Positions 1 through 64,000 of a DNA stretch of 64,000 bases are shown here, piece after piece. Numbering within the stretch: the first letter of the stretch is position 1; each line of letters starts with the position of its first letter. The notes under the pieces are model-generated. The model searched no databases. It saw only the letters and a program-made list of their open reading frames with translations, and was not told the origin of the DNA. Made by a program: the position numbers and the translations under genes. The DNA lies in the sequence record PP886230.1. The stretch is one strand, 5' to 3'.

Positions 1-231
1 TATGTAAAAGATGAGTACTATGAAAGTGTATATTATTTTTTATGGCAACATTACCGTACTATAGTAAGAGATTTATATATAGGAAAATCTATCATATCCA
101 ATGGTGAAAAATGTATCTGTACGGATGTAGTTAGTTTTAATGGTTCTTTAACACTGTGTTTCAGATGCGATAATAATAGTGGGTCATTTTCATTAAACGT
201 ATATCAGTTAGAAGGAATAAATTTTGAATAA
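1..231 (+). CDS. Hypothetical protein, 5'-truncated (small KYIG-motif family)
   Basis: Frame 1 is open from the window edge to TAA at 229-231 and reads ...RDLYIGKSII..., like the neighbouring small paralogs. Confidence 0.6.
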   Translation, partial: YVKDEYYESVYYFLWQHYRTIVRDLYIGKSIISNGEKCICTDVVSFNGSLTLCFRCDNNSGSFSLNVYQLEGINFE

Positions 232-424
232 ATGTCCATATTGTAACAGTACTCAATTAGCTCGTTTCCGTTTAGATTCAGACTGGGCGACTGGTGCTGG
301 TGATTTCTTCCCTATTAATGATGATGCAGAATACACCGAAGAACAGCACAAAGATTTTGATAAATCATGGCGACCTGACATTGAGTGCATTTATTGCCTT
401 AATTGTGAGCGTGTTCATGACTAA
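224..424 (+). CDS. Small Zn-finger-like protein
   Basis: CPYC and CLNC pairs; TTG start after GAAGGA. Confidence 0.6.
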   Translation: MNKCPYCNSTQLARFRLDSDWATGAGDFFPINDDAEYTEEQHKDFDKSWRPDIECIYCLNCERVHD

Positions 425-680
425 AGCTGAACTAATAGTTCATACATATAAAATGATATCAAGTACTGAGTTATCATATAGTGCAGATAATCCAGTACTG
501 GATTATTTTGTTGAATTATTGAAAGAGCATTATATTGGTAAATCACTGATTCTTAATAATATTAATTTCACGGTAAAGGATGTAGCACCTGGAAAAAACG
601 TACTAATAGTATGTGTTACTTCATCTGATAACCCAGTATACCCAATATCAATAATTTTTGAGATATTAGGAGATTTATGA
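417..680 (+). CDS. Hypothetical protein (KYIG family)
   Basis: Start reassigned to ATG 417, overlapping the upstream stop; KEHYIGKSL motif. Confidence 0.6.
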   Translation: MTKAELIVHTYKMISSTELSYSADNPVLDYFVELLKEHYIGKSLILNNINFTVKDVAPGKNVLIVCVTSSDNPVYPISIIFEILGDL

Positions 681-967
681 ATATCATTTTAATGCAGAAA
701 ACATATGCTATATTGGTGAAAGATTATTCCATTACTTTCGATTCACAAGAAAGTGCTCTACATAACCTATACAAAAACGTAACACAAGAATACAGAAATA
801 TGTTTTCTGACTTAGTAGTAGGAAGGTATTTCAGTACTAGAAAATACCCAAAACTTCAAATAGTTGATGTTTCTTTTTATTTCAATGGTCATATTACTAT
901 TCATAGTTTAGACCAAGATTCAACAACGTACTTAAACTTTTCATTTGATGAGGTAACATTTTTATGA
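677..967 (+). CDS. Hypothetical protein
   Basis: GGAG SD; ATGA overlap. Confidence 0.6.
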   Translation: MNIILMQKTYAILVKDYSITFDSQESALHNLYKNVTQEYRNMFSDLVVGRYFSTRKYPKLQIVDVSFYFNGHITIHSLDQDSTTYLNFSFDEVTFL

Positions 968-1140
968 GAACAGTATTTTTTATCTGGAGTCTTTTTTCAT
1001 TGGCAGTACTGACAGTATGTGGGATTTGTTTCCTTTCATCAATTAATACTTGGTATATCAATTTACTATTTCCATTTGTCGGTGTTGGTTTAGGGTTTAC
1101 TTTGCATAGTGTATGTAAGGATTACAATGAGAACAAATGA
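964..1140 (+). CDS. Small two-helix membrane protein (58 aa, not in ORF track)
   Basis: MRTVFFIWSLFSLAVLTVCGICF...LLFPFVGVGLGFTL; GAGG SD; ATGA overlap. Confidence 0.55.
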   Translation: MRTVFFIWSLFSLAVLTVCGICFLSSINTWYINLLFPFVGVGLGFTLHSVCKDYNENK

Positions 1141-1405
1141 AGTACTTATTGCTGAAACAATGAAGATGATTTACAATATCACGTCAGCACAGAATATGCC
1201 CTATCCAACTAAGTCTTTATTGAGGACTGTGTATCTGGGGATAGTACAGGAGTACTACAAATCCAAGCACCGAAGCATTATTAGTGTTTATCGTGATTAT
1301 GAAAGGATTCGTATTTTATTCTGGAACAAGAATCGAGTACGTTCTGAATGTGACCTAGTGGACTTTAAATTAGAGAATCTTTATTGCTATAAACAGGGAC
1401 AATAG
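1127..1405 (+). CDS. Hypothetical protein
   Basis: ATG 1127 after AAGGA. Confidence 0.55.
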   Translation: MRTNEVLIAETMKMIYNITSAQNMPYPTKSLLRTVYLGIVQEYYKSKHRSIISVYRDYERIRILFWNKNRVRSECDLVDFKLENLYCYKQGQ

Positions 1406-1423
1406 TTTAATTCATGATATAAT
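1395..1423 (+). promoter_or_regulatory. GGGAC-class promoter
   Basis: AGGGAC-17 nt-TATAAT with TGA directly before the -10. Confidence 0.65.
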
Positions 1424-1454
1424 AATGGGTAAGGAACAATAATTAACACAAGGA

Positions 1455-2192
1455 GTGTGTGAAATGCTTGACCGTATCCGTTTCGCTACAGAGATGGCGA
1501 ATGAATTAAACATGGCAAATTTCCAAATGTTAACATCAGTAATGGCTGAACATGCATGTGCTTATTCTGTAAGTGGTGTGCAGTGTGGTCAGGAGAATAT
1601 GTTAGCAGATGTTTATAGTGAAGTGCAAAGTAAGCAATATAGTGTAAAGACATATAAGGATAAGTTTGTTAGTCTTTATATGAACGAAGATATTGCCGAA
1701 GACCGTAAATTCACTGATTTTATTATTGAACGCCGAGTATCAGGTGTATCTAATCCTAATGCATCAAGCGAGGAAGTTTTTGCAGAAGTACTGAAAGATA
1801 TATACGAAAATGAATTAAAAAGTAAGAATCATTACAATGTACGTGAAACTAACACAGTGCTCTTGGGATATGATGAAGACGAAGAATACTATTATTTTCG
1901 TATGACTGAAGTTCCTTTTGAATACAAATCTCCATATACAACTACAGTGAAAGAATTTACTGAAAAAAGTAAAAACTTCATGAAGCATGAAGGAAATCGT
2001 TGTAGTATAAATGGTTATGACGAAAATGGCATTCACATTTATGAATGGGTTCACCCAAATTGTCAGACATACACTCGTTGCTTGAAAAAACGTTATAATT
2101 TAGAAGAGCATGAATCATTCTATTTTAAAGTTAAGAAGCAAGGTTACACTCGCCCCGCCGATTCTGAATTGATGGGTATGATATATTTCTAA
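1455..2192 (+). CDS. Hypothetical protein (245 aa)
   Basis: GTG start after AAGGAG, downstream of a promoter. Confidence 0.7.
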   Translation: MCEMLDRIRFATEMANELNMANFQMLTSVMAEHACAYSVSGVQCGQENMLADVYSEVQSKQYSVKTYKDKFVSLYMNEDIAEDRKFTDFIIERRVSGVSNPNASSEEVFAEVLKDIYENELKSKNHYNVRETNTVLLGYDEDEEYYYFRMTEVPFEYKSPYTTTVKEFTEKSKNFMKHEGNRCSINGYDENGIHIYEWVHPNCQTYTRCLKKRYNLEEHESFYFKVKKQGYTRPADSELMGMIYF

Positions 2193-2202
2193 GGAAACTT
2201 CT

Positions 2203-2484
2203 ATGGATTTTTATCTACACACATGGACATACGAACAATATATTACATTATATCTTGAAATTATTAACACAGAACCTAGGTGTGGTTGTTGGTTCGCAGA
2301 TATCATAAAAGAGTATGCTGACGAGTTCGAGTTTGTGTATCTTGGGTCTGATATATTTGTAAAAAGTGTAGGTAAAACCGGACGAATCACTGATATAGAT
2401 TACGACACTGTTAGTGTCAATTTCTATGTTGATTTTCCTGATGCTGGCGTTGATGGTGTATATTGTCTTTATGAAATAATTTAA
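2203..2484 (+). CDS. Hypothetical protein (KYIG-like family)
   Basis: AAGGA SD; FVYLGSDIFV...GRITDI. Confidence 0.6.
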   Translation: MDFYLHTWTYEQYITLYLEIINTEPRCGCWFADIIKEYADEFEFVYLGSDIFVKSVGKTGRITDIDYDTVSVNFYVDFPDAGVDGVYCLYEII

Positions 2485-2490
2485 ATTCTT

Positions 2491-2515
2491 AGGCCAGCGT
2501 TTGCTGGTCTTTTTT
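2491..2515 (+). terminator. Rho-independent terminator
   Basis: AGGCCAGC-GTTT-GCTGGTCT followed by a T-run. Confidence 0.75.
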
Positions 2516-2528
2516 CGCAGGTACAAAG

Positions 2529-2831
2529 ATGTTCAGTATAGATTTAATTAACAGTACTATCAAAATGTTGGCTGATTTGGTGAGACAATCCAATGGAACT
2601 TTATATCCATCAATGTATAAAATGTTTGACCGATACATCAAGGATTGTAACATATCATTATATGGACTTGCTGTTGATATAGACGATTACTATGGAATTA
2701 ATACTTCATATAAAACAGGAATTTTAATTGGTATTAATATAAAGATGGGGTATTTACCTTATTACTGTATAGGATTACCAGATAATACTTTTGTAGAATA
2801 TCCAGCCAGTACTATTAAATTAAGAGGATAA
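2529..2831 (+). CDS. Hypothetical protein
   Basis: ORF in a packed + strand run. Confidence 0.55.
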   Translation: MFSIDLINSTIKMLADLVRQSNGTLYPSMYKMFDRYIKDCNISLYGLAVDIDDYYGINTSYKTGILIGINIKMGYLPYYCIGLPDNTFVEYPASTIKLRG

Positions 2832-2838
2832 AACTAAA

Positions 2839-3417
2839 ATGAATGTATTAGAATTAAGTACTAAGCTGATTAGTATGCGTAATGAGTGGTACGATTGGTT
2901 TTATAATGGTACTGATATGGATTTTTCAAAATATCCATTTATGGAATCAGGATGTGATGCAAGATACCGCTGGTTGAGCAAAGATTGTTCTGGTTTACAT
3001 ATTCTAGTTGACGATAGTGGTCAGGGAATTATAAAAGATTTACTTCAAGTTGAACAACTCGTCCATGATAATTGGTGTGATAACGATCCATACCTTGGAA
3101 ATATGATTTATGTAAGTGAAGATGATTGCATATTCGTTATCCAGCGTCATGGTAATTCTATGTTTTATGTAGCAGATAGCAGTACTCCAGAAGGTGCAGC
3201 AGCCGATGGACTTATGCCTAAGATTGATATATTGGAATTTGGATTACCTGAGCACTTCCAGATTAGTACTTTATACGATATTCCACCACTTGAGTTCTTT
3301 GAAGAATTTAAATTGTACTACAATGATCTTCAAAAATTGAGTACTGATCGACGCATTGAAATAACTGTTAAGTACATGGACGGAACGAAATTAACTGATA
3401 CGGGGATAGAATTTTGA
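2839..3417 (+). CDS. Hypothetical protein (EHFQ-motif family)
   Basis: GAGGA SD; LPEHFQISTLYDIP motif. Confidence 0.65.
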   Translation: MNVLELSTKLISMRNEWYDWFYNGTDMDFSKYPFMESGCDARYRWLSKDCSGLHILVDDSGQGIIKDLLQVEQLVHDNWCDNDPYLGNMIYVSEDDCIFVIQRHGNSMFYVADSSTPEGAAADGLMPKIDILEFGLPEHFQISTLYDIPPLEFFEEFKLYYNDLQKLSTDRRIEITVKYMDGTKLTDTGIEF

Positions 3418-4103
3418 TTAAAGATTTAGATAGAATTTTATATGTACTAAGGGGTGTAATTACATTACATCCACAAATCAATCGAATTGAAAGTACATTT
3501 CAGTTGGAGTCAAGAGAAACTCCATATTCACATATATCAAATGTAGTTGGTTCACTCAGTACTGAAGACTCGTCTTACGATATTTGTGTATGTGAAGTAC
3601 AACCAAGTTCGGATCTTGGATTTGCTATTTTTGATAAAGATCAAAATCTCATTAGTATGTTTCAGTGCAATAATCCTTTTTGGAAAACATGCCTGTATCC
3701 AGAGTGGGCTATGCTTGATCCAACCAAGAGTACCATTAAAGTTTATGACGCTAAAAATGATGAAGTCGTTATTGATTTGGATGAGTCAATGTCAGAGGAA
3801 GAACACTTTCAGCTAATGATGATGCGTGCTATGCCGGAATACAATGCAATGATTAACACTGTGCAATACATTAAGGATACCATGCCAGCGTTGCGTACAC
3901 ATGAGTTTTGTCATCCGGTATTGTATGAACATCTAGATTTAGACTTCAGTACTATTAAATTTAAAGATAGTGTTAAAAAATATATTCAAGAGAATGTTAA
4001 ATTTGATTTTATTAGTACTATGAACAATAATCCAAAAACTAATTTTAGGCATCAGTACAATGAATCTTTGTCTAATGGACGTGATACCAGTTGGTGGAAA
4101 TAA
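3414..4103 (+). CDS. Hypothetical protein (EHFQ-motif family)
   Basis: TTGA overlap; MSEEEHFQLMMM motif. Confidence 0.65.
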   Translation: MIKDLDRILYVLRGVITLHPQINRIESTFQLESRETPYSHISNVVGSLSTEDSSYDICVCEVQPSSDLGFAIFDKDQNLISMFQCNNPFWKTCLYPEWAMLDPTKSTIKVYDAKNDEVVIDLDESMSEEEHFQLMMMRAMPEYNAMINTVQYIKDTMPALRTHEFCHPVLYEHLDLDFSTIKFKDSVKKYIQENVKFDFISTMNNNPKTNFRHQYNESLSNGRDTSWWK

Positions 4104-4104
4104 T

Positions 4105-4368
4105 ATGAATATTCAAGATAGATTACAATTACTGTACACACTTGAACAGGCTGCTTATGATCTTGTTCGAAAAATCTCAGATGAACTACCTAAAGGAACT
4201 AAAGTTCGTGTACGTGAGATGAATTATTTTTCTGGAGTAATTGAAGAACAAGTACTAACAGTGAATAAAGTAACATACTATGAATCTGAGTTGTCTATTC
4301 AGTGTGAATCTGATGATGGATTAATATCATATTATGGAACTGATGTAGATATAGAGGTAATAAAATGA
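4105..4368 (+). CDS. Hypothetical protein
   Basis: Start reassigned to ATG 4105, just after the upstream stop. Confidence 0.6.
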   Translation: MNIQDRLQLLYTLEQAAYDLVRKISDELPKGTKVRVREMNYFSGVIEEQVLTVNKVTYYESELSIQCESDDGLISYYGTDVDIEVIK

Positions 4369-5507
4369 CCCTTTTGCAAATATATGAAGATTTAATGCAC
4401 TTATGTAATACAAACGATGCATTCTTTTATGTGGATCATAAAAGTCCTGCTGGTGGCACGTATCGTGTATTCAGTTATCGTCTAGCATCATACACTGATT
4501 TCATGCAACCAAATGCGTTGGAAACCCGTGGCTCTATGTGGGAAATTGATGAAGAAGGTGAAATGATACGTTGTGCAGCACGTACAATGAAAAAGTTCTT
4601 CAATGCTTACGAGAATCCTGCTACAATGTTCCCTGCTAACACCACATGCGATGACATTGCGGTAGTGATGCCTAAGTTGGATGGTTCGATTATCAGTACT
4701 TACCGTGATAATGATGGTGAGATTCGTTGTAAATCACATACTGCATTGTATTCTGACCATGCGATTAATAGTACTCGACTTATTAACGAGAACCAGAATT
4801 TGTATCAGTACATCGACGAAGCGGAACGTTTAGGTTACACAGTTAATATGGAGTATACAAGCCCAGAGTACCGAATTGTATTACCATATCAGGTAGAACA
4901 ACTGTTTGTACTGAACGTTCGTCATCGTGTGAGTGGTGAGTTGCTATGTGGTAAAGCACTACGTGATAAGTTTCCATGTCTTGCACAGTACAGTACTAAT
5001 ATGACTGGAAAAGATATTCATCACACTTTTCCGGTACGAAATACCTTCCGTGAAAGCGTGGAGGAAGTTCATAAAATGCTTGATATTGAGGGTTTTGTGT
5101 GCATCCTAAATAATGGGACAATGTGTAAAATAAAGACTGACTGGTACAGTTCATTACATCTTACAAAAGATAGTATTATTATTGATTCTCATTTATATGA
5201 AGCAGTATTAAATGGTTCAAGTGATGATTTAAAACAATTGTTCAGTACTGATGAATATGCTATGCAAAAGATATTAAGAATGGAACAATTGGTATTTTCG
5301 TGCTATAATGCATTACAAGATGAAGTAGAAAGCTTCGTCAAGGAACACAAGCACTTGGAGCGAAAGGAATTCGCAATGAAGGTTCAGGAGTGTTTAACTA
5401 ATGAACTGAATCGTCAGGGCTTGGCCTTTGCAATGTATAACAATAAGAAAGTTGATTACAAAGAGACTCTTATAAAATACATGAAAATTGTACTAAAGGA
5501 TTTTTAG
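4365..5507 (+). CDS. rnlA: RNA ligase 1 (T4 gp63/RnlA-like)
   Basis: Nucleotidyltransferase motif I PKLDGS; FSYRLASYTDF...ALETRG; KFFN; EGFV and KIKTDWY motifs; 380 aa. Confidence 0.93.
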   Translation: MTLLQIYEDLMHLCNTNDAFFYVDHKSPAGGTYRVFSYRLASYTDFMQPNALETRGSMWEIDEEGEMIRCAARTMKKFFNAYENPATMFPANTTCDDIAVVMPKLDGSIISTYRDNDGEIRCKSHTALYSDHAINSTRLINENQNLYQYIDEAERLGYTVNMEYTSPEYRIVLPYQVEQLFVLNVRHRVSGELLCGKALRDKFPCLAQYSTNMTGKDIHHTFPVRNTFRESVEEVHKMLDIEGFVCILNNGTMCKIKTDWYSSLHLTKDSIIIDSHLYEAVLNGSSDDLKQLFSTDEYAMQKILRMEQLVFSCYNALQDEVESFVKEHKHLERKEFAMKVQECLTNELNRQGLAFAMYNNKKVDYKETLIKYMKIVLKDF

Positions 5508-5537
5508 TACTATCTAGCCTAAGCACAAGGAGAAGTG

Positions 5538-5792
5538 ATGGCTAAACCTAAGTATAAAAATGACGGTTCCCTTTCTCCGACTGAGTTCAGGAAAATACAA
5601 GAAGAAATCGATGAATTACAGCACAAACGCTCAATGAAAGGTGTGAAGATAAGTAAGAAACGAATCGAGAATACCTTCGGATGTAGTAGTACTGAATACA
5701 AGAAGAAAAGGAAACCAAAAGGTGTTAAGCCGAGAATACATGATGTAACTCGCTATACATCGAAACGTGAAAATAAATTTGATCCACTATAA
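5538..5792 (+). CDS. Basic hypothetical protein
   Basis: AAGGAG SD; Lys/Arg-rich. Confidence 0.65.
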   Translation: MAKPKYKNDGSLSPTEFRKIQEEIDELQHKRSMKGVKISKKRIENTFGCSSTEYKKKRKPKGVKPRIHDVTRYTSKRENKFDPL

Positions 5793-5801
5793 GGAGTTCA
5801 T

Positions 5802-6032
5802 ATGAAAGTTGAAGTTCAGCATAGTATTGTTCAGGATATGTCAGTAGTTAAATTTCTTTCTCTGAAAGATTACTTCAGATGTATCAAGTTCCTAGAAGAA
5901 TCTCAATTACAGTGGACCCCATTAAAGTACAGTTCATCCAATGATACTGCTAGTATTCGTTGTGATGAATCTGTACTTGTGAAAATCTCCAAGCGATTTG
6001 GAGTAGGAAAAGTTAATGAGCACAGTAAGTGA
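5802..6032 (+). CDS. Hypothetical protein
   Basis: AAGGAG SD. Confidence 0.65.
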   Translation: MKVEVQHSIVQDMSVVKFLSLKDYFRCIKFLEESQLQWTPLKYSSSNDTASIRCDESVLVKISKRFGVGKVNEHSK

Positions 6033-6270
6033 CCTAAAATACTACAACAAAACTGCGGATACGTTTATTACTCATTTATATGAAGAATTTAGTCGTATCC
6101 GTGAGGAATATACAGGTAAATGTATTTTATATAGTTCTTATCATAGTGGTGGAATTGAAAGTGCTTACATTACTAAAGTGAAGTTTTCTGATGACTATCA
6201 ATTACTCTTTGAATTAGATGATTGTTTCGTTATTGAAGCTTGTTTGATAGTGGATGTTCTAGATAATTGA
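6016..6270 (+). CDS. Hypothetical protein (KYIG family)
   Basis: REEYTGKCILY...YITKVKF. Confidence 0.6.
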   Translation: MSTVSDLKYYNKTADTFITHLYEEFSRIREEYTGKCILYSSYHSGGIESAYITKVKFSDDYQLLFELDDCFVIEACLIVDVLDN

Positions 6271-6276
6271 GGACAT

Positions 6277-6591
6277 ATGAATAAAGAACTTGCATTTGAG
6301 AGGATCGAAAAGTTAAAGTACATTGAAAAGGAACTAATAGAATCTGTCGAATCAATGGTCGAAGATTACGTTTTCGATTTTAAGAAAACATTGATTGGAT
6401 GTAAAGTTAAATGCTGGGATCATACAATCAGAGAATGGTTCAGTACTATAATTCTTGATGTTAAAGTATCGCGTACTGCTATTGGTAATTTAGTAAATGG
6501 TGAATGCTTTGTATACACTGAATACAATAACGGAACAAGAAACCTTTCAAGAGGATGGCACAAACTCGAAGATGTAGAATTCATTGAGTAA
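6277..6591 (+). CDS. Hypothetical protein (KYIG family)
   Basis: GAGGA SD; KKTLIGCKVKC. Confidence 0.65.
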   Translation: MNKELAFERIEKLKYIEKELIESVESMVEDYVFDFKKTLIGCKVKCWDHTIREWFSTIILDVKVSRTAIGNLVNGECFVYTEYNNGTRNLSRGWHKLEDVEFIE

Positions 6592-6603
6592 CAAGGAGTA
6601 ATA

Positions 6604-7536
6604 ATGCCAACTATTACACTAACAGTTGGATTACCTGGGTGTGGTAAAACCACATGGGCAGTTCAAGAAATTAAAAATGCCAAATCCAAGACTATCAACA
6701 TCAACCGTGATGATATTCGTGAATCTATGGCTGGGTCACATGATGCTTACAAATTCAACGATGCTAATGAGCAGTACGTAACTAATTTACAGTTCAGTGC
6801 AGCAAATTCAGCAGCAGAGAATGGTTGGAACATCATCATATCCGATACAAACCTTAAACAACATTTCCGTAATCTCTGGAAAGTATGGGCTAAAGATAAT
6901 GGTTATGATTACAAAGAAAAGAACTTCTATGATGATTTTGTACCTAATGAAGACCGTGGTGCAGATGTTCATGAATTCTTTAAGATTAAAGAGTTCGTAA
7001 AACTTTGTAAGAAATATAACCTCCAGCGTGAGCGTTCAGTACAAGATGATATCATTGACACAATGGCAGATACGTACTATTATAGTAAGGCATTGCACAT
7101 TGGTTACTATGGTAATTCACGAGAAGCTGCTATTATCGTTGATATTGACGGTACTCTTGCTCATAAATGGGGTCGTAATCCTTACGATGAAAGTACTGTT
7201 CTTCAGGATACACCTGATGAAGAAGTTATTTTGTCTATTATCGCTGAAGCAGTTTTTCATAAACGCAAGATTATCGTCATGAGTGGGCGTACTGAAGGGT
7301 GTCGTGCTGATACCGAACAGTGGCTTAAGAATTGGGGTGTTCCTTACGATGCATTGTTTATGCGAGATATCGATGATAAACGTCCTGATGATGTTGTAAA
7401 ATTCGACCTGTACATGAAAAATGTGGTTGATCATTACGATGTTAAAAAGGTATATGATGACCGAGCACAAGTCGTATTCATGTGGCGTAAGCTACTTGGC
7501 TTGAAAGTTTTTCAAGTTGCAGAAGGAAATTTCTAA
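6604..7536 (+). CDS. pseT: Polynucleotide 5'-kinase/3'-phosphatase (T4 PseT-like)
   Basis: N-terminal P-loop GLPGCGKT and INRDDIRE; HAD motif DIDGT; YDDRAQVVFMWR; 310 aa. Confidence 0.95.
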   Translation: MPTITLTVGLPGCGKTTWAVQEIKNAKSKTININRDDIRESMAGSHDAYKFNDANEQYVTNLQFSAANSAAENGWNIIISDTNLKQHFRNLWKVWAKDNGYDYKEKNFYDDFVPNEDRGADVHEFFKIKEFVKLCKKYNLQRERSVQDDIIDTMADTYYYSKALHIGYYGNSREAAIIVDIDGTLAHKWGRNPYDESTVLQDTPDEEVILSIIAEAVFHKRKIIVMSGRTEGCRADTEQWLKNWGVPYDALFMRDIDDKRPDDVVKFDLYMKNVVDHYDVKKVYDDRAQVVFMWRKLLGLKVFQVAEGNF

Positions 7537-7541
7537 TACAA

Positions 7542-7567
7542 AAGGGATCATATGTTGGTCCCTTTTT
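7542..7567 (+). terminator. Rho-independent terminator
   Basis: AAGGGATCA-TATGT-TGGTCCCTT plus T-run. Confidence 0.75.
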
Positions 7568-7585
7568 CTTTTAAGGAATATTATA

Positions 7586-7762
7586 ATGAATGTAAAAACA
7601 CAGATGTTATTACAAAAAGAATACTTAGAAAATATAGAAATGTTCTATAGATTGTCTTTATACGAAAATAAACATAAAAAATATAGCTTTTCTAAACATC
7701 TAAACACAAGTACTGATGATTATCTATTTTCATCAATGTTTTATGTGAGAGGTTTATTATAA
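7586..7762 (+). CDS. Hypothetical protein
   Basis: ATG 7586 after AAGGA. Confidence 0.5.
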   Translation: MNVKTQMLLQKEYLENIEMFYRLSLYENKHKKYSFSKHLNTSTDDYLFSSMFYVRGLL

Positions 7763-8022
7763 TGGATAAATTTCACACAGATATAACACAGATAGGTAAT
7801 CTTATCAATAGTCTAATTACTGATTTAGAAGAAAAGTATTTAGGTCGAAATGTATACGTAGAAATGTATGAAACATATGGTGTTATTGATATGATTTATT
7901 ACAGTGCATTGAAGTGTGAAATACGTTTAACAGTATGTTTGTTTGAAAAAAATACATTCAACAGAAGTACTGCAATTCGCCAAGTTGGAGTTGATGATAT
8001 AGAATTATACGAGGAACAATGA
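7762..8022 (+). CDS. Hypothetical protein (KYIG family)
   Basis: DLEEKYLGRNVYV. Confidence 0.6.
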   Translation: MDKFHTDITQIGNLINSLITDLEEKYLGRNVYVEMYETYGVIDMIYYSALKCEIRLTVCLFEKNTFNRSTAIRQVGVDDIELYEEQ

Positions 8023-8273
8023 TGTTTGAGCAGGACTTAGAGATATTCAAAAGTCATATTGATTACTTGACTATATTAGAAAATGATTTAACTACAAAGT
8101 ACAAAGGTATTCGTGTTCTGTGCTGGTATGATGATTGGGATTATAAACGTGAACTCACGATTGATCGAATTTATTTCAGTGACGGTGTACTAAATGTACA
8201 TGGTGTAAATGATTTTGGTCATTCATATACATATTCTAATAATGCTAAATTTAAAAGGATCTACAATGAATGA
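8019..8273 (+). CDS. Hypothetical protein (KYIG family)
   Basis: DLTTKYKGIRV...LTIDRIYF. Confidence 0.6.
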   Translation: MMFEQDLEIFKSHIDYLTILENDLTTKYKGIRVLCWYDDWDYKRELTIDRIYFSDGVLNVHGVNDFGHSYTYSNNAKFKRIYNE

Positions 8274-8568
8274 ATATTATCATAATTTATTCGATTACAT
8301 AAAACTAATAGATGATCTTTCTTTTGAATTTCTCAGTACTGAAAAAGTTCTTGAACCTCTCTATTATGATTGTATTAGTTCACTATGTTTAGATGAAAAA
8401 GAGATATTAGCAAACAACTTACCATCCACGGTCTGTACAATCAATGGTTCCAAGGCATTAGTGTGCGAGGTTAATTTTCATAAATCACTTAATACAATTG
8501 TTTACAAGTTCGATAACACTTGGGTAAATCATGTAACCAGTAATATTAAATCTGTGAGATTTTTATGA
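8266..8568 (+). CDS. Hypothetical protein
   Basis: ATG 8266 after AAGGA. Confidence 0.55.
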   Translation: MNEYYHNLFDYIKLIDDLSFEFLSTEKVLEPLYYDCISSLCLDEKEILANNLPSTVCTINGSKALVCEVNFHKSLNTIVYKFDNTWVNHVTSNIKSVRFL

Positions 8569-8861
8569 ATATAAAAAAATTATTTGAACAAGTAAATTTA
8601 TTGTACTGGTGTTCAGACGGTTCAGATAAGGAATATAGTGAAGTTTATTTAGAAATGTTTAGAACTGAAATTCATCAAATTCGAAGATACCTAATTGATA
8701 ACAAAACTAAAGTACAAGTAAGATACCATAACGGTACTTTAAAGAATGGTGTAATTATTGGATTGATAGTTACACGAATGTCTAATAATATTAAAGTTGC
8801 AGTTAGATTAATGACTGATGATGGTGTCTACACAATAGAAGCTAGTGAGATTATATATTAA
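8565..8861 (+). CDS. Hypothetical protein
   Basis: ATGA overlap. Confidence 0.55.
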   Translation: MNIKKLFEQVNLLYWCSDGSDKEYSEVYLEMFRTEIHQIRRYLIDNKTKVQVRYHNGTLKNGVIIGLIVTRMSNNIKVAVRLMTDDGVYTIEASEIIY

Positions 8862-9167
8862 ATGGATATACAAACATTCAATAAACTTAAGTACTATGAT
8901 GATGGTTTTGCATTAATAATTAACGAACTTGATGGAATACCATACGAATATCATAATCAAGTAATGAAGATAATAAAATGTATATGTGAAGAATTAAAAA
9001 GTATATTTAAAAATGAATATGTTTATGATTTAGGTAATAATAGCAAAAAACTATACATAAAGAAATTCTGGGGAACGCATTGCGGTTTGATGGTCGATTT
9101 AGGTTTAAGTTTAGACGATAATTCTGAATCATGTTCATTATATATAGATGAAATGCGAATATCATGA
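8862..9167 (+). CDS. Hypothetical protein
   Basis: Abuts the upstream stop. Confidence 0.55.
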   Translation: MDIQTFNKLKYYDDGFALIINELDGIPYEYHNQVMKIIKCICEELKSIFKNEYVYDLGNNSKKLYIKKFWGTHCGLMVDLGLSLDDNSESCSLYIDEMRIS

Positions 9168-9193
9168 GACGTATCAGAATTCGGTGATATAAT
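9165..9193 (+). promoter_or_regulatory. GGGAC-class promoter (variant)
   Basis: TGAGAC-17 nt-TATAAT with TGA extension. Confidence 0.55.
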
Positions 9194-9224
9194 TTGATTA
9201 CATCACCAATAGGGAGAAGTTGAA

Positions 9225-9551
9225 GTGAATGGTTCGTTTTTAACAATATTAGAAAAGACAACCGAGATGCTTTCTAGCTCGTTAATGCAGATTTTCAGTA
9301 CTAATAATTTATACAATACCCAGGTGTTAGATTCAATTAATAATAACTATGTGGTAAGTATATCTGATGAAATATGTCCATTTAACGCGTATTCAATTTA
9401 TAGTGTAGAAGAGTTTCATATATCCGAGATTCGATGTGGTTTTGGTGCTTGGTTAGTTCTAAATGAACGTTCAGGGTTGTCTTTATACATCGAAGAAGTT
9501 AGTAAATTTATATACAAAGGAGTAGAATATGTTAACCCCAATTATTCTTAG
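9225..9551 (+). CDS. Hypothetical protein
   Basis: GTG start after GGGAG. Confidence 0.55.
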   Translation: MNGSFLTILEKTTEMLSSSLMQIFSTNNLYNTQVLDSINNNYVVSISDEICPFNAYSIYSVEEFHISEIRCGFGAWLVLNERSGLSLYIEEVSKFIYKGVEYVNPNYS

Positions 9552-10158
9552 CAGTGCATATGTAATCGGTATTATTATTTCTGGTATGCTTGCATATAAC
9601 TATAACCGAAGTGTTCTAGGTTATGTAGTACTTGGTACAGTACTAAGTCCAGTGATTGCCATTGGTCTTCTTGTTATGCTAGGTGAGAAAAATACAAGCT
9701 TCTTTATTACTAAAGAACTTGATAAAATCACTCCAGCACCAGAAACAGTTATTCCAGAAGTTAAAGAAGAAGTTAAAGAAGTTGAAGTTCAAATGCAAGT
9801 TAAAGTGTATAATACACTTGAAGAAACTGATCCTAAAGTTGTAGTGAATGTAGTTCCAGTCGTTGAAGATGTGAAACCAAAAGCTCCTAAAGTACAGAAA
9901 AATACTAAAACTGCAAAGAAAGCTCGTTACACTAAAGGTAAGAACAAAGGTAAATCTAAGGATGAACCACAACTAGGTGTTCATGACCATACTGCACAAA
10001 TTGCAACGGCAGCGACCGCAGCAGCAATCGTAACATCACCAATCTACAACAATGATGATTACAGTGATTATAGCCGTCACAGCAGTTCTTCCTCTGATTC
10101 TTGTTCCTATGATAGCTCTAGTTCTGATTCAAGTTCATCGTCTGGAAGTTGTGATTAA
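9529..10158 (+). CDS. Membrane protein with a Ser/Asp-rich C-terminal tail
   Basis: Two N-terminal hydrophobic helices, a Lys-rich linker and the C-terminus SSSSSDSCSYDSSSSDSSSSSGSCD; AAGGAG SD. Confidence 0.7.
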   Translation: MLTPIILSSAYVIGIIISGMLAYNYNRSVLGYVVLGTVLSPVIAIGLLVMLGEKNTSFFITKELDKITPAPETVIPEVKEEVKEVEVQMQVKVYNTLEETDPKVVVNVVPVVEDVKPKAPKVQKNTKTAKKARYTKGKNKGKSKDEPQLGVHDHTAQIATAATAAAIVTSPIYNNDDYSDYSRHSSSSSDSCSYDSSSSDSSSSSGSCD

Positions 10159-10487
10159 TGTCAATGAAACCACTAATTCAACATAATATTTTTTATAGGT
10201 CATTATTCAAAATTCAAGATGATTTTTATCAGACGTTGAGTAATGATCTTATAGGTAAAACTGTACGATATTCGGAACAATACATCAAACGTATGACAAG
10301 TGAGTATATTGACCCTGAATACGAATACGACATTGAACACATTAATCCCAATACTAGAATGAAAATCATTGAGATATTTAAGAATGGGAGAACTATAGGT
10401 GCTGAAATTGAGTACTTGAATTGTGATTGTTACATAGATACCGAGTTAAGTTTGGATTATCTTGTTTTAGTGGATGATGAGGAATAA
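10158..10487 (+). CDS. Hypothetical protein (KYIG family)
   Basis: LSNDLIGKTVRY; TAATG overlap. Confidence 0.6.
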   Translation: MSMKPLIQHNIFYRSLFKIQDDFYQTLSNDLIGKTVRYSEQYIKRMTSEYIDPEYEYDIEHINPNTRMKIIEIFKNGRTIGAEIEYLNCDCYIDTELSLDYLVLVDDEE

Positions 10488-10489
10488 TT

Positions 10490-10705
10490 ATGATAACATT
10501 TTTTGCAATATATGGTTTTGTAGCATTTGTTACATTTATAACCAACTTTCTAGTACTTAATTGGGGTTGTTTTAAAGATGAAATCATGATTATCATGAAT
10601 CTCCAAACAGCAGCACTGATGGCTATTATTTGGCCTGTAACATTAGTATATATTTTTATTTCACTTACCCAAGATATTATTAACAAATATAAGAGAAAGA
10701 AATAA
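10490..10705 (+). CDS. Small membrane protein
   Basis: Two hydrophobic segments, IIWPV motif, basic tail. Confidence 0.6.
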   Translation: MITFFAIYGFVAFVTFITNFLVLNWGCFKDEIMIIMNLQTAALMAIIWPVTLVYIFISLTQDIINKYKRKK

Positions 10706-10956
10706 TGTTCAACACTGACTTATCACATTTGCGATATCTTATGTCTTTGGCTGATGATTTTATAAATGATCTGAAGCCAAAATATATTGGTCAAGAAGTA
10801 CGATTAATAAACTCCAGAGGGTATGGAAAGTATATTATTACTGATATGTATATTAGTGGTGGTGAATGGCGTTTTAAAATTAATACTTATCTTAAAGATG
10901 GTTCTTTTGCTGGAACACAAGTTACTAAACACACTAATATTATATGGTTGGAGTAA
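10705..10956 (+). CDS. Hypothetical protein (KYIG family)
   Basis: DLKPKYIGQEVRL. Confidence 0.6.
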   Translation: MFNTDLSHLRYLMSLADDFINDLKPKYIGQEVRLINSRGYGKYIITDMYISGGEWRFKINTYLKDGSFAGTQVTKHTNIIWLE

Positions 10957-10958
10957 TA

Positions 10959-11702
10959 ATGAAACACTTCTTAGAAGTAACTGTACCTGATGATAAAGAT
11001 TTATACATTGTAGGTGATTTGCATGGTAATGGTAAACTATGGGATGCTACAGTGAAAGAATTTGGTATTACACACAATGATTATGTTTTCAGTGTAGGTG
11101 ATATTATCGACCGTGGAGAACAAAATTCAAAGCTCCTTTTTGAATTTTTGTTCGGAGAAAATCGTTACATGATTGCGGGTAATCATGAGATGATGTGCGT
11201 TGATTCGGAAACACTTCGAGATTGGTATCATTGTTGGATAAGTAATGGTGGTGATAAATTCCTTGATGAAGTTGGAGGAACAGGCATTCAATTCTTTCGT
11301 CAGTACTTAAAGGATCTCCCTATGATTATCCAAATCAATCACCGAGGATTGAAGATTGGGTTAGTTCATGCTGGAGTTCCGTTGGAATATACAACATGGG
11401 AACGATTTGTTAATGGGACAAAATCACTTAGTGCTGATATAATTGATAAGTGCTTGTGGGATAGAAAAACATTCGATTATTGTAGAACTAATAATACATA
11501 TTATGCACCTAAGTTAGATGGAGTGCATTGTGTCTTTAGTGGACATACAGCAGTTACAGACCCACTCATTTACGGTAATCGCATTTGGATTGATAGTCAG
11601 TTCTTGACGGGTGACTTAACTCTCGCTACTCCACAAAGTGGTGGAATGAGATATTTACGTAAAGAAAAAGATGAGTACTCATTCAATCGTTTCAAAAGGT
11701 AA
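10959..11702 (+). CDS. Ser/Thr protein phosphatase-like metallophosphoesterase (NinI/PphA family)
   Basis: GDLHG, GDIIDRG, GNHE, HAG and GHT motifs. Confidence 0.9.
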   Translation: MKHFLEVTVPDDKDLYIVGDLHGNGKLWDATVKEFGITHNDYVFSVGDIIDRGEQNSKLLFEFLFGENRYMIAGNHEMMCVDSETLRDWYHCWISNGGDKFLDEVGGTGIQFFRQYLKDLPMIIQINHRGLKIGLVHAGVPLEYTTWERFVNGTKSLSADIIDKCLWDRKTFDYCRTNNTYYAPKLDGVHCVFSGHTAVTDPLIYGNRIWIDSQFLTGDLTLATPQSGGMRYLRKEKDEYSFNRFKR

Positions 11703-11707
11703 TAATT

Positions 11708-11977
11708 ATGCATGATGTAGTTAAAAAATATTTGAATGATAGATATATTATGAAAAAATCTATTAATTCTATCCTAAAAGACCATGCTAATCAAATACGT
11801 GAGATTCTATCAAATAAACTTATTGGTTGTTCAGTTGAGTTCAACTACAAAAAGAATGTCGTGAAGGTTGGAGTTATTAAACGTGTAGTTGCTGTTTATG
11901 ACCAAGATGTATATGTTGAAATAGAATATGATGGTAAATTATCACAATTAAGTACTGAAGATTTAACATTTTTATAA
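11708..11977 (+). CDS. Hypothetical protein (KYIG family)
   Basis: LSNKLIGCSVEF...GVIKRV. Confidence 0.6.
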   Translation: MHDVVKKYLNDRYIMKKSINSILKDHANQIREILSNKLIGCSVEFNYKKNVVKVGVIKRVVAVYDQDVYVEIEYDGKLSQLSTEDLTFL

Positions 11978-11987
11978 GGAAATAGAA

Positions 11988-12215
11988 ATGAAAGTAATTC
12001 AAGTTATGGTAGAAAAATACCAAACTGAAGATGGTCGTATTTTTGATTCAGCTAAACAAGCTGAACACCATGAACGTATTATTTCGGGTGCACGTAAAGT
12101 ATGTCCTACATGTAATGGAACACAACAAGTACCGTCAGAAGATTACCGCAGCTTTTATGCTTGTCCACACTGTGATGGGAAAGGCTACGTAGAAAAACAA
12201 GAGGTATGGAAATGA
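11988..12215 (+). CDS. Small protein with a DnaJ-type Zn finger
   Basis: CPTCNGT and CPHCDGKG (CxxCxGxG repeats). Confidence 0.7.
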   Translation: MKVIQVMVEKYQTEDGRIFDSAKQAEHHERIISGARKVCPTCNGTQQVPSEDYRSFYACPHCDGKGYVEKQEVWK

Positions 12216-12625
12216 AATTGTATTGCTTAACTAATATGTACTGCCAAGGTGTCCAAGCTGGTATTCAAGCATTCCATGCTGGTGTTAAACTAATTAAAGA
12301 ATATGAAGGTACTGCTTTCAGTACTATTATTGATGAATGGTACTATGAACACGAAACTATTGTAGTACTAAATGCTGGTGGACATGATAAGTTAAATTCT
12401 TATTATAACAACCTTAGCAAACAGGGAAAAGTTCCGTTTGCCAAATTCAATGAAGCTGGATTGAATGATGCTATTACCTGTGTGGCAGTACTGTGTACGT
12501 CTGAAATGATTGAAGACATGGCTGTTATGCGTATGAATCTTCCTGCTGGTGATCAACTAATGCAAGTAAAATATGGTGCATTGTTTGACACATTAAAAGC
12601 AATCAGCACAATGAGGACTATTTGA
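12212..12625 (+). CDS. Peptidyl-tRNA hydrolase 2 (PTH2)-like protein
   Basis: GVQAGIQAFHA (cf. GKxAAQxxHA), WxxxxxTIVVLN, FNEAGLNDAITCVAV. Confidence 0.55.
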   Translation: MKLYCLTNMYCQGVQAGIQAFHAGVKLIKEYEGTAFSTIIDEWYYEHETIVVLNAGGHDKLNSYYNNLSKQGKVPFAKFNEAGLNDAITCVAVLCTSEMIEDMAVMRMNLPAGDQLMQVKYGALFDTLKAISTMRTI

Positions 12626-13824
12626 TGGATTTTCCAGAGAAGTTATTTGTTGCACGTTCCTATGTAAACCACAACCAAGTTGATGGTTTTATTATCGATG
12701 CAACAAAATCACATACAAAAGCGTTTGAAACAAAGAAAGAGAGAGCAGAGTACTGGGCAAAGAAGAACAATCTTCCATCGTTATATATTGACAACGTTCC
12801 AACTACGGGATTTTGTGTAGTTGATAAATTAACAACTCATGCACGAGAAACATATTTCACGATCCGTCACCCAGAAGGATTTGAATTTATGATTAGTGCC
12901 AAAAACATGAATGATTTAATTATCAATAACGATATAATCAAAGGTGTTTTTGTAGACCCAATGTTTTTCAACAATAACTTAGAATTAATTAATGGTAAAA
13001 CAAAAACGTTTGCTAAGTTAGTTGAAAAAGAAAATAAAAAAGAACAACAAAAAGAAACAGTAGCAGGTCTTAAAGTTGGTGATGGTTTCACTTATCTTAA
13101 AGAAGATTACTATTACTGCGGTAAAGTACATGCAATTTGTATAAAGAAAACTAAAGAATTTGCATATCCCGACAAAAGTTCAGTTTATCATTTACTTTTT
13201 AACAGTACTCGTGGAACTTATGCATTGAATCAACGTTTGGATAATTACAATCTTGAACCTCGTGCACTCTTGAATAAGAAGACTACGGCAGATGAAGAAA
13301 TTAAACTTGCTAATGATTTTTGGCAAAGCTATAGAACAAACAGACATAACCCATTAGGTGAATCTAACATTCCAGTACTGGTACACAATAAATCATTTAA
13401 AGCAAAAGACCTAAAAATTAAATATGAAGAAATAAATGTTGATGATCTTATGAATAATGGACGTTTCAACGAGAACGTACCATTTATGACTAAAGATAAT
13501 GAACAAACATATCGCGTATTTTTTGGTGTAAGTAATAATACAACGCGTAGTTATTATGGGCGTAGTGGAGATTATAATATCCATTATAATGATAAATTTG
13601 AACGCTTTAGTGCATATCCAGTTCAAATTGATGATAATGGGATTATGGTAATGGATGTTGATATTAATGAACACTCATCATTTAGTACATGGAATGGCTA
13701 TCGTTCCCCATTCTTCCCACCAAATGAACGCAAAACATCAAGTACTCGTTACTACCAAGACAAACCATGCCACGTTCAATTATCAATTAGTAATCCACTT
13801 TACATTGGAAAGTATTATCTATAA
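12622..13824 (+). CDS. Hypothetical protein (400 aa)
   Basis: Long ORF, GAGGA SD; no recognised motif. Confidence 0.75.
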   Translation: MMDFPEKLFVARSYVNHNQVDGFIIDATKSHTKAFETKKERAEYWAKKNNLPSLYIDNVPTTGFCVVDKLTTHARETYFTIRHPEGFEFMISAKNMNDLIINNDIIKGVFVDPMFFNNNLELINGKTKTFAKLVEKENKKEQQKETVAGLKVGDGFTYLKEDYYYCGKVHAICIKKTKEFAYPDKSSVYHLLFNSTRGTYALNQRLDNYNLEPRALLNKKTTADEEIKLANDFWQSYRTNRHNPLGESNIPVLVHNKSFKAKDLKIKYEEINVDDLMNNGRFNENVPFMTKDNEQTYRVFFGVSNNTTRSYYGRSGDYNIHYNDKFERFSAYPVQIDDNGIMVMDVDINEHSSFSTWNGYRSPFFPPNERKTSSTRYYQDKPCHVQLSISNPLYIGKYYL

Positions 13825-13835
13825 AGGAATATACA

Positions 13836-15254
13836 ATGAGCATTTTAGCAATTCTAGAAAGCATTAAAAATACTAGCAGTACACTAGGCAAAAAAGCTAT
13901 TCTTGAACAAAATAAAGATAATGTAACTTTACAAAAAGTACTGAAATATACTCTAGACCCTTCTATCGTTAGTGGCTATAAGAAGCTCCCTGCCGCTGAT
14001 GACGTATATCAACATATGACGTTAGATGAAGCAATTGATAAGCTAGAATGCATTTACAAGCGTGATGTGACAGGAAATGCGGGGCGTGATTTCATTGCTT
14101 CAGTACTGGGTTCAGTATCAGAAGATGATCAAGAAGTTCTCCGTAAAATGCTTACTAAAAACCTTGATTGTGGTATTCAAGAAAAGAACTGCAATGATGT
14201 ATTTGGTAAAGGCTTTATTAAAGACGAACCATATATGCGTTGTTCTTTGATTGACAAAAAGACTGCAAAGAACATTAACTTCAAAGATTATGGTTATGCT
14301 ATATCAGAAGTGAAAATGGATGGTCAGTACTTGAACCACGTTGTCATTAATGGTTCATTAACTTCTACATCCCGTAATGGTAAACTATACGACTTCCTGG
14401 GTTGTCGAGATGGTGAGATGGCAGGTCTTGCTCACATCATCCAAAGTAAAGATGAACGTTTTAGTAGTGGTGTAGTCTTTATGGGTGAAGGTGTAGTACT
14501 GGACAATGATGGGGAAACAATTCTCCCACGCACTACTGGCAACGGTATAATTCAGAAAGCTGGAAAAGATAGCATCAGTCAGAATGAAGCAATGCGTACT
14601 GTATTCGTTCTATGGGATGTTGTTCCATATGATGCATTTTGTGAAGGTGTATGGGATGTAAAACGTAAAGAACGTCGCGAGATCTTAGTAGATGCAATTA
14701 ACGAACTCAATAGTGATTTTGTTCGTATGGTTGGATTCCGTAAAGTTCTAAACATCAAAGAAGCATTTGAGTACAATAGTGAACTAATGAACGAAGGTGA
14801 AGAGGGTTCAGTACTGAAATGTGAAGATGGTATCTGGAAATCTCACACTTCTCCGAAGCAGTTGAAAATGAAATTGAAAATGCAACTAGACTTGCGTATT
14901 GTTGGTTTCAATGAAGGTGAAGGTAAACGTAAAGGAAGCCTAGGTTCTTTACAACTGGAAAGTGCTTGTGGTTCATTGAAAGTTAATGTGGGTACTGGTA
15001 TCAAAGAGAAAGATGCTGAATGGACATTTAAAACCATTTGGGAAAGAATGCAAGAACTTATTGGTAAAGTGGTTACAGTTGAGTGTAATGACATTGTATT
15101 CGAGAAGCGTACTGGTGAGCCATCACTGTTCTTACCAGTGTTTATTGAATTTAGATTTGACAAAAACACTTGTGACGACTATACTCGTATTTTAGAAATT
15201 CGTGATAGTGCTGTTGAGGTGTTCTCAAACAGTATCATTGAATCACTTGGCTAA
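13836..15254 (+). CDS. lig: ATP-dependent DNA ligase (T4 gp30-like)
   Basis: N-terminal STLGKKAILE DNA-binding domain; motif I EVKMDG; EGSVLK; C-terminal OB fold with SLFLPVFIEFRFDK. Confidence 0.95.
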   Translation: MSILAILESIKNTSSTLGKKAILEQNKDNVTLQKVLKYTLDPSIVSGYKKLPAADDVYQHMTLDEAIDKLECIYKRDVTGNAGRDFIASVLGSVSEDDQEVLRKMLTKNLDCGIQEKNCNDVFGKGFIKDEPYMRCSLIDKKTAKNINFKDYGYAISEVKMDGQYLNHVVINGSLTSTSRNGKLYDFLGCRDGEMAGLAHIIQSKDERFSSGVVFMGEGVVLDNDGETILPRTTGNGIIQKAGKDSISQNEAMRTVFVLWDVVPYDAFCEGVWDVKRKERREILVDAINELNSDFVRMVGFRKVLNIKEAFEYNSELMNEGEEGSVLKCEDGIWKSHTSPKQLKMKLKMQLDLRIVGFNEGEGKRKGSLGSLQLESACGSLKVNVGTGIKEKDAEWTFKTIWERMQELIGKVVTVECNDIVFEKRTGEPSLFLPVFIEFRFDKNTCDDYTRILEIRDSAVEVFSNSIIESLG

Positions 15255-15273
15255 ACACTTATAGGAGGTAATT

Positions 15274-16065
15274 ATGAAATTTGTTGTAACGTCTGACGTA
15301 CACGGTGGTACTGATTACCTCCATAGTGGTGATTACAGTGATACAGTACTGATTATTGCTGGGGACTTCGATGAAGTTAAACGCAGTCGTTACCGTACTG
15401 GTATAGAATCACTATGTAAGCAGTTTAAGAATGTAGTACTGGTTCCTGGCAATCATGAATATTATGGTTCCAATATCCACAAAACGCATAAAGTACTGTC
15501 CGATATGCAAGATGAGATTCCTAATTTCATCTTTTTGCAAAACAAATTTGTATGGCTGGATGGAGTACTGCTTGTTGGTAGTACTCTGTGGACAGACTTC
15601 GATAAAGGTAATTCTTTGACGAAGTTTGATGCTCGTCTGAAGATGAACGATTACAAACATATCCGTCATGGAACAACATCAGAGCCTTGGCGTAAGAAAC
15701 TGACACCAGATGATACTGAGTTTATGCATCACAAAGATAAACAATTTATCAAAAATTCTATTGACACAGTTCGCTTTATGCATGATAATGATTTCAAGGT
15801 CATCGTGGTTACCCATCACGCACCAAGTTATCAAAGTGTTTCACCAAAATATAAAAATGATTCACTGAATGGTTGTTACTGTTCCGATATGGATCAGTAC
15901 ATTGAAGATTTGGGTGCTGATGTTTGGATTCATGGTCATGTTCATAGTAGTTTTGACTACCACATTGGTAAGACACGTATCATTTGTAATCCACGAGGCT
16001 ATGAATCATACAGTGGAGCTTGTGAGAATTTTGATTACAATCCTAAATTTGTATTTGAAATTTAA
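15274..16065 (+). CDS. Calcineurin-like metallophosphoesterase
   Basis: SDVH, AGD, PGNHEYY, THHAPS, WIHGHVH and NPRGY motifs. Confidence 0.9.
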   Translation: MKFVVTSDVHGGTDYLHSGDYSDTVLIIAGDFDEVKRSRYRTGIESLCKQFKNVVLVPGNHEYYGSNIHKTHKVLSDMQDEIPNFIFLQNKFVWLDGVLLVGSTLWTDFDKGNSLTKFDARLKMNDYKHIRHGTTSEPWRKKLTPDDTEFMHHKDKQFIKNSIDTVRFMHDNDFKVIVVTHHAPSYQSVSPKYKNDSLNGCYCSDMDQYIEDLGADVWIHGHVHSSFDYHIGKTRIICNPRGYESYSGACENFDYNPKFVFEI

Positions 16066-16077
16066 TGAGAGGATATT

Positions 16078-16461
16078 GTGTCATTAATTTATTTTGAACT
16101 ACCAGAATATACCAATTATCCAAGCCGAGTTATTTGCTCAGTTTATAGTAATGCATATCATCACTTGTTAGTGAATAGTAATAAAGCTGTGCATTATTAT
16201 CGAAATAAAGAACCACGTACATTAAAGAATCGTTATGGGTTTGACCCAACTAACACTGAAGTTGAACTCTGTGATCTGTTCGGGGAAGTAATGGTGGTGT
16301 TGAAACGAGATATTCATCTTTTCCATACATACAAACTTAATCAGTACTTTATGGAAACACTGTCTATACGTTCCCATGCTCCGATGATTAAAGTTGATTT
16401 GAATTATGTTGATGATAAATTGAAATATGATTTCATTAATTCACTTGTTTATTTGGAGTAA
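16078..16461 (+). CDS. Hypothetical protein
   Basis: GTG start after GAGGA. Confidence 0.55.
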   Translation: MSLIYFELPEYTNYPSRVICSVYSNAYHHLLVNSNKAVHYYRNKEPRTLKNRYGFDPTNTEVELCDLFGEVMVVLKRDIHLFHTYKLNQYFMETLSIRSHAPMIKVDLNYVDDKLKYDFINSLVYLE

Positions 16462-16462
16462 T

Positions 16463-16867
16463 ATGAATATACGTTCAGTACGAATATTTTCATTTGTTGA
16501 TATGAATAAAAAACACTCTTATGTGTTTGAAAATGTCAATAAGTTAAATCCTCATACGGCAAAAATGATTGAAACCATGAAGAACTTGAGTTTACATATA
16601 GAAGTTTACTATCTTCATGACGATTCTGTTTATGTATATGATGATGGATGGTATGACGGTGTGTTTTATGATGACATTAGCACTACTGCTGATTACTACT
16701 TTCTAGTGAGTAATCCACTATTCAGTACTAAAACTTTGTTTGACATTACCGATACAAGCGTGTATGATACAATTCATGTTGAGTTACTTAAGTTTGATCC
16801 AGTATTATTCAACAAAGAGACGGCGTATTGGATGACTGATTTCTTTTCAAATATTCCAGTAAAATAG
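16463..16867 (+). CDS. Hypothetical protein
   Basis: ATG 16463 after GGAG. Confidence 0.6.
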   Translation: MNIRSVRIFSFVDMNKKHSYVFENVNKLNPHTAKMIETMKNLSLHIEVYYLHDDSVYVYDDGWYDGVFYDDISTTADYYFLVSNPLFSTKTLFDITDTSVYDTIHVELLKFDPVLFNKETAYWMTDFFSNIPVK

Positions 16868-16868
16868 T

Positions 16869-16897
16869 TTGGACATTTTAAATCTTAGTGATATAAT
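16869..16897 (+). promoter_or_regulatory. GGGAC-class promoter upstream of clpP
   Basis: TTGGAC-17 nt-TATAAT with TGA extension. Confidence 0.7.
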
Positions 16898-16931
16898 ACT
16901 CACAACAACGAAATAATAGAGGAAATTAATA

Positions 16932-17627
16932 ATGGTTGAACAATTCATGTTTGGTGGTTATGCTAATGGCGAAGTACGTAACATTTCTATTCCTTACGTA
17001 GTTGAGAAAGTTAATGGTTCAGAACGTACATATGATCTAGCATCTCGTATGATGCAAGACCGTATCATTTTCCTTGATACTGATTTCAATGATCAAATGG
17101 CACATATCATCAAACAACAATTGGTATGGTTAGACTCACAAGGTGATTCCCCTATTACATTCTACATTAGTTCACCGGGTGGTTCAGTACACGCAGGTTT
17201 GGGTATTGCAGATGTTGCTAAGTCTTGTATTTCGCCAATTCGCACTGTAGTAATGGGCTATGCAGCATCAATGGGTTGCTATACACAATCTGTTATTGGG
17301 ACTAAAGGTTTCCGTTTAGGTGGTAAACGCTCATACTTCATGTGTCACCAAGTAAGTTCTGGTACACAAGGTCTAATTACAGACCAGAAGATTTCCCTAC
17401 AACATTCTGATGCACTGAATACATTGTTGACCAAAGAAATTGCAGAAGCTGTAGGTGTATCACATGAACAATTACTAAAAGATGCTGACCGCGATTTGTG
17501 GTTAAATGCAGAAGAAGCACTTGAATATGGTGAACATGGTTTCATTGATGGTATTATTCTTGGTCCACGTAACGAAGAAGGCAAGTACTTAGTTAAGCGT
17601 CGCGGTGGTGTAGAAGAGTGGGTGTAA
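16932..17627 (+). CDS. clpP: ATP-dependent Clp protease proteolytic subunit
   Basis: DRIIFL, YISSPGGSV, catalytic Ser in AASMG, His in MCHQ, DRDLWLNAEEALEYG. Confidence 0.93.
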   Translation: MVEQFMFGGYANGEVRNISIPYVVEKVNGSERTYDLASRMMQDRIIFLDTDFNDQMAHIIKQQLVWLDSQGDSPITFYISSPGGSVHAGLGIADVAKSCISPIRTVVMGYAASMGCYTQSVIGTKGFRLGGKRSYFMCHQVSSGTQGLITDQKISLQHSDALNTLLTKEIAEAVGVSHEQLLKDADRDLWLNAEEALEYGEHGFIDGIILGPRNEEGKYLVKRRGGVEEWV

Positions 17628-17675
17628 GATAGATTTTGATGCCTCAATATGGGGCATCATCTTTGTGGAGATTAT

Positions 17676-17966
17676 ATGAAAGTACTAGTACGTAATAATA
17701 CGGAAGTAGCAAATGTATTAGAAGATTCCGATTTTATTAATGTTGCGTTCGATCAAATTAGTGCAGTAGCACTTGAATTAAAAAATGTAGATGAATCTGA
17801 GCGTGTGCTGAATGGTTTTGCAATTGTACTTGAATTAATGAATGAAGTACTAATTAAAAAGAACATTAATCCAGTTGATGCGGTTCAACATGCAGAAGCT
17901 GTGCGTAAAGAACACGGTACATTCTCTGACAAAAAATACATTCAAACTGATGAGGTAAAAGAATAA
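17676..17966 (+). CDS. Hypothetical protein
   Basis: ATG 17676 after GGAG. Confidence 0.65.
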   Translation: MKVLVRNNTEVANVLEDSDFINVAFDQISAVALELKNVDESERVLNGFAIVLELMNEVLIKKNINPVDAVQHAEAVRKEHGTFSDKKYIQTDEVKE

Positions 17967-17967
17967 T

Positions 17968-18414
17968 ATGTCCAATGCACAATATAAAGATGGTTATGAC
18001 GCATACAAAGCAAAAGTAGTTCTAAGTGCTGAACAGCTAAAAATGCAGCATCCATTATATCGTCAGGGCTATCGTGCAGCACAAGCAGAAGCAATGAAGA
18101 AAAATAATGTAACTTTCCCTACTACACTATATGATATTCCAAAACGTCCACACATTTTTAAAGCTGAATGGACTGATATTATGGCAGCGACAAAGCGTCC
18201 ACGCTTTGCTAAATTACACACCGATGAAGGTCGCTGGTTGCTAATGGGGATTATGAAAGCAGTTGAGAATCAATCTCATAAGATTGTTCGTTATAAAGAT
18301 GTTGTTGCTATGGTTGATAAAGCATTTGACCTTGTACTTCAATATGGTTATGATGAAGGTGTTCTAACTGTCGCTGATTGTGAAAAATATCAGTACACCC
18401 CATATCAAAAATAA
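17968..18414 (+). CDS. Hypothetical protein
   Basis: ORF followed by a terminator. Confidence 0.65.
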   Translation: MSNAQYKDGYDAYKAKVVLSAEQLKMQHPLYRQGYRAAQAEAMKKNNVTFPTTLYDIPKRPHIFKAEWTDIMAATKRPRFAKLHTDEGRWLLMGIMKAVENQSHKIVRYKDVVAMVDKAFDLVLQYGYDEGVLTVADCEKYQYTPYQK

Positions 18415-18425
18415 TATTGTGAAAA

Positions 18426-18453
18426 GGAATCCTATCATGGGATTCCTATTTTT
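18426..18453 (+). terminator. Rho-independent terminator
   Basis: GGAATCCT-ATCAT-GGGATTCC then A and a T-run. Confidence 0.7.
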
Positions 18454-18534
18454 ATTGCTGTATATCAATTTTCCATTGATCATATTTTGATCTATATGAG
18501 CTAAATACCCAAGGAATCATTGTTACTAGGGTAG

Positions 18535-19089
18535 GTGAATATGCAGCAATATAATTTAACTGAAGAACAAAGTGATATTTTTTACCATCATATGTTTTTA
18601 ATTGATGAATTTGCTTTAAAAATTAATTCTGAAGCAATTGATATATTGAAGAAATGGTATAGTTGTTATAATAAAAACAAAAAGTGGTATTGGTTTAATA
18701 GAAATATAAAATCATTTCTAAAAACAATCACACACACTGATAGTATTGAGTTAATACATAGTTCTATTGGATATAGTTACTTAACTAAACACAACAGTAC
18801 TATGATGTTATCAGGGTTTAAAGTTGAAAGAATTTCCAAGTTAACAGGTTTGTCATTAGAAACAATTCTATATGATATTGAGAAAATTTGGAAAACTATA
18901 GAATTAATGCATAAAAATATGTCATTCATATATAGAAATTATGATATATTCACTGATGTACGACAATATCATAATAAACCGTATGTATTGGATGAAAAGT
19001 ACTATAATCATATGGAAGTTTGTTCTAAACTCGTTGATGATTGGAATCTAGAGGGACATAATGAAATACACACACCTAAGTATAGATGA
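18535..19089 (+). CDS. Hypothetical protein
   Basis: AT-rich ORF; possible paralog of the next gene. Confidence 0.6.
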   Translation: MNMQQYNLTEEQSDIFYHHMFLIDEFALKINSEAIDILKKWYSCYNKNKKWYWFNRNIKSFLKTITHTDSIELIHSSIGYSYLTKHNSTMMLSGFKVERISKLTGLSLETILYDIEKIWKTIELMHKNMSFIYRNYDIFTDVRQYHNKPYVLDEKYYNHMEVCSKLVDDWNLEGHNEIHTPKYR

Positions 19090-19585
19090 TACTAATATCT
19101 GGTTAGATAACATAATCAAGACATTAGAATTAATTAAACTTACATTACAAAAAACTACTGATATTGAAATTAAAATTAAACAAGAAATATTAAACTATTA
19201 TCATAGAAACAAATATAGCACGTTTATCTCTAAATTAATTTATGGATTATATGATATTGAAGATATTTGCATCGGTTACAGTACTGGTATTTGCTTCACA
19301 GTTAATGGTTTAAAAAATGATTTAAATTTCAGACTTTCCGATGAAGAGCAAGATTTTCGTAGATTTTGTGATAATATTATGGATACAGATAAAATTACAT
19401 TTGTTATTGAATTAAATCAAACGTGGTCTACATATGCAGATAAACCATTTGAAATTAATGAAACAGATGTGTTAAACTATATTCGAGTTATGAAAATTCA
19501 TGATTTGTGTAAAAACGCATTGTTAAGTATTGGAGCTTATAATGAAACATACGACTTGGTTGAAGATAGCAGAAGTAGTTGCTGA
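19061..19585 (+). CDS. Hypothetical protein
   Basis: GAGGGA SD; shares the YxxKP(Y/F)xxxE motif with the previous gene. Confidence 0.6.
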   Translation: MKYTHLSIDDTNIWLDNIIKTLELIKLTLQKTTDIEIKIKQEILNYYHRNKYSTFISKLIYGLYDIEDICIGYSTGICFTVNGLKNDLNFRLSDEEQDFRRFCDNIMDTDKITFVIELNQTWSTYADKPFEINETDVLNYIRVMKIHDLCKNALLSIGAYNETYDLVEDSRSSC

Positions 19586-20021
19586 GGAAAGTAAATGTAT
19601 TTCACAAAAAGTTGGTTGTGTTATTGTCAAAAATAATCGAGTATTGAGTACTGGATACAATGGTACTCCATCAAAACAACCAAATTGTTGTGATGTGAAT
19701 CAACACTTAGTCAATGATGGACGTTTTCAAGACTGGGTTAGTGATGAAGCAAAGCATGAACATCATGAGTGGAGTAATATTCATGAAATCCATGCTGAAA
19801 TGAACGCTTTACTCTATAGTTCTCCTACTGAACGTCAAGGTGCTACTCTTTACACAACACTACAACCATGTTATACTTGTTCTAAGTTGATCGCAGGTAG
19901 TGGGATTTCACGTGTAATTTATCTCAAAAATTATCCTCGTACACCACCAGAAGCTATTAAAGTACTGGAAGATGCTGGAATTATTGTTAATTGCATTTAT
20001 GATAAGGGTCTTGATAAATGA
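19542..20021 (+). CDS. cd: dCMP deaminase
   Basis: KVGCVIV, STGYNGTPS, HAEMNAL and PCYTC Zn motifs. Confidence 0.93.
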   Translation: MKHTTWLKIAEVVAEESKCISQKVGCVIVKNNRVLSTGYNGTPSKQPNCCDVNQHLVNDGRFQDWVSDEAKHEHHEWSNIHEIHAEMNALLYSSPTERQGATLYTTLQPCYTCSKLIAGSGISRVIYLKNYPRTPPEAIKVLEDAGIIVNCIYDKGLDK

Positions 20022-20275
20022 CAGTAATAATTATTATTGCTTTTCTAATAACAGTGTTTTTCATTTTTATGTTATATATAGTTGCTATGGATGAACCTAA
20101 TACTTCTTTTCGAAATTATGAAGTTCGTTTTTCTGCACAAAATAATAAGTACTATATTGTAAACTGTATACACCGTAGTGAGAAAAGGGTAACAAGTAGA
20201 TTTGGATTTACCATTTATTATAAAGACCGAGTAGAAGCTGATATGATTTGTCAGAAGCTTAATACGGTAGAATAA
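20018..20275 (+). CDS. Membrane-anchored hypothetical protein
   Basis: N-terminal hydrophobic helix; ATGA overlap. Confidence 0.6.
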   Translation: MTVIIIIAFLITVFFIFMLYIVAMDEPNTSFRNYEVRFSAQNNKYYIVNCIHRSEKRVTSRFGFTIYYKDRVEADMICQKLNTVE

Positions 20276-20305
20276 AAAAAAAGGAGCCATAAGGCTCCTT
20301 TTTTG
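20273..20305. terminator. Bidirectional terminator between convergent genes
   Basis: A-run-GGAGCC-ATAA-GGCTCC-T-run. Confidence 0.85.
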
Positions 20306-20683
20306 TTAACCAGGGAGGTTGCAATAATACAAATCCCAAGGGTGATATTTCATCGCACCAGTACTCAATTTAATTTTATGAAACTGGAATGATTCGGCAA
20401 ATGCACTATCGTCAATCTTAATACAAAAAGTGTTTTTGGCTAGAGTTGGTGCAATTTCCAATGCTGTTTTAGATGCATCTAATCTAATTTTATCTTTATC
20501 ATAACTAGTGATAGTTACAAAACGATAAACATTAAAATCAGTATCAATGAGATCGTAAACACAACTAGAACGTTGATTAAAGATGTTCAAGTTATATTTC
20601 AATTCACCGTTTATATTAGCTGCGGTTACACAAAACCCGCCGATATTGAATGGTAGTTTACCTTGTGCTGCGATAGCTTTCAT
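20306..20683 (-). CDS. Hypothetical protein; the only supported minus-strand gene
   Basis: AAAAAGGAAA SD on the - strand; ends at the bidirectional terminator; no competing + strand ORF. Confidence 0.75.
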   Translation of the reverse strand: MKAIAAQGKLPFNIGGFCVTAANINGELKYNLNIFNQRSSCVYDLIDTDFNVYRFVTITSYDKDKIRLDASKTALEIAPTLAKNTFCIKIDDSAFAESFQFHKIKLSTGAMKYHPWDLYYCNLPG

Positions 20684-20753
20684 ATTTTATTTCCTTTTTT
20701 AAATATAAGTATGAAATATATTTGTTTTTTACATCAGATGCACCATGAACTAG

Positions 20754-20782
20754 TTGACAAAACATCAGTGGTATGATATGAT
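20754..20782 (+). promoter_or_regulatory. Sigma70-type promoter
   Basis: TTGACA-17-TATGAT with TGA extension. Confidence 0.65.
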
Positions 20783-20844
20783 CTGTTATAAACTGTACAC
20801 CTTAAGTTTTATTTTTAAAAATTTGAGTTAAGTACAGAAAAAGT

Positions 20845-20873
20845 TTGACTTAAGTGTTTAAGTACTATATTAT
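20845..20873 (+). promoter_or_regulatory. Sigma70-type promoter
   Basis: TTGACT-17-TATTAT. Confidence 0.55.
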
Positions 20874-20908
20874 TTATATCTTCCTAAACAAAATTGAGGA
20901 CTTGTTAT

Positions 20909-21517
20909 ATGAAAAGACTATGGCTTGAAGTGATACAAGCAGCGATGTTTCTATTGTTAATAAATTTTCCAGCCAGTGCTGGTATTGAAAGTAAAAATGT
21001 GATAAAGTATAATCCTGAAACCCGAAATGTATATTTCATATCAGATATTACAGATGGGTCACTCAAGAGAATGATAGAGTTGTATGATAAAGAACACTAT
21101 GATACCATCACAATTACATCTCCTGGTGGTGATTTTGATGCAGGTATTCGAATGGCAAACTTTGTTAGAGACAATGGGATAAATTTAATTGTTTCTAGGT
21201 ATTGCAATTCAGCATGTACTGTGGTATTCTTTAGTGTATCTCCCGAAAAGCGATATATGACAAATCGCTCAGTACTGGGTCTTCATAACATTTCGATTAA
21301 AAGTAATGTTACTGATGGTGATAATTCATTTGTGTCTGTAAGACAGCTATCAACTTTTACCGAAGAAATGGCAACAAAGGTAGGTTTCCTTTTTTCACTA
21401 TATGCAGCAAATGGAATCCCACCAGAAGTTCTATTTAGAGTTAGTCGTTCTCGTGGTGAAGATGTTGTAATATTAACAAAACCAGAACTGGTTTTTTACG
21501 GTTCAGTCAAACAATAA
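20909..21517 (+). CDS. Exported ClpP/crotonase-like serine peptidase
   Basis: Signal peptide-like N-terminus ending ASA; ITSPGGDF, CNSAC (putative Ser nucleophile) and LGLHN. Confidence 0.65.
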   Translation: MKRLWLEVIQAAMFLLLINFPASAGIESKNVIKYNPETRNVYFISDITDGSLKRMIELYDKEHYDTITITSPGGDFDAGIRMANFVRDNGINLIVSRYCNSACTVVFFSVSPEKRYMTNRSVLGLHNISIKSNVTDGDNSFVSVRQLSTFTEEMATKVGFLFSLYAANGIPPEVLFRVSRSRGEDVVILTKPELVFYGSVKQ

Positions 21518-21587
21518 AAATAATTAAAATAACAGGATGATTATGATGTACTTCCTTTGTTATTAATTATATTGAGATTATATAACT

Positions 21588-21848
21588 ATGACAAACATCC
21601 AAAACTTGACATCTATTATTTTTTATGCTACTGTAGTAATGTATGCTACAGTTATTTTTCTAACAGTTTTCATTTACAAAGATTATCGTAATGGCTTTAT
21701 TGATCCAACTACAATGAAGTTCAATTCAAAATTCGAAGCAATAATTTATTATGTACTATCAACTTCATACTTGGTGTGCCTAATGTTGTTAGGAGCACTA
21801 ATTTATATCTTATACACAACATTATTTGCAATTGGAGCTATTTTATGA
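21588..21848 (+). CDS. Two-helix membrane protein
   Basis: Two long hydrophobic segments. Confidence 0.6.
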   Translation: MTNIQNLTSIIFYATVVMYATVIFLTVFIYKDYRNGFIDPTTMKFNSKFEAIIYYVLSTSYLVCLMLLGALIYILYTTLFAIGAIL

Positions 21849-22438
21849 CCTGTATTATTGCACACACTGACGGAGTAAGTTCTTTTATTGCTGGGGATAA
21901 GTTAGGAAGCAATGGATTTACAAAAACTGTTCAAACTGAGCCAAAGGTATTCGAGAAAGAATTTATCAAGTTACATGATGATGGACTAACTAGAACTAAA
22001 GAAGTAATGGCATTGGGTTATACTACATCATTTCGTATGGGTCAGTTGTTAAATTATAACCTTAATTTACCTGAACAAGATGCTAGTCAAACATTTTCAC
22101 AATATTTGGTTCTTAAAGTTATTCCAATCATTCGTCAAATGTTTAAAGAAGAATGGGGTGCACGAGATGCATCACAAGATGTAGGTGGTGGACAATTTAT
22201 CATTCTCCACAATCATACAATCTATGAAGTTCAAGAAGACTTTTCAGTACTACAACCTAAAACAAGAATTACCGCAGTAGGTAGTGGGACATATCATGCA
22301 ATTGCAGCAATGCAAGCATATATTGAAGTTGAGAACGAATCTAAAAAACCACTACACGAACGTATCAAATCAATTTTTAAAATTGTTAGTGATAATGTAA
22401 CAAGCGTAAGCGAAGAGTTTGATGTTTTAAAATATTAA
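21845..22438 (+). CDS. HslV/proteasome-beta-like Ntn threonine protease
   Basis: True start ATG 21845 (ATGA overlap, GGAG SD) gives M-T1-CIIA; FIAGD, Lys near position 32 (EPKVF) and AVGSG match the HslV catalytic layout. Confidence 0.75.
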   Translation: MTCIIAHTDGVSSFIAGDKLGSNGFTKTVQTEPKVFEKEFIKLHDDGLTRTKEVMALGYTTSFRMGQLLNYNLNLPEQDASQTFSQYLVLKVIPIIRQMFKEEWGARDASQDVGGGQFIILHNHTIYEVQEDFSVLQPKTRITAVGSGTYHAIAAMQAYIEVENESKKPLHERIKSIFKIVSDNVTSVSEEFDVLKY

Positions 22439-22465
22439 AAGTACTAATATTATAAGAGAGAATAG

Positions 22466-22660
22466 ATGATGGCATACACAATTTATGAATGGGTTTTGAG
22501 TTTTTTTATAGTTTTTTCTATTGTTGTAATTTATAACAATGCTAAATGCTTATATAGGGACTTGAAATCCAATGGTTATCACAAAGATAATAATTTTATG
22601 TATGCCTATCATATTGGAATCATTCTGTTATTATCAATATATTTAATTGTTTTTTTATAA
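22466..22660 (+). CDS. Small membrane protein
   Basis: Two hydrophobic segments. Confidence 0.5.
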   Translation: MMAYTIYEWVLSFFIVFSIVVIYNNAKCLYRDLKSNGYHKDNNFMYAYHIGIILLLSIYLIVFL

Positions 22661-22669
22661 GGATTGAAT

Positions 22670-23422
22670 ATGATATCAGAAAAATTTATAAGCAATGAAG
22701 GTAAAAAGCGATTACTGATTATATCAGGTGCAGGACTTTCTGTTGAAAGTGGTATGGAACCTTTTCGATTTGATGATGGTTTGTGGGATACATTTAAAAT
22801 TAATGATGTATGTAACATTGCTAGTTTAACTACGAAATATCACGTTGTTCATTCCTTCTATAATACATTACGTGTAAAATTGGGTCAATGCAAACCCAAT
22901 GCAATGCATTATTTTATAAAATCGTTAGAAGATCAATATGGTGATTGCTTCCTTCATATGACTTCTAACATGGACGATCTTTATACTCGTATTGGTGGTC
23001 ATGAGCTTAAACTTCATGGAAACTTGTGCGAAGTTATTGAAAATTATAGTATCAATTCCGATGATTATAATGTTATTAACTGCGGATACGAACCATACAT
23101 ACCAAAACATGATGTTTTTGCCAAACCAAATGTAGTAATGATTGGAGAATATCATCGTTATGTTGATGGTATTCGCTTACCAATTTACGAAGAACGAAAT
23201 AATGTGTTGAAATCTCTTAATGAAAATGATACAGTTATTGTAATTGGTAGTAGCGATACAGTACTGGTATGGTCGAGATTAGCAGCAGCATTACCATGTT
23301 ATAGTGTTAATGTTAACATTCGTAAAAATGATAATGATTTTTTGTTTAATGAAAAAGTTATCAAGCCAGCAACCAAAGCAATACCGCATCTAGAGACTAT
23401 AATTAAGGAACGTATGAAATGA
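22670..23422 (+). CDS. Sir2/CobB-family NAD-dependent deacylase
   Basis: ISGAGLSVESG, FR...GLW, PNAMH, TSNMDDL, LHG, KPNVVMIGE, IGSS. Confidence 0.9.
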   Translation: MISEKFISNEGKKRLLIISGAGLSVESGMEPFRFDDGLWDTFKINDVCNIASLTTKYHVVHSFYNTLRVKLGQCKPNAMHYFIKSLEDQYGDCFLHMTSNMDDLYTRIGGHELKLHGNLCEVIENYSINSDDYNVINCGYEPYIPKHDVFAKPNVVMIGEYHRYVDGIRLPIYEERNNVLKSLNENDTVIVIGSSDTVLVWSRLAAALPCYSVNVNIRKNDNDFLFNEKVIKPATKAIPHLETIIKERMK

Positions 23423-23970
23423 GTGTTAAAGAAGTTCCCTTTGGTGAATATGGCACACGTGCAAATTTTGTATTTTGTTATTTCTTTGCAAGAAAATGCA
23501 ACCCTTACAAAAACTATGAGTTGAATGATATACCAGAAGTAAATTTAGTATTACTGCAATTACGATGGGATGGTCTTCTTGGTGGATGTGGTGGAACCGT
23601 AGAAAGTACTGATATCTCACTAGAAGATGCGTTGCGTCGTGAAGTTCAAGAAGAAATGGATTACAATATTTTTGTTTCCCATCTTCGACCACTCAAAACT
23701 TTTGAAATTTACCCAGGTGCAAACAGTCACAGTTTTAGCTATGAAGTAACCTATGACGAGTTGAAACACATTAGAGATGGATACACTAATGCTAAACATG
23801 CAAGTGCAGAAGTTGCTGGTGTAAATTTATGTCATATTTCGCGTTATTCTAAGGGACAAAATCGAGAAGCGGGATATAATAATCTTATGACACAGAACTT
23901 CATCGGTACAGCAAAACAAGAATTGGAGTATCTTGTTCAAAAAGAAAACTTACTAATTAGTTATCTATAG
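23419..23970 (+). CDS. Nudix hydrolase, NUDT16-like
   Basis: LQLRWDGLLGGCGGTVE, LEDALRREVQEEM (Nudix box), AKHASAEVAG and QNFIGTAKQEL parallel NUDT16 segments recalled from memory. Confidence 0.75.
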   Translation: MSVKEVPFGEYGTRANFVFCYFFARKCNPYKNYELNDIPEVNLVLLQLRWDGLLGGCGGTVESTDISLEDALRREVQEEMDYNIFVSHLRPLKTFEIYPGANSHSFSYEVTYDELKHIRDGYTNAKHASAEVAGVNLCHISRYSKGQNREAGYNNLMTQNFIGTAKQELEYLVQKENLLISYL

Positions 23971-23979
23971 GAGTTTAAC

Positions 23980-24300
23980 ATGTCTTACTCAATGTTTTTG
24001 GATGATATTCGTGATGCAAATCTATATTATCCAAACCAAGATATGGTGGTATGTCGTGACTTTAAAAGTGCATGTGAATATGTTATTGAAAATGGAATTC
24101 CAGCATTTGTATCATTCGACCATGACTTGGGTGATGTGAGCGAAGACGAAAAGACTGGATATTCTTTTGCTAAGTTTCTTATTGATTATATGTTTGATAA
24201 TAATATTAAAGAACCGTTTGAGTACTTTGTTCACAGTAGTAATCCTGTTGGTAAAATTAATATTGAAACATACTTAAACAATGGATTTAACTCATTATGA
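23980..24300 (+). CDS. Cyclic-phosphate-processing receiver-like domain protein
   Basis: FLDDIR, SFDHDLG, GYSFAKFL and VHSSNPVG motifs. Confidence 0.7.
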   Translation: MSYSMFLDDIRDANLYYPNQDMVVCRDFKSACEYVIENGIPAFVSFDHDLGDVSEDEKTGYSFAKFLIDYMFDNNIKEPFEYFVHSSNPVGKINIETYLNNGFNSL

Positions 24301-24599
24301 TTCAAACACACATCAAAAGTCTTATTTGTACTGTTCTGTTAGGTGCAGGAGTTCTTTGGTTCGGACAGTATCACGAGAACACTAAGCGTACCAACATTCA
24401 CTACAATACCGCAGAAGTTGTTAGTTTAGGACAATGTAGCGAGTCCAAATGTTCATTTATGTATAAAACCCAAAGTGGTGAAGTACGTAATGGACTATCA
24501 AGAGAACCAGTTTCAATTGGTCAACTTGTTTACCAGGAGTGCTGGGAAGAAAAGGTTCGAGGTTCACGTTGCTATGTTGAATACGAACCAAATATGTAA
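24297..24599 (+). CDS. Membrane-anchored Cys-containing protein
   Basis: N-terminal TM segment and several Cys in the soluble part. Confidence 0.6.
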   Translation: MIQTHIKSLICTVLLGAGVLWFGQYHENTKRTNIHYNTAEVVSLGQCSESKCSFMYKTQSGEVRNGLSREPVSIGQLVYQECWEEKVRGSRCYVEYEPNM

Positions 24600-24659
24600 T
24601 AATCCGAGTCAATAACATTAGTCGAGTACAAGGATGTACTCATAACTCAAGGATGTTTT

Positions 24660-26099
24660 ATGAAAAAATATACAATTGACACAAACGTACTACTATCTGA
24701 CCCTAATGCATCTATTGCTTTTGATGGTGCTGCAATCATTCTACCATTTACAGTACTGGAAGAATTGGATTCAATTAAGAGTCGTAATGTAGATGTTTCA
24801 CGCGATGCTCGTGTTGCTATTCGTAACATTGAAGCAATTATTGCAGATGCATCACATGATGAGATTAGTAGTACTGGTGTTAATATTGCTGATGTTCATA
24901 CCAATATGAATCCTGATAGCAAATTGTTTGTTATTACAAACGAAGAAGCTGAAGCACTAATTCGTACTAAAGGTTCAGAAGAGAAAGTTCAAACCCTTCT
25001 CAAAAGCACAGTACCTGATGATAAAATCATTCTGGTAGCTTTAGCAACAGAATCAGTACTGGTAACTCGTGATATCAACATGCGTATCAAAGCACTAAGT
25101 TATGGTGTCGAGGTACAAGATTATCGCCATGATATTGTTATTGGTGATAGTGATTTGATTCACATTGGTCAACACCATTTGGAAATTAATTTTTGGGAAG
25201 TATATAGCAACTTATCCAATACTAATATTCAATCCGAACAAGTTGGTCGTCGTTTGTATCATTACATTTCTAAAAGCTTGATTGAACATTTGCTTCCACA
25301 AAATCTATGCATCGGTGATTATCTATATGATGATGCAGACGTATTATTTGTGTACGAAGGTCAATCAGCAATTGAGGAAGATGATGGAACACTAACACCA
25401 GAAGATATTTTGGTATTCCAAGATATTGGACAATCAGTAGCTTTACGTGCTAAAGTATGGGATATTAAAGCAAAGAATATCCAACAAGCACTCGCCATCA
25501 ACAGTATTCTCGATCCTGATGTACATCTAACAGTACTGCTAGGTTCTGCTGGTACTGGTAAAACACTAATTACGATTGCTACTGCATTAGAATTAGTACT
25601 GGAAAAACGTAAATACGACCGAATCATCTTCTCTAAAACTCAAGACTCACAGTTTGAAGATATTGGTTTCTTGCCAGGTTCAGAAGCAGAAAAAGTGATT
25701 CCATTCTGTGGAGCCGCAATTGACGCGTTAGAGTTTCTTCATAAAGATGATGCTAACCCTCAAGGTAGTATTGAAGAGATTATGAAACGTAATGTTATTC
25801 AATTTAAAGCACTAAACTTTGTACGTGGACGTTCATTCACCAACACTATTCTAGTAGTTGATGAATTCCAAAACATTACACCTGCACAAGCTAAAACAAT
25901 CTTGACACGAGCAGGATTAAACTGTAAAGTAGTAATTATGGGTAACTTGAGTCAGATTGACAGTAAGTTTATTAGTCCTGTTAACAGTGGTTTGACATAT
26001 GTAACTGAGAAGTTTAAAGATTGGGCAGGTTGTCGTGTCATCGAACTAGAAGGTGTTGTTCGTTCACCACTTGCAGAATTTGCTGAAGAAAATATGTAA
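24660..26099 (+). CDS. phoH: PIN domain-PhoH ATPase fusion
   Basis: PIN motif IDTNVLL...VLEELD...DDKI...TRDINMR; Walker A GSAGTGKT; RGRSF; VDEFQN; GNLSQID. Confidence 0.93.
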   Translation: MKKYTIDTNVLLSDPNASIAFDGAAIILPFTVLEELDSIKSRNVDVSRDARVAIRNIEAIIADASHDEISSTGVNIADVHTNMNPDSKLFVITNEEAEALIRTKGSEEKVQTLLKSTVPDDKIILVALATESVLVTRDINMRIKALSYGVEVQDYRHDIVIGDSDLIHIGQHHLEINFWEVYSNLSNTNIQSEQVGRRLYHYISKSLIEHLLPQNLCIGDYLYDDADVLFVYEGQSAIEEDDGTLTPEDILVFQDIGQSVALRAKVWDIKAKNIQQALAINSILDPDVHLTVLLGSAGTGKTLITIATALELVLEKRKYDRIIFSKTQDSQFEDIGFLPGSEAEKVIPFCGAAIDALEFLHKDDANPQGSIEEIMKRNVIQFKALNFVRGRSFTNTILVVDEFQNITPAQAKTILTRAGLNCKVVIMGNLSQIDSKFISPVNSGLTYVTEKFKDWAGCRVIELEGVVRSPLAEFAEENM

Positions 26100-26104
26100 T
26101 ATTG

Positions 26105-26136
26105 TATGGGACATTATGTCCCATACATGATATAAT
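26105..26136 (+). promoter_or_regulatory. GGGAC-class promoter inside an inverted repeat
   Basis: TATGGGACA-TTA-TGTCCCATA hairpin; TGGGAC-18-TATAAT with TGA extension. Confidence 0.65.
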
Positions 26137-26167
26137 GTTGTTATCATAATACAGAAGGAGATATAAA

Positions 26168-26356
26168 ATGGCTAAACAACCTAAGAAAAAAGAACCAGTA
26201 GCAAAAGTTAAGAAAGAGAAAGTTATTCAATCTAAAGAACAACGTATGTACGAACAACGTAAGAGTGAAACCCTATCCGGTCTTCAAGCTCTACGCAAAC
26301 AAGGTGTACTAACTCGTGCACAGTACCGTGAACTAGTAGCTCAGAAAGGTTTTTGA
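26168..26356 (+). CDS. Small basic protein
   Basis: AAGGAG SD; Lys/Arg/Gln-rich. Confidence 0.7.
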   Translation: MAKQPKKKEPVAKVKKEKVIQSKEQRMYEQRKSETLSGLQALRKQGVLTRAQYRELVAQKGF

Positions 26357-26460
26357 TTCATTTGAAGACATATTGTGGAGTTCTTAATAAATACTTTTAT
26401 AAGAATAATAATACTTTTTATTAAATTAAAAAGAACTCCATGTGTTATTTCAGTTTTTCG

Positions 26461-26486
26461 TCCCTGTCTTTTGGCAGGGATTTTTT
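26461..26486 (+). terminator. Rho-independent terminator
   Basis: TCCCTGTC-TTTT-GGCAGGGA-T6. Confidence 0.8.
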
Positions 26487-26582
26487 ATATCTATATCTTG
26501 ACAAAAGGAACAAATCATGAGAACATGTATTAAAGGAAGAATGACTTTCCATTAGGTTATTTTAACTTAAAGGAGATTTCAT

Positions 26583-27140
26583 ATGTTTTTTGACCAAACA
26601 TTTACGTTGTATCACGATTCTGGTAAAGTTGAGATTATTGATAATCTGTTAGAGTACATTGCGGAACATGACGGTATAGACCGTTTCCACAGTAAGATGA
26701 AATTCGATTTAGCTGAATTCAACAAAAAGAATCGTGAAACATTTTGGAAGAACCGTTTCTATTACGAAATGTTTCCAGAAAAGTTTGTGGGTTATTATCT
26801 TTGTACTGAAAAAGGATTACTTGTATCTCCTGATTTACTTATGGGTGAATACATGATACTCTATAATGAGTACTGGGAACATAAACGTAAAGCTCGTGAT
26901 ACGGAATGGCGACATAAGCGTTCGTATATGTACAAACATAACCACTCCCGATACAAGCGTCCTAAGACACAACAAGAGCGTCGTATGGCTTGTGCAGTAC
27001 TGAAGGATGAGGGGGAACCTGATATACGTGGAAGACGTAAGATGCGTTCATTACCATCGTATTGGGACGATATCAGAACAAGACATAGTACTGGCTGGAA
27101 ATACAGTACTAAACGTAAACATCAATACAAAGGGAGCTAA
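26583..27140 (+). CDS. Hypothetical protein with a basic C-terminus
   Basis: AAGGAG SD; YKRPKTQQERR...LPSYWDD. Confidence 0.7.
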   Translation: MFFDQTFTLYHDSGKVEIIDNLLEYIAEHDGIDRFHSKMKFDLAEFNKKNRETFWKNRFYYEMFPEKFVGYYLCTEKGLLVSPDLLMGEYMILYNEYWEHKRKARDTEWRHKRSYMYKHNHSRYKRPKTQQERRMACAVLKDEGEPDIRGRRKMRSLPSYWDDIRTRHSTGWKYSTKRKHQYKGS

Positions 27141-27154
27141 TGCTCCCTAATTTT
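27131..27154 (+). terminator. Probable terminator/hairpin
   Basis: AGGGAGC-TAAT-GCTCCCT followed by AATTTT. Confidence 0.5.
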
Positions 27155-27158
27155 ATAG

Positions 27159-27497
27159 GTGAACTTTATGAACAAAATTGACGTTACTGTAGTGATTGGT
27201 TATATTGAAATTGAACCGTGTGGCATTGATACCTTTATTGACACTCTTAATAAGTATCGTGCTGAATATAACGGTCACATTAGTCTTTCACCAGACAGTG
27301 GGTACGGCGGTTTTCATGGATACAATGTAATTTGGACCAGAGAAGAAACTGACGAAGAATATAATACACGAATTGAAGCTGAATCTAAAAGATGTGAAGA
27401 AATTGAACGTCAAGAAATGAAACACTTAATGAACAAGAAATCATTAAGTACCGAAGAGAAATCTAAACTGCTAAAATACATCAAGGATTACATGTAA
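27159..27497 (+). CDS. Hypothetical protein
   Basis: ORF; REETDEEY motif. Confidence 0.6.
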   Translation: MNFMNKIDVTVVIGYIEIEPCGIDTFIDTLNKYRAEYNGHISLSPDSGYGGFHGYNVIWTREETDEEYNTRIEAESKRCEEIERQEMKHLMNKKSLSTEEKSKLLKYIKDYM

Positions 27498-28147
27498 TGA
27501 AAAATGTAACTCAAGAAAAGATTCTGTACCTTGCAAAGTACAATGGTGGTTTCAATATCATTAGCCGTGAGTACAGTGGTAATTTGGCTAAGTTGATTGA
27601 CAGTTTGTTAGAATTTGATTTCATTAAATGGGAAACTAATGAACTTTGGTACGAATATGCTGGTCAGAAATGGGAAAGTGATTATGATAATGCAATACAT
27701 TCATACACTATCACCAAAGCAGGTGAAGTTCGATTAGCCATTATGCGTTGTGCATATACTTACAAAAATCATAAAGGTGAAGAAAAACATATTCGCAGAA
27801 ATGAAGAGCTATTACTTCTCATGGAAGCAGCAAAAGTTACAATGCATGATTTGTTCCACCACCCACGTTGGTATGAAAATCTAACAAAAGCAGAGTACAA
27901 AGCTTTACGTTACATTGATGAACAAAACAACAACCCAGTTGAAGTTGATGATGTTAGTGATGATGAACTAAGCCTCAAAAATGTATTTGAAAGTACCAGT
28001 ACTGAAAGTATTACAGACATTTCTGTACAGATGGCACTAAAAGCAATGGAACTTTTCAAGACACAATATGAAGGACACAGTGCTGAAGAAGTAGAGCGTG
28101 AGTTCATTACACGCGTACAGATTGCATTGTTCCAATCGAAAAAGTAG
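27497..28147 (+). CDS. Hypothetical protein
   Basis: TAATG overlap, AAGGA SD. Confidence 0.7.
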   Translation: MKNVTQEKILYLAKYNGGFNIISREYSGNLAKLIDSLLEFDFIKWETNELWYEYAGQKWESDYDNAIHSYTITKAGEVRLAIMRCAYTYKNHKGEEKHIRRNEELLLLMEAAKVTMHDLFHHPRWYENLTKAEYKALRYIDEQNNNPVEVDDVSDDELSLKNVFESTSTESITDISVQMALKAMELFKTQYEGHSAEEVEREFITRVQIALFQSKK

Positions 28148-28153
28148 GATGAT

Positions 28154-28333
28154 ATGAAATTTTTACTTGTACTAATCGCAGTTCTTATGGTATTATCTTG
28201 TTCAGTTAGTAATGGTTCATACATTTACGTATCAGTATTTGAAGAAGCTCCCGACAACTGTGTATTAACTCACACTGGAATTGTGTTAGTTAATGGTAAA
28301 CCATCAATCGAGTACTTATGTATAGGTGATTAA
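28154..28333 (+). CDS. Small predicted lipoprotein (59 aa, not in ORF track)
   Basis: MKFLLVLIAVLMVLSC lipobox-like signal; TAGGA SD. Confidence 0.55.
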   Translation: MKFLLVLIAVLMVLSCSVSNGSYIYVSVFEEAPDNCVLTHTGIVLVNGKPSIEYLCIGD

Positions 28334-28336
28334 ATT

Positions 28337-28567
28337 ATGAAATTATTATATATTTTTATTATTTCTTCTATTGTATTTCTGAGTGGATGTGCTCCTAAAG
28401 TTGATGAGATGGATGCTGAAATCATCCGTCAAGGTTTAACAAAACTAAATCACCAAGGAACACTATACGCATGTCATACTATGCGTCATGGGCAAGATCT
28501 TAATCTCATGTGCAGGAAGATTGTGAATCGCAAACGTCTTAATACTGTTCCGAAGGATGCACAATGA
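28337..28567 (+). CDS. Small predicted lipoprotein
   Basis: Lipobox FLSGC. Confidence 0.65.
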   Translation: MKLLYIFIISSIVFLSGCAPKVDEMDAEIIRQGLTKLNHQGTLYACHTMRHGQDLNLMCRKIVNRKRLNTVPKDAQ

Positions 28568-28734
28568 AAGAAGTAATTGACTACAAATGTAAAAATTGTG
28601 GCAAAGATAAGGGTAAGCATTCAGTACAAGGGATGGCTTGCCCGAATCCAGGTCGTGGTAATTTCAGAGGGTTTAGTACTGAAAAGTCTTACGAACCGGA
28701 TCATACCAAACCTGTAATGGGTTATAAATTATGA
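28564..28734 (+). CDS. Small Zn-binding protein (56 aa, not in ORF track)
   Basis: CKNCG...KH...CP; ATGA overlaps at both ends. Confidence 0.55.
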   Translation: MKEVIDYKCKNCGKDKGKHSVQGMACPNPGRGNFRGFSTEKSYEPDHTKPVMGYKL

Positions 28735-29090
28735 GTGATTATGTAGCATTTCTTCATCGCTTTGGAGAAGCTAAAGAAAAACATATTATCCGTATGCCAT
28801 TATATGGTGAAAAAGACTGGTACAAAAGTACTATCAGTGTAGGTGCATTTCGTGACCGTGAAGCTGGATTCTTTCTGGGTAAGAAACATGAACGAGAGGT
28901 ACTTTGCTCACTGTGGCGTTTGGATGAATGGGATAGTGAGAACGTAAGAACTGCTGAATCAATGCTGGCTATTGTTGGTATTGCGAACTATCAGCATCCA
29001 TATGACCTATTACCTACATTTGAACATGCTTCTTTGTTTGACTTTTACAAAGCAGTAGGGTATGATTATAAAAAGAAACGTTACATTTAA
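28731..29090 (+). CDS. Hypothetical protein
   Basis: ATGA overlap. Confidence 0.65.
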   Translation: MSDYVAFLHRFGEAKEKHIIRMPLYGEKDWYKSTISVGAFRDREAGFFLGKKHEREVLCSLWRLDEWDSENVRTAESMLAIVGIANYQHPYDLLPTFEHASLFDFYKAVGYDYKKKRYI

Positions 29091-29135
29091 TATCAGTACT
29101 GTCATAATGGCAGTACTTTTTAATTGGAGATTACT

Positions 29136-29750
29136 ATGACTACATCGGAAAAGTACTGGTGGATTTTGGCTCATCCTAAATTCATAAACAAAGATATGGT
29201 TCCAGCTAGGATTGATATAGAACCTCATGATGTGTGTCCAATGACAAATCGAATTGAAGATTTCAAAGCATTGAATACAAAGACTCAATTTTGGGTAGAA
29301 TTTCTTTCACCAATGTATATTGAGCAAGACGACGAATGGGTACAAGCACATGATTATCAATTGGATTGTGGTGGTGATACGTATGAAGAGGCGATTGATA
29401 AATTATACAAAAATGTGCTAAACACATATGGTGATTACACCCAACAAGAAGCAGATAACACATTTAATAAGATCCATGCATTCAAATCTACTCCATCAAT
29501 TTTTAATCCTACTAAAACTGTTTGGGAGGAACGACACAGTTGGAGTTCATGTGTAATCGATGAAGAAACCAAAGAAAAAATCATCGATGATATAAAAAAT
29601 TTAAAAAATACGATAGAAGCCTTGCGTGAATTCATAATGTCTTGTACAATAGAACAACAGAAAGAGGCAAAGATACATTTGGAGAGTGAAGAATGTAAAC
29701 TTTGGGTTCTAGAGAAATCTATTGAAAAGGGTATAGACTTAGACTTATGA
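29136..29750 (+). CDS. Hypothetical protein
   Basis: ATG after GGAG. Confidence 0.65.
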   Translation: MTTSEKYWWILAHPKFINKDMVPARIDIEPHDVCPMTNRIEDFKALNTKTQFWVEFLSPMYIEQDDEWVQAHDYQLDCGGDTYEEAIDKLYKNVLNTYGDYTQQEADNTFNKIHAFKSTPSIFNPTKTVWEERHSWSSCVIDEETKEKIIDDIKNLKNTIEALREFIMSCTIEQQKEAKIHLESEECKLWVLEKSIEKGIDLDL

Positions 29751-30115
29751 ATAGTAAATTGAAGAAACTAATCGAAGAATTACGCCAGATGCCACCTATT
29801 GAACAAGTAGGAAATTACAAACGGTATCGTGTTATTGCTCGTGCACTTGATAAAAAAGGTAGAGTACTGGCAACTCGCACAAATTCTTATACACAGACTC
29901 ACCCAGTACAGAAGGGTTTCGCCATTCGTGCTGGGCGACCGCAAGGTGAGTTTCTTCATGCTGAAATTTCATGTTTACTGGCTGCTCGTACTGATGTTCA
30001 TACTTTACTGATTGCACGGATAAGTAAAGATGGAATTCCTGTTCCGGCTAAACCATGTGAAATTTGCTCATTAGCAATAAAAGAATATGGGGTGAAAGAG
30101 ATTATCCACACATGA
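29747..30115 (+). CDS. Cytidine/deoxycytidylate deaminase-fold protein
   Basis: LHAEISCL and KPCEIC Zn motifs; only 122 aa. Confidence 0.75.
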   Translation: MNSKLKKLIEELRQMPPIEQVGNYKRYRVIARALDKKGRVLATRTNSYTQTHPVQKGFAIRAGRPQGEFLHAEISCLLAARTDVHTLLIARISKDGIPVPAKPCEICSLAIKEYGVKEIIHT

Positions 30116-30333
30116 AAATTGAAAGATATGCTAAGCATACTGTTGGGTGTGTAAATGATATATTCTATTATTATATTTTTGCACCTGAACTACGTTTTCA
30201 AATCACAACATACAATGATGGCAGATTTAAAGATACAAACTTCCTCATAACCGACTTAGCAAAGTATGCGAATACAGAACATTTTAATCATTTAGTATTT
30301 GTGTACTGTATACCAAACCCAAATAAAAAGTAG
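30112..30333 (+). CDS. Hypothetical protein
   Basis: ATGA overlap at 30112. Confidence 0.5.
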   Translation: MKIERYAKHTVGCVNDIFYYYIFAPELRFQITTYNDGRFKDTNFLITDLAKYANTEHFNHLVFVYCIPNPNKK

Positions 30334-30343
30334 GAGATTAAAA

Positions 30344-30703
30344 ATGGCTAAAACAATTTCTTTAAAAAATGAAAATGTAGGACAACGCAAAGATGGTTTC
30401 TTTGGTTTTTCTTGGACAACATTATTCTTTGGACCGTTCCCTGCATTGTTTCGTGGTGACTTTATTACGTTCATCGGTGCATTTGTAATTTACTTCATCC
30501 TCAACGCAGTGTCATTTTGGATTGTGGGTACAATTGCAATGGTTGTATGGGCATTTCTTTATAATAAGTACTACACCGTGAATCTCATCAAGAATGGGTA
30601 TAAATTCAATGGCACACATGAAGAAAATGCTGAAGCTGCAATGGCTTTGCAAATTGATTTGAATAAAAACAACACAGTTGATAAAAATAAAGATCCTGAA
30701 TAA
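30344..30703 (+). CDS. Membrane protein (DUF2628-like)
   Basis: GFSWTTLFFGPFPALFRGD; YNKYYTVNLIKNGY; TAGGAG SD. Confidence 0.65.
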   Translation: MAKTISLKNENVGQRKDGFFGFSWTTLFFGPFPALFRGDFITFIGAFVIYFILNAVSFWIVGTIAMVVWAFLYNKYYTVNLIKNGYKFNGTHEENAEAAMALQIDLNKNNTVDKNKDPE

Positions 30704-30922
30704 ATGGAAAAATACGATATAATTTACGATTATTATGGTAAGGCTTATATGAAGTGTGGGCGTTATGTTGAACTCTCTAATAGAGAATCAATAGATCCCC
30801 ACACTCTTATAACAATTCATAATTCGTACTATAAAAAAGTTACAATAGCTAATTTTGCAACATACGTAAATAATCCTTTATTTCCTTACATTATTCAGTA
30901 CTACTGTAGAGTTATCAAATAA
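30704..30922 (+). CDS. Hypothetical protein
   Basis: Abuts the upstream stop. Confidence 0.5.
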   Translation: MEKYDIIYDYYGKAYMKCGRYVELSNRESIDPHTLITIHNSYYKKVTIANFATYVNNPLFPYIIQYYCRVIK

Positions 30923-30933
30923 GGTAAAAAGAA

Positions 30934-31344
30934 ATGTTAGCTGATGAATTTATGTCACTAAGTATCAAGATATTTGATATACTAGGTGATGAAACAGATT
31001 TCAATCTAAGCGACAAAGATATTCCATTGGAAGATGGTGGATACTTTTTTGCGATTGGAACTACGTATAATCTGGATCTTTCAAAGCCTATCAGTGATGA
31101 TAGTGATTATAATGCAACAACATATTTTGATTTCCAGCTTGATGGACATAAAGAGCGTTTACTAACGTACAGACGTAAAGGTAGTTTCAATAGAACCGAG
31201 ATTACAATAATGGATTTTGAAAAACGCATTGAACTAGCTAAGAAACATCCATTCATCAGTACTCATACATTTAATAGACTAATCGATCTATTAGATAATT
31301 ATCCATATACAATCCGAGGGTCGTTACGTTTAAATGCAGAATGA
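30934..31344 (+). CDS. Hypothetical protein
   Basis: AAGG SD. Confidence 0.6.
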   Translation: MLADEFMSLSIKIFDILGDETDFNLSDKDIPLEDGGYFFAIGTTYNLDLSKPISDDSDYNATTYFDFQLDGHKERLLTYRRKGSFNRTEITIMDFEKRIELAKKHPFISTHTFNRLIDLLDNYPYTIRGSLRLNAE

Positions 31345-31519
31345 AATCTTCAAAAAAGAATACGATGGTGAAAGTCTCTATGATATTCAAAGAGACGTAC
31401 ATGAAGCATTCGATTCAAGATTTAACCCATTAGCTGAACAAATCCCACAAGATGAGTTTGGTTTTCAGGAAGGCACTTTCACAGTGACTATTACATGGAG
31501 TCCAGATGAGACTAGCTAA
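31334..31519 (+). CDS. Small acidic protein
   Basis: Overlapping ORF in a packed run. Confidence 0.55.
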   Translation: MQNEIFKKEYDGESLYDIQRDVHEAFDSRFNPLAEQIPQDEFGFQEGTFTVTITWSPDETS

Positions 31520-31622
31520 ACTTGTCATAGGTTGTAGTGCACTTGCTGCATATATGCTTTTTTCCGCACCAACCAATGTATTACTGTTAATTTGGGCAGT
31601 TGTTATATTAGCAGTACTTTAA
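31506..31622 (+). CDS. Small hydrophobic protein (38 aa, not in ORF track)
   Basis: MRLAKLVIGCSALAAYMLFSAPTNVLLLIWAVVILAVL; GGAG SD; stop directly precedes a terminator. Confidence 0.5.
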   Translation: MRLAKLVIGCSALAAYMLFSAPTNVLLLIWAVVILAVL

Positions 31623-31643
31623 AGCACCCTAGTGGTGCTTTTT
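31621..31643 (+). terminator. Rho-independent terminator
   Basis: AAAGCACC-CTAGT-GGTGCTTT-TT. Confidence 0.75.
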
Positions 31644-31781
31644 CTATTTGTGCAAATAAAAACCAATGTGACTTTTCCTTGATATAGGTCAAGAGAAATA
31701 ACCTGTTCTGACGCTATAATGTTGTCTGGTGATATTAAATATCTTCACCCCCAGATGATTTCAAAATACAAGGAATGTACA

Positions 31782-33587
31782 ATGCAATTAGATAAATTAT
31801 ATACTGACGTAACGAATTTCCTCAATCAGAGCAATACTGATCTTACCAACGAAAATGCGAACAAAGATGCGAAATGCGTCAATACACACAGGGATTTACT
31901 TGCAGGTATCCTATCTAAGCATTATTCACAAGATGTTATTCCAAATGAGCTAATGCAGTGGCATAATGATGGTTATGGTCATATTCATGATTTAGACTAC
32001 TATATCAGCCCATTAACCAACTGTTGCTTAGTTAACTACCCAGATATGCTAAAAAATGGATTTACCATTGGTTGTGCCAAAATTGAAGAACCAAAGAGTT
32101 TTAGTGTAGCATGTACAGTACTGACACAGATTGTACAAGCTGTAGCTAGTTCCCAATACGGCGGTCAATCGTTGGCTCACATTGATGTCGGTTTAGAACC
32201 TTACGTTCAAAAGTCATGGGATAAGCTGTTAGAAAAACAAAAGAAATATAATCTAAGTGATGAGTTCATTGAAGAAGAATTACGAAAAGAAGTATACGAT
32301 GGATGTCAAACATTACTTTACCAGACTAATTCAATGATTAGCACTAATGGACAAGCTGCATTCATTTCTCTTAGTTTAGGGCTTAATACTTCTAAATTTG
32401 GTAAATTAATCACTGAACAGTACTTAAAAGTTCATGAGAATGGTTTAGGTAAAGATAAGATTACTCCAGTGTTTCCTAAAGTAATTTTCTTTTTACAAGA
32501 TGGTATAAACATGAATACCAATGATAGTAATTATGACCTTAAACAGTTAGCTATGCGTTGTGCATCAAAACGAATCTACCCAGACTTTGTTTCAGTTCCA
32601 TTAAATCACAAAGTGACGGGAAGTAGTAGTACTGCTGTAACACCGATGGGATGTCGTTCATTCTTAGGAAAATGGGAAGATTCAAATGGAAATGAACAAT
32701 ACAACGGTCGTTTCAATTTAGGTGTGGTTTCTATCAATTTACCTCTAATTGCTCTTGAGAGTGATTCTGATGGAGAGTTTTTTGATAAGATAGACGAGCA
32801 TATGAATATTGCATATCGTGCTCAGATGAACCGTGTGGAGCGTTTAAAAGGCACTAAAGCGAAGCAGAATCCAATTTTGTTCATGGAAGGTGCATTAGCA
32901 CGTTTAGGTGCAGAAGAAACCATTGACAAGCTATTTTACAATGGTTATGCTAGTATTAGTATTGGTTATGTTGGTCTTGTTGAATGTTCAGAAATCCTCA
33001 CTGGTTCTATCAGTAAGGAGTTTTGTATGTCAGTACTGAATTATATGAAAGTAAAATGTGATGAGTTCAAAAAAGAAAGTAATATTGCTTTTAGTCTATA
33101 TGGAACTCCAGCAGAGTCGCTTTGTTATAAATTTGCACGTTGCATTGAAGCAAAATATCCTTCAGTACTAAAACGTGATTACATCACAAATTCCTTCCAT
33201 CAACCAGTATGGGTAGAAAGTTCTCCATTTGATAAATGGAGTTATGAAGAAGGGTTTGCTTACCTAAGTAACGGTGGAAACATCAGTTATGTTGAATCTC
33301 CAAACTTAGCAAACAACATTCAAGCACTTGAAACATTAGTTAACTATGCGTACACTAAGATACCATATTTTGGTATTAACCAACCAGTTGACCATTGTTA
33401 TGAATGTGGATTCCAGGGTGAGTTCAGTGTAGATAAACATGGTTTCCACTGTCCTGTATGTGATAATCGTAATGAGAAGACAATCTCAGTGATTCGTCGT
33501 GTTTCTGGGTACTTGGGTAATCCTTCTTCGCGTGGCTTCAATAAAGGCAAGCAACAAGAGTGTTGTGAGCGTATTCAGCACAAATAA
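31782..33587 (+). CDS. nrdD: Anaerobic (class III) ribonucleotide reductase large subunit, without ATP cone
   Basis: ENANKD, HIHDLDY, TNCCL, TPMGCRS, GRFNLGVVSINLP, CxxC-CxxC Zn site and glycyl-radical loop RRVSGYL; start ATG 31782 after AAGGA. Confidence 0.96.
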   Translation: MQLDKLYTDVTNFLNQSNTDLTNENANKDAKCVNTHRDLLAGILSKHYSQDVIPNELMQWHNDGYGHIHDLDYYISPLTNCCLVNYPDMLKNGFTIGCAKIEEPKSFSVACTVLTQIVQAVASSQYGGQSLAHIDVGLEPYVQKSWDKLLEKQKKYNLSDEFIEEELRKEVYDGCQTLLYQTNSMISTNGQAAFISLSLGLNTSKFGKLITEQYLKVHENGLGKDKITPVFPKVIFFLQDGINMNTNDSNYDLKQLAMRCASKRIYPDFVSVPLNHKVTGSSSTAVTPMGCRSFLGKWEDSNGNEQYNGRFNLGVVSINLPLIALESDSDGEFFDKIDEHMNIAYRAQMNRVERLKGTKAKQNPILFMEGALARLGAEETIDKLFYNGYASISIGYVGLVECSEILTGSISKEFCMSVLNYMKVKCDEFKKESNIAFSLYGTPAESLCYKFARCIEAKYPSVLKRDYITNSFHQPVWVESSPFDKWSYEEGFAYLSNGGNISYVESPNLANNIQALETLVNYAYTKIPYFGINQPVDHCYECGFQGEFSVDKHGFHCPVCDNRNEKTISVIRRVSGYLGNPSSRGFNKGKQQECCERIQHK

Positions 33588-33595
33588 GGTAAATT

Positions 33596-33928
33596 ATGGA
33601 TTTAAAGCCAATTGTGGTTAACAAATACAAAGAACCGTATGATGTGTATATTGGACGTGGGTCTAAATGGGGAAACCCATTTACCCATATTAAAGATAAA
33701 CAAACCAAAGCCGAGTTCATTGTTAGTACAAGAGAAGAATCAATTGAAAAATTCAGAGAATACATTATTGAACGTATTTCTTGTGGAGAAGTTAAGATTG
33801 ATGAATTACTTGAACTCGCAGGGAAACGCCTTGGTTGTTTCTGTAAACCAAAATCATGTCACGGCGATGTTCTTGTCGAAATAGTGAGTGCAATATTAGA
33901 TGAATTACCAGACGATAATCAAGGATGA
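33596..33928 (+). CDS. DUF4326-family protein
   Basis: YDVYIGRGSKWGNPF...LGCFCKPKSCHGDVL. Confidence 0.8.
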   Translation: MDLKPIVVNKYKEPYDVYIGRGSKWGNPFTHIKDKQTKAEFIVSTREESIEKFREYIIERISCGEVKIDELLELAGKRLGCFCKPKSCHGDVLVEIVSAILDELPDDNQG

Positions 33929-34370
33929 TTTAGTAAATGGAGAGGGCGTTCGCTGCTCTTTATTTGTTAGTGGGTGTTCGCACGGATGTGATGGTTGCTT
34001 CAATGAAGAAGCATGGGATTACAGAAGTGGTCAATTGTTCAGTACTGAAACAGTTGAGATTATACTACAGGAACTAAAAAAACCATATGTTAGTGGTTTG
34101 TCACTTCTAGGCGGCGATCCATTAATGAAAAAGAATATAGATGAAGTTTTAAATCTATGCAAAGTAGTTAAAGAAACTTATCCTAGTAAAACTATTTGGT
34201 GCTGGAGTGGGTATACTTTAGATGAGATTATGAAAAATCATGCTAAAGATATACTTCAGTACTTAGATGTATTAGTTGATGGTAAGTTTATTGAGTCCGA
34301 AAAGAATTTAAAATTACCTTTTCGTGGTTCAAATAATCAAAGAATACTATATAAAAATAAAGATTTTTAG
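33900..34370 (+). CDS. nrdG: Anaerobic RNR activase (radical SAM)
   Basis: DLVNGEGVR, CSHGCDGC (CxxxCxxC), LLGGDP, FRGSNNQ. Confidence 0.95.
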   Translation: MNYQTIIKDDLVNGEGVRCSLFVSGCSHGCDGCFNEEAWDYRSGQLFSTETVEIILQELKKPYVSGLSLLGGDPLMKKNIDEVLNLCKVVKETYPSKTIWCWSGYTLDEIMKNHAKDILQYLDVLVDGKFIESEKNLKLPFRGSNNQRILYKNKDF

Positions 34371-34373
34371 CAT

Positions 34374-34396
34374 AAGCACCCGTTGGGTGCTTTTTT
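34374..34396 (+). terminator. Rho-independent terminator
   Basis: AAGCACCC-GTT-GGGTGCTT-TTTT. Confidence 0.8.
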
Positions 34397-34404
34397 ATTA
34401 TGTA

Positions 34405-34412
34405 TATAAATA
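34405..34412 (+). promoter_or_regulatory. T4-type late promoter
   Basis: Exact TATAAATA ~35 nt before a structural gene. Confidence 0.7.
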
Positions 34413-34446
34413 CATTAACTAATATCTAATTTATAAGGGATATATA

Positions 34447-37143
34447 ATGTCAAAGAAAATATATGGTGGCTTAGATGTCACACATAATGTGACAGTTAAT
34501 GGTAAAAGAACAATTCAAGGAATAAATGAACAAGTTTTTGATTCCAACGGTAACTTGGAATTAGATACTTATTCCAGAGATGAAGTACTAGATATAGTAA
34601 GTATGATGCCAATCTCCCATTATGGTTCACAAAACTATCTACCTGCGGGTGTTTCTGGGGATTTCAATGGTGCATCAGAAAACCAGTCACAACGTAGAAA
34701 TAAAATTTTATTAGAAAACGATGGTACACTAGTGCTTTTACGTAGTGGGACAAACGGTAGTGTTGAGGGATTATTTTATTCATATTTGGCTAACGCATTA
34801 TCAGTTGATGACATGAGCCGTACAATTAACACCAGTCGTCAATACAAGCCTGGGTTTTTTGGTTCAAATAGAGTTGCGATTGGTTTATACAATACTGATC
34901 CAAATATTTTACTCGGTAGATATATTGATACTTCTAACAGTACTAATGGTTTGTTCATATCAATTACCAATGGTACATTAGATGATAAATTGCATACTGG
35001 TTTTTTCGTTAACCAAGCAGATATATCACCGGAAGGTGGTATTGAATATGCTATGATGGCAGAAGATGGTTCTATATATGTTTTTAACGTACTTAATGAA
35101 AATAACCAACTACAATTAGTTGTTGTTAAAGTTGTTTATAATATAAGCAATGGTACTTATACTGCAACTCGAATTACTGGATGGACTACTAAAACATTTT
35201 ATAACACGACATATTCTGCACAAAATAATATGGTTATTACTAATCAGGTAACATCAACAAATATTGCTGATAAACCTTATGCTTATGTCCCACAAAATCT
35301 ACGCGGTATTGGGATTTACATGACATCAATTGATTTATATGTTGCACAGCAGCCAGGAACGCAGAATTTCCGCTTTAGAATGAACGGGGATGCTTGGTTT
35401 ACAATGGCAACATATAATACACGTCCACAGCATAGTTACAGTTTTGTGTTCAATATGAGTACTAAACAATGTACATTAGATGCGGGTAATGATATTGGTT
35501 CATACCAAGCACCATTAGTTATAACGGATACAGGTTCAGCATTAGTTCCTACTGGTAACGTTTTAAATAACGATCCATTGTATAACCATGCAAATGCAAG
35601 GAACATTTACAGTTCTTATTTTTATTTAAATTCAGGTGAAGCATTTTGTACTGCATGTCCAAACTTAGCAGAACCATTACTTATGCAAAAAGCTAAGTTT
35701 CCTATTCAAATAGTTTATAGTATGCTGAATGTCCGTGCTGTACTTTCTACTGACTTCAAAGGTGGCATAGTTCGCCCGTCTTTTGGTTCAGCGGTTGGTT
35801 CATTTATTAATGGTGTAGAATTACTACCAGATAACAGTACTAAACAATATTCACGTGCATCAGGTAGTGGTGGATTTAGACCATCATATGCAGTTCATAA
35901 AAGTACTCCTAATTTTACATTTAAATCATTATCTTTAGGAACAATACAAGGTTATGAACCTACAGTTGAACGTGCTAATGTTGATGATAATGCAAATAAT
36001 AGAATTTTTATTAGTAGTATTTCTGGGTCAACTGTCACAACCAATGGTGGTATTTTTATGGTTGGGCAACGTTATTCACAATCATTATCCTATGATAAAA
36101 ACTTAAATGGCACAGGAATTATAAGCGTTACACAATCAGTACTGGACAATTTTAGAAATACTGAATATGCCAAAGTTCTAAGTGATTGGAATTTATCAGC
36201 ACAAGCATACCGTGATATGACACTATTTGTTCCACAACAAACAGACATTCCAGCTTTTGTTATGTTGAGTACAATTACTAATGATTATAGAAACTATATT
36301 AGAATTGCTGAAGTTAATGTCAATACTAGAGTTGGTAATATTACATCTATTACATTTAAGCGTTTAGTACTTGAGAATACGTATGGTGATAACTTTACAC
36401 CAACTGGGAATGGTTCGATTGCATCTTCTTCTGTTGGTTTGACAATATATGATGGTGGTTCATTCTACTTCATTGGTGGTTCTGACCCATTATCACATCC
36501 AACAATAGGTAATACTGCAACTCATCAATTTAGAGCATATGTAACTAAATCAACTGCACAATTTACAAGTTTTATAATTACTGGATCTCATGCCAGTTAT
36601 GAACAAGGAAGTCAACCAGCAGCATTACCTGGTATTGGTTTTGGAATTTTTGAACCAATGGATTACTCAAATAAAATGACATTCAAAAAATATGGAACAA
36701 CGATTGCAGACTATAATAACTGGACTGCACAAGGTAGCCCAATTAACGTAGTATCCCAGGACGTTGCTCAAGGGTTTATTGTATATTTTACAGAGGAAAC
36801 ACCAGTTATTCTTTCAGGTAAGTCATTTTCACTACCAGTTTCAAATATTGATTTGAGAACTATTAAGTCTAATCCAGCAAATACAACATTTTATGTATAT
36901 GTTAAATTGGAACAAGGATTGGCAAACTATTACATAACTACTGATGTTATTTCTGAAACAGGGACAACTGCATATAATATTTTTTGGATAGGTACAATTC
37001 AAACTAATGCAATTCAAATCGAAACAATTAATATACAAAAACGTTCCCGTTTAGATATATTTGGTGCTTCACTTGAATCAGCAGGTTCATCGTTCCCAGT
37101 TAGCTACGGTCTACCATCACAAACAGGAACCATAAACTGGTAA
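34447..37143 (+). CDS. Virion/tail structural protein (paralog 1, 898 aa)
   Basis: S/T/G/N-rich beta composition; late promoter; N- and C-terminal domains shared with the next two genes. Confidence 0.6.
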   Translation: MSKKIYGGLDVTHNVTVNGKRTIQGINEQVFDSNGNLELDTYSRDEVLDIVSMMPISHYGSQNYLPAGVSGDFNGASENQSQRRNKILLENDGTLVLLRSGTNGSVEGLFYSYLANALSVDDMSRTINTSRQYKPGFFGSNRVAIGLYNTDPNILLGRYIDTSNSTNGLFISITNGTLDDKLHTGFFVNQADISPEGGIEYAMMAEDGSIYVFNVLNENNQLQLVVVKVVYNISNGTYTATRITGWTTKTFYNTTYSAQNNMVITNQVTSTNIADKPYAYVPQNLRGIGIYMTSIDLYVAQQPGTQNFRFRMNGDAWFTMATYNTRPQHSYSFVFNMSTKQCTLDAGNDIGSYQAPLVITDTGSALVPTGNVLNNDPLYNHANARNIYSSYFYLNSGEAFCTACPNLAEPLLMQKAKFPIQIVYSMLNVRAVLSTDFKGGIVRPSFGSAVGSFINGVELLPDNSTKQYSRASGSGGFRPSYAVHKSTPNFTFKSLSLGTIQGYEPTVERANVDDNANNRIFISSISGSTVTTNGGIFMVGQRYSQSLSYDKNLNGTGIISVTQSVLDNFRNTEYAKVLSDWNLSAQAYRDMTLFVPQQTDIPAFVMLSTITNDYRNYIRIAEVNVNTRVGNITSITFKRLVLENTYGDNFTPTGNGSIASSSVGLTIYDGGSFYFIGGSDPLSHPTIGNTATHQFRAYVTKSTAQFTSFIITGSHASYEQGSQPAALPGIGFGIFEPMDYSNKMTFKKYGTTIADYNNWTAQGSPINVVSQDVAQGFIVYFTEETPVILSGKSFSLPVSNIDLRTIKSNPANTTFYVYVKLEQGLANYYITTDVISETGTTAYNIFWIGTIQTNAIQIETINIQKRSRLDIFGASLESAGSSFPVSYGLPSQTGTINW

Positions 37144-37154
37144 AGGATTACATA

Positions 37155-37742
37155 ATGGCATATAAAATAAGAGCAGACCTTAAGGCAATGCAACAAGTTA
37201 CAGTTCAGGGTAAAAGTACTGGTCTTGGTGTATTAGGTAATAATATGACTTATTACCCAACAAATTCAAATGGGGAATGTACATTCCCCTCTATTACCAA
37301 AGATGAAGTTAACTTTATTGTCAATGGATTACCACTTACACAATACGGAGAATTGTATGATGACGCTAGTCTAAATATTACTTCATCAGGCTATAGTCTT
37401 ACATTTAATAGACAGATACCATCATTTATTGGTGGTTATCTTTATAAATTTCCAGCAGTTTCTATTTTTGCTTCAACTGTTTCATCTGGAACACAAACAC
37501 AATACGTATATGCAACGTTAGTTCTCGGTGAACCAATTTATAAAATATCACCAACACAAATACAAGAATCTGAAATTATAATGTTTATTGGAACACTGAC
37601 CGTTGGTACAAGTGGTATTACAAATATAAACATTAATAAAGTATCCAGATTTAGTACATATAGACCTAGTGTTACACAAAAAGGTTCTTCATTCCCAGTC
37701 AGTACTGGAAAACCATCAGAAACTGGTACAATTGGTTGGTAA
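37155..37742 (+). CDS. Virion/tail structural protein (short paralog, 195 aa)
   Basis: C-terminus ...KVSRFSTYRPSVTQKGSSFPVSTGKPSETGTIGW matches the long paralogs. Confidence 0.6.
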   Translation: MAYKIRADLKAMQQVTVQGKSTGLGVLGNNMTYYPTNSNGECTFPSITKDEVNFIVNGLPLTQYGELYDDASLNITSSGYSLTFNRQIPSFIGGYLYKFPAVSIFASTVSSGTQTQYVYATLVLGEPIYKISPTQIQESEIIMFIGTLTVGTSGITNININKVSRFSTYRPSVTQKGSSFPVSTGKPSETGTIGW

Positions 37743-37758
37743 ATTAAGGAAAAGAAAG

Positions 37759-40488
37759 ATGTCATCAAAACGAATTATAGGAAGTGCCGAGATCCTTGGG
37801 AACTTGGCAATTGGACAAAGGTACGCTATGCGTACTTTTAATGGAACCTCACCGAATGCCAATACTGGAATTGTTCAATATCCAATATATAAGCGTTCAG
37901 AAGTTCAAAGTATTTTAGATATGTTGCCTATATCACGTGTAGGAGAAATGGATTACTTACCATTAAACGTAAGTGGATCGTATGAAGGTGCTACACCTAT
38001 GTCAAGTGACCAAGTAGTTCAGCCAACAATTATTGAAGATGATGGAACCGCCGTTGTTCTGCGTAGCGGAACCAATGGTAGTACTAAAGGTTTTTATTAT
38101 TCATTTATACGAGATCTCCGAAATATAACTATGATTTCACAAGAAAGTGTTATTTCAACCAATTCAATGTATAAACCTTCAATTATGAGTAGTACTGAAA
38201 ATATTAAGTATTTTATTGGCTCTAATGGTTATGAGATGCTTGGATGTTTAAGTACTGAAGATAATTATATTTTTACTATAACCAATGGCACATTTAACGA
38301 AATATCACATATTCATGCTAAAGTGCCAAGTACTTCTTTTGGTAATGATATGCCAATATATACACATATTGTTGGGACAAAGGTTTATATTTGGTGTAAA
38401 GATAAAAGTGTTTCTAATTTAGGATTAGCACTTTCAATTTATACAGTAGAGCTAAGTGATGTGAAAGCAAGCTCAATGGCATCATTAACAAAAGTTACTG
38501 GGTTATCAGGTCAAACTGTTCGAAACACAAGTTATTCTGCATCTAATAACATAAGAGTGTTCGATAAATTATATAGTGTTGGTACTAGCTCGGATTCATT
38601 ATTCGAAGTTACATCACCAGTATCACGTGTAGAATTTTCAGACTATACAGACTTTAACATTCAAGCCAACGTTAGTCCTGATTTATCAAAAATACGTGTA
38701 ACTTTATATCCAACACATCGAATGGTTACACCTTTGTATATTTCAACAGTTTATGGTACTGGAATAAGTTTTGTTTATAATATAAACTCAAAATCTATGT
38801 CACTAGATGGTAGTGCTCGTGCACCTGCAACTGTTTCATATAATAATGGGTTTCAAGTTTCTAACCCATTTGAAATTAATATGGTCAACTTCACAGGGAC
38901 AACTGCTGCTGGTGTATTAGGAAACGCAGGTGGTTTATGTCAAACTAAAGATGGTTTGGTATTTGCATCTAAATTTAGATGGAGTTCAACTGAATTTTAT
39001 GGTCTACAACGATATAAGGTTAGTGGTACACCGTTTGATTCATGGGTTGCCAGTACTAGAACCGCAAGTAACGTTATAAATGCAAACGTTTTACCAGTTT
39101 TTGGTAGTGCTGTTGGTGCAAACCTTTTAGGTGTACGTTTCATCGATAATAGAAAAATATTATTAGCATGTTCTGGTACGTATGATGATGTAACATATAA
39201 TTATAATAATACTGTTTTTTCTGAAATAGGTTCACAACCAACATATCAATATAACTCAGTTCAAAATAATACTACATTAAATGGTTTTGCACCACAATCT
39301 AATCGTAAACAAATAGGCGATGATTTTACATACACTGCTATGATTTCTCTTGTTGATACCGATGGTAGTGTTAGATGCTATGGAACATCATTCATTGAAG
39401 GTGTATATAAAACAAGTGGTGGATTATTAAATCCAGATACTTTAGAATTTGATGAAACATATACAATAGAACCAACGGTATTAGAATCATTAAAACAAGA
39501 TATTTTTGCTAATATAGGAAACTCTGGCATTGTTGGTACACTATCTGGACAAATTGTATTATATTATGTACCTGATAATACTTTTTCTAAATCCATCGCA
39601 GTAGTTTCAGCATATAATCTTAACAATAACCAAGGTTATGCAATCTATGCCGAAGTTGATGTTGTATTATCTGGAACTAACATAACTTCAGCTACATTGG
39701 TGAGTACTAGATATGAAACACTGAGTTCTGTTACAGGAATTATTACTGAAGCATATATGAAACGTTGTACTGGTCTAACAGTTGCAAAATATTCAGGATT
39801 TGGTTACATTGGTGTTGATGCTGTTCATCAATTTTCACAACCAGGTAATGCACAATTTAAGATGATGATAGCTAAAACAGTAGATGGTGTCATAACATCA
39901 AATCGTTTTTTATCATCTAGTTACATCCAACTTGGTGCAGCATATCAACATGGTGTTATTCCTGGTGTTGGTTTTGGATATTACAATTTTCAAGATTCTG
40001 ACTATCAAACCAAATCTGTATTCAGCGTTTTTGGTACAACATCTGCTGAAATGGATGGTTTAATTAGCGGAAATGGTAGCATTAAAGAAAAGATTGTGGT
40101 AGTATCACAAGACGTTGCACAAGGATTCTCAGTGTACTTTACACGTGAAGTTCCGGTGTTTTTAGGTGGAATTTTCGACAAACTACCTATACAAAGTGTT
40201 GATTTAAGTACTGTAAAAAGTAACCCAGCTAATACTACGTTCTATTTGTATATACAAATGAACAGGAATACTAAGAAAGCGTCATATGTTATTAGTACTG
40301 AAACAATTGATGAATCTTTAACTAGCACTTACATTGGTAAGATAGTTACTGGAACTTCAGGAATAACTTCAATTGATACAGAAAAAGTAACTCGTTTTTT
40401 GACATATCGTCCAAGTACAACGAAACGTGGTTCAGCGATACCTGCCAGTACTGGTGTACCATCAGGTCCAGGTACACGTTGGAAATAA
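37759..40488 (+). CDS. Virion/tail structural protein (paralog 3, ~909 aa)
   Basis: Start ATG 37759 after AAGGA; VVSQDVAQGF.VYFT motif shared with paralog 1. Confidence 0.6.
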   Translation: MSSKRIIGSAEILGNLAIGQRYAMRTFNGTSPNANTGIVQYPIYKRSEVQSILDMLPISRVGEMDYLPLNVSGSYEGATPMSSDQVVQPTIIEDDGTAVVLRSGTNGSTKGFYYSFIRDLRNITMISQESVISTNSMYKPSIMSSTENIKYFIGSNGYEMLGCLSTEDNYIFTITNGTFNEISHIHAKVPSTSFGNDMPIYTHIVGTKVYIWCKDKSVSNLGLALSIYTVELSDVKASSMASLTKVTGLSGQTVRNTSYSASNNIRVFDKLYSVGTSSDSLFEVTSPVSRVEFSDYTDFNIQANVSPDLSKIRVTLYPTHRMVTPLYISTVYGTGISFVYNINSKSMSLDGSARAPATVSYNNGFQVSNPFEINMVNFTGTTAAGVLGNAGGLCQTKDGLVFASKFRWSSTEFYGLQRYKVSGTPFDSWVASTRTASNVINANVLPVFGSAVGANLLGVRFIDNRKILLACSGTYDDVTYNYNNTVFSEIGSQPTYQYNSVQNNTTLNGFAPQSNRKQIGDDFTYTAMISLVDTDGSVRCYGTSFIEGVYKTSGGLLNPDTLEFDETYTIEPTVLESLKQDIFANIGNSGIVGTLSGQIVLYYVPDNTFSKSIAVVSAYNLNNNQGYAIYAEVDVVLSGTNITSATLVSTRYETLSSVTGIITEAYMKRCTGLTVAKYSGFGYIGVDAVHQFSQPGNAQFKMMIAKTVDGVITSNRFLSSSYIQLGAAYQHGVIPGVGFGYYNFQDSDYQTKSVFSVFGTTSAEMDGLISGNGSIKEKIVVVSQDVAQGFSVYFTREVPVFLGGIFDKLPIQSVDLSTVKSNPANTTFYLYIQMNRNTKKASYVISTETIDESLTSTYIGKIVTGTSGITSIDTEKVTRFLTYRPSTTKRGSAIPASTGVPSGPGTRWK

Positions 40489-40492
40489 ATTT

Positions 40493-40533
40493 AAAGCTCG
40501 TCTATTGACGGGCTTTTCTTTTATGTGTATAAT
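40493..40533 (+). promoter_or_regulatory. Terminator hairpin fused with a sigma70 promoter
   Basis: AAAGCTCGTC-TATT-GACGGGCTTT plus T-run; TTGACG (40505)-17-TATAAT (40528). Confidence 0.75.
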
Positions 40534-40555
40534 TGAATAAAAATAGGAGGAAATT

Positions 40556-41122
40556 ATGGTCAAATCTTTATTACCGCCACCAAAACGTCACAAAATCAAA
40601 GAAATGAAAGAACAACGTACATTAAAGATGTACAACAATTTAGTTAAGTTACTGTGTAAAAGTCCATCGCTCAAAGCAGAGTTTAAAACTGATGATGACC
40701 GCAAAGCACTAATTGAGATGAAGTATATGCTCAGTAAAATGTCCTTTTACAAATTTGTAAAAGAATACGCATCTGACCCATTTAGTCCTCGTTGGAGAGC
40801 CAAACCAAGAGAGTATTTTTACGGTGGTTCATATACAGATCGCATTCAAGACACAGTGATGGGAGTTGAATTTGAAATCGATTATGAGCCGAATGGTGAG
40901 GAAATCTTGCAGATTGAGAAACGTTTACCAAGTGAAGAAGAAATTTATGTTTATGCAAGAAAACTTTCAACTTACAGTTCAAGAATTACTCTAGGCAATT
41001 TAGATTCATTAATTATTTTCTATACACGTGTTGGTGTAGATAAGATGGTAACTAAACTCAATGAACTTTCATTACAACAAAAACAGATTAATGCATACAA
41101 AGACATTACTGATTTATACTAA
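40556..41122 (+). CDS. Hypothetical protein (tandem family, copy 1)
   Basis: TAGGAGG SD; DDDRKALIEMKYMLSK. Confidence 0.7.
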   Translation: MVKSLLPPPKRHKIKEMKEQRTLKMYNNLVKLLCKSPSLKAEFKTDDDRKALIEMKYMLSKMSFYKFVKEYASDPFSPRWRAKPREYFYGGSYTDRIQDTVMGVEFEIDYEPNGEEILQIEKRLPSEEEIYVYARKLSTYSSRITLGNLDSLIIFYTRVGVDKMVTKLNELSLQQKQINAYKDITDLY

Positions 41123-41128
41123 TGAGGA

Positions 41129-41650
41129 ATGGATATGTTTTTTGGATCAGTTGGAAAACAAAACAGTACTTTAATTTGGCATGAAATTATCTTTAAAATT
41201 ATATCTAAAAGCTACTCACTAAAGGATATTATCACCACAGATAATGATAGACGTATCCTGTTAGATGCAAAATATAAATTGAGCAAACACCCTTTACTTT
41301 CTTTAATCATTGATTACGTTAATGATTATGAATCTAGTCGTTGGAAGTGGGAAGACGGCGGTTTATTTCGTGGAAAAACATTCTACGGTGCGGAACGATA
41401 TGTTTTCAGTGATGCATCAAATGGCGTTAAGTTTGTTATTAGAAACTTTAACTCCAAAGAAAATGATTATCTTGAAAGTGGAGTGAAAGTATATATCGAT
41501 AATAATAGCAATGTCCTAACATATGACGAATCACTAATTATGTTACAAATAATGCGTGGTGTTGAAGGTGTAAGAAACAACCTTACTAAATTGAAAATCC
41601 AGCAAAATGATATACATAATAGACAGAAAATTAAGGGTTTATATAAATGA
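41129..41650 (+). CDS. Hypothetical protein (tandem family, copy 2)
   Basis: DNDRRILLDAKYKLSK. Confidence 0.7.
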   Translation: MDMFFGSVGKQNSTLIWHEIIFKIISKSYSLKDIITTDNDRRILLDAKYKLSKHPLLSLIIDYVNDYESSRWKWEDGGLFRGKTFYGAERYVFSDASNGVKFVIRNFNSKENDYLESGVKVYIDNNSNVLTYDESLIMLQIMRGVEGVRNNLTKLKIQQNDIHNRQKIKGLYK

Positions 41651-42156
41651 TTTCATTTTTCAAAAAGAAACAAAAAGTTGATGAAACAGGATTAGAATCG
41701 TTTCTATGGACTCTTATCATCAAAAAAAGTCCATTGATAAAAGAATATGCTATCAATGATGCTAATAGAAAAACTATCATTGAATACAAATACGAATTAT
41801 CAAAATGTGATCCAATCGTTTATCACTTTGCGAAGTACTGTTCAAAAAATTTATCGGATATCACAATAGACCATGAGTCAGTTCCAATGAGCTTTCCTTA
41901 TGGTGATTGGGTAGATACTTTTGATATTTTTGATGGGTCCAATGGATTCAGTTTCTTTTACTCGTCAAATAAAGCAAATGTTCGTATTAAAACAGAGATA
42001 GGTTGGGCACAGCATAGCTCAAATAAAGAAGATTATAATTTACTAGCTGACGTATACCGAAGTGTGAAGAATTCAAAGGATATTGATGAAAGAATTAAAA
42101 AGCAAAATCGTATTTCTTTATCACTTGAAACATACAAGTCAAAGTATGGTGGTTAA
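41647..42156 (+). CDS. Hypothetical protein (tandem family, copy 3)
   Basis: DANRKTIIEYKYELSK. Confidence 0.7.
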   Translation: MISFFKKKQKVDETGLESFLWTLIIKKSPLIKEYAINDANRKTIIEYKYELSKCDPIVYHFAKYCSKNLSDITIDHESVPMSFPYGDWVDTFDIFDGSNGFSFFYSSNKANVRIKTEIGWAQHSSNKEDYNLLADVYRSVKNSKDIDERIKKQNRISLSLETYKSKYGG

Positions 42157-42158
42157 CG

Positions 42159-42560
42159 ATGACTACAGTTGATGATATCTACAGCACTATACGCAATATG
42201 AGTACAGATAGAAAAGTATTTGGTGATAAAGAAAAATCTAAGTGTTATGGTATTGATTCTTTTGATATAATTTCTTATGAGTACAACACGAGTGGAAATA
42301 GTTCACTGAATATCGTCTGCCCTCGTGACCCAGAAAATAATTTTATGTATGTTGAAATTAATAATGATGGAATATTTTTTACAAAAGTTTTTAAAGGTGG
42401 AATTAATTACGAACCAATTGAATGTATGAATGAAGAAACTTTCTTTCAAGAAGATACAATTATCAATTTAGGTTTTAGTTTTGATGATTATAAAACATTA
42501 GAACATGACTTTAATCGTTATTATAACGGTTTCTTAAAGGAGTTAACAATTTATCTATGA
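42159..42560 (+). CDS. Hypothetical protein (EHFQ-motif family)
   Basis: MNEETFFQEDTIINLG. Confidence 0.6.
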   Translation: MTTVDDIYSTIRNMSTDRKVFGDKEKSKCYGIDSFDIISYEYNTSGNSSLNIVCPRDPENNFMYVEINNDGIFFTKVFKGGINYEPIECMNEETFFQEDTIINLGFSFDDYKTLEHDFNRYYNGFLKELTIYL

Positions 42561-43789
42561 ATAACCAATATGTTGAACAAACAATAGTGAAACACTTGGC
42601 TGGGTCACAAGCCTACGGAACCAGTACACCTGAAAGTGATACTGATTATCGTGGTATTTTTCTTGCTAATAAAGAATTTATTCTTACGCCATTCTATAAG
42701 GTCAAAGAAGTAGCTGATAAAAATGAAGAAGATACTAAATTCTATGAGTTAAATCAGTATTTAAAATTATACACTGAAGCCAACCCTAATATATTGGAAT
42801 CACTATGGGTCGATCCAGAACACATTGTAGAAAGTACTGAGATTTATGACTATCTTCGTTCATTTAACCAAAAACTTCTTAGTTCCAAGATTGCATTTTC
42901 ATACACTGGATATGCATATAATCAGATTAAGCGTATGACAAATCATCACGGTTGGATGGATAAAGAGCGTATTGCTGAAAAACGATTAAATGAGATTTTA
43001 GAAGAACACCCTGTCGATGAGGTTCTTGCGTGGATGTATGATTCATTCCCACAGTATCTTGTTGAACGTTTAGATACATCCAACTTACATCCATTTAATG
43101 CTAAAAAGATTGATTTTGAAAAATATATGCGTGATACGTCATTGCAGTTAGTTTCGAAAAATCCATTAAAGCAATATCATTTTGTAAGATTAGTGCATAA
43201 CTACACTACTGAAAAAATTCTTGATCGTGATTTCAATTTATTGAATTTTAATAATGGTTATGAACTAATTCATTACGGAGAAAACATTTTTGCGATTATT
43301 AAAAATCCGAATGAAAGCACTATCAACGGTGATGGATCATTGCGTTATTTTTCTAAAGAGCGTAGTACTGAAGAGTTGAAAACCAAACCAGAACTAATTG
43401 TCAAATTTAACGAAAAAGAATATCAGGAAAATAGTGAGAATAGGAAAAGTTATCATAAATGGAAAGAAAATCGTAATGCCAAACGTGCTATTTTAGAATC
43501 ACAACACGGATACGATTGTAAACATGCTATGCACACAATCCGACTTTTGAATAGTGCAGAAGAAGCATTACAAAGTGGAATTATTCAAGTTAAACGACCA
43601 GATGCACAAATGTTGATGGATATTCGTAATGGTAAATGGAAGTATGAAGAAGTATTAGAATATTTCGATGATAAAGTACAATACATTCGTGATGTTCTAT
43701 ATAAGAAATCAGTACTTCCTAAAAAACCAAACATCAAGTTAGCATCAAAAATTATCATTGATATTAGAGAAATGCAATGGTATAAGTAA
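42557..43789 (+). CDS. Pol-beta-superfamily nucleotidyltransferase (RlaP/YcgL-like)
   Basis: GSQAYGTSTPESDTDYRG (GS...DxD); ANPNILESLW; GYDCKHAMHTIRLL. Confidence 0.8.
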   Translation: MNNQYVEQTIVKHLAGSQAYGTSTPESDTDYRGIFLANKEFILTPFYKVKEVADKNEEDTKFYELNQYLKLYTEANPNILESLWVDPEHIVESTEIYDYLRSFNQKLLSSKIAFSYTGYAYNQIKRMTNHHGWMDKERIAEKRLNEILEEHPVDEVLAWMYDSFPQYLVERLDTSNLHPFNAKKIDFEKYMRDTSLQLVSKNPLKQYHFVRLVHNYTTEKILDRDFNLLNFNNGYELIHYGENIFAIIKNPNESTINGDGSLRYFSKERSTEELKTKPELIVKFNEKEYQENSENRKSYHKWKENRNAKRAILESQHGYDCKHAMHTIRLLNSAEEALQSGIIQVKRPDAQMLMDIRNGKWKYEEVLEYFDDKVQYIRDVLYKKSVLPKKPNIKLASKIIIDIREMQWYK

Positions 43790-43830
43790 CATATACAAGT
43801 GTAATGGTACTAAAAATGCCATTACACTCA

Positions 43831-43850
43831 ATAAATACTCAATATAAATT
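43831..43850 (+). promoter_or_regulatory. Late-promoter-like elements
   Basis: ATAAATA (43831) and TATAAATT (43843) before ATG 43867. Confidence 0.45.
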
Positions 43851-43866
43851 AACACAAGGATTAAGT

Positions 43867-44494
43867 ATGGCACAACAAATTTTCACAGATATCCACACTA
43901 CCGGAGTTATTAAATTTCAAAATAATTTTTCAGGTGCAACTGGTGTAGACATTAAAAATGATGGTTTTAACATTGTCAGTACTCGGATCTATTGATGGTG
44001 AAGATAGTTCTCTTAGTGATTCTGTGATTGCATCATTCGGAACTAATAAAAACAGTTCTTTTATTATATCTGGATGGACTGGAATGACTGATTCTGAAAA
44101 TAATGTTAAGATAAAAGCTAAAGCTACTAACGAGAATCATGAAACAGAATGGGTAACATTATATGATAGTGCAAGTAATAAGTTATATAATGTATTAAGT
44201 TCTAATAATATTTTAATTAATCCACTGTCGGGCAATGCTGTTTTTAATATTAATTTATCTGATAGAAATACTACTATTTCGATTGGTGCGGCTCCTACTG
44301 AAGTTTATTCAATTACCATCATATTAACACAACAAACAGGTTCAAACCTAGTTAATTGGGGTTCTAATGTTAAATGGTCATATAACAGACCAGTTGTTCT
44401 TTCTTATGAAATTGGTGAAAAAGATATTATTTCATTAGAAACATATGATAAAGGAGTTACATGGTACGGTGCATTAATTAGAGCAGGAGTATGA
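43867..44494 (+). pseudogene. Tail-associated protein split by an apparent +1 frameshift near 43960-43995
   Basis: ATG 43867 has an AAGGA SD but stops at 43995; the +1 frame continues to ...VNWGSNVKW...DIISLETYDKGVTWYG, a tail-fibre-type C-terminal motif. Confidence 0.5.
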
Positions 44495-44495
44495 T

Positions 44496-47285
44496 ATGTT
44501 AAACAATAATATTGATAATATTGTACAACTTCTTTATGGGCATCACAAATTTATTGAAAGAAATACTGGTGATACAATAGACCCAACAGTACAACATTAT
44601 GTGGTGAATAATCAGGGTGTTTTGGCGAACAACCGTCATTTTATTAACTATTCTGCAATGGAAGGTCAACCAAACGGTGACGGGACAACAGAAGGTCAAA
44701 GTCTATTAATTTTAGGATACATTTATGCGTATCTGGCAACAAATGATCCAATGTTTTTAGATAAAGCCAAATGGTACTGGGATGCATATCATCAGTACTT
44801 TTATGCTGGACGTGAATTACCAGATCCACCTACACCACTACAATGTAACTGGATAGTTAATGCCAAAGAACCTATATTGGCTAACTGGCCTTTAGCTGAT
44901 GATGGATGGCCTACACATGGTGGTTTCAAGGGTGTAGAATTTACATTTACAAATGGACAATGTAAAATACCACATGGTGCACCTTATTATGGTCAGTTCT
45001 TGGATAAAGTAACATTTGCATTCAAAGGTGCTTTAGCATGGAACCAAATAAATGCGTCAGTAAAAGCATTATTACCAGATGGTAGTGTTGATTGGGATAC
45101 ACCAGGTGAACAATATGATGTTGACTGGATTATCGATTTCATGGGTAGAAAAATCGACTGGGATGGTAATATTTTAGCAGAAGGTTTTGACGAATCTGAA
45201 AAAGGAACTGTTCAATTAAAGAATACAACAATTAATGGTGTATATAAATTAAATTTTGCAAATCGTCAACCAGTAGAATATGGTGGTGTGATAATTCAAC
45301 GAAATGAAATGCAACACAACCGCCCACTTCATGTTCCAATTGATTTGGAATTTGCGGATAACGCATCAGATGCAGAATTGTGGTTTAGTGATGCTTCTTA
45401 TTTGTTATATAAAATAACAAAAGAAAGAAAACATTATTTGGGTTGGAAATGTTCACTACTAACGTGTTATGCTTATGGTGATATTGACTCCAGAGATAAA
45501 TTTTTCAGACAAAGTACAATTGTAACCACACCATTCACTGATGGTATTTCCTATGAATATTTTTATCCAAGTGATGCTATTGCTAAGTTTGGTAGAAATT
45601 CTCTAGGATATATTACTATCAGGCAAGACCAAAGTGCACAAAGTACAATGGAACAACAAGCTATTTGGTTCAGGGTCAATGCTGATTCTAAATTACTTGT
45701 AGACTATGGTGGTGTATGTGATGATGGTAAGCCGTTATCATTTAAACCAGTACTTGAATTGTCAAAAACAAAAAATGACCATGATGTTGTTCGTTATCGT
45801 TGTGGCTTACCGGAAAGTAAAGACCAAAATATCACACATTCATTAACACCTTTAAGTGCATTTGTTAGAGAAAAGAAAGCAGATGGTTCCCCTTATATAA
45901 TTGCTGATAGTAGAATTGTTGTTCCTTATGGTGCAGCTACGTCCGAAATGATATATAGTACTGATATATTAGTTACACGCCGCGATACCATTAATCAGTT
46001 AGTTTGTGGTGAAGATGATGGTGCTGTTATTGGATTTTGGCTATTAGCAACAAATAAGTCTGAAGTTAAATCTTTTACCTATCGTTCATATGAAGATGAT
46101 TACAATATAAGAATTGTAGATGATAATGGTTGGAGATGGTGGTGGATGATTCCTGCAACACACGGGGAATGGACTACAATCACACTAAGTCCCGATACAT
46201 TACGTTTATCTGGGTATCAGCCAAATCATCCAAGTTCTGACCCAAGACCAGATGCACCAGTTTATAGTGAACTAGAAGATATTACTATTTTACCTGATAC
46301 AACCCCAGTAGATGGTGTTGCTGCAATAATTGATTGGTATTGTATTAATGACATTCCAGAATTATACACGGATGCTGACGGTGATGACTATACTATGACA
46401 TTTTCAATAACAATTGCAGGTGAATCACCATATACTGCACAGTTAGGGGATTGTGTAATCAAAGATTATTTGTTAAACTCATTGCATTACACACCAGGAA
46501 CAATACCATTTTCTAACATCACTGACCCGTATGCGAACCAGTATTCAGGATGGCGTGGTTTACCGTATCCAGGTTATCAATATCCTGTGATATATTGTTT
46601 TAAAGACCAGCCAGTAGATAACACACGCTTAGGAAACATGTTAAGCTTTATGAAAGATTCCCAAACATGGTTTACTCAACAATTCGGTACTGTTGGTCCG
46701 TGTGCACAAGCATATGTTTGGAACCGCTGGGATAACTTAAAATATGGTGAACCAGATACATTTACTATGCTACATTGGGGTGATCAAGCATGGAGTGGGT
46801 ATGAACCACGTGCGTTCTTTGGGGCTGCCAGAGCATGGCAAGAACTCGCAGAGAGAGGAATTGAACCACCAGCAGATCTTGTTGAATTTTGTGAGAATTG
46901 GATTCACTTTTTAATTCAATTTCAAAAAGATAATGATGGTCGTTCACCAACAATCTTCAATAAAGATGGCACAGTTGAAGGTCCAGATTGGGACTTTACA
47001 GGTCATATGTGTGGGTTGTGGTTAGCTGGGGCTTGTGCTGCTGGATTGGCTGGATGTAAAATAGAAGGTCTAACAACACTCGCTGATAACTTAGTTCTCG
47101 AACTTCAAAAGAATTATGTTATTGTAAATCCAGGTTCACCAATGAATGGTTCATGGAGTCCAGCAGTTAGAGAAGGTACTGATAATGGTATGTTTTTTGG
47201 TTTCTGGGCAGGTGAGATTATGCGTGGATTGGGATTATACTCAATGTACCGCTTAAACACACCAAATCGTTTCCGTGATTTATAA
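44496..47285 (+). CDS. Large virion-associated protein with a GH8-like (alpha/alpha)6 glycosidase domain
   Basis: DGTTEGQSLL (cf. BcsZ TTSEGQSY) and DNASDAELW (cf. NSASDGDVW); Trp-rich beta inserts; GGAG SD. Confidence 0.6.
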   Translation: MLNNNIDNIVQLLYGHHKFIERNTGDTIDPTVQHYVVNNQGVLANNRHFINYSAMEGQPNGDGTTEGQSLLILGYIYAYLATNDPMFLDKAKWYWDAYHQYFYAGRELPDPPTPLQCNWIVNAKEPILANWPLADDGWPTHGGFKGVEFTFTNGQCKIPHGAPYYGQFLDKVTFAFKGALAWNQINASVKALLPDGSVDWDTPGEQYDVDWIIDFMGRKIDWDGNILAEGFDESEKGTVQLKNTTINGVYKLNFANRQPVEYGGVIIQRNEMQHNRPLHVPIDLEFADNASDAELWFSDASYLLYKITKERKHYLGWKCSLLTCYAYGDIDSRDKFFRQSTIVTTPFTDGISYEYFYPSDAIAKFGRNSLGYITIRQDQSAQSTMEQQAIWFRVNADSKLLVDYGGVCDDGKPLSFKPVLELSKTKNDHDVVRYRCGLPESKDQNITHSLTPLSAFVREKKADGSPYIIADSRIVVPYGAATSEMIYSTDILVTRRDTINQLVCGEDDGAVIGFWLLATNKSEVKSFTYRSYEDDYNIRIVDDNGWRWWWMIPATHGEWTTITLSPDTLRLSGYQPNHPSSDPRPDAPVYSELEDITILPDTTPVDGVAAIIDWYCINDIPELYTDADGDDYTMTFSITIAGESPYTAQLGDCVIKDYLLNSLHYTPGTIPFSNITDPYANQYSGWRGLPYPGYQYPVIYCFKDQPVDNTRLGNMLSFMKDSQTWFTQQFGTVGPCAQAYVWNRWDNLKYGEPDTFTMLHWGDQAWSGYEPRAFFGAARAWQELAERGIEPPADLVEFCENWIHFLIQFQKDNDGRSPTIFNKDGTVEGPDWDFTGHMCGLWLAGACAAGLAGCKIEGLTTLADNLVLELQKNYVIVNPGSPMNGSWSPAVREGTDNGMFFGFWAGEIMRGLGLYSMYRLNTPNRFRDL

Positions 47286-47286
47286 C

Positions 47287-47315
47287 TTGACATAGAAAAA
47301 GTAATTATGTATAAT
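47287..47315 (+). promoter_or_regulatory. Consensus sigma70 promoter
   Basis: TTGACA-17-TATAAT exact. Confidence 0.85.
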
Positions 47316-47316
47316 C

Positions 47317-47346
47317 AGAGAACTTCATATGGAGTTCTCTTTTTTT
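47317..47346 (+). terminator. Rho-independent terminator overlapping that promoter's start site
   Basis: AGAGAACTTC-ATAT-GGAGTTCTCT-T6. Confidence 0.8.
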
Positions 47347-47359
47347 ATAAGGTGATAAA

Positions 47360-47779
47360 ATGTTAAATGAACGTATTAAAAATGCACTACATGTATTGAA
47401 CCAAGAAGTAAATTCTATTGATAAAAGTACTGACCGTTATAAAGTAATGCATGAAATCAAACAAGAATTGGAATCTATTAATAAGGGAGAATGGTGGTAT
47501 CTTCAGCCCGAATATCAAACTCGTGAATTAAACGATGTTGAAAAAGAAATTGTCAAATTCATCACTACTCGTTACTGTGATACATCAGAGAATGAGGTAT
47601 CAGCGAACTTCAATCTTACTAAATTGGAAGTCGAAGAAAAATTCAATTTTGATTGGCTTGATTGGATTGAAATGGTCATGGAACTAGAAGAAAAATTCAA
47701 TGTTGAAGTTGATGAAAAGTTCGAGAATAATGAAACGAAGCTGTATGAACTAGTAGAACATATTCAAAAAATGTTGTAA
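47360..47779 (+). CDS. Acyl-carrier-protein-like protein lacking the phosphopantetheine Ser
   Basis: C-terminal ~80 aa align with AcpP; DWLDWIEMVMELEEKFNVEV vs [20 protein letters not shown]. Confidence 0.75.
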   Translation: MLNERIKNALHVLNQEVNSIDKSTDRYKVMHEIKQELESINKGEWWYLQPEYQTRELNDVEKEIVKFITTRYCDTSENEVSANFNLTKLEVEEKFNFDWLDWIEMVMELEEKFNVEVDEKFENNETKLYELVEHIQKML

Positions 47780-47798
47780 AACTATACAATTGTATACT

Positions 47799-47805
47799 CT
47801 AAATA
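47799..47805 (+). promoter_or_regulatory. Late-promoter-like CTAAATA
   Basis: Lies ~28 nt before the spanin operon. Confidence 0.55.
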
Positions 47806-47832
47806 ATATCATCAACTATAGGAGATATTATT

Positions 47833-48207
47833 ATGAGTATGTTAGAAATAATTGTTTCAAAAATTCTGATTCCATTTTGGAAACCAATTTCTTTTGTATT
47901 ATTGATTGGCGGTTCAGCTTATGCTGGTTGGGAAGCTAATACTTATTACAGTGGCTATCAACAAAGCATAGAGCAACAAATAGCTAAAAAAGTTGATACC
48001 GCCTTGGATAAAATGCAACAAGAAAATGCAAAAAATTACCTTGAAACGAAAAAAATCATGGAAGATAATGCTAAAGTTATTGAAACAAAGGTTCCTTTTA
48101 TTGTAGAACGTGAAGTTTATAAGAATGTATGTTTAGATGAAGATGGTGTAAAAGTACTGAATGAACTAAAACAAAATTCTCAAGCTGCGAGGAATAAATT
48201 CAAATGA
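47833..48207 (+). CDS. Inner-membrane spanin (Rz-like)
   Basis: N-terminal TM, coiled coil and C-terminal Cys (YKNVCLD); coupled to a lipoprotein gene. Confidence 0.7.
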   Translation: MSMLEIIVSKILIPFWKPISFVLLIGGSAYAGWEANTYYSGYQQSIEQQIAKKVDTALDKMQQENAKNYLETKKIMEDNAKVIETKVPFIVEREVYKNVCLDEDGVKVLNELKQNSQAARNKFK

Positions 48208-48512
48208 AAAAATTATTAGTTCCGTTTATTTCTTTTTTAATTATAAGTGGATGTGCCGAACAAGTAAAACTACAATCCCCTGCACCAATTAAACAAGAAA
48301 TTCTGTTAGAAAGATGTGATGATGATACACCTCTACCACAAAAAATTATGATTGACAAAAATGGTTTTAAAGGTTATGATGGTGCAGAAATTCTTAAAGT
48401 ACTTACTCGTTGGGATGCAGTCTACAATGAATGTGCTTTAAAACACGACGCATTGATTAAAACTATTCGTGATTTACAAGGTAAAGATATTAAAATCAAT
48501 ATCAAGGAATAA
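48204..48512 (+). CDS. Outer-membrane spanin lipoprotein (Rz1-like)
   Basis: Lipobox ISGC; LERCDDDTPLP; YNECALKHDALI; ATGA overlap with the i-spanin. Confidence 0.7.
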   Translation: MKKLLVPFISFLIISGCAEQVKLQSPAPIKQEILLERCDDDTPLPQKIMIDKNGFKGYDGAEILKVLTRWDAVYNECALKHDALIKTIRDLQGKDIKINIKE

Positions 48513-48513
48513 A

Positions 48514-49125
48514 ATGAACAAATATCATGTTTACTATACGACAAAATTATCACTTCTTGAAGAATTAAATCAACGAAGTACTAAGATGAAACGCTACACT
48601 TTAAATGGTATTACTTTTCGATATTTCCCACAAAAAGTTCTTACTTTTGTTAAGAATCCAAAATGCGTGGCATGTGGGATTGAAGCTACTGAAGTACGCA
48701 TTGAACGTTCATTATGTTCTGATCCAGTATATGGTAAACCACATTTAAATGTATATGCTGTATGTGGTCTTTATGAAGTTTTAATGACAGTTGACCATAA
48801 TCATCTGGCATCTAAGGGTGGACCTGATTTAGAGTCAAACTTTAATACTATGTGCTCCAGATGTAATCAACTACGTTCGAATAAAACTGAAACAGTTGAT
48901 GAGTTTCTTGAGAAAGTTAAAGGTCGTAATCTTCTCCAAGAACATATGAATAATTTCTTTAATGTACAAAAAAAGAAAAATAACATTGACAAGTCGAAAC
49001 TACTAGAAGAACGTAGGTTACGTCAAGAATTATGGGAAACTGATCATCTATGGCATGTTCGAGAGTTTGGTCGTCATATGAAAGCTTTGAAAAAAGAACA
49101 GAAGAAATTGAATAAACATGATTGA
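48514..49125 (+). CDS. HNH endonuclease-domain protein
   Basis: CVACG; MTVDH...SKGG...NFNTMCSRCN. Confidence 0.75.
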   Translation: MNKYHVYYTTKLSLLEELNQRSTKMKRYTLNGITFRYFPQKVLTFVKNPKCVACGIEATEVRIERSLCSDPVYGKPHLNVYAVCGLYEVLMTVDHNHLASKGGPDLESNFNTMCSRCNQLRSNKTETVDEFLEKVKGRNLLQEHMNNFFNVQKKKNNIDKSKLLEERRLRQELWETDHLWHVREFGRHMKALKKEQKKLNKHD

Positions 49126-49137
49126 TATGATATTATA

Positions 49138-49167
49138 GGGACTTGAGTATTCAAGTCCTTTTTTTTT
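49138..49167 (+). terminator. Rho-independent terminator
   Basis: GGACTTGA-GTAT-TCAAGTCC-T9. Confidence 0.85.
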
Positions 49168-49178
49168 GGAGAAAATAA

Positions 49179-49535
49179 ATGAAATCTAAAATCTTTTTAC
49201 CACAATTAATGTGGCATCTAGCAGAGTTAGATGAAAATGATGAATATACGGACTATGGTGCATGGGATGACAGTACTGAAACTTTTAAACCAGATGTAAA
49301 ATATAAAATCATCTGCAATGAAAGCAAAGGACACAAAAGGTGGACTGAAGAATTTGATCTCGTATTTCTTGACATGAGCACAAATAAGTTTTATCATTGT
49401 ACTTATGAACGAGGTTTAACAGAAGATAGACCAGTACAACCATTCAGTACTGAAACTGATGGTGTTAAGTGCAATGAAGTTTCTGTTACCAGAGAAGAAA
49501 TTATCACTTATCGAACTTTGTGGAAATATTTGTAA
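49179..49535 (+). CDS. Hypothetical protein
   Basis: GGAG SD. Confidence 0.6.
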   Translation: MKSKIFLPQLMWHLAELDENDEYTDYGAWDDSTETFKPDVKYKIICNESKGHKRWTEEFDLVFLDMSTNKFYHCTYERGLTEDRPVQPFSTETDGVKCNEVSVTREEIITYRTLWKYL

Positions 49536-49536
49536 A

Positions 49537-49935
49537 ATGCTTAAAGAATTAGATTTTTCAAACTTAGAAATTATCAGTGCTGTAAAAAACATTTCCGATA
49601 TGGGAGATGAGAAAGCAGTTCTTGTTACTATTACTTTTGTAAAAGAAAAAGATAGCTATAGCCATTTAACTGGTATTGAAGAACTAATTCATAAAACCAA
49701 TCTTGAGAATGATGGTAAACTCATCAAGCTTCAGGCTTCATATACGCAAAAAACGTCAAATTTTATAGACCTAAATAATGTAGTCAAGGTGGTATACAAT
49801 CATCCTGAACACACATATAGGAACACGACAAGAAATGAAAATGTTGCTAACGATTCGAATATTATCGAAGATGTTGAATTCATAAACACAATTTTTGATC
49901 GTTGTTCTAAGGATTTAAAAAAAGTATACATGTAA
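49537..49935 (+). CDS. Hypothetical protein
   Basis: ATG 49537 just after the upstream stop. Confidence 0.55.
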   Translation: MLKELDFSNLEIISAVKNISDMGDEKAVLVTITFVKEKDSYSHLTGIEELIHKTNLENDGKLIKLQASYTQKTSNFIDLNNVVKVVYNHPEHTYRNTTRNENVANDSNIIEDVEFINTIFDRCSKDLKKVYM

Positions 49936-49964
49936 TGGGACATTATATGTTCCAATGATATAAT
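49936..49964 (+). promoter_or_regulatory. GGGAC-class promoter
   Basis: TGGGAC-17-TATAAT with TGA extension; also an imperfect TGGGACA/TGTTCCA hairpin. Confidence 0.7.
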
Positions 49965-50241
49965 GTATATAGAAAATGACAACGGACATTGAAAAATGGA
50001 CACTGAGAACCTACTTCTCTTGAAAATGTAAAGGATAGATGAGCTTTACCGTTGTAGCGAACAGCAGAAGAAACCTGTTAGAGTACTGGCATTCAAACAA
50101 ACACGATGTAAGACCACGAATCACGGCGACACGGCTGTATAAAGAACTCCGATAAGCATACAGAGAGTTCCTAGATAGATGTATAAGGTTCGCACCTTAC
50201 CAGATTTGCTAAGGGAGTTCAAGGATAGCGGACGCAATTTT

Positions 50242-50423
50242 TACAAGAAAGTTGCGTCCAAAATTTGAGAACAAGTACTACTTTGATCGAATAGAGTTAG
50301 TACTGAGTGCTGTTGATGAAAAGACCAGCGACCGTTGCATATGACTGCGATAGAGAGAAACCGAGCAACCCGCTTTCGCTCTCTAAATTTTGGTACAAGA
50401 AAGATCCGTCCAAAATTTGAGAA
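50242..50423 (+). repeat. 30-nt direct repeat (2 copies, 28/30 identical)
   Basis: TACAAGAAAGTTGCGTCCAAAATTTGAGAA (50242-50271) and TACAAGAAAGATCCGTCCAAAATTTGAGAA (50394-50423). Confidence 0.9.
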
Positions 50424-50462
50424 ATTCGCAATTCGATAATATCCGATGCCATCATCGTCAAG

Positions 50463-50485
50463 AGAGACTTAATTGTCTCTTTTTT
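50463..50485 (+). terminator. Rho-independent terminator
   Basis: AGAGAC-TTAATT-GTCTCT-T5. Confidence 0.7.
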
Positions 50486-50625
50486 ATTACCTTCATTCCC
50501 CTGCGGGGGGATGTAATAGTCCTCAACAAATCCCGTCAAGTTTTTAAAGTACATTATCATTTTCAGAAGGAACTAGTTTACGAAGTAAACGCAGTGACTT
50601 CTTGAGTTACGAGAGAACGAAGTGA

Positions 50626-51054
50626 ATGAGTAACCCAACGAAAATATCCGATAAATCCGAATTAACACAAATGTTATTCAAAGAATATTTTGAGTTTCAG
50701 ATAAAAGACGAACATCAATTACCACAGCAATATTTGAAAAGAATTAAAGATCCGTCAGTAATTACTAAAGAAACTAATTTTTATAATAGTATTTTGGATT
50801 TCGTTAAATCAGTTCATACAACAAGACCTATTGTAGTTTTGTTTTTTGATAAATCTATTCCTTTAGTAGTTCCTGAAAATGTATTTTTTATTTCAGAAAC
50901 TGATTTAAATAATCAAAGTACTGTAAGTAGATTAAGAAATTGCTTACTTGTAGTATGTGATTCTTCTTTGTATAATAACAGAATACTATGGGATAGAAGT
51001 AAACGCAATGCAGTTTCTGAAATGAATCCTGAAATTACCTTTATTATTAACTAA
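50626..51054 (+). CDS. Hypothetical protein
   Basis: 142-aa ORF; weak SD. Confidence 0.6.
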   Translation: MSNPTKISDKSELTQMLFKEYFEFQIKDEHQLPQQYLKRIKDPSVITKETNFYNSILDFVKSVHTTRPIVVLFFDKSIPLVVPENVFFISETDLNNQSTVSRLRNCLLVVCDSSLYNNRILWDRSKRNAVSEMNPEITFIIN

Positions 51055-51057
51055 ATA
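51051..51057 (+). promoter_or_regulatory. Late-promoter-like CTAAATA
   Basis: 30 nt before the Dps-like gene. Confidence 0.5.
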
Positions 51058-51086
51058 ATAAGAGAATAACTCTAAGGAGAGATATT

Positions 51087-51527
51087 ATGGAAGATATTAA
51101 TGATTTACGACACGTAATGGACTTTATCGGAAGTACTGAAGAAGATAATTCATATGATGAAGTACTATTAACTTTTATTGAAAATAGTTTGTTTTTAAGT
51201 TCTGCTGCACATAACTGGCACTTACAATGTCATTTTTATACAAAGCATTTACAATTAGATGAACTATATAAAGAATTACCAGAATATGTAGACGCATTTG
51301 TTGAAGGTATCATGAATAATCGTGGTGCTTTACAAGTTGGAACTGGTAATAGTTACCGTTTTACACCAATTGAAGATTGTGTACCAATTCTTGAAGAATA
51401 TGTTGAGCAATGTAGAGCAATTCATGATATGCTTGAAGAATCAGGTGATTACGGCAGTGTAAACACATTAGAAGATATTATGAGTTTTGTTGAAGGAACA
51501 CTTTACAAACTTAAAGTTTTACAATAA
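51087..51527 (+). CDS. Dps/ferritin-like four-helix-bundle protein
   Basis: AHNWHLQ...KHLQLDELYKEL...DAFVEG; AAGGAG SD. Confidence 0.7.
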   Translation: MEDINDLRHVMDFIGSTEEDNSYDEVLLTFIENSLFLSSAAHNWHLQCHFYTKHLQLDELYKELPEYVDAFVEGIMNNRGALQVGTGNSYRFTPIEDCVPILEEYVEQCRAIHDMLEESGDYGSVNTLEDIMSFVEGTLYKLKVLQ

Positions 51528-51534
51528 AATATAT

Positions 51535-51563
51535 GGAGAGTCATTGTGACTCTCCTTTTCTTT
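51535..51563 (+). terminator. Rho-independent terminator
   Basis: GGAGAGTCA-TTG-TGACTCTCC-TTTT. Confidence 0.85.
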
Positions 51564-51575
51564 TGGAGAAATAAA

Positions 51576-52193
51576 ATGAAATCTCATGATTTAGCAAAAT
51601 TACTACTATCTCAACCAAATCTAGAAATTTATCATTATGATGCAGAGAGTGACTTGCATTATCAGAATTTTGATAATAAATTAATGGTCACCCCATCTGG
51701 CATTTTCACAACGGTAAAACCCACATCAGTTTCTGAAAATGTACTTACACCATACGAAACCCCGCTCTTGGGTCATGTACAAATTTTCTTTAAGGATGGT
51801 ACTATTACTCCAAAATTGGAGGGTTCATCTATTCAAACTGTTCTTAACTTAGAATCTGGGTTGATATTTAACATTCCTTATGAAAAGCCAATTGTTTTAT
51901 TAGGTAAAAATCAATCAGCACCATCAGGGAATCAAAATGCTGTTTGGTATACACCCGATGATATTGATTTCATTTCTGTACTGACAGAATATGAACCTAA
52001 TACTTGGCATGGAACATGGGAAACTATGTCGTATGATGAAGCAATTGAATGTGGTAAAAATTTAGTTAAAATGTTATTTCCACAAAAAGAAGAACTTTCA
52101 CAAGAACAAATTGATTCATTTTCTAAAGATTTTCCTGATTCTGAATTCAATGTAAAAGTATCACCTTCTATGATTGATAAAATTAAAAAATAA
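51576..52193 (+). CDS. Hypothetical protein (paralog of 52929-53513)
   Basis: MKSHDLAKLLLSQPNLEIYH; TPSGIF; WYTPDD. Confidence 0.7.
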   Translation: MKSHDLAKLLLSQPNLEIYHYDAESDLHYQNFDNKLMVTPSGIFTTVKPTSVSENVLTPYETPLLGHVQIFFKDGTITPKLEGSSIQTVLNLESGLIFNIPYEKPIVLLGKNQSAPSGNQNAVWYTPDDIDFISVLTEYEPNTWHGTWETMSYDEAIECGKNLVKMLFPQKEELSQEQIDSFSKDFPDSEFNVKVSPSMIDKIKK

Positions 52194-52205
52194 AAGAGGT
52201 TGAAC

Positions 52206-52559
52206 ATGAGTGATTACCGCGTAACATCTGGACTAATGGCACGTCTTATTGAAGCAGTTCCTGAAGATGATTATGAAGCTATTTCAGATCGTCTTTTTGA
52301 CGCAGATTCTAAACTCCATATTACATATGATGGTGCATTGATTTACAGTACTGATATTGATATGTCTAGTTATGAATTTGAGATTTCTTTTGGTAACAAA
52401 CTAACTACTGAAGAATTCGCTCGAAAATGTGAGCGTGAAGGATTCTGTATTGATATTAGTTCAGTTCAGCCATATACATCACTGTGGTATGATGGTGCTG
52501 ATAGTCCAATGTCTACTACATCTTTACAGGATTTTCTAAATGCAAATCAAAAAGATTAA
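52206..52559 (+). CDS. Hypothetical acidic protein
   Basis: GAGG SD. Confidence 0.65.
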   Translation: MSDYRVTSGLMARLIEAVPEDDYEAISDRLFDADSKLHITYDGALIYSTDIDMSSYEFEISFGNKLTTEEFARKCEREGFCIDISSVQPYTSLWYDGADSPMSTTSLQDFLNANQKD

Positions 52560-52932
52560 ATTCCACCAGCATTGTTCTATACATGAATGTGATGATTGTG
52601 GTATACAAATGAGTGACATTTATACAGTTTCCTGTAAAGGTTTCAAATTCACTCACGGTGAACCTGCTTATTGTTATGGTACAGAAGAAGGTGATATCGA
52701 AGTAGTACTGAAAGAATTGTTCCAGTACTTGCAAAGTGTAGGTCATGATGTTACAATACCCACATATTATGAAGATGATTATGATGCACATGTAGAAGAA
52801 AATACATATTATAATCAATTCGTTTATGGTAATGGTTTTATCACATATCTACATGAGAATGGTATTGAGGTAAAAACTAAGTACACCAGTGATGATTATG
52901 ATGATGATAATTCTATGGAGATTGAAGATTGA
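52540..52932 (+). CDS. Hypothetical acidic protein with a CxxC motif
   Basis: HECDDCG; HGEPAYC. Confidence 0.6.
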   Translation: MQIKKIKFHQHCSIHECDDCGIQMSDIYTVSCKGFKFTHGEPAYCYGTEEGDIEVVLKELFQYLQSVGHDVTIPTYYEDDYDAHVEENTYYNQFVYGNGFITYLHENGIEVKTKYTSDDYDDDNSMEIED

Positions 52933-53513
52933 AAGCAAAAGACTTAGCAGCACTGTTGTTGCAGAATCCTGAAATGGAAGTGTATCATGAGCACATGCAC
53001 ATTGATGACATGTGTGACGCTTACTATTCACCAGAAAATGTGTCTGGTATTGAAATTACCCCTAGTGGCGTATTCATCAGTACTGAACGTATTGATTATA
53101 ATTCCCAGCAAGAAATCAAAACTCCACATAATAAACCTCGCATTGGTGCTATTGACCTAGTATTTCATCAGGACCGTTTGGTAGAATATGATGAAGAAGA
53201 TGGTACTACCCGAACTGATGTTGAGAATGTAGTTTTTCGTTTTTATAATGCATACGAAGACCCAACTACTGGAGAAGATTTCTTCCGTGAGCTATTAGAG
53301 GATGGAGAAGTTTATGGTCAGGATGGTACGGTTTTTGTACTGGACCCTAACTATGAGCCAGATCACAATACATGGCAATTCTATACACCAGAAGATGTAA
53401 TGGAAGTTAAAGTACTTACTGATCTTGACGATAAATGGAATCCTATGTATACTTCAATGACATATGAAGAAGCCAAAGAATACTTCGTTTCTAAACTAAA
53501 CATTACAAAATAA
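52929..53513 (+). CDS. Hypothetical protein (paralog of 51576-52193)
   Basis: MKAKDLAALLLQNPEMEVYH; TPSGVF; FYTPED. Confidence 0.7.
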   Translation: MKAKDLAALLLQNPEMEVYHEHMHIDDMCDAYYSPENVSGIEITPSGVFISTERIDYNSQQEIKTPHNKPRIGAIDLVFHQDRLVEYDEEDGTTRTDVENVVFRFYNAYEDPTTGEDFFRELLEDGEVYGQDGTVFVLDPNYEPDHNTWQFYTPEDVMEVKVLTDLDDKWNPMYTSMTYEEAKEYFVSKLNITK

Positions 53514-53530
53514 TAAGGATTCACAAATTT

Positions 53531-53812
53531 ATGAAAATTGTTGCAAGTGCATGGATGAAACTACCAGATGGTACAACTGCTTTTGAAGAATATGGCTTTG
53601 TTGAAAGTGTCGATGAATTAAAGCGTTTCAAGAGTGAAAATGATGATGATGTTTTTGATATTGTATTTGTATATCATCATATTCCTAATGATACTGATTA
53701 TGAACATTATTATTATCATCCTGATTTGTTGGAAACACTTGTATGCGACAACTATCATGAAATTGATGAAAATACAGCTTTACTAATGTTGAGTACCGTA
53801 TCTCCGGTATAA
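53531..53812 (+). CDS. Hypothetical protein
   Basis: AAGGA SD. Confidence 0.6.
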   Translation: MKIVASAWMKLPDGTTAFEEYGFVESVDELKRFKSENDDDVFDIVFVYHHIPNDTDYEHYYYHPDLLETLVCDNYHEIDENTALLMLSTVSPV

Positions 53813-53820
53813 GGAGTAAT

Positions 53821-54300
53821 ATGTATAATCTTATAATTATCCGCGAACCATATGAATCTGACAACAGTTCAACTGATGGTGAGGTTTTAGTATATCAAAG
53901 TTATGAACAAAGTGGCATTGAACATGAATTAAAAGATTATTTACGTCAACATATATATCTATATCGTACCGAACCACGTGAACAGTATGGAGATATAATG
54001 TTTATCGTAACTCATAATGGTGCAGTAATTGAACATGTAAATATGACAAATAACATGTATTTTCATAATTACACTGACACGTCTAAAGAATTAGGAAACG
54101 ATTTCAAGTCTGTTTTCGATGCATTGCGTATCAATTTTTTTAAAAATGACAAATTCTGTACTGATATTAGATTAGAAGAAGCAAATACAAAAAAGAAACT
54201 TTCTCGAAAATACGAGAGTGATAGAAAAAAAGAACAAGAGATTCAGCGTTTGCATGAATTGATGAAAAAATACCCTAATGAGGTACAACATGGCTCTTAG
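53821..54300 (+). CDS. Hypothetical protein
   Basis: AAGGAG SD. Confidence 0.65.
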   Translation: MYNLIIIREPYESDNSSTDGEVLVYQSYEQSGIEHELKDYLRQHIYLYRTEPREQYGDIMFIVTHNGAVIEHVNMTNNMYFHNYTDTSKELGNDFKSVFDALRINFFKNDKFCTDIRLEEANTKKKLSRKYESDRKKEQEIQRLHELMKKYPNEVQHGS

Positions 54301-54628
54301 AGGTTCAAATCAATATAAATGTATTGCAGAGATCAGGAAGAAAGATGGAACACTTGTAGACCGAGCATTGAAGCAAGAATATAAAGAATTACGTGATGTG
54401 GTACATAATGATAGTTATGGTGGGATGCGTCGTCAAAAAATTTATGAATATCTAAAGAAAGGTTTAGAAATTCAGGTTAATGGTCTTCATTGCATTCAAA
54501 CAAAAAACGATCCTGATATTCTACGTTTGTTGAAAGAAGATAAGATTGAAATGTTTAATGTTCCTATTTCATTCTATGGTAATAAACTAAAATGTAAGCA
54601 TACTTTCTTGAGGATTAAAAATGGTTGA
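54290..54628 (+). CDS. Hypothetical basic protein
   Basis: ATG 54290 after GAGG. Confidence 0.6.
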   Translation: MALRGSNQYKCIAEIRKKDGTLVDRALKQEYKELRDVVHNDSYGGMRRQKIYEYLKKGLEIQVNGLHCIQTKNDPDILRLLKEDKIEMFNVPISFYGNKLKCKHTFLRIKNG

Positions 54629-54845
54629 TTCATTTATGAAAAAAATCTTTAAAAAATTACTATCTGGATTTGAAAAAGCAGTAAGTCTTATTTTCAGTTC
54701 AGTTGTAATGGTTATTACAGTACTGGCGTTTTCTCTAGTACTGCATTTTGTACCATTCTGGTTAATCTTTATTGTACTTATTGCTCTGCTAGGTGCACAT
54801 GTTTATTATGTTTACCGTGACGCATTGGATGATGATAACGATTAA
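54621..54845 (+). CDS. Small two-helix membrane protein
   Basis: Hydrophobic hairpin with an acidic tail; GAGGA SD. Confidence 0.65.
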   Translation: MVDSFMKKIFKKLLSGFEKAVSLIFSSVVMVITVLAFSLVLHFVPFWLIFIVLIALLGAHVYYVYRDALDDDND

Positions 54846-54853
54846 ATGTATTT

Positions 54854-54878
54854 GACCTCACTATGTGGGGTCTTTTTT
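54854..54878 (+). terminator. Rho-independent terminator
   Basis: GACCTCAC-TAT-GTGGGGTC-T6. Confidence 0.75.
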
Positions 54879-54890
54879 AAGGAAAATTAT

Positions 54891-55343
54891 ATGCTTATAG
54901 AAACAGAAACATTTAAGCGTTTTATTGACGTATGTCGTGATACGTGTTTTTGTTATCTTTCATCACAAGAACAGTTCGATGCAATGAGTGATGTGTTAGG
55001 TTATCGCCGTTCGGTATTGATGTATTTTGATGGTCCTTTGATTGAAGTTCATGATGATGTGTATTCCCTACAATATGTATCAATTAACAATGCGTTCATT
55101 TTTATTGCTGACTCGTACTCAATTGTAGTTGAGGAACGTGGTAAAGGTATACCAACAACACACTATATTGATTGTCAAAGAACTGATTGTGTTTATAGTT
55201 CTGGACTAATACAAACACCAATTCCATATCCTAGCATTTATATAAACACACTCCATCAAGAAATTATTGAGTACTGTAATAGTATTTCTGATACAGATAC
55301 ACAGTATTTTCCTATTGTATTATTGAAAGGAGTTAGAACATGA
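54891..55343 (+). CDS. Hypothetical protein
   Basis: ATG 54891 after AAGGA, downstream of the terminator. Confidence 0.6.
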   Translation: MLIETETFKRFIDVCRDTCFCYLSSQEQFDAMSDVLGYRRSVLMYFDGPLIEVHDDVYSLQYVSINNAFIFIADSYSIVVEERGKGIPTTHYIDCQRTDCVYSSGLIQTPIPYPSIYINTLHQEIIEYCNSISDTDTQYFPIVLLKGVRT

Positions 55344-55729
55344 GATGGCGTAAACGACACGTAAAAAGATTTGATAAAATAATCAAAAAATATTACTCAC
55401 ATAAGTTAGATCCAATCATACTTCAACTAAGAAGTAGTATGTTTGATAGACGTTTTCCACAGTGTTTAGAATCGTACAGTCGTAAACGTTACAAGAATGA
55501 ATACCTGGTATATCGTTATGATTTATCAGAATTCTTTTTGAATACTCGTGTATCTGTACCCATCAGACTGTACTCAAGGGTAAAACGAAGTAGGGTTCAA
55601 GATATTACATATGGATATCTTATGATTGAAATCGACGACCTCAATGAAAAAACTGGCAGAAATTACAGTACTTTATGTCTGGAAAACCATGATTCAATAA
55701 AAAGAATCATAGAAGAGTTGGGAAAGTGA
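55340..55729 (+). CDS. Hypothetical basic protein
   Basis: AAGGAG SD; ATGA overlap. Confidence 0.6.
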   Translation: MRWRKRHVKRFDKIIKKYYSHKLDPIILQLRSSMFDRRFPQCLESYSRKRYKNEYLVYRYDLSEFFLNTRVSVPIRLYSRVKRSRVQDITYGYLMIEIDDLNEKTGRNYSTLCLENHDSIKRIIEELGK

Positions 55730-55752
55730 GATTTTTAGTGCTATAATTGGAG

Positions 55753-56103
55753 ATGAGTATGAAATACATCGATAAAGGTACAGTGGAGACACAGTACTGG
55801 AATATCCATATTGCTGGTGATATTCAAACAGCAAGAGAATACACAAGAAAATTTGCGTTTAAGCATGGCTTTTGTGTACAATTAATTCCCTGTGAATATA
55901 TCTACACTGGTGGTCTTGAAAGTGGGATGTGTGCTCGTATTATTCAGTACCCACGCTTTCCAAAAGAAGAAGTATATCTCAACCGAGATGTATTAAACTA
56001 TGCAAAGGGTTTAGCTGAAGAGTTGTGTCAAAAGAGCTTTACTATAGAGCGAAATAATGATACAATTTATTATGAAAGTGATGAACCTTTACACAAGAAA
56101 TAA
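55753..56103 (+). CDS. Hypothetical protein
   Basis: YIYTGGLESG...IIQYPRFP; extended -10 TGCTATAAT upstream. Confidence 0.7.
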   Translation: MSMKYIDKGTVETQYWNIHIAGDIQTAREYTRKFAFKHGFCVQLIPCEYIYTGGLESGMCARIIQYPRFPKEEVYLNRDVLNYAKGLAEELCQKSFTIERNNDTIYYESDEPLHKK

Positions 56104-56114
56104 AAGGAAAATAT

Positions 56115-56246
56115 ATGAATGGACTAAAGAAATTTGGTAAAGATTTTCTAAAATGTATACGCTATACATATGATGCAAACCCAGAAATGACTGCTATTGT
56201 GGGTGTGTTTATTACACTTGTTGTATTAAGTTTTATTGTGGTGTAA
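56115..56246 (+). CDS. Small C-terminally anchored membrane protein (43 aa, not in ORF track)
   Basis: AAGGA SD; TAIVGVFITLVVLSFIVV. Confidence 0.5.
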   Translation: MNGLKKFGKDFLKCIRYTYDANPEMTAIVGVFITLVVLSFIVV

Positions 56247-56250
56247 AAGT

Positions 56251-56454
56251 ATGATTGAAATCAATGCTGATATCTATTGTAGTGCAGCACCAAATTACTT
56301 CATTTATGCTTTGAGTACATTTGGTGAAACTGACGGTGAAACTTTTGTTTTAGTAGATAATACTACATGGTACAAAACAAGTAATAAAATTCCTAAAGAC
56401 GTTTTGGAAACATATGTTCGTATTGAAAATAAAAACATATATGTAAATTTATAG
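56251..56454 (+). CDS. Hypothetical protein
   Basis: ATG 56251 after the upstream stop. Confidence 0.5.
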   Translation: MIEINADIYCSAAPNYFIYALSTFGETDGETFVLVDNTTWYKTSNKIPKDVLETYVRIENKNIYVNL

Positions 56455-56461
56455 GTAAAAT

Positions 56462-56872
56462 ATGATTGAAATGGAAGGAACTCTGGTGTATGATCCAGAC
56501 CGTGGCACTATGAAAAAGAAGAAGGACTTCTGGTTAGTACTACAACTTCCATTACAGTTGGTTCGATACTACCAGTACTTCATCAGAACTGACTTACATA
56601 TTGATATTAAAGACCCACAATGGGGAGCACATGTCAGTATCGTTCGTGGTGAAGTGCCACCAAATCCAGAGTACTGGAAAAAGTACGATGGAATGAAAGT
56701 AAAGATAAAGTTCAATCCTTGTATTGAGATAGTAAAAGATAAAAAGAATCCAGGTTCATTCTTTATCATTGAATTTGAAGATGATTTCATCACACATATT
56801 AGAAATGAACTAGGACTACCAACCAAGTACTTTAAATATCACATCACTGTAGGTAGAACCTACTACGATTAA
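56462..56872 (+). CDS. 2H phosphoesterase-like protein
   Basis: Two Hx(S/T) motifs about 70 aa apart: GAHVSIV and YHITVG. Confidence 0.6.
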   Translation: MIEMEGTLVYDPDRGTMKKKKDFWLVLQLPLQLVRYYQYFIRTDLHIDIKDPQWGAHVSIVRGEVPPNPEYWKKYDGMKVKIKFNPCIEIVKDKKNPGSFFIIEFEDDFITHIRNELGLPTKYFKYHITVGRTYYD

Positions 56873-56896
56873 TGTGGTTTTTATGGTAAATATATC

Positions 56897-56924
56897 TTGT
56901 AATAAAATAAAAATATGCTATACT
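56897..56924 (+). promoter_or_regulatory. Sigma70-type promoter, extended -10
   Basis: TTGTAA-16-TATACT preceded by TGC. Confidence 0.55.
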
Positions 56925-57040
56925 ACTTAAACATTTGAAAAGAACGTTTTTGTACTGTAGAAAGTCCGATGAGGCTTTTGCAAATGGCCTCTTTGCCATC
57001 TTTGTGATTGCCCATCTTAACAATCAACAAAGGAGGCGTT

Positions 57041-57967
57041 TTGAAACAAGCGAAAAAAGCACTGAAAACTAAGACTACTTATGGTGTTCTAGTTTGCACA
57101 GTACTTGTCGCTGCGATTGGATTTTATGGTTTTTCTCAAAATGATCGTGTATCATCATCGGACGAAAGTCAGGTACACAATTTAAAACCACAAGTTACGC
57201 AAATTCAAAAGCAGGAATTACCAAAGGTAGAAATATCAAAGGATGTTCCACGCGGCGAGAAGCATTATACGGTTCAACCTGGTGATAGTTATTATTCTAT
57301 TGCTAAAAAGTTTAAACCTAAAAATGTACAACTTGAAGAGTATGTTATTTTGTTGAAAAATATCAATTTAAATGCTACTCTTCATACTTCTCAGGGTATC
57401 TTTATCCCAACAAAAGAGGATTTGAAGAACGTATTGTTACCAGATGTGACTGTACTGTTTGATTATAATGATCCAGAAATTGTCAATCACATCAAAGAAG
57501 CTGAAGGTTCAATTGAATTTCAGTCCAAGAACAAACGCCGTTTACTTGGTGGGAAAGTCGGAGTTCCTTTCCACAATTCTAAATTTCATCCCTACAAGGA
57601 CATGAAAGGTAATTATACAATAGGTTATGGGCATTATTTGGGTAGAAAAGAATCTGATGCAATTAAGTACAGAAACGGTATTACCAAAGCTCAAGCCAAT
57701 AAACTTTTAATGCAAGATATGAAAAGAACATATAATGACTTTTTATTATTGATGCAGAAAAAAGAAGCAGTAAATCTGACCAAAGAACAACAACGTATTC
57801 TTTATGAAATGTCCTATACAATGGGTGTTGATAAATTAGCAACGTTTAATAAACTTTGGAAAAGTGTGAAAAATGATAACCCTAAGAAATTTAAAAAAGA
57901 AATTATGAATTCCTTATGGTATCGTCAAGTTACAAACCGAGCAGATTTGTTGTTAAGTTCACTCTAA
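57041..57967 (+). CDS. Membrane-anchored LysM + T4-type lysozyme (GH24-like)
   Basis: TTG start after a perfect AGGAGG; N-terminal TM; LysM HYTVQPGDSYYSIAKKF; IKEAEG...YKDMKGNYTIGYGH; SLWYRQVTNRA. Confidence 0.85.
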   Translation: MKQAKKALKTKTTYGVLVCTVLVAAIGFYGFSQNDRVSSSDESQVHNLKPQVTQIQKQELPKVEISKDVPRGEKHYTVQPGDSYYSIAKKFKPKNVQLEEYVILLKNINLNATLHTSQGIFIPTKEDLKNVLLPDVTVLFDYNDPEIVNHIKEAEGSIEFQSKNKRRLLGGKVGVPFHNSKFHPYKDMKGNYTIGYGHYLGRKESDAIKYRNGITKAQANKLLMQDMKRTYNDFLLLMQKKEAVNLTKEQQRILYEMSYTMGVDKLATFNKLWKSVKNDNPKKFKKEIMNSLWYRQVTNRADLLLSSL

Positions 57968-57983
57968 AAAAGGAAGGTGAAGT

Positions 57984-58316
57984 ATGCTAAATCTAAATAT
58001 TCAAGGCAACGTTGATATCACTCCAGCAATCCAAGATGCTATTTACAATGAAGCAAAAAGTCTGGATAAGTACCGTACTTCTTCAGTACTAGACATTGGT
58101 GTTCATGTTAAGAAAGAGCATAAAACTCAATATGCTGTAACTTTAACTGCTGGTAGTAAATCAGTAACTGCTGATGATGCTGATTTGTATAAAGCAATTG
58201 TTGAATCTTTTGATAAGATGGAAACTGTATTCAGTAAAGACAAAAGCATTAAATTACACCGCCGAAACCATCCAGAACACCCAGTTCTTGATGATTTGAC
58301 AGAAAACGAAGAGTAA
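57984..58316 (+). CDS. hpf: Ribosome hibernation promoting factor (HPF/RaiA-like)
   Basis: LNIQGNVDITPAIQ (cf. LNITGNNVEITEALR); DADLYKAIVESFDKME...K (cf. GQDMYAAIDGLIDKL). Confidence 0.8.
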   Translation: MLNLNIQGNVDITPAIQDAIYNEAKSLDKYRTSSVLDIGVHVKKEHKTQYAVTLTAGSKSVTADDADLYKAIVESFDKMETVFSKDKSIKLHRRNHPEHPVLDDLTENEE

Positions 58317-58326
58317 TATATATACT

Positions 58327-58354
58327 AAAGGGACAGATTAATTCTGTCCCTTTT
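58327..58354 (+). terminator. Rho-independent terminator
   Basis: AAGGGACAGA-TTAAT-TCTGTCCCTT-TT. Confidence 0.85.
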
Positions 58355-58371
58355 CTTATGGAGTTTTAATT

Positions 58372-58767
58372 ATGAATTATTCCTGGATGGAAATTGTAAA
58401 ATCTCTAATATCAACACATGATATGGACTTACCTGAACACCTAGTTATTAATAGATGGTACTATCCATATCCAGATAACCGTTGTGTTGGGATTGGATTT
58501 TTTATTAATGAAAAATCTCAATATATTGGATTAATTGAAGATTATACAAAAACAAACATTGCGTTCTCTATTGAGTTGAATGTAGATCACATAAAATACT
58601 ACACCAATAAAATGGACGAAGACGATGGTGATGTTATAATTCCAGCAGAAATAGACGAAGCTTCATTTTTTCAGTTATCATTAATTCATGATGTATCTGA
58701 TATTACTTATGATAATGTGAAAGACCTTTTTATATTGTACAATAAACTGTATAATTACTTTTTGTAA
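58372..58767 (+). CDS. Hypothetical protein (EHFQ-motif family)
   Basis: EIDEASFFQLSLIHD. Confidence 0.6.
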   Translation: MNYSWMEIVKSLISTHDMDLPEHLVINRWYYPYPDNRCVGIGFFINEKSQYIGLIEDYTKTNIAFSIELNVDHIKYYTNKMDEDDGDVIIPAEIDEASFFQLSLIHDVSDITYDNVKDLFILYNKLYNYFL

Positions 58768-58780
58768 TGGAGATAAATTT

Positions 58781-58966
58781 ATGGAATATACAATATGTAT
58801 AGTTATATGTATCATATCCTTACTAGTCGGGGTTGGTGTGATGATTTATTGTGATGCAGAACCCAGTACTGAAGTAGGAACAACAATAACACTTAAACCT
58901 GGTGTTAAAGTTAATGATAATTATTGCTATGATCCAAACACAAACCGTTATGAGATTTGTTTATGA
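58781..58966 (+). CDS. Small membrane-anchored protein
   Basis: N-terminal TM; GGAG SD. Confidence 0.55.
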   Translation: MEYTICIVICIISLLVGVGVMIYCDAEPSTEVGTTITLKPGVKVNDNYCYDPNTNRYEICL

Positions 58967-59367
58967 AAACATTCAACATTGTTCATATAATTGAACCGAT
59001 TGCAGAACATATTAAAAACATAAGTAAGAACGAGTCAGGTTTTTTCTTCGATTTAGACAAACTTCATCGCACCAATGTATCTAGTTTTAATCGTACTAAG
59101 AGACTTTACATCCGTATACACAACCTATGGTACAGTGACGATACGTTGATGATAGATATCACGGTTGATGAAGACATAACATTAAGATACATTGACGATT
59201 TTAAATCAGATGATATTCGTTCTGGCTCATTACCAATTGATGCTTCATATGAAGAATATATGCAATATCAGTTCATTGATGACACATTTGGATTTGACTT
59301 TGATCTATATAATAGTATAATGAACGTATACCATATATACGAAAGGAATTTGAATGGACATTCGTAA
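58963..59367 (+). CDS. Hypothetical protein (paralog of next gene)
   Basis: GSLPIDASYEEYMQYQFIDDTFG. Confidence 0.6.
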   Translation: MKTFNIVHIIEPIAEHIKNISKNESGFFFDLDKLHRTNVSSFNRTKRLYIRIHNLWYSDDTLMIDITVDEDITLRYIDDFKSDDIRSGSLPIDASYEEYMQYQFIDDTFGFDFDLYNSIMNVYHIYERNLNGHS

Positions 59368-59776
59368 AATACCAAATTTCCACAATACATTAAGGTTCTT
59401 TTCTGAACAAGAAATCAGTACTGAAATACGAGGCATAATTTCGTATAATCAATATAGAGTACTAACCACTAATAAATTTCAGGGTACTGTACGTATAAAA
59501 ATACGAAACTCGTTAGTAGAGAATGATGAATTATTAATTACACTTAGAAAAAGTAAGATAGAATTAACATACGCAATTTTCGATACTACATATGAGTTGA
59601 TGTGGAACACACTGTCAAAAAAAGAAGGTTCATTGCCAGTTGTTGATAATGGTCCTGAAACACTTGATCAGTACATGTTCATTGATGATACATTTAGTAT
59701 TGACTATCCATCATTTCAGTGTATACTAGATATACACGAAAAATATTACGACCGTCTACGTGACAGATTAATTTAA
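59354..59776 (+). CDS. Hypothetical protein (paralog of previous gene)
   Basis: GSLPVVD...DQYMFIDDTFS. Confidence 0.6.
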   Translation: MDIRKIPNFHNTLRFFSEQEISTEIRGIISYNQYRVLTTNKFQGTVRIKIRNSLVENDELLITLRKSKIELTYAIFDTTYELMWNTLSKKEGSLPVVDNGPETLDQYMFIDDTFSIDYPSFQCILDIHEKYYDRLRDRLI

Positions 59777-59787
59777 TTGGAGGCATT

Positions 59788-59910
59788 ATGATTGCTATAT
59801 TAGAAGAAGATTGGGGTGTTTCCGAGCAAGGCACTGATGAATATGAATACCCAGAATATAAGCCCAAAGGCTTCTGGGAACGTTTGCGTGATTGGTTGAT
59901 GGGGGAATAA
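59788..59910 (+). CDS. Small protein (40 aa, not in ORF track)
   Basis: GGAGG SD; MIAILEEDWG...KGFWERLRDWLMGE. Confidence 0.55.
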   Translation: MIAILEEDWGVSEQGTDEYEYPEYKPKGFWERLRDWLMGE

Positions 59911-59911
59911 T

Positions 59912-61024
59912 ATGAAAAAGTATTTGGTTGGTGGCTACGTCCGTGACCGTTTAATGGGTCTTCGTGCAAAAGACAAAGATTATGTCATTGTCGGAGCAAC
60001 TGAATCTGATATTAAGTACTTGCAAAGTATTGGCTATAAGCAAGTAGGTAAGGATTTCCCTGTATATCTAAGTCCAGAAGGTAATGAACACGCATTAGCC
60101 CGTACTGAGCGTAAAACTGGTACTGGATATGGTGGCTTTGAAGTGGATACAAAAGGCGTAACACTCGAACAAGATTTGTATCGCCGTGACCTAACAATAA
60201 ATGCAATTTCGTATGATCCAGTACTACAAATTCATATCGATCCATACGGTGGTAAAGCTGATATCAAGAACAAGGTACTACGTCATGTTTCTGACCATTT
60301 TAAAGAAGATCCATTACGTGTGTTACGTCTTGCTCGATTTGCTACTCGTTATTCTGACTTTACTATCCATGAAAGCACTGAGGAACTCGCTATTGGAATG
60401 GTCAATAGTGGTGAGTTAAATCATCTTGTTCCTGACCGTGTTTTTGTGGAATTCGAAAAAGCATTTTCCGAAGAAAAGCCTGCAAAGTTCCTTAAGACGC
60501 TAAGTAAATTTGGTTATTACGAAAAGGTGTTTAATACATCTTTGACCAAAAAGAATTTAGACCTTATTGATTATATTGCAGAGAACTGTACGGATGTATA
60601 TAAACCATATTTTCTGTGGTCTATTCTTCTTGAAAATGAAGAAGTAAATAATGATTCAGTACTTAACGGTGCTATTAAAGTTCCAGTTAAGTATGTTAAA
60701 TTTAGTAATTATATCAAACGTTTCCGTGATGATATCAAAACATTCCGTAAAAAGACCCCTATTGAAATGGGTAATATTTTATTGGATATGAATATTAAAA
60801 ATAACGGAGGTGAAGAATTCCTTTATAAAGTTTTGGAATACTTCATTTTGCGAAAAGAAATTGATTTAGAACTTGAAGATCTAATTATTAAAGTTTATGA
60901 TCGTTATACTGATGTTGAATTGCCTGATATTCAGCAAATGGTCAAAGATGGTGAACTTGAAACGTCAGAAATTCGTGATTTTGTTTGTGAACTTCGTTAC
61001 GAAGCAATCAAACAAATGTTCTAA
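59912..61024 (+). CDS. cca: tRNA nucleotidyltransferase (class II CCA-adding enzyme)
   Basis: YLVGGYVRD, DKDYV, VGKDFPV, ALARTERKTG, DLYRRDLTINA, EDPLRVLRLARFA. Confidence 0.93.
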   Translation: MKKYLVGGYVRDRLMGLRAKDKDYVIVGATESDIKYLQSIGYKQVGKDFPVYLSPEGNEHALARTERKTGTGYGGFEVDTKGVTLEQDLYRRDLTINAISYDPVLQIHIDPYGGKADIKNKVLRHVSDHFKEDPLRVLRLARFATRYSDFTIHESTEELAIGMVNSGELNHLVPDRVFVEFEKAFSEEKPAKFLKTLSKFGYYEKVFNTSLTKKNLDLIDYIAENCTDVYKPYFLWSILLENEEVNNDSVLNGAIKVPVKYVKFSNYIKRFRDDIKTFRKKTPIEMGNILLDMNIKNNGGEEFLYKVLEYFILRKEIDLELEDLIIKVYDRYTDVELPDIQQMVKDGELETSEIRDFVCELRYEAIKQMF

Positions 61025-61030
61025 AAATAG

Positions 61031-61059
61031 TGGGACAAAAAACCAATAACTGATATAAT
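61031..61059 (+). promoter_or_regulatory. GGGAC-class promoter
   Basis: TGGGAC-17-TATAAT with TGA extension. Confidence 0.7.
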
Positions 61060-61100
61060 TATTAGTATCTGAACATCGATTGATGACAAAGAGATAAGAT

Positions 61101-61533
61101 ATGCGTTATAGTTGTGGTATAATATTTTATCGTGATGGTCAGATACTTATCGGACATACAACACGGACAGAATCATTGGGATTTACCTAAAGGGAAAGCT
61201 GAGGGTAATGAAACTTTCAAAGAAGCTGCTGTACGTGAATGTTTCGAAGAGACAGGATACGAAATCGATGAAGATGATCTTCTGTTTCTTGGTGATGTAT
61301 CCTATAGAAAGGGAAAAAGGTTAGTACTTTTCTTTTATACTGCCAAAGACAAACCAATACCAGATGAATTAGTTTGTAAAAGTACTTACACTAATAGATA
61401 TGGTAAGAGTCATCCAGAATTGGATAAGTTCATGTACATTGATGTACGAGAATGTCAAAAGTATTTGACTGAACGAATGTGTAACAGTATTATTAAAGCT
61501 GTTAAAGCTTTTCAAAGAAATAGAAGGAAATAA
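61101..61533 (+). pseudogene. NudE-like Nudix hydrolase with an apparent +1 frameshift at ~61164
   Basis: ATG 61101 reads MRYSCGIIFYRDGQILIGHTT; the +1 frame continues GQNHWDLPKGK...AAVRECFEETG (Nudix box). Removing one base gives a T4 NudE-like protein. Confidence 0.75.
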
Positions 61534-61534
61534 C

Positions 61535-61783
61535 ATGAAAGTTAAAATTTATGGTCGCAAGACTGGTTGTAAATTTTGCGACACTGCAAAAGCTGTATGT
61601 GAACAAAATAAATTTGAAATGGAGTTTGTAGATATTGTTGCTGAAGGTATCGATGGTTCAAAACTGTCTGAAATTTGTGGTGAACCAGTTCGTCAAGTTC
61701 CTCAAATTTTCGTAAATGACATTTATGTACCAGGTGGTTGTACTGGGTTTATTGAAGGTCTTAAAGAAGGTCGTTGGAACTAA
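61535..61783 (+). CDS. Glutaredoxin (NrdC/NrdH-like)
   Basis: KIYGRKTGCKFC; VRQVPQIFVND...GG. Confidence 0.9.
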   Translation: MKVKIYGRKTGCKFCDTAKAVCEQNKFEMEFVDIVAEGIDGSKLSEICGEPVRQVPQIFVNDIYVPGGCTGFIEGLKEGRWN

Positions 61784-62025
61784 TGGATATTGAAAAAGTA
61801 TCATCTCGTGCAAAACAACTAGCTGATACGTTGGGAGTAGAGTTCAAAATTCCTGATATTTCAATAGCTAAAGAAAAAGCCCAGATTAAAATTAACAAGA
61901 TGAAAGAATATCTATCTAAACAAGAACAGTATGATTCCGCTGTCGAATTTATTGTAAAATCTTTTAGTAAAGATGATATTTTGGCATTTATCAAACATGT
62001 GAAGGTTTCTGGCAACCCTAAATAA
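61783..62025 (+). CDS. Hypothetical protein
   Basis: TAATG overlap. Confidence 0.6.
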   Translation: MDIEKVSSRAKQLADTLGVEFKIPDISIAKEKAQIKINKMKEYLSKQEQYDSAVEFIVKSFSKDDILAFIKHVKVSGNPK

Positions 62026-62071
62026 ATGTGAAGAACAAAAAGTTCTTCTTAACAATTTGGGAGATACTATT

Positions 62072-62314
62072 ATGCTCAGTTTTCGTGAACAATTAGCAAA
62101 AGGTCAATTTCAGGCTAAAGCTCAAACTAATATTCCTAAAAAATCTGCATTTTTAGGAACAATTACGGAAGATGGATTTTGTGATTATGATGCACCAGAA
62201 GATTCATGGTACATTACAAAAGACACAAAACGCAGTAATAGACTTCACAAAAGTACAATAGCTAGAAAGCATCGAAAAGAATTAAAGAAAATCCGTTTCG
62301 GTGAAGAAGAATAA
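62072..62314 (+). CDS. Hypothetical basic protein
   Basis: ATG 62072 after GGGAG. Confidence 0.6.
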   Translation: MLSFREQLAKGQFQAKAQTNIPKKSAFLGTITEDGFCDYDAPEDSWYITKDTKRSNRLHKSTIARKHRKELKKIRFGEEE

Positions 62315-62322
62315 TTTAAAAT

Positions 62323-62351
62323 AAGGACTCTGACCACAGAGTCCTTTCTTT
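62323..62351 (+). terminator. Rho-independent terminator
   Basis: AAGGACTCTG-ACCA-CAGAGTCCTT-TCTTTT. Confidence 0.8.
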
Positions 62352-62363
62352 TCGGAGAATATA

Positions 62364-62840
62364 ATGATTCATGAACACCGAGGTAATCTGTTTGAATTAT
62401 TCAGTACTGTAACAGATGATAAAACAGCAATACATATAATTGCTCATGGTTGTAACGCACAGGGTAAAATGGGTTCAGGTTTTGCAAAAGAGCTAAGAAA
62501 TCGTTACCCAATGGCATATGATGATTATAAAGCATATGAAAAGGAAATGGGATTTCTTAGAATTGGACAAATTGCATATTCAGCAATTAACGATAATTTG
62601 ATTATTGCAAACTGTATTACCCAAAAAATGTACGGTAATGACGGTGCTAAATATGTCAGTTATGATGCAATCGACGATGTGTTCAAACATCTAAATTATT
62701 TTTGTAAAGTTGATCGAGATGTTCATGTACACTTCCCGAAAATTGGAGCCGATTTGGGCGGCGGTAACTGGAACGTTATCAAAGAAATCATTGATCACCG
62801 ACTGGTCAATGCAGAAAAACACTTATACATTCTAAAATAA
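62364..62840 (+). CDS. Macrodomain protein (ADP-ribose binding/hydrolysis; T4 Tk.4-like)
   Basis: GNLF, IAHGCNAQGKMGSGFA, IANCITQ, FPKIGADLGGGNW. Confidence 0.88.
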   Translation: MIHEHRGNLFELFSTVTDDKTAIHIIAHGCNAQGKMGSGFAKELRNRYPMAYDDYKAYEKEMGFLRIGQIAYSAINDNLIIANCITQKMYGNDGAKYVSYDAIDDVFKHLNYFCKVDRDVHVHFPKIGADLGGGNWNVIKEIIDHRLVNAEKHLYILK

Positions 62841-62850
62841 ACAAAAGGAC

Positions 62851-63168
62851 TTGACAAAAATGACTATGACCGTTAAACTACTAAACATCAATAACATTGG
62901 CCCAGTACTAGCAGTTCTTCAAACCGATTCTGCTGAAGCTGTTGTAGTTAACTACCCAGCACAACTAGGGACTGACGAAAATGGTGAAATCATTCTTCGT
63001 GATTATCTAGAGTTTGTTAGTATGGAGAAAAATGTTATTTTTTATAAATCCAACATTATTAGTGTTAGTGATGCAAACCCTGCATTAGTTGATGCTTATG
63101 TTGATGCTATTAAAGCAATCGAAAACACTCCAAAAGTTTTCGTTCCTGAGAATAAAATCATTCTATAA
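62851..63168 (+). CDS. Hypothetical protein
   Basis: AAGGA SD; ends in ENKIIL. Confidence 0.65.
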   Translation: MTKMTMTVKLLNINNIGPVLAVLQTDSAEAVVVNYPAQLGTDENGEIILRDYLEFVSMEKNVIFYKSNIISVSDANPALVDAYVDAIKAIENTPKVFVPENKIIL

Positions 63169-63180
63169 TAGAGGTATATA

Positions 63181-63558
63181 ATGGCTGCTAATGACGTTAA
63201 AGTAAAAACTATCCAAGCTATCGTAGTACTGAAAGATTCTACACCATCCCCTAAAGAATTAGTAATGGCTGGGATGACTATGTTACATCAATACAACCCT
63301 GAATCACCTAACTATGTTCAAGAATACGAAGCTAAGAAGTTTAAAGAACATTGGCAGTCATGGATTAAAGATAATGAAATGGAGCAGGTAGTATATGCTG
63401 CTGATGACATTTTCGAACTGGAACAAATTGAATATCTAGCTGGTCAACAATCAGTGCCATTGAGCATTTTCGGAAATGGTGAAGAAGTTCTGGTATTGGG
63501 ACCATTCACTGCTGATGATATCATTCACTTACTGAGTAATTGTAAGAAAATTGAATAA
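63181..63558 (+). CDS. Divergent PTH2-fold-like protein
   Basis: IQAIVV...W...EQVVY...VLVLGPFTADDI..LL resembles PTH2 ends, but the QxxHA motif is absent. Confidence 0.35.
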   Translation: MAANDVKVKTIQAIVVLKDSTPSPKELVMAGMTMLHQYNPESPNYVQEYEAKKFKEHWQSWIKDNEMEQVVYAADDIFELEQIEYLAGQQSVPLSIFGNGEEVLVLGPFTADDIIHLLSNCKKIE

Positions 63559-63769
63559 AAATTCAAAACTATCAGGTTACCGTAACAACACGTTGAAGTA
63601 CAATGATATTAAGTACTGGGTTGATCCTTACTTAAATAAATCATTGTTAATGTACAGAGATAAATCACGAGATCTATATGGAATATATGTTACTCAGTTA
63701 ATATATATAATAGATTCCGAACATTTTACTCCATTGGTATACCTGTACTGCTTGTATAATTCAAAATAA
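63551..63769 (+). CDS. Hypothetical protein
   Basis: Overlapping ORF in a packed run; TTG start. Confidence 0.4.
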   Translation: MNKNSKLSGYRNNTLKYNDIKYWVDPYLNKSLLMYRDKSRDLYGIYVTQLIYIIDSEHFTPLVYLYCLYNSK

Positions 63770-63774
63770 CTATT

Positions 63775-63819
63775 AGCACCTCTAAATAATGTATATAAAC
63801 ATTAATGAGGTGCTTTTTT
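63775..63819 (+). promoter_or_regulatory. Hairpin enclosing a late promoter and occluding the neck-gene SD
   Basis: AGCACCTC (63775-82)/GAGGTGCT (63807-14) stem; CTAAATA at 63782-88; T-run follows. Confidence 0.65.
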
Positions 63820-64000
63820 ATGTCTTACGATTATATGGGTGGAAACCCTGATGCTCCTAACTTTGACCATCGTGAAAAACTGAAAGATGTTATCACTCAA
63901 ATGTTGGGTGCTGGGGCCGTTGAGGTAGAAATTACTGATGGTCAATTAGAAATTGCAATTGATAATGCGGTATCGAATTACAGAGCGTGGAGTTCTGCTT
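63820..64000 (+). CDS. Neck protein (T4 gp13-like), 3'-truncated
   Basis: Translates MSYDYMGGNPDAPNFDHREKLKDVITQMLGAGAVEVEITDGQLEIAIDNAV, cf. T4 gp13 [25 protein letters not shown]. Confidence 0.75.
   Translation, partial: MSYDYMGGNPDAPNFDHREKLKDVITQMLGAGAVEVEITDGQLEIAIDNAVSNYRAWSSA

Follow-up and report, generated by a model that had tools for sequence, protein, structure and literature searches.

The window examined here, a 64,000-nucleotide stretch of sequence record PP886230.1, holds at positions 49936-50625 a non-coding stretch that is GC-richer than its flanks (0.41 in the element vs about 0.30). The initial annotation had remarked on this composition and on the lack of a credible + strand ORF, and both observations hold: stops occur in every frame of the + strand, 7-15 per frame between 49971 and 50545, and no open stretch exceeds 53 aa. 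No local change or turning point in GC skew was found at the locus. Tandem repeats were not found in the element, and a 30-nt direct repeat has two dispersed copies only, the first being the site-1 module at 50218-50270 described below. In several GenBank records, four 'hypothetical protein' ORFs of 29-62 aa are drawn across the region. Such annotations would speak for a protein gene in decay or for several tiny genes, but the chance that this explanation is right seems negligible to us: all copies of the element are non-coding, with no conserved ORF or codon-like substitution pattern found across them, 81% of the indels between copy pairs are not multiples of 3, and column variability in the family alignment shows no 3-nt periodicity. 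Moreover, the element is more conserved than the neighbouring genes (95.6% identity vs 90.4% in the surrounding 1.7 kb), about 70% nucleotide identity is kept across phage genera, and compensatory base changes explain the conservation.

The family comparison rests on 74 full-length copies, all distinct, that were gathered from RaK2-like jumbo phages, viral contigs and metagenomes; with partial ones the copies number more than 100. Among the 74, no more than seven blocks of 6 nt or longer reach 90% identity. One of these is the promoter claimed in the initial annotation, a sigma-70-type extended -10 promoter on the + strand (49936-49964) with 10/12 matches. It combines a -35-like TGGGAC(A) at 49936-42, a TG at 49956-57 and TATAAT at 49959-64; GGGACA and TATAAT (49937-49964) are 16 nt apart, so that the hexamers lie at the 16-18 nt spacing of sigma-70 promoters and are accompanied by the extended -10 TG. 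Across 30 aligned copies TATAAT never varies and TG hardly does, and transcription is predicted to start at about 49970.

Behind the promoter, the 5' domain (49979-50058, + strand) is built from helices H1 and H3, which form pseudoknot 1. H1 (49979-85/50049-55) is the ACAACGG/CCGTTGT stem already recognised in the single sequence, and it is well borne out by the family, with 91% of cells paired and 15-16 extra pair types. It contains a variable hairpin (49987-98), a covarying hairpin with the conserved loop GAAAAYGUA (50016-21/50031-36) and an invariant GAUGAG at 50038-43. H3 (50043-45/50056-58) encloses the 3' strand of H1 and is 100% paired, with exchange between UA, CG and AU. The next domain (50061-50138, + strand) is closed by H4 (50061-65/50134-38; 98% paired, 8-10 extra pair types). 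The helix CCUG/CACGG inside it (50074-77/50122-25) shows nearly no variation in the 30-copy alignment and is 54% paired at the same coordinates in an alignment of 38 copies, and an insert at 50084-50118 is optional, being found in 34/74 copies. In the following + strand region (50144-50217), H5 (GAACT/AGTTC, 50144-48/50166-70) is the best-supported helix of all, with 16-18 extra pair types and 96% pairing. It is followed by the hairpin TAAGGT/ACCTTA (50184-99), an earlier proposal that looks conserved by eye but is only 64% paired in the MAFFT alignment, and by the invariant CUAAGGGAG at 50209-17, which includes the block 50211-16 conserved among the 74 copies.

Two sites accept optional hairpin modules, whose presence was counted from the alignment of 74 copies. 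Site 1 (50218-50270, + strand) carries in this phage a 12-13-bp hairpin (50230-59; -18.2 kcal/mol, z = -7.3) plus the motif CGUCCAAAAUUUGAGA, with closing pairs at 50218-20/50268-70, and is occupied in 47/74 copies; a hairpin-plus-motif module is found at site 1 or site 2 in 68/74. The 12-bp hairpin and the stem AAATTTTGG/CCAAAATTT, both reported from the single sequence, are supported by covariation and are both optional modules. A module that can occupy either of two sites typically points to a peripheral element for contacts or binding, and may be one here.

The remainder of the fold is organised by hairpin H9 (50274-50304, + strand) and the conserved core (50305-50440, + strand). H9, the AGTACTA hairpin of the initial annotation, covaries in both of its segments (50274-77/50301-04 and 50280-85/50292-97, with 13 + 14 extra pair types), and its loop AUCGAAU (50286-92) forms the 7 bp of pseudoknot 2 with 50431-37, at the 3' side of the core. 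Within the core, H10 (50308-12/50326-30) is followed by the invariant joining strand GACCGUUGCAUAUGAC (50330-45) and by H11 (50346-50/50426-30), H12 (GAGAG/CTTTC, 50353-57/50373-77), which is family-supported and has a conserved 15-nt loop (50358-72), and H13 (50380-83/50419-22), which encloses module site 2 (50384-418). Pseudoknot 2 is paired in 258/259 cells with 9-12 extra pair types and exceeds every permutation; the long-range pseudoknots were scored with purpose-written scripts.

Covariation among the copies is strong. A sequence-only MAFFT alignment of 38 copies contains 12 helices with at least 8 extra pair types, which equals or exceeds the maximum of 8 in 40 column permutations (mean 0.125), and the same covarying helices were recovered from 74 copies. 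A covariance model of the core (R1) scores 95.7 bits at the core and has no other match in the window. Its alignment has 62 distinct rows, in which pairing holds for 97.9% of cells vs 38-51% with slid partners, 16/21 pairs show compensatory changes, and double changes amount to 255 cells vs 11-34 in the slid controls; none of 500 shuffles reached the observed value. Folding energy is uninformative on the strand, because in a shuffled-sequence control both the whole + stretch (z = -3.45) and the opposite strand (z = -3.37) fold better than expected. The well-aligned helices, in contrast, contain 259 G-U vs 16 A-C pairs, which indicates that the RNA is read in the + sense. Comparison of the copies thus shows a predicted multi-domain fold with two pseudoknots, in which covarying stems would position invariant loops and joining strands and hairpin modules appear to be gained or lost at fixed sites. 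About half of the stems first proposed from the single sequence lack family support. TAGAGAG/CTCTCTA, ACATT/AATGT, GAGAA/TTCTC, TAAAG/CTTTA and AACAG/CTGTT, together with the crossed pairs CTGTAT/ATACAG and GAACTCC/GGAGTTC that had suggested a pseudoknot, are only 37-61% paired across the 38 copies, and the two pseudoknots described above are supported instead.

Where does the RNA end? After the core, a linker with CCGAUG and CAUCAUCGUCA (50441-50459, + strand) stands out in the conservation map, covariation being unassignable there. It leads to a hairpin followed directly by six U, which we call T1 (50460-50485, + strand) and which the initial annotation had taken as the terminator of a 520-nt RNA. 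The hairpin has 9 bp (50460-68/50475-83; -10.8 kcal/mol, z = -3.5), and its AGAGAC/GTCTCT stem covaries in the family with 10 extra pair types, although a simple terminator scan does not list it. T1 is an optional module of the family: it is present in 37/74 copies and missing from every type I and type V copy (locus types are described below), and conservation continues behind it. The 520-nt estimate is therefore uncertain, as the terminator behind it is missing from half of the copies, and the 3' boundary at 50485 is too short. The nhmmer profile match runs in all copies through an invariant tail (50486-50545, + strand), in which a hairpin of a pyrimidine-rich strand and six G (50494-501/50506-13; -13.8 kcal/mol) precedes CAACAAAUC and CGUCA (to 50538). 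Block 50506-13 is at least 90% identical across the 74 copies, and the pairs of this hairpin include 61 G-U and no A-C. Homology reaches about 50545 and, more weakly, about 50634, through a downstream module (50546-50634, + strand) that is weaker in this phage and corresponds to about 110 conserved nt common to the type II, III and IV paralogs. It consists of an AT-rich stretch and two hairpins (50575-80/50584-89, with a GAA loop, and 50606-10/50630-34), the second of which holds the start codon of the next ORF (50626) in its loop. Compensating changes are visible by eye in these stems and are borderline in a permutation test on 20 well-aligned copies, and single-sequence folding of the module gave no significance. 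The RNA unit is thus predicted to extend at least 60 nt beyond the earlier terminator, and the RNA to have a length of about 515 to 670 nt (~600 nt).

The element belongs to a family carried by Asteriusvirus, Mimasvirus, Eneladusvirus, Alcyoneusvirus and related phages, with 3-5 old paralogous copies per genome at syntenic sites. This phage has three, one of them inside the window (pattern search with 3 mismatches and filter-free model search found no second copy there), and all lie within 134 kb of the ~350-kb genome. Phage E9.1 carries copies at 57305, 111936 and 190713, and one metagenomic jumbo contig has five. The copies fall into five locus types with differing neighbours, with identities of 0.71-0.78 within and 0.60-0.67 between types. 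Downstream genes are co-oriented in types I, III, IV and V and form unrelated clusters between locus types, type II copies face a convergent gene, and a partner gene consistently adjoining the copies was looked for across loci and none was found. Some loci are neighboured by nucleases (HNH, endonuclease VII) and integrases, and some downstream genes have, by eye, an apparent extended -10 promoter of their own. One RaK2 copy is preceded by the RaK2 sigma factor gene, to which the gene upstream of type I copies has no detectable kinship. When a 23-nt core pattern was run against 185,579 genomes of bacteria and archaea, 17 matches turned up in unrelated MAGs, all of them chance: nhmmer aligns the pattern alone, and about 35 chance matches are expected by our estimate. 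With a looser two-anchor pattern on viral contigs, 8/113 new loci among the matches listed were real and the rest mostly chance. These comparisons show an old RNA family that is confined to RaK2-like jumbo phages apart from captures by bacterial islands.

These captures are full-length copies that adjoin integrases in small bacterial chromosomal islands with defence cargo, one of them in E. coli next to ffs; two E. coli strains bear such islands. The islands hold exactly the promoter-to-tail stretch and nothing else from the phage, and their proteins show no kinship to the phage genes that flank the copies. They encode a tyrosine or large serine recombinase and defence cargo; structural or transfer genes were not recognised in them, nor was a replication protein. 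Like satellites, they are thus integrative and without virion or transfer genes of their own. Iteron-like repeats lie just downstream of the RNA copy in the E. coli island. In a neighbour-joining tree (no bootstrap), 4/5 island copies form one clade inside the phage copies and the fifth lies elsewhere among them, a nesting that suggests capture from phage to island and not the reverse.

How does this RNA compare with known ones? No Rfam 15 family, GOLLD, ROOL, OLE, HEARO and raiA included, has a gathering-score match in the 64-kb window, searches of the region at permissive E (up to 10) returned only noise, and 12 diverse members gave no recurrent family. ARAGORN found no tRNA or tmRNA gene in the window, which together with the Rfam models agrees with the earlier impression that hallmarks of tRNA, tmRNA, RNase P and group I/II introns are missing. 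A published description of this RNA was not found in the literature, and the family is apparently undescribed. A ribozyme or mobile-element RNA (self-cleaving, intron-like or a recombinase guide) might be expected to have such a pseudoknotted core with invariant joining strands, and HNH, endonuclease VII and integrase genes do lie near some loci, but this explanation is very improbable: no Rfam ribozyme, intron or transposon-associated model matches, even at E = 5-10 and over 12 members, no protein gene consistently adjoins the copies, their syntenic sites across genera are not the behaviour of a mobile element, and no target duplication was seen, nor flanking exons, the neighbours being different from copy to copy.

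With GOLLD and ROOL the new RNA shares a size of about 500-800 nt, many covarying helices and pseudoknots, and carriage by phages; GOLLD is cited as accumulating during lytic growth (PMC7567579). It differs in having no similarity to their Rfam models, in its hosts, which are jumbo phages of Enterobacterales rather than Firmicutes or lake bacteria, in not lying beside tRNA genes, and in occurring as 3-5 syntenic paralogs per genome and also in integrative islands. Large virulent phages are known to transcribe ORF-free gaps of 0.2-0.8 kb, some very strongly, and their orphan lncRNAs include PA5oct lncRNA001-004 and the most abundant transcript of ICP1, of ~800 nt (PMC7318152, PMC7567579). PA5oct, which has such transcribed gaps, is distantly related to the RaK2 group, but the core model gives only noise in the regions with lncRNA001, 002 and 004, and we reject these RNAs as relatives. 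The PA5oct and ICP1 RNAs are defined by expression without structure, whereas the present one is defined by structure and known from sequence alone. ToxI and pseudo-ToxI resemble it as homologous RNAs on both sides of a phage-host conflict and in the layout of promoter, RNA, terminator and ORF; a type III toxin-antitoxin RNA is not indicated, as neither a tandem array of repeats nor a conserved neighbouring gene such as a toxin was found.

We consider it highly probable that the region is a large ncRNA gene on the + strand. The initial annotation is thus partly confirmed, and its central idea of a structured, previously undescribed phage ncRNA is supported by the non-coding character, the + sense covariation and the conserved promoter, besides the negative Rfam 15 and literature searches. 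We infer from the sequence that a transcript exists, where it ends and how abundant it is. For its mode of action our best guess is a stable RNA scaffold that is recognised by a phage factor; the whole statement, of a + strand ncRNA gene with a stable trans-acting scaffold mode, is a reasonable possibility that falls somewhat short of being probable. Host RNA polymerase would start at the invariant extended -10 promoter near 49970, and the RNA would act as a stable folded molecule whose invariant single-stranded elements may offer a conserved partner a surface to dock on; this partner would most likely be a protein or nucleic acid encoded by the phage. The several copies would supply dosage or partner variants, and islands would carry a copy either to tap into or to disturb the interaction of the RNA with its partner. 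The convergent gene at type II loci and the variation of neighbours by locus type favour a stand-alone gene over a leader, and the capture of the promoter-to-tail stretch alone marks the unit as autonomous. Several observations speak against a trans mode: no consistently adjoining gene offers itself as the partner, a trans-acting RNA would not usually have 3-5 ancient copies, and co-oriented downstream genes in 4/5 locus types and the islands are as expected of a leader. Furthermore, the most conserved 45 nt lie behind the hairpin and U-run in half of the copies, which would be an odd 3' end for a stable RNA, and a role at the DNA level or during transcription (origin, antitermination) fits this at least equally well.

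Could the element instead act in cis? Transcription from a strong early promoter would then stop at the hairpin and U-run, or beyond, until a phage-made factor or a signal of infection engages the pseudoknotted core, whereupon the polymerase would continue into the genes that follow. Islands would have put genes of their own behind a copy, to be switched on only upon infection by such a phage. The order of core, terminator-like hairpin and co-oriented genes at types I, III, IV and V and in islands is consistent with this, as are the position of the next start codon in the loop of a conserved hairpin in the window and the way in which the unit always heads a + strand gene run, and several copies for several operons would be natural. 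We nonetheless judge a leader unlikely. Type II copies precede a convergent gene, the hairpin and U-run are missing from all type I and V copies, different locus types have unrelated genes downstream, some with apparent promoters of their own, and at 500-600 nt the element is several-fold larger than familiar leaders and riboswitches. Assignment to a riboswitch or leader class was rejected, as the copies have no constant homologous co-oriented downstream gene.

A second alternative to the trans-acting scaffold, and one that is doubtful rather than implausible, is the RNA-primed replication origin already considered in the initial annotation. The structured transcript would form a persistent RNA-DNA hybrid at the invariant tail, with its pyrimidine tract, six G and AT-rich stretch, and the T4-type replisome of the phage would start DNA synthesis there; several copies would be several origins of a 350-kb genome, and islands without replication genes would copy an origin in order to be replicated by the infecting jumbo phage. 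ColE1 RNA II is a structured pre-primer of ~550 nt, and the T4 origins, several per genome, use promoter transcripts as primers. These precedents resemble the new RNA as promoter-driven untranslated RNAs whose 3' region meets a specific DNA site, and we know of no sequence relation between them and it. Multiple copies at conserved positions, the invariant host-type promoter upstream, the strongest conservation in the tail behind the U-run with its invariant G6 followed by AT-rich DNA, and the presence of the whole unit in islands with no recognisable replication protein, with iteron-like repeats downstream in the E. coli island, all fit an origin. On the other hand, two pseudoknots and many invariant loops over 470 nt exceed known primer needs and make this RNA far more elaborate than those precedents, and a hairpin and U-run between body and tail, before the candidate origin, would release the transcript in 37/74 copies. 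The three copies of this phage are clustered within their 134 kb and not spread around the genome, and there is no local GC-skew change, which is not decisive for such a phage.

The island copies bear both on the scaffold, which the initial annotation had pictured as a possible protein sponge or anti-defence device, and on the origin primer. We tentatively propose, as a possibility we would not call likely, that RaK2-like jumbo phages are linked through this RNA unit, as a recognition module, to a hitherto unnoticed family of small Enterobacterales islands that integrate and carry defence genes, and which would be candidate jumbo-phage satellites; the copied element would be one that the phage machinery has to recognise, such as an origin primed by RNA or an RNA switch that responds to infection. 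Satellites of jumbo phages were recognised only in 2025 (PMC12595487). The Pseudomonas satellites I23/I44/I55 are likewise small and integrative and adjoin the gene of a small RNA, tmRNA in their case and ffs in ours; they too have an integrase and defence cargo and lack transfer genes (PMC12595487, PMC12772148). They differ in living in other bacteria and in their association with another kind of jumbo phage, and the phage dependence of the RNA-carrying islands is only a candidate one. When its main text was searched by terms, that first report yielded no passage on a non-coding element in common (PMC12595487). How satellites recognise their helper phage is still to be worked out, and a shared RNA or DNA element would make this question directly testable; if the proposal is true, this would be the first large structured RNA to mediate a phage-satellite relationship.

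Large, intricate bacterial and phage RNAs of unexplained role are rare, the main examples being GOLLD, ROOL, OLE and raiA, and each earlier RNA of this kind opened new biology. Among such RNAs we know of no precedent for 3-5 ancient paralogs at fixed sites per genome, or for the capture of a whole unit by defence-carrying chromosomal islands. The annotation of several GenBank records can be corrected, as four tiny 'hypothetical proteins' overlie the RNA gene there. The family is also unusually tractable: members come from coliphages that can be propagated on laboratory E. coli, over 70 diverse sequences are now available and covary cleanly, and its compact pseudoknotted core suits probing and cryo-EM.

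In conclusion, the retention of 3-5 copies per phage and the borrowing of the unit by islands indicate that the RNA probably serves an important step of jumbo-phage biology. Together these features suggest that the RNA acts where jumbo-phage development is controlled, a point that other genetic elements exploit.

The window matches Escherichia phage vB_EcoM_E9.1 at 100% identity (PP886230.1; record position equals window position plus 62,000); this jumbo phage is of the Asteriusvirus type and belongs to the PBECO4/121Q group. Between the ORFs at 49459-49935 (a DUF7325 protein, annotated as 'structural protein' in phage 121Q) and 50626-51054 lies a region that the initial annotation described as a structured, previously undescribed phage non-coding RNA and as GC-richer than its flanks, which it is (0.41 versus about 0.30). 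Covariation, a plus-strand bias and the lack of a match in Rfam 15 support the core of that reading. Here, we show that the region specifies a structured RNA under strong selection, which has its own promoter, as predicted from a −10 element with its TG, and constitutes an autonomous, transferable unit.

The proposal that no credible plus-strand ORF exists holds well. The three plus-strand frames of 49971-50545 contain 7, 10 and 15 stops, the family copies share no conserved reading frame, 81% of the pairwise indels between them are not multiples of three, and no 3-nt periodicity was seen in the column variability of the family alignment, so that a coding region is extremely improbable. GenBank records treat the gap variably: some leave it empty, others annotate as many as four ORFs (29-62 aa) there. 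Four such 'hypothetical proteins' are annotated over the RNA at 50039-50605 in PP886230.1 (CDS0278-0281) and OR699181.1 (WPK18238-18241), and phages 121Q and A4 carry an annotated 50-aa ORF on the opposite strand; the small ORFs overlapping the RNA are almost certainly not genes.

Folding energy alone proves little, as the reverse strand of the 515-nt stretch folds nearly as well (z = -3.37) as the plus strand (z = -3.45). We scanned all column pairs of a MAFFT alignment built from sequence alone (38 copies), seeking stacks of three or more pairs with canonical pairing of at least 85%. Twelve helices showed at least eight additional pair types, while column permutations (n = 40) gave a mean of 0.125 helices of that grade and a maximum of 8 pair types; the support was reproduced with 74 copies. 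Of 59 pairs predicted by RNAalifold from 30 copies, 32 showed compensatory changes. A core covariance model (R1) derived from alignment A4 found 70 copies. In its alignment, which unlike those of the MAFFT-based tests was fitted to the model, 97.9% of cells are paired, compared with 38-51% when partners are slid by 1-3 columns; double changes occur at 16 of 21 pairs, in 255 cells versus 11-34 in the slid controls, and none of 500 shuffles reached the observed values. The well-aligned helices contain 259 G-U but 16 A-C pairs, an excess that fixes the plus strand and favours RNA over duplex DNA.

Apart from copies in bacterial islands, the family seems to be restricted to RaK2-like jumbo phages of Enterobacterales. 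Blastn places the region in 72 phage records: Asteriusviruses are 95-100% identical in it and less so in its flanks (in the fEgEco12 group, 95.6% versus 90.4%), identity is about 70% in Cronobacter GAP32, Pectobacterium CBB, Yersinia fHe-Yen9-04, Serratia BF, Erwinia SNUABM phages, Salmonella Munch/7t3 and others, and Klebsiella RaK2/K64-1 retain 86% over a 49-nt core. In each of these phages it sits in an ORF-poor gap of 0.7-0.9 kb. A profile from 12 copies matched every further copy end to end, and IMG/VR and metagenome pattern scans supplied many more, giving a final set of 74 distinct full-length copies; a pattern scan of bacterial and archaeal genomes returned only chance matches. Rfam 15 models matched neither the window, the region nor 12 diverse members, no tRNA or tmRNA was found in the window and no tandem repeats in the region, and literature searches found no published description of the family, which is apparently new. 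A ribozyme or mobile-element RNA seems to us very unlikely. Long non-coding RNAs have been reported for PA5oct, a distantly related phage (PMC7318152); a search with the core model detected no relationship of lncRNA001, 002 and 004 to the family.

Flanking-gene clustering resolves five syntenic locus types (I-V) with unrelated neighbours. Identity is 0.71-0.78 within and 0.60-0.67 between types, which implies that the duplications predate the phage genera. vB_EcoM_E9.1 has three copies, of type I (record 57,305-57,908, 4 kb outside the window), type IV (the only copy in the 64-kb window) and type II (record 190,713-191,297), and metagenomic jumbo contigs have up to five. Of the two copies in RaK2, one immediately follows the sigma-factor gene ORF244 (L013, 221-1117; Pfam Sigma70 regions 2 and 3); in other genera, no similarity to ORF244 was detectable in the gene that precedes type I copies. 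An HNH endonuclease ORF (48469-49125) lies two genes upstream of the window copy, and type II copies adjoin an endonuclease VII and an SbcC-like gene; no consistent nuclease-RNA link emerged.

The initially proposed promoter (49936-49964) is borne out as a promoter-like site, with GGGACA, 16 nt and TATAAT preceded by TG (49937-49964); TATAAT is invariant across copies and the TG nearly so. In type I copies (loci L010, ~1075-1115, L011, L017, L016, L027, L015 and L026) a strong hairpin with a T-run lies directly behind the −10, right at the 5' terminus of the predicted RNA; absent from the window copy, it is a candidate 5' stabiliser, attenuator or upstream-gene terminator. The ACAACGG/CCGTTGT stem noted at the outset is helix H1 of the family fold (49979-85/50049-55), holding two hairpins of the 5' domain, one with the conserved loop GAAAAYGUA, and H3 (50043-45/50056-58) wraps its 3' strand as a first pseudoknot. 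H4 (50061-65/50134-38), which contains an optional insert, and H5 (50144-48/50166-70) follow, then a hairpin at 50184-99 (judged conserved by eye; paired in 64% of cells of the MAFFT alignment), the invariant CUAAGGGAG and optional module site 1 (50218-70). The loop of H9 (50274-304) pairs with 50431-37 in a second pseudoknot of 7 bp (258 of 259 cells paired). Beyond H10 and an invariant joining strand (50330-45) lie H11 (50346-50/50426-30), H12 (50353-57/50373-77) with a conserved 15-nt loop, and H13, which encloses module site 2 and precedes a conserved linker. A 30-nt direct repeat (50242-50271, 50394-50423) is common to both of these hairpin-plus-motif modules; 68 of the 74 copies have a module at one or both sites, the choice following locus type, and type IV and island copies have both. 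All these elements lie on the plus strand. The pseudoknot and five stems proposed initially did not carry over to the family, where only 37-61% of their cells are paired.

Where does the RNA end? At the predicted terminator lies a 9-bp hairpin with six U (50460-85, plus strand; stem 50460-68/50475-83, -10.8 kcal/mol; missed by a simple terminator scan), but it is an optional insert lacking in 37 of 74 copies, including every type I and type V copy. The unit reaches beyond the 3' boundary drawn there: its most strongly conserved part lies behind the hairpin, with an invariant tail at 50486-50545. Types II and III and one type IV copy carry about 110 further conserved nucleotides with two hairpins, with borderline support. 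This module is degenerate in the window, where the counterpart of one conserved hairpin (50606-50634) holds in its loop the start codon (50626) and preceding purine-rich stretch of the next, 142-aa ORF; other locus types conserve the matching nucleotides without any conserved peptide. Since the terminator is optional and conservation continues behind it, ~50485, ~50545 and ~50634 are candidate 3' ends. In the islands and at most loci the core is followed by a terminator-like hairpin and then by co-oriented genes, an order that would suit a cis-acting antitermination or infection-sensing leader, a reading we regard as unlikely.

Among 5,426 complete E. coli genomes, two, LR-29-1 (Ecuador) and EEC_W5 (Bangladesh), also contain a full-length copy, which scores 440 bits with the profile and 91 bits with R1 and has 74% identity to the nearest phage copy. 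Complete with a promoter of its own and a tail, this copy (L177, 5843-6515; NZ_AP027515.1, ~3478950-3479620) sits between ybaA and ffs in an island of 10.7 kb, which is also present in L266 (NZ_CM130020.1), and the phage-homologous DNA spans promoter to tail. The island also encodes an IS3-split tyrosine integrase, small uncharacterised genes, a resolvase and a candidate defence module of DuOB, DUF488 and mSLOG-DUF4326 (PADLOC PDC-M45); its proteins are not those flanking phage copies. Window positions 33584-33901 encode a relative of the DUF4326 part of the mSLOG-DUF4326 protein (41% identity over 109 aa). In at least seven metagenomic contigs (L251, 5153-7450; L238, 2504-5687; L209, L215, L218, L190, L194) the unit immediately follows a large serine recombinase in the same orientation. 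Behind it come small ORFs shared among the contigs (165, 186 and 118 aa), and cargo differs; a 118-aa ORF is common to the E. coli island and one such contig. L251 encodes a type II-A retron reverse transcriptase (1343-2272), and L238 has ABC-transporter genes of a bacterial chromosome on the integrase's far side. These contigs look like a family of integrative islands and are possibly jumbo-phage satellites; islands of similar general make-up were shown in 2025 to be such satellites in Pseudomonas (PMC12595487), a paper whose main text, in a term search, made no reference to a shared non-coding element. Four of five island copies form one clade nested in phage diversity in a neighbour-joining tree (no bootstrap support), and the fifth lies elsewhere among phage copies, which suggests that they were captured from phages at least once.

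How might the RNA work? An RNA-primed replication origin would fit the fixed positions of the several copies, the invariant, G-rich tail with AT-rich DNA behind it and the capture by islands that lack replication genes; we judge it somewhat unlikely. Behind the E. coli copy, a 700-nt non-coding stretch holds several closely spaced ATCGATCGTT-like repeats (L177, ~6900-6980), which could be iterons of an origin. We tentatively favour a stable folded scaffold that would act in trans, its invariant loops forming a docking surface for a conserved partner, given that the fold is complex, that type II copies have a convergent neighbour and that no adjacent gene is constant. Scaffold, origin and leader would all imply recognition by a phage factor, and such recognition would give other elements a reason to copy the unit. 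The feature is real, and the biology around it is richer than the initial annotation had envisaged.
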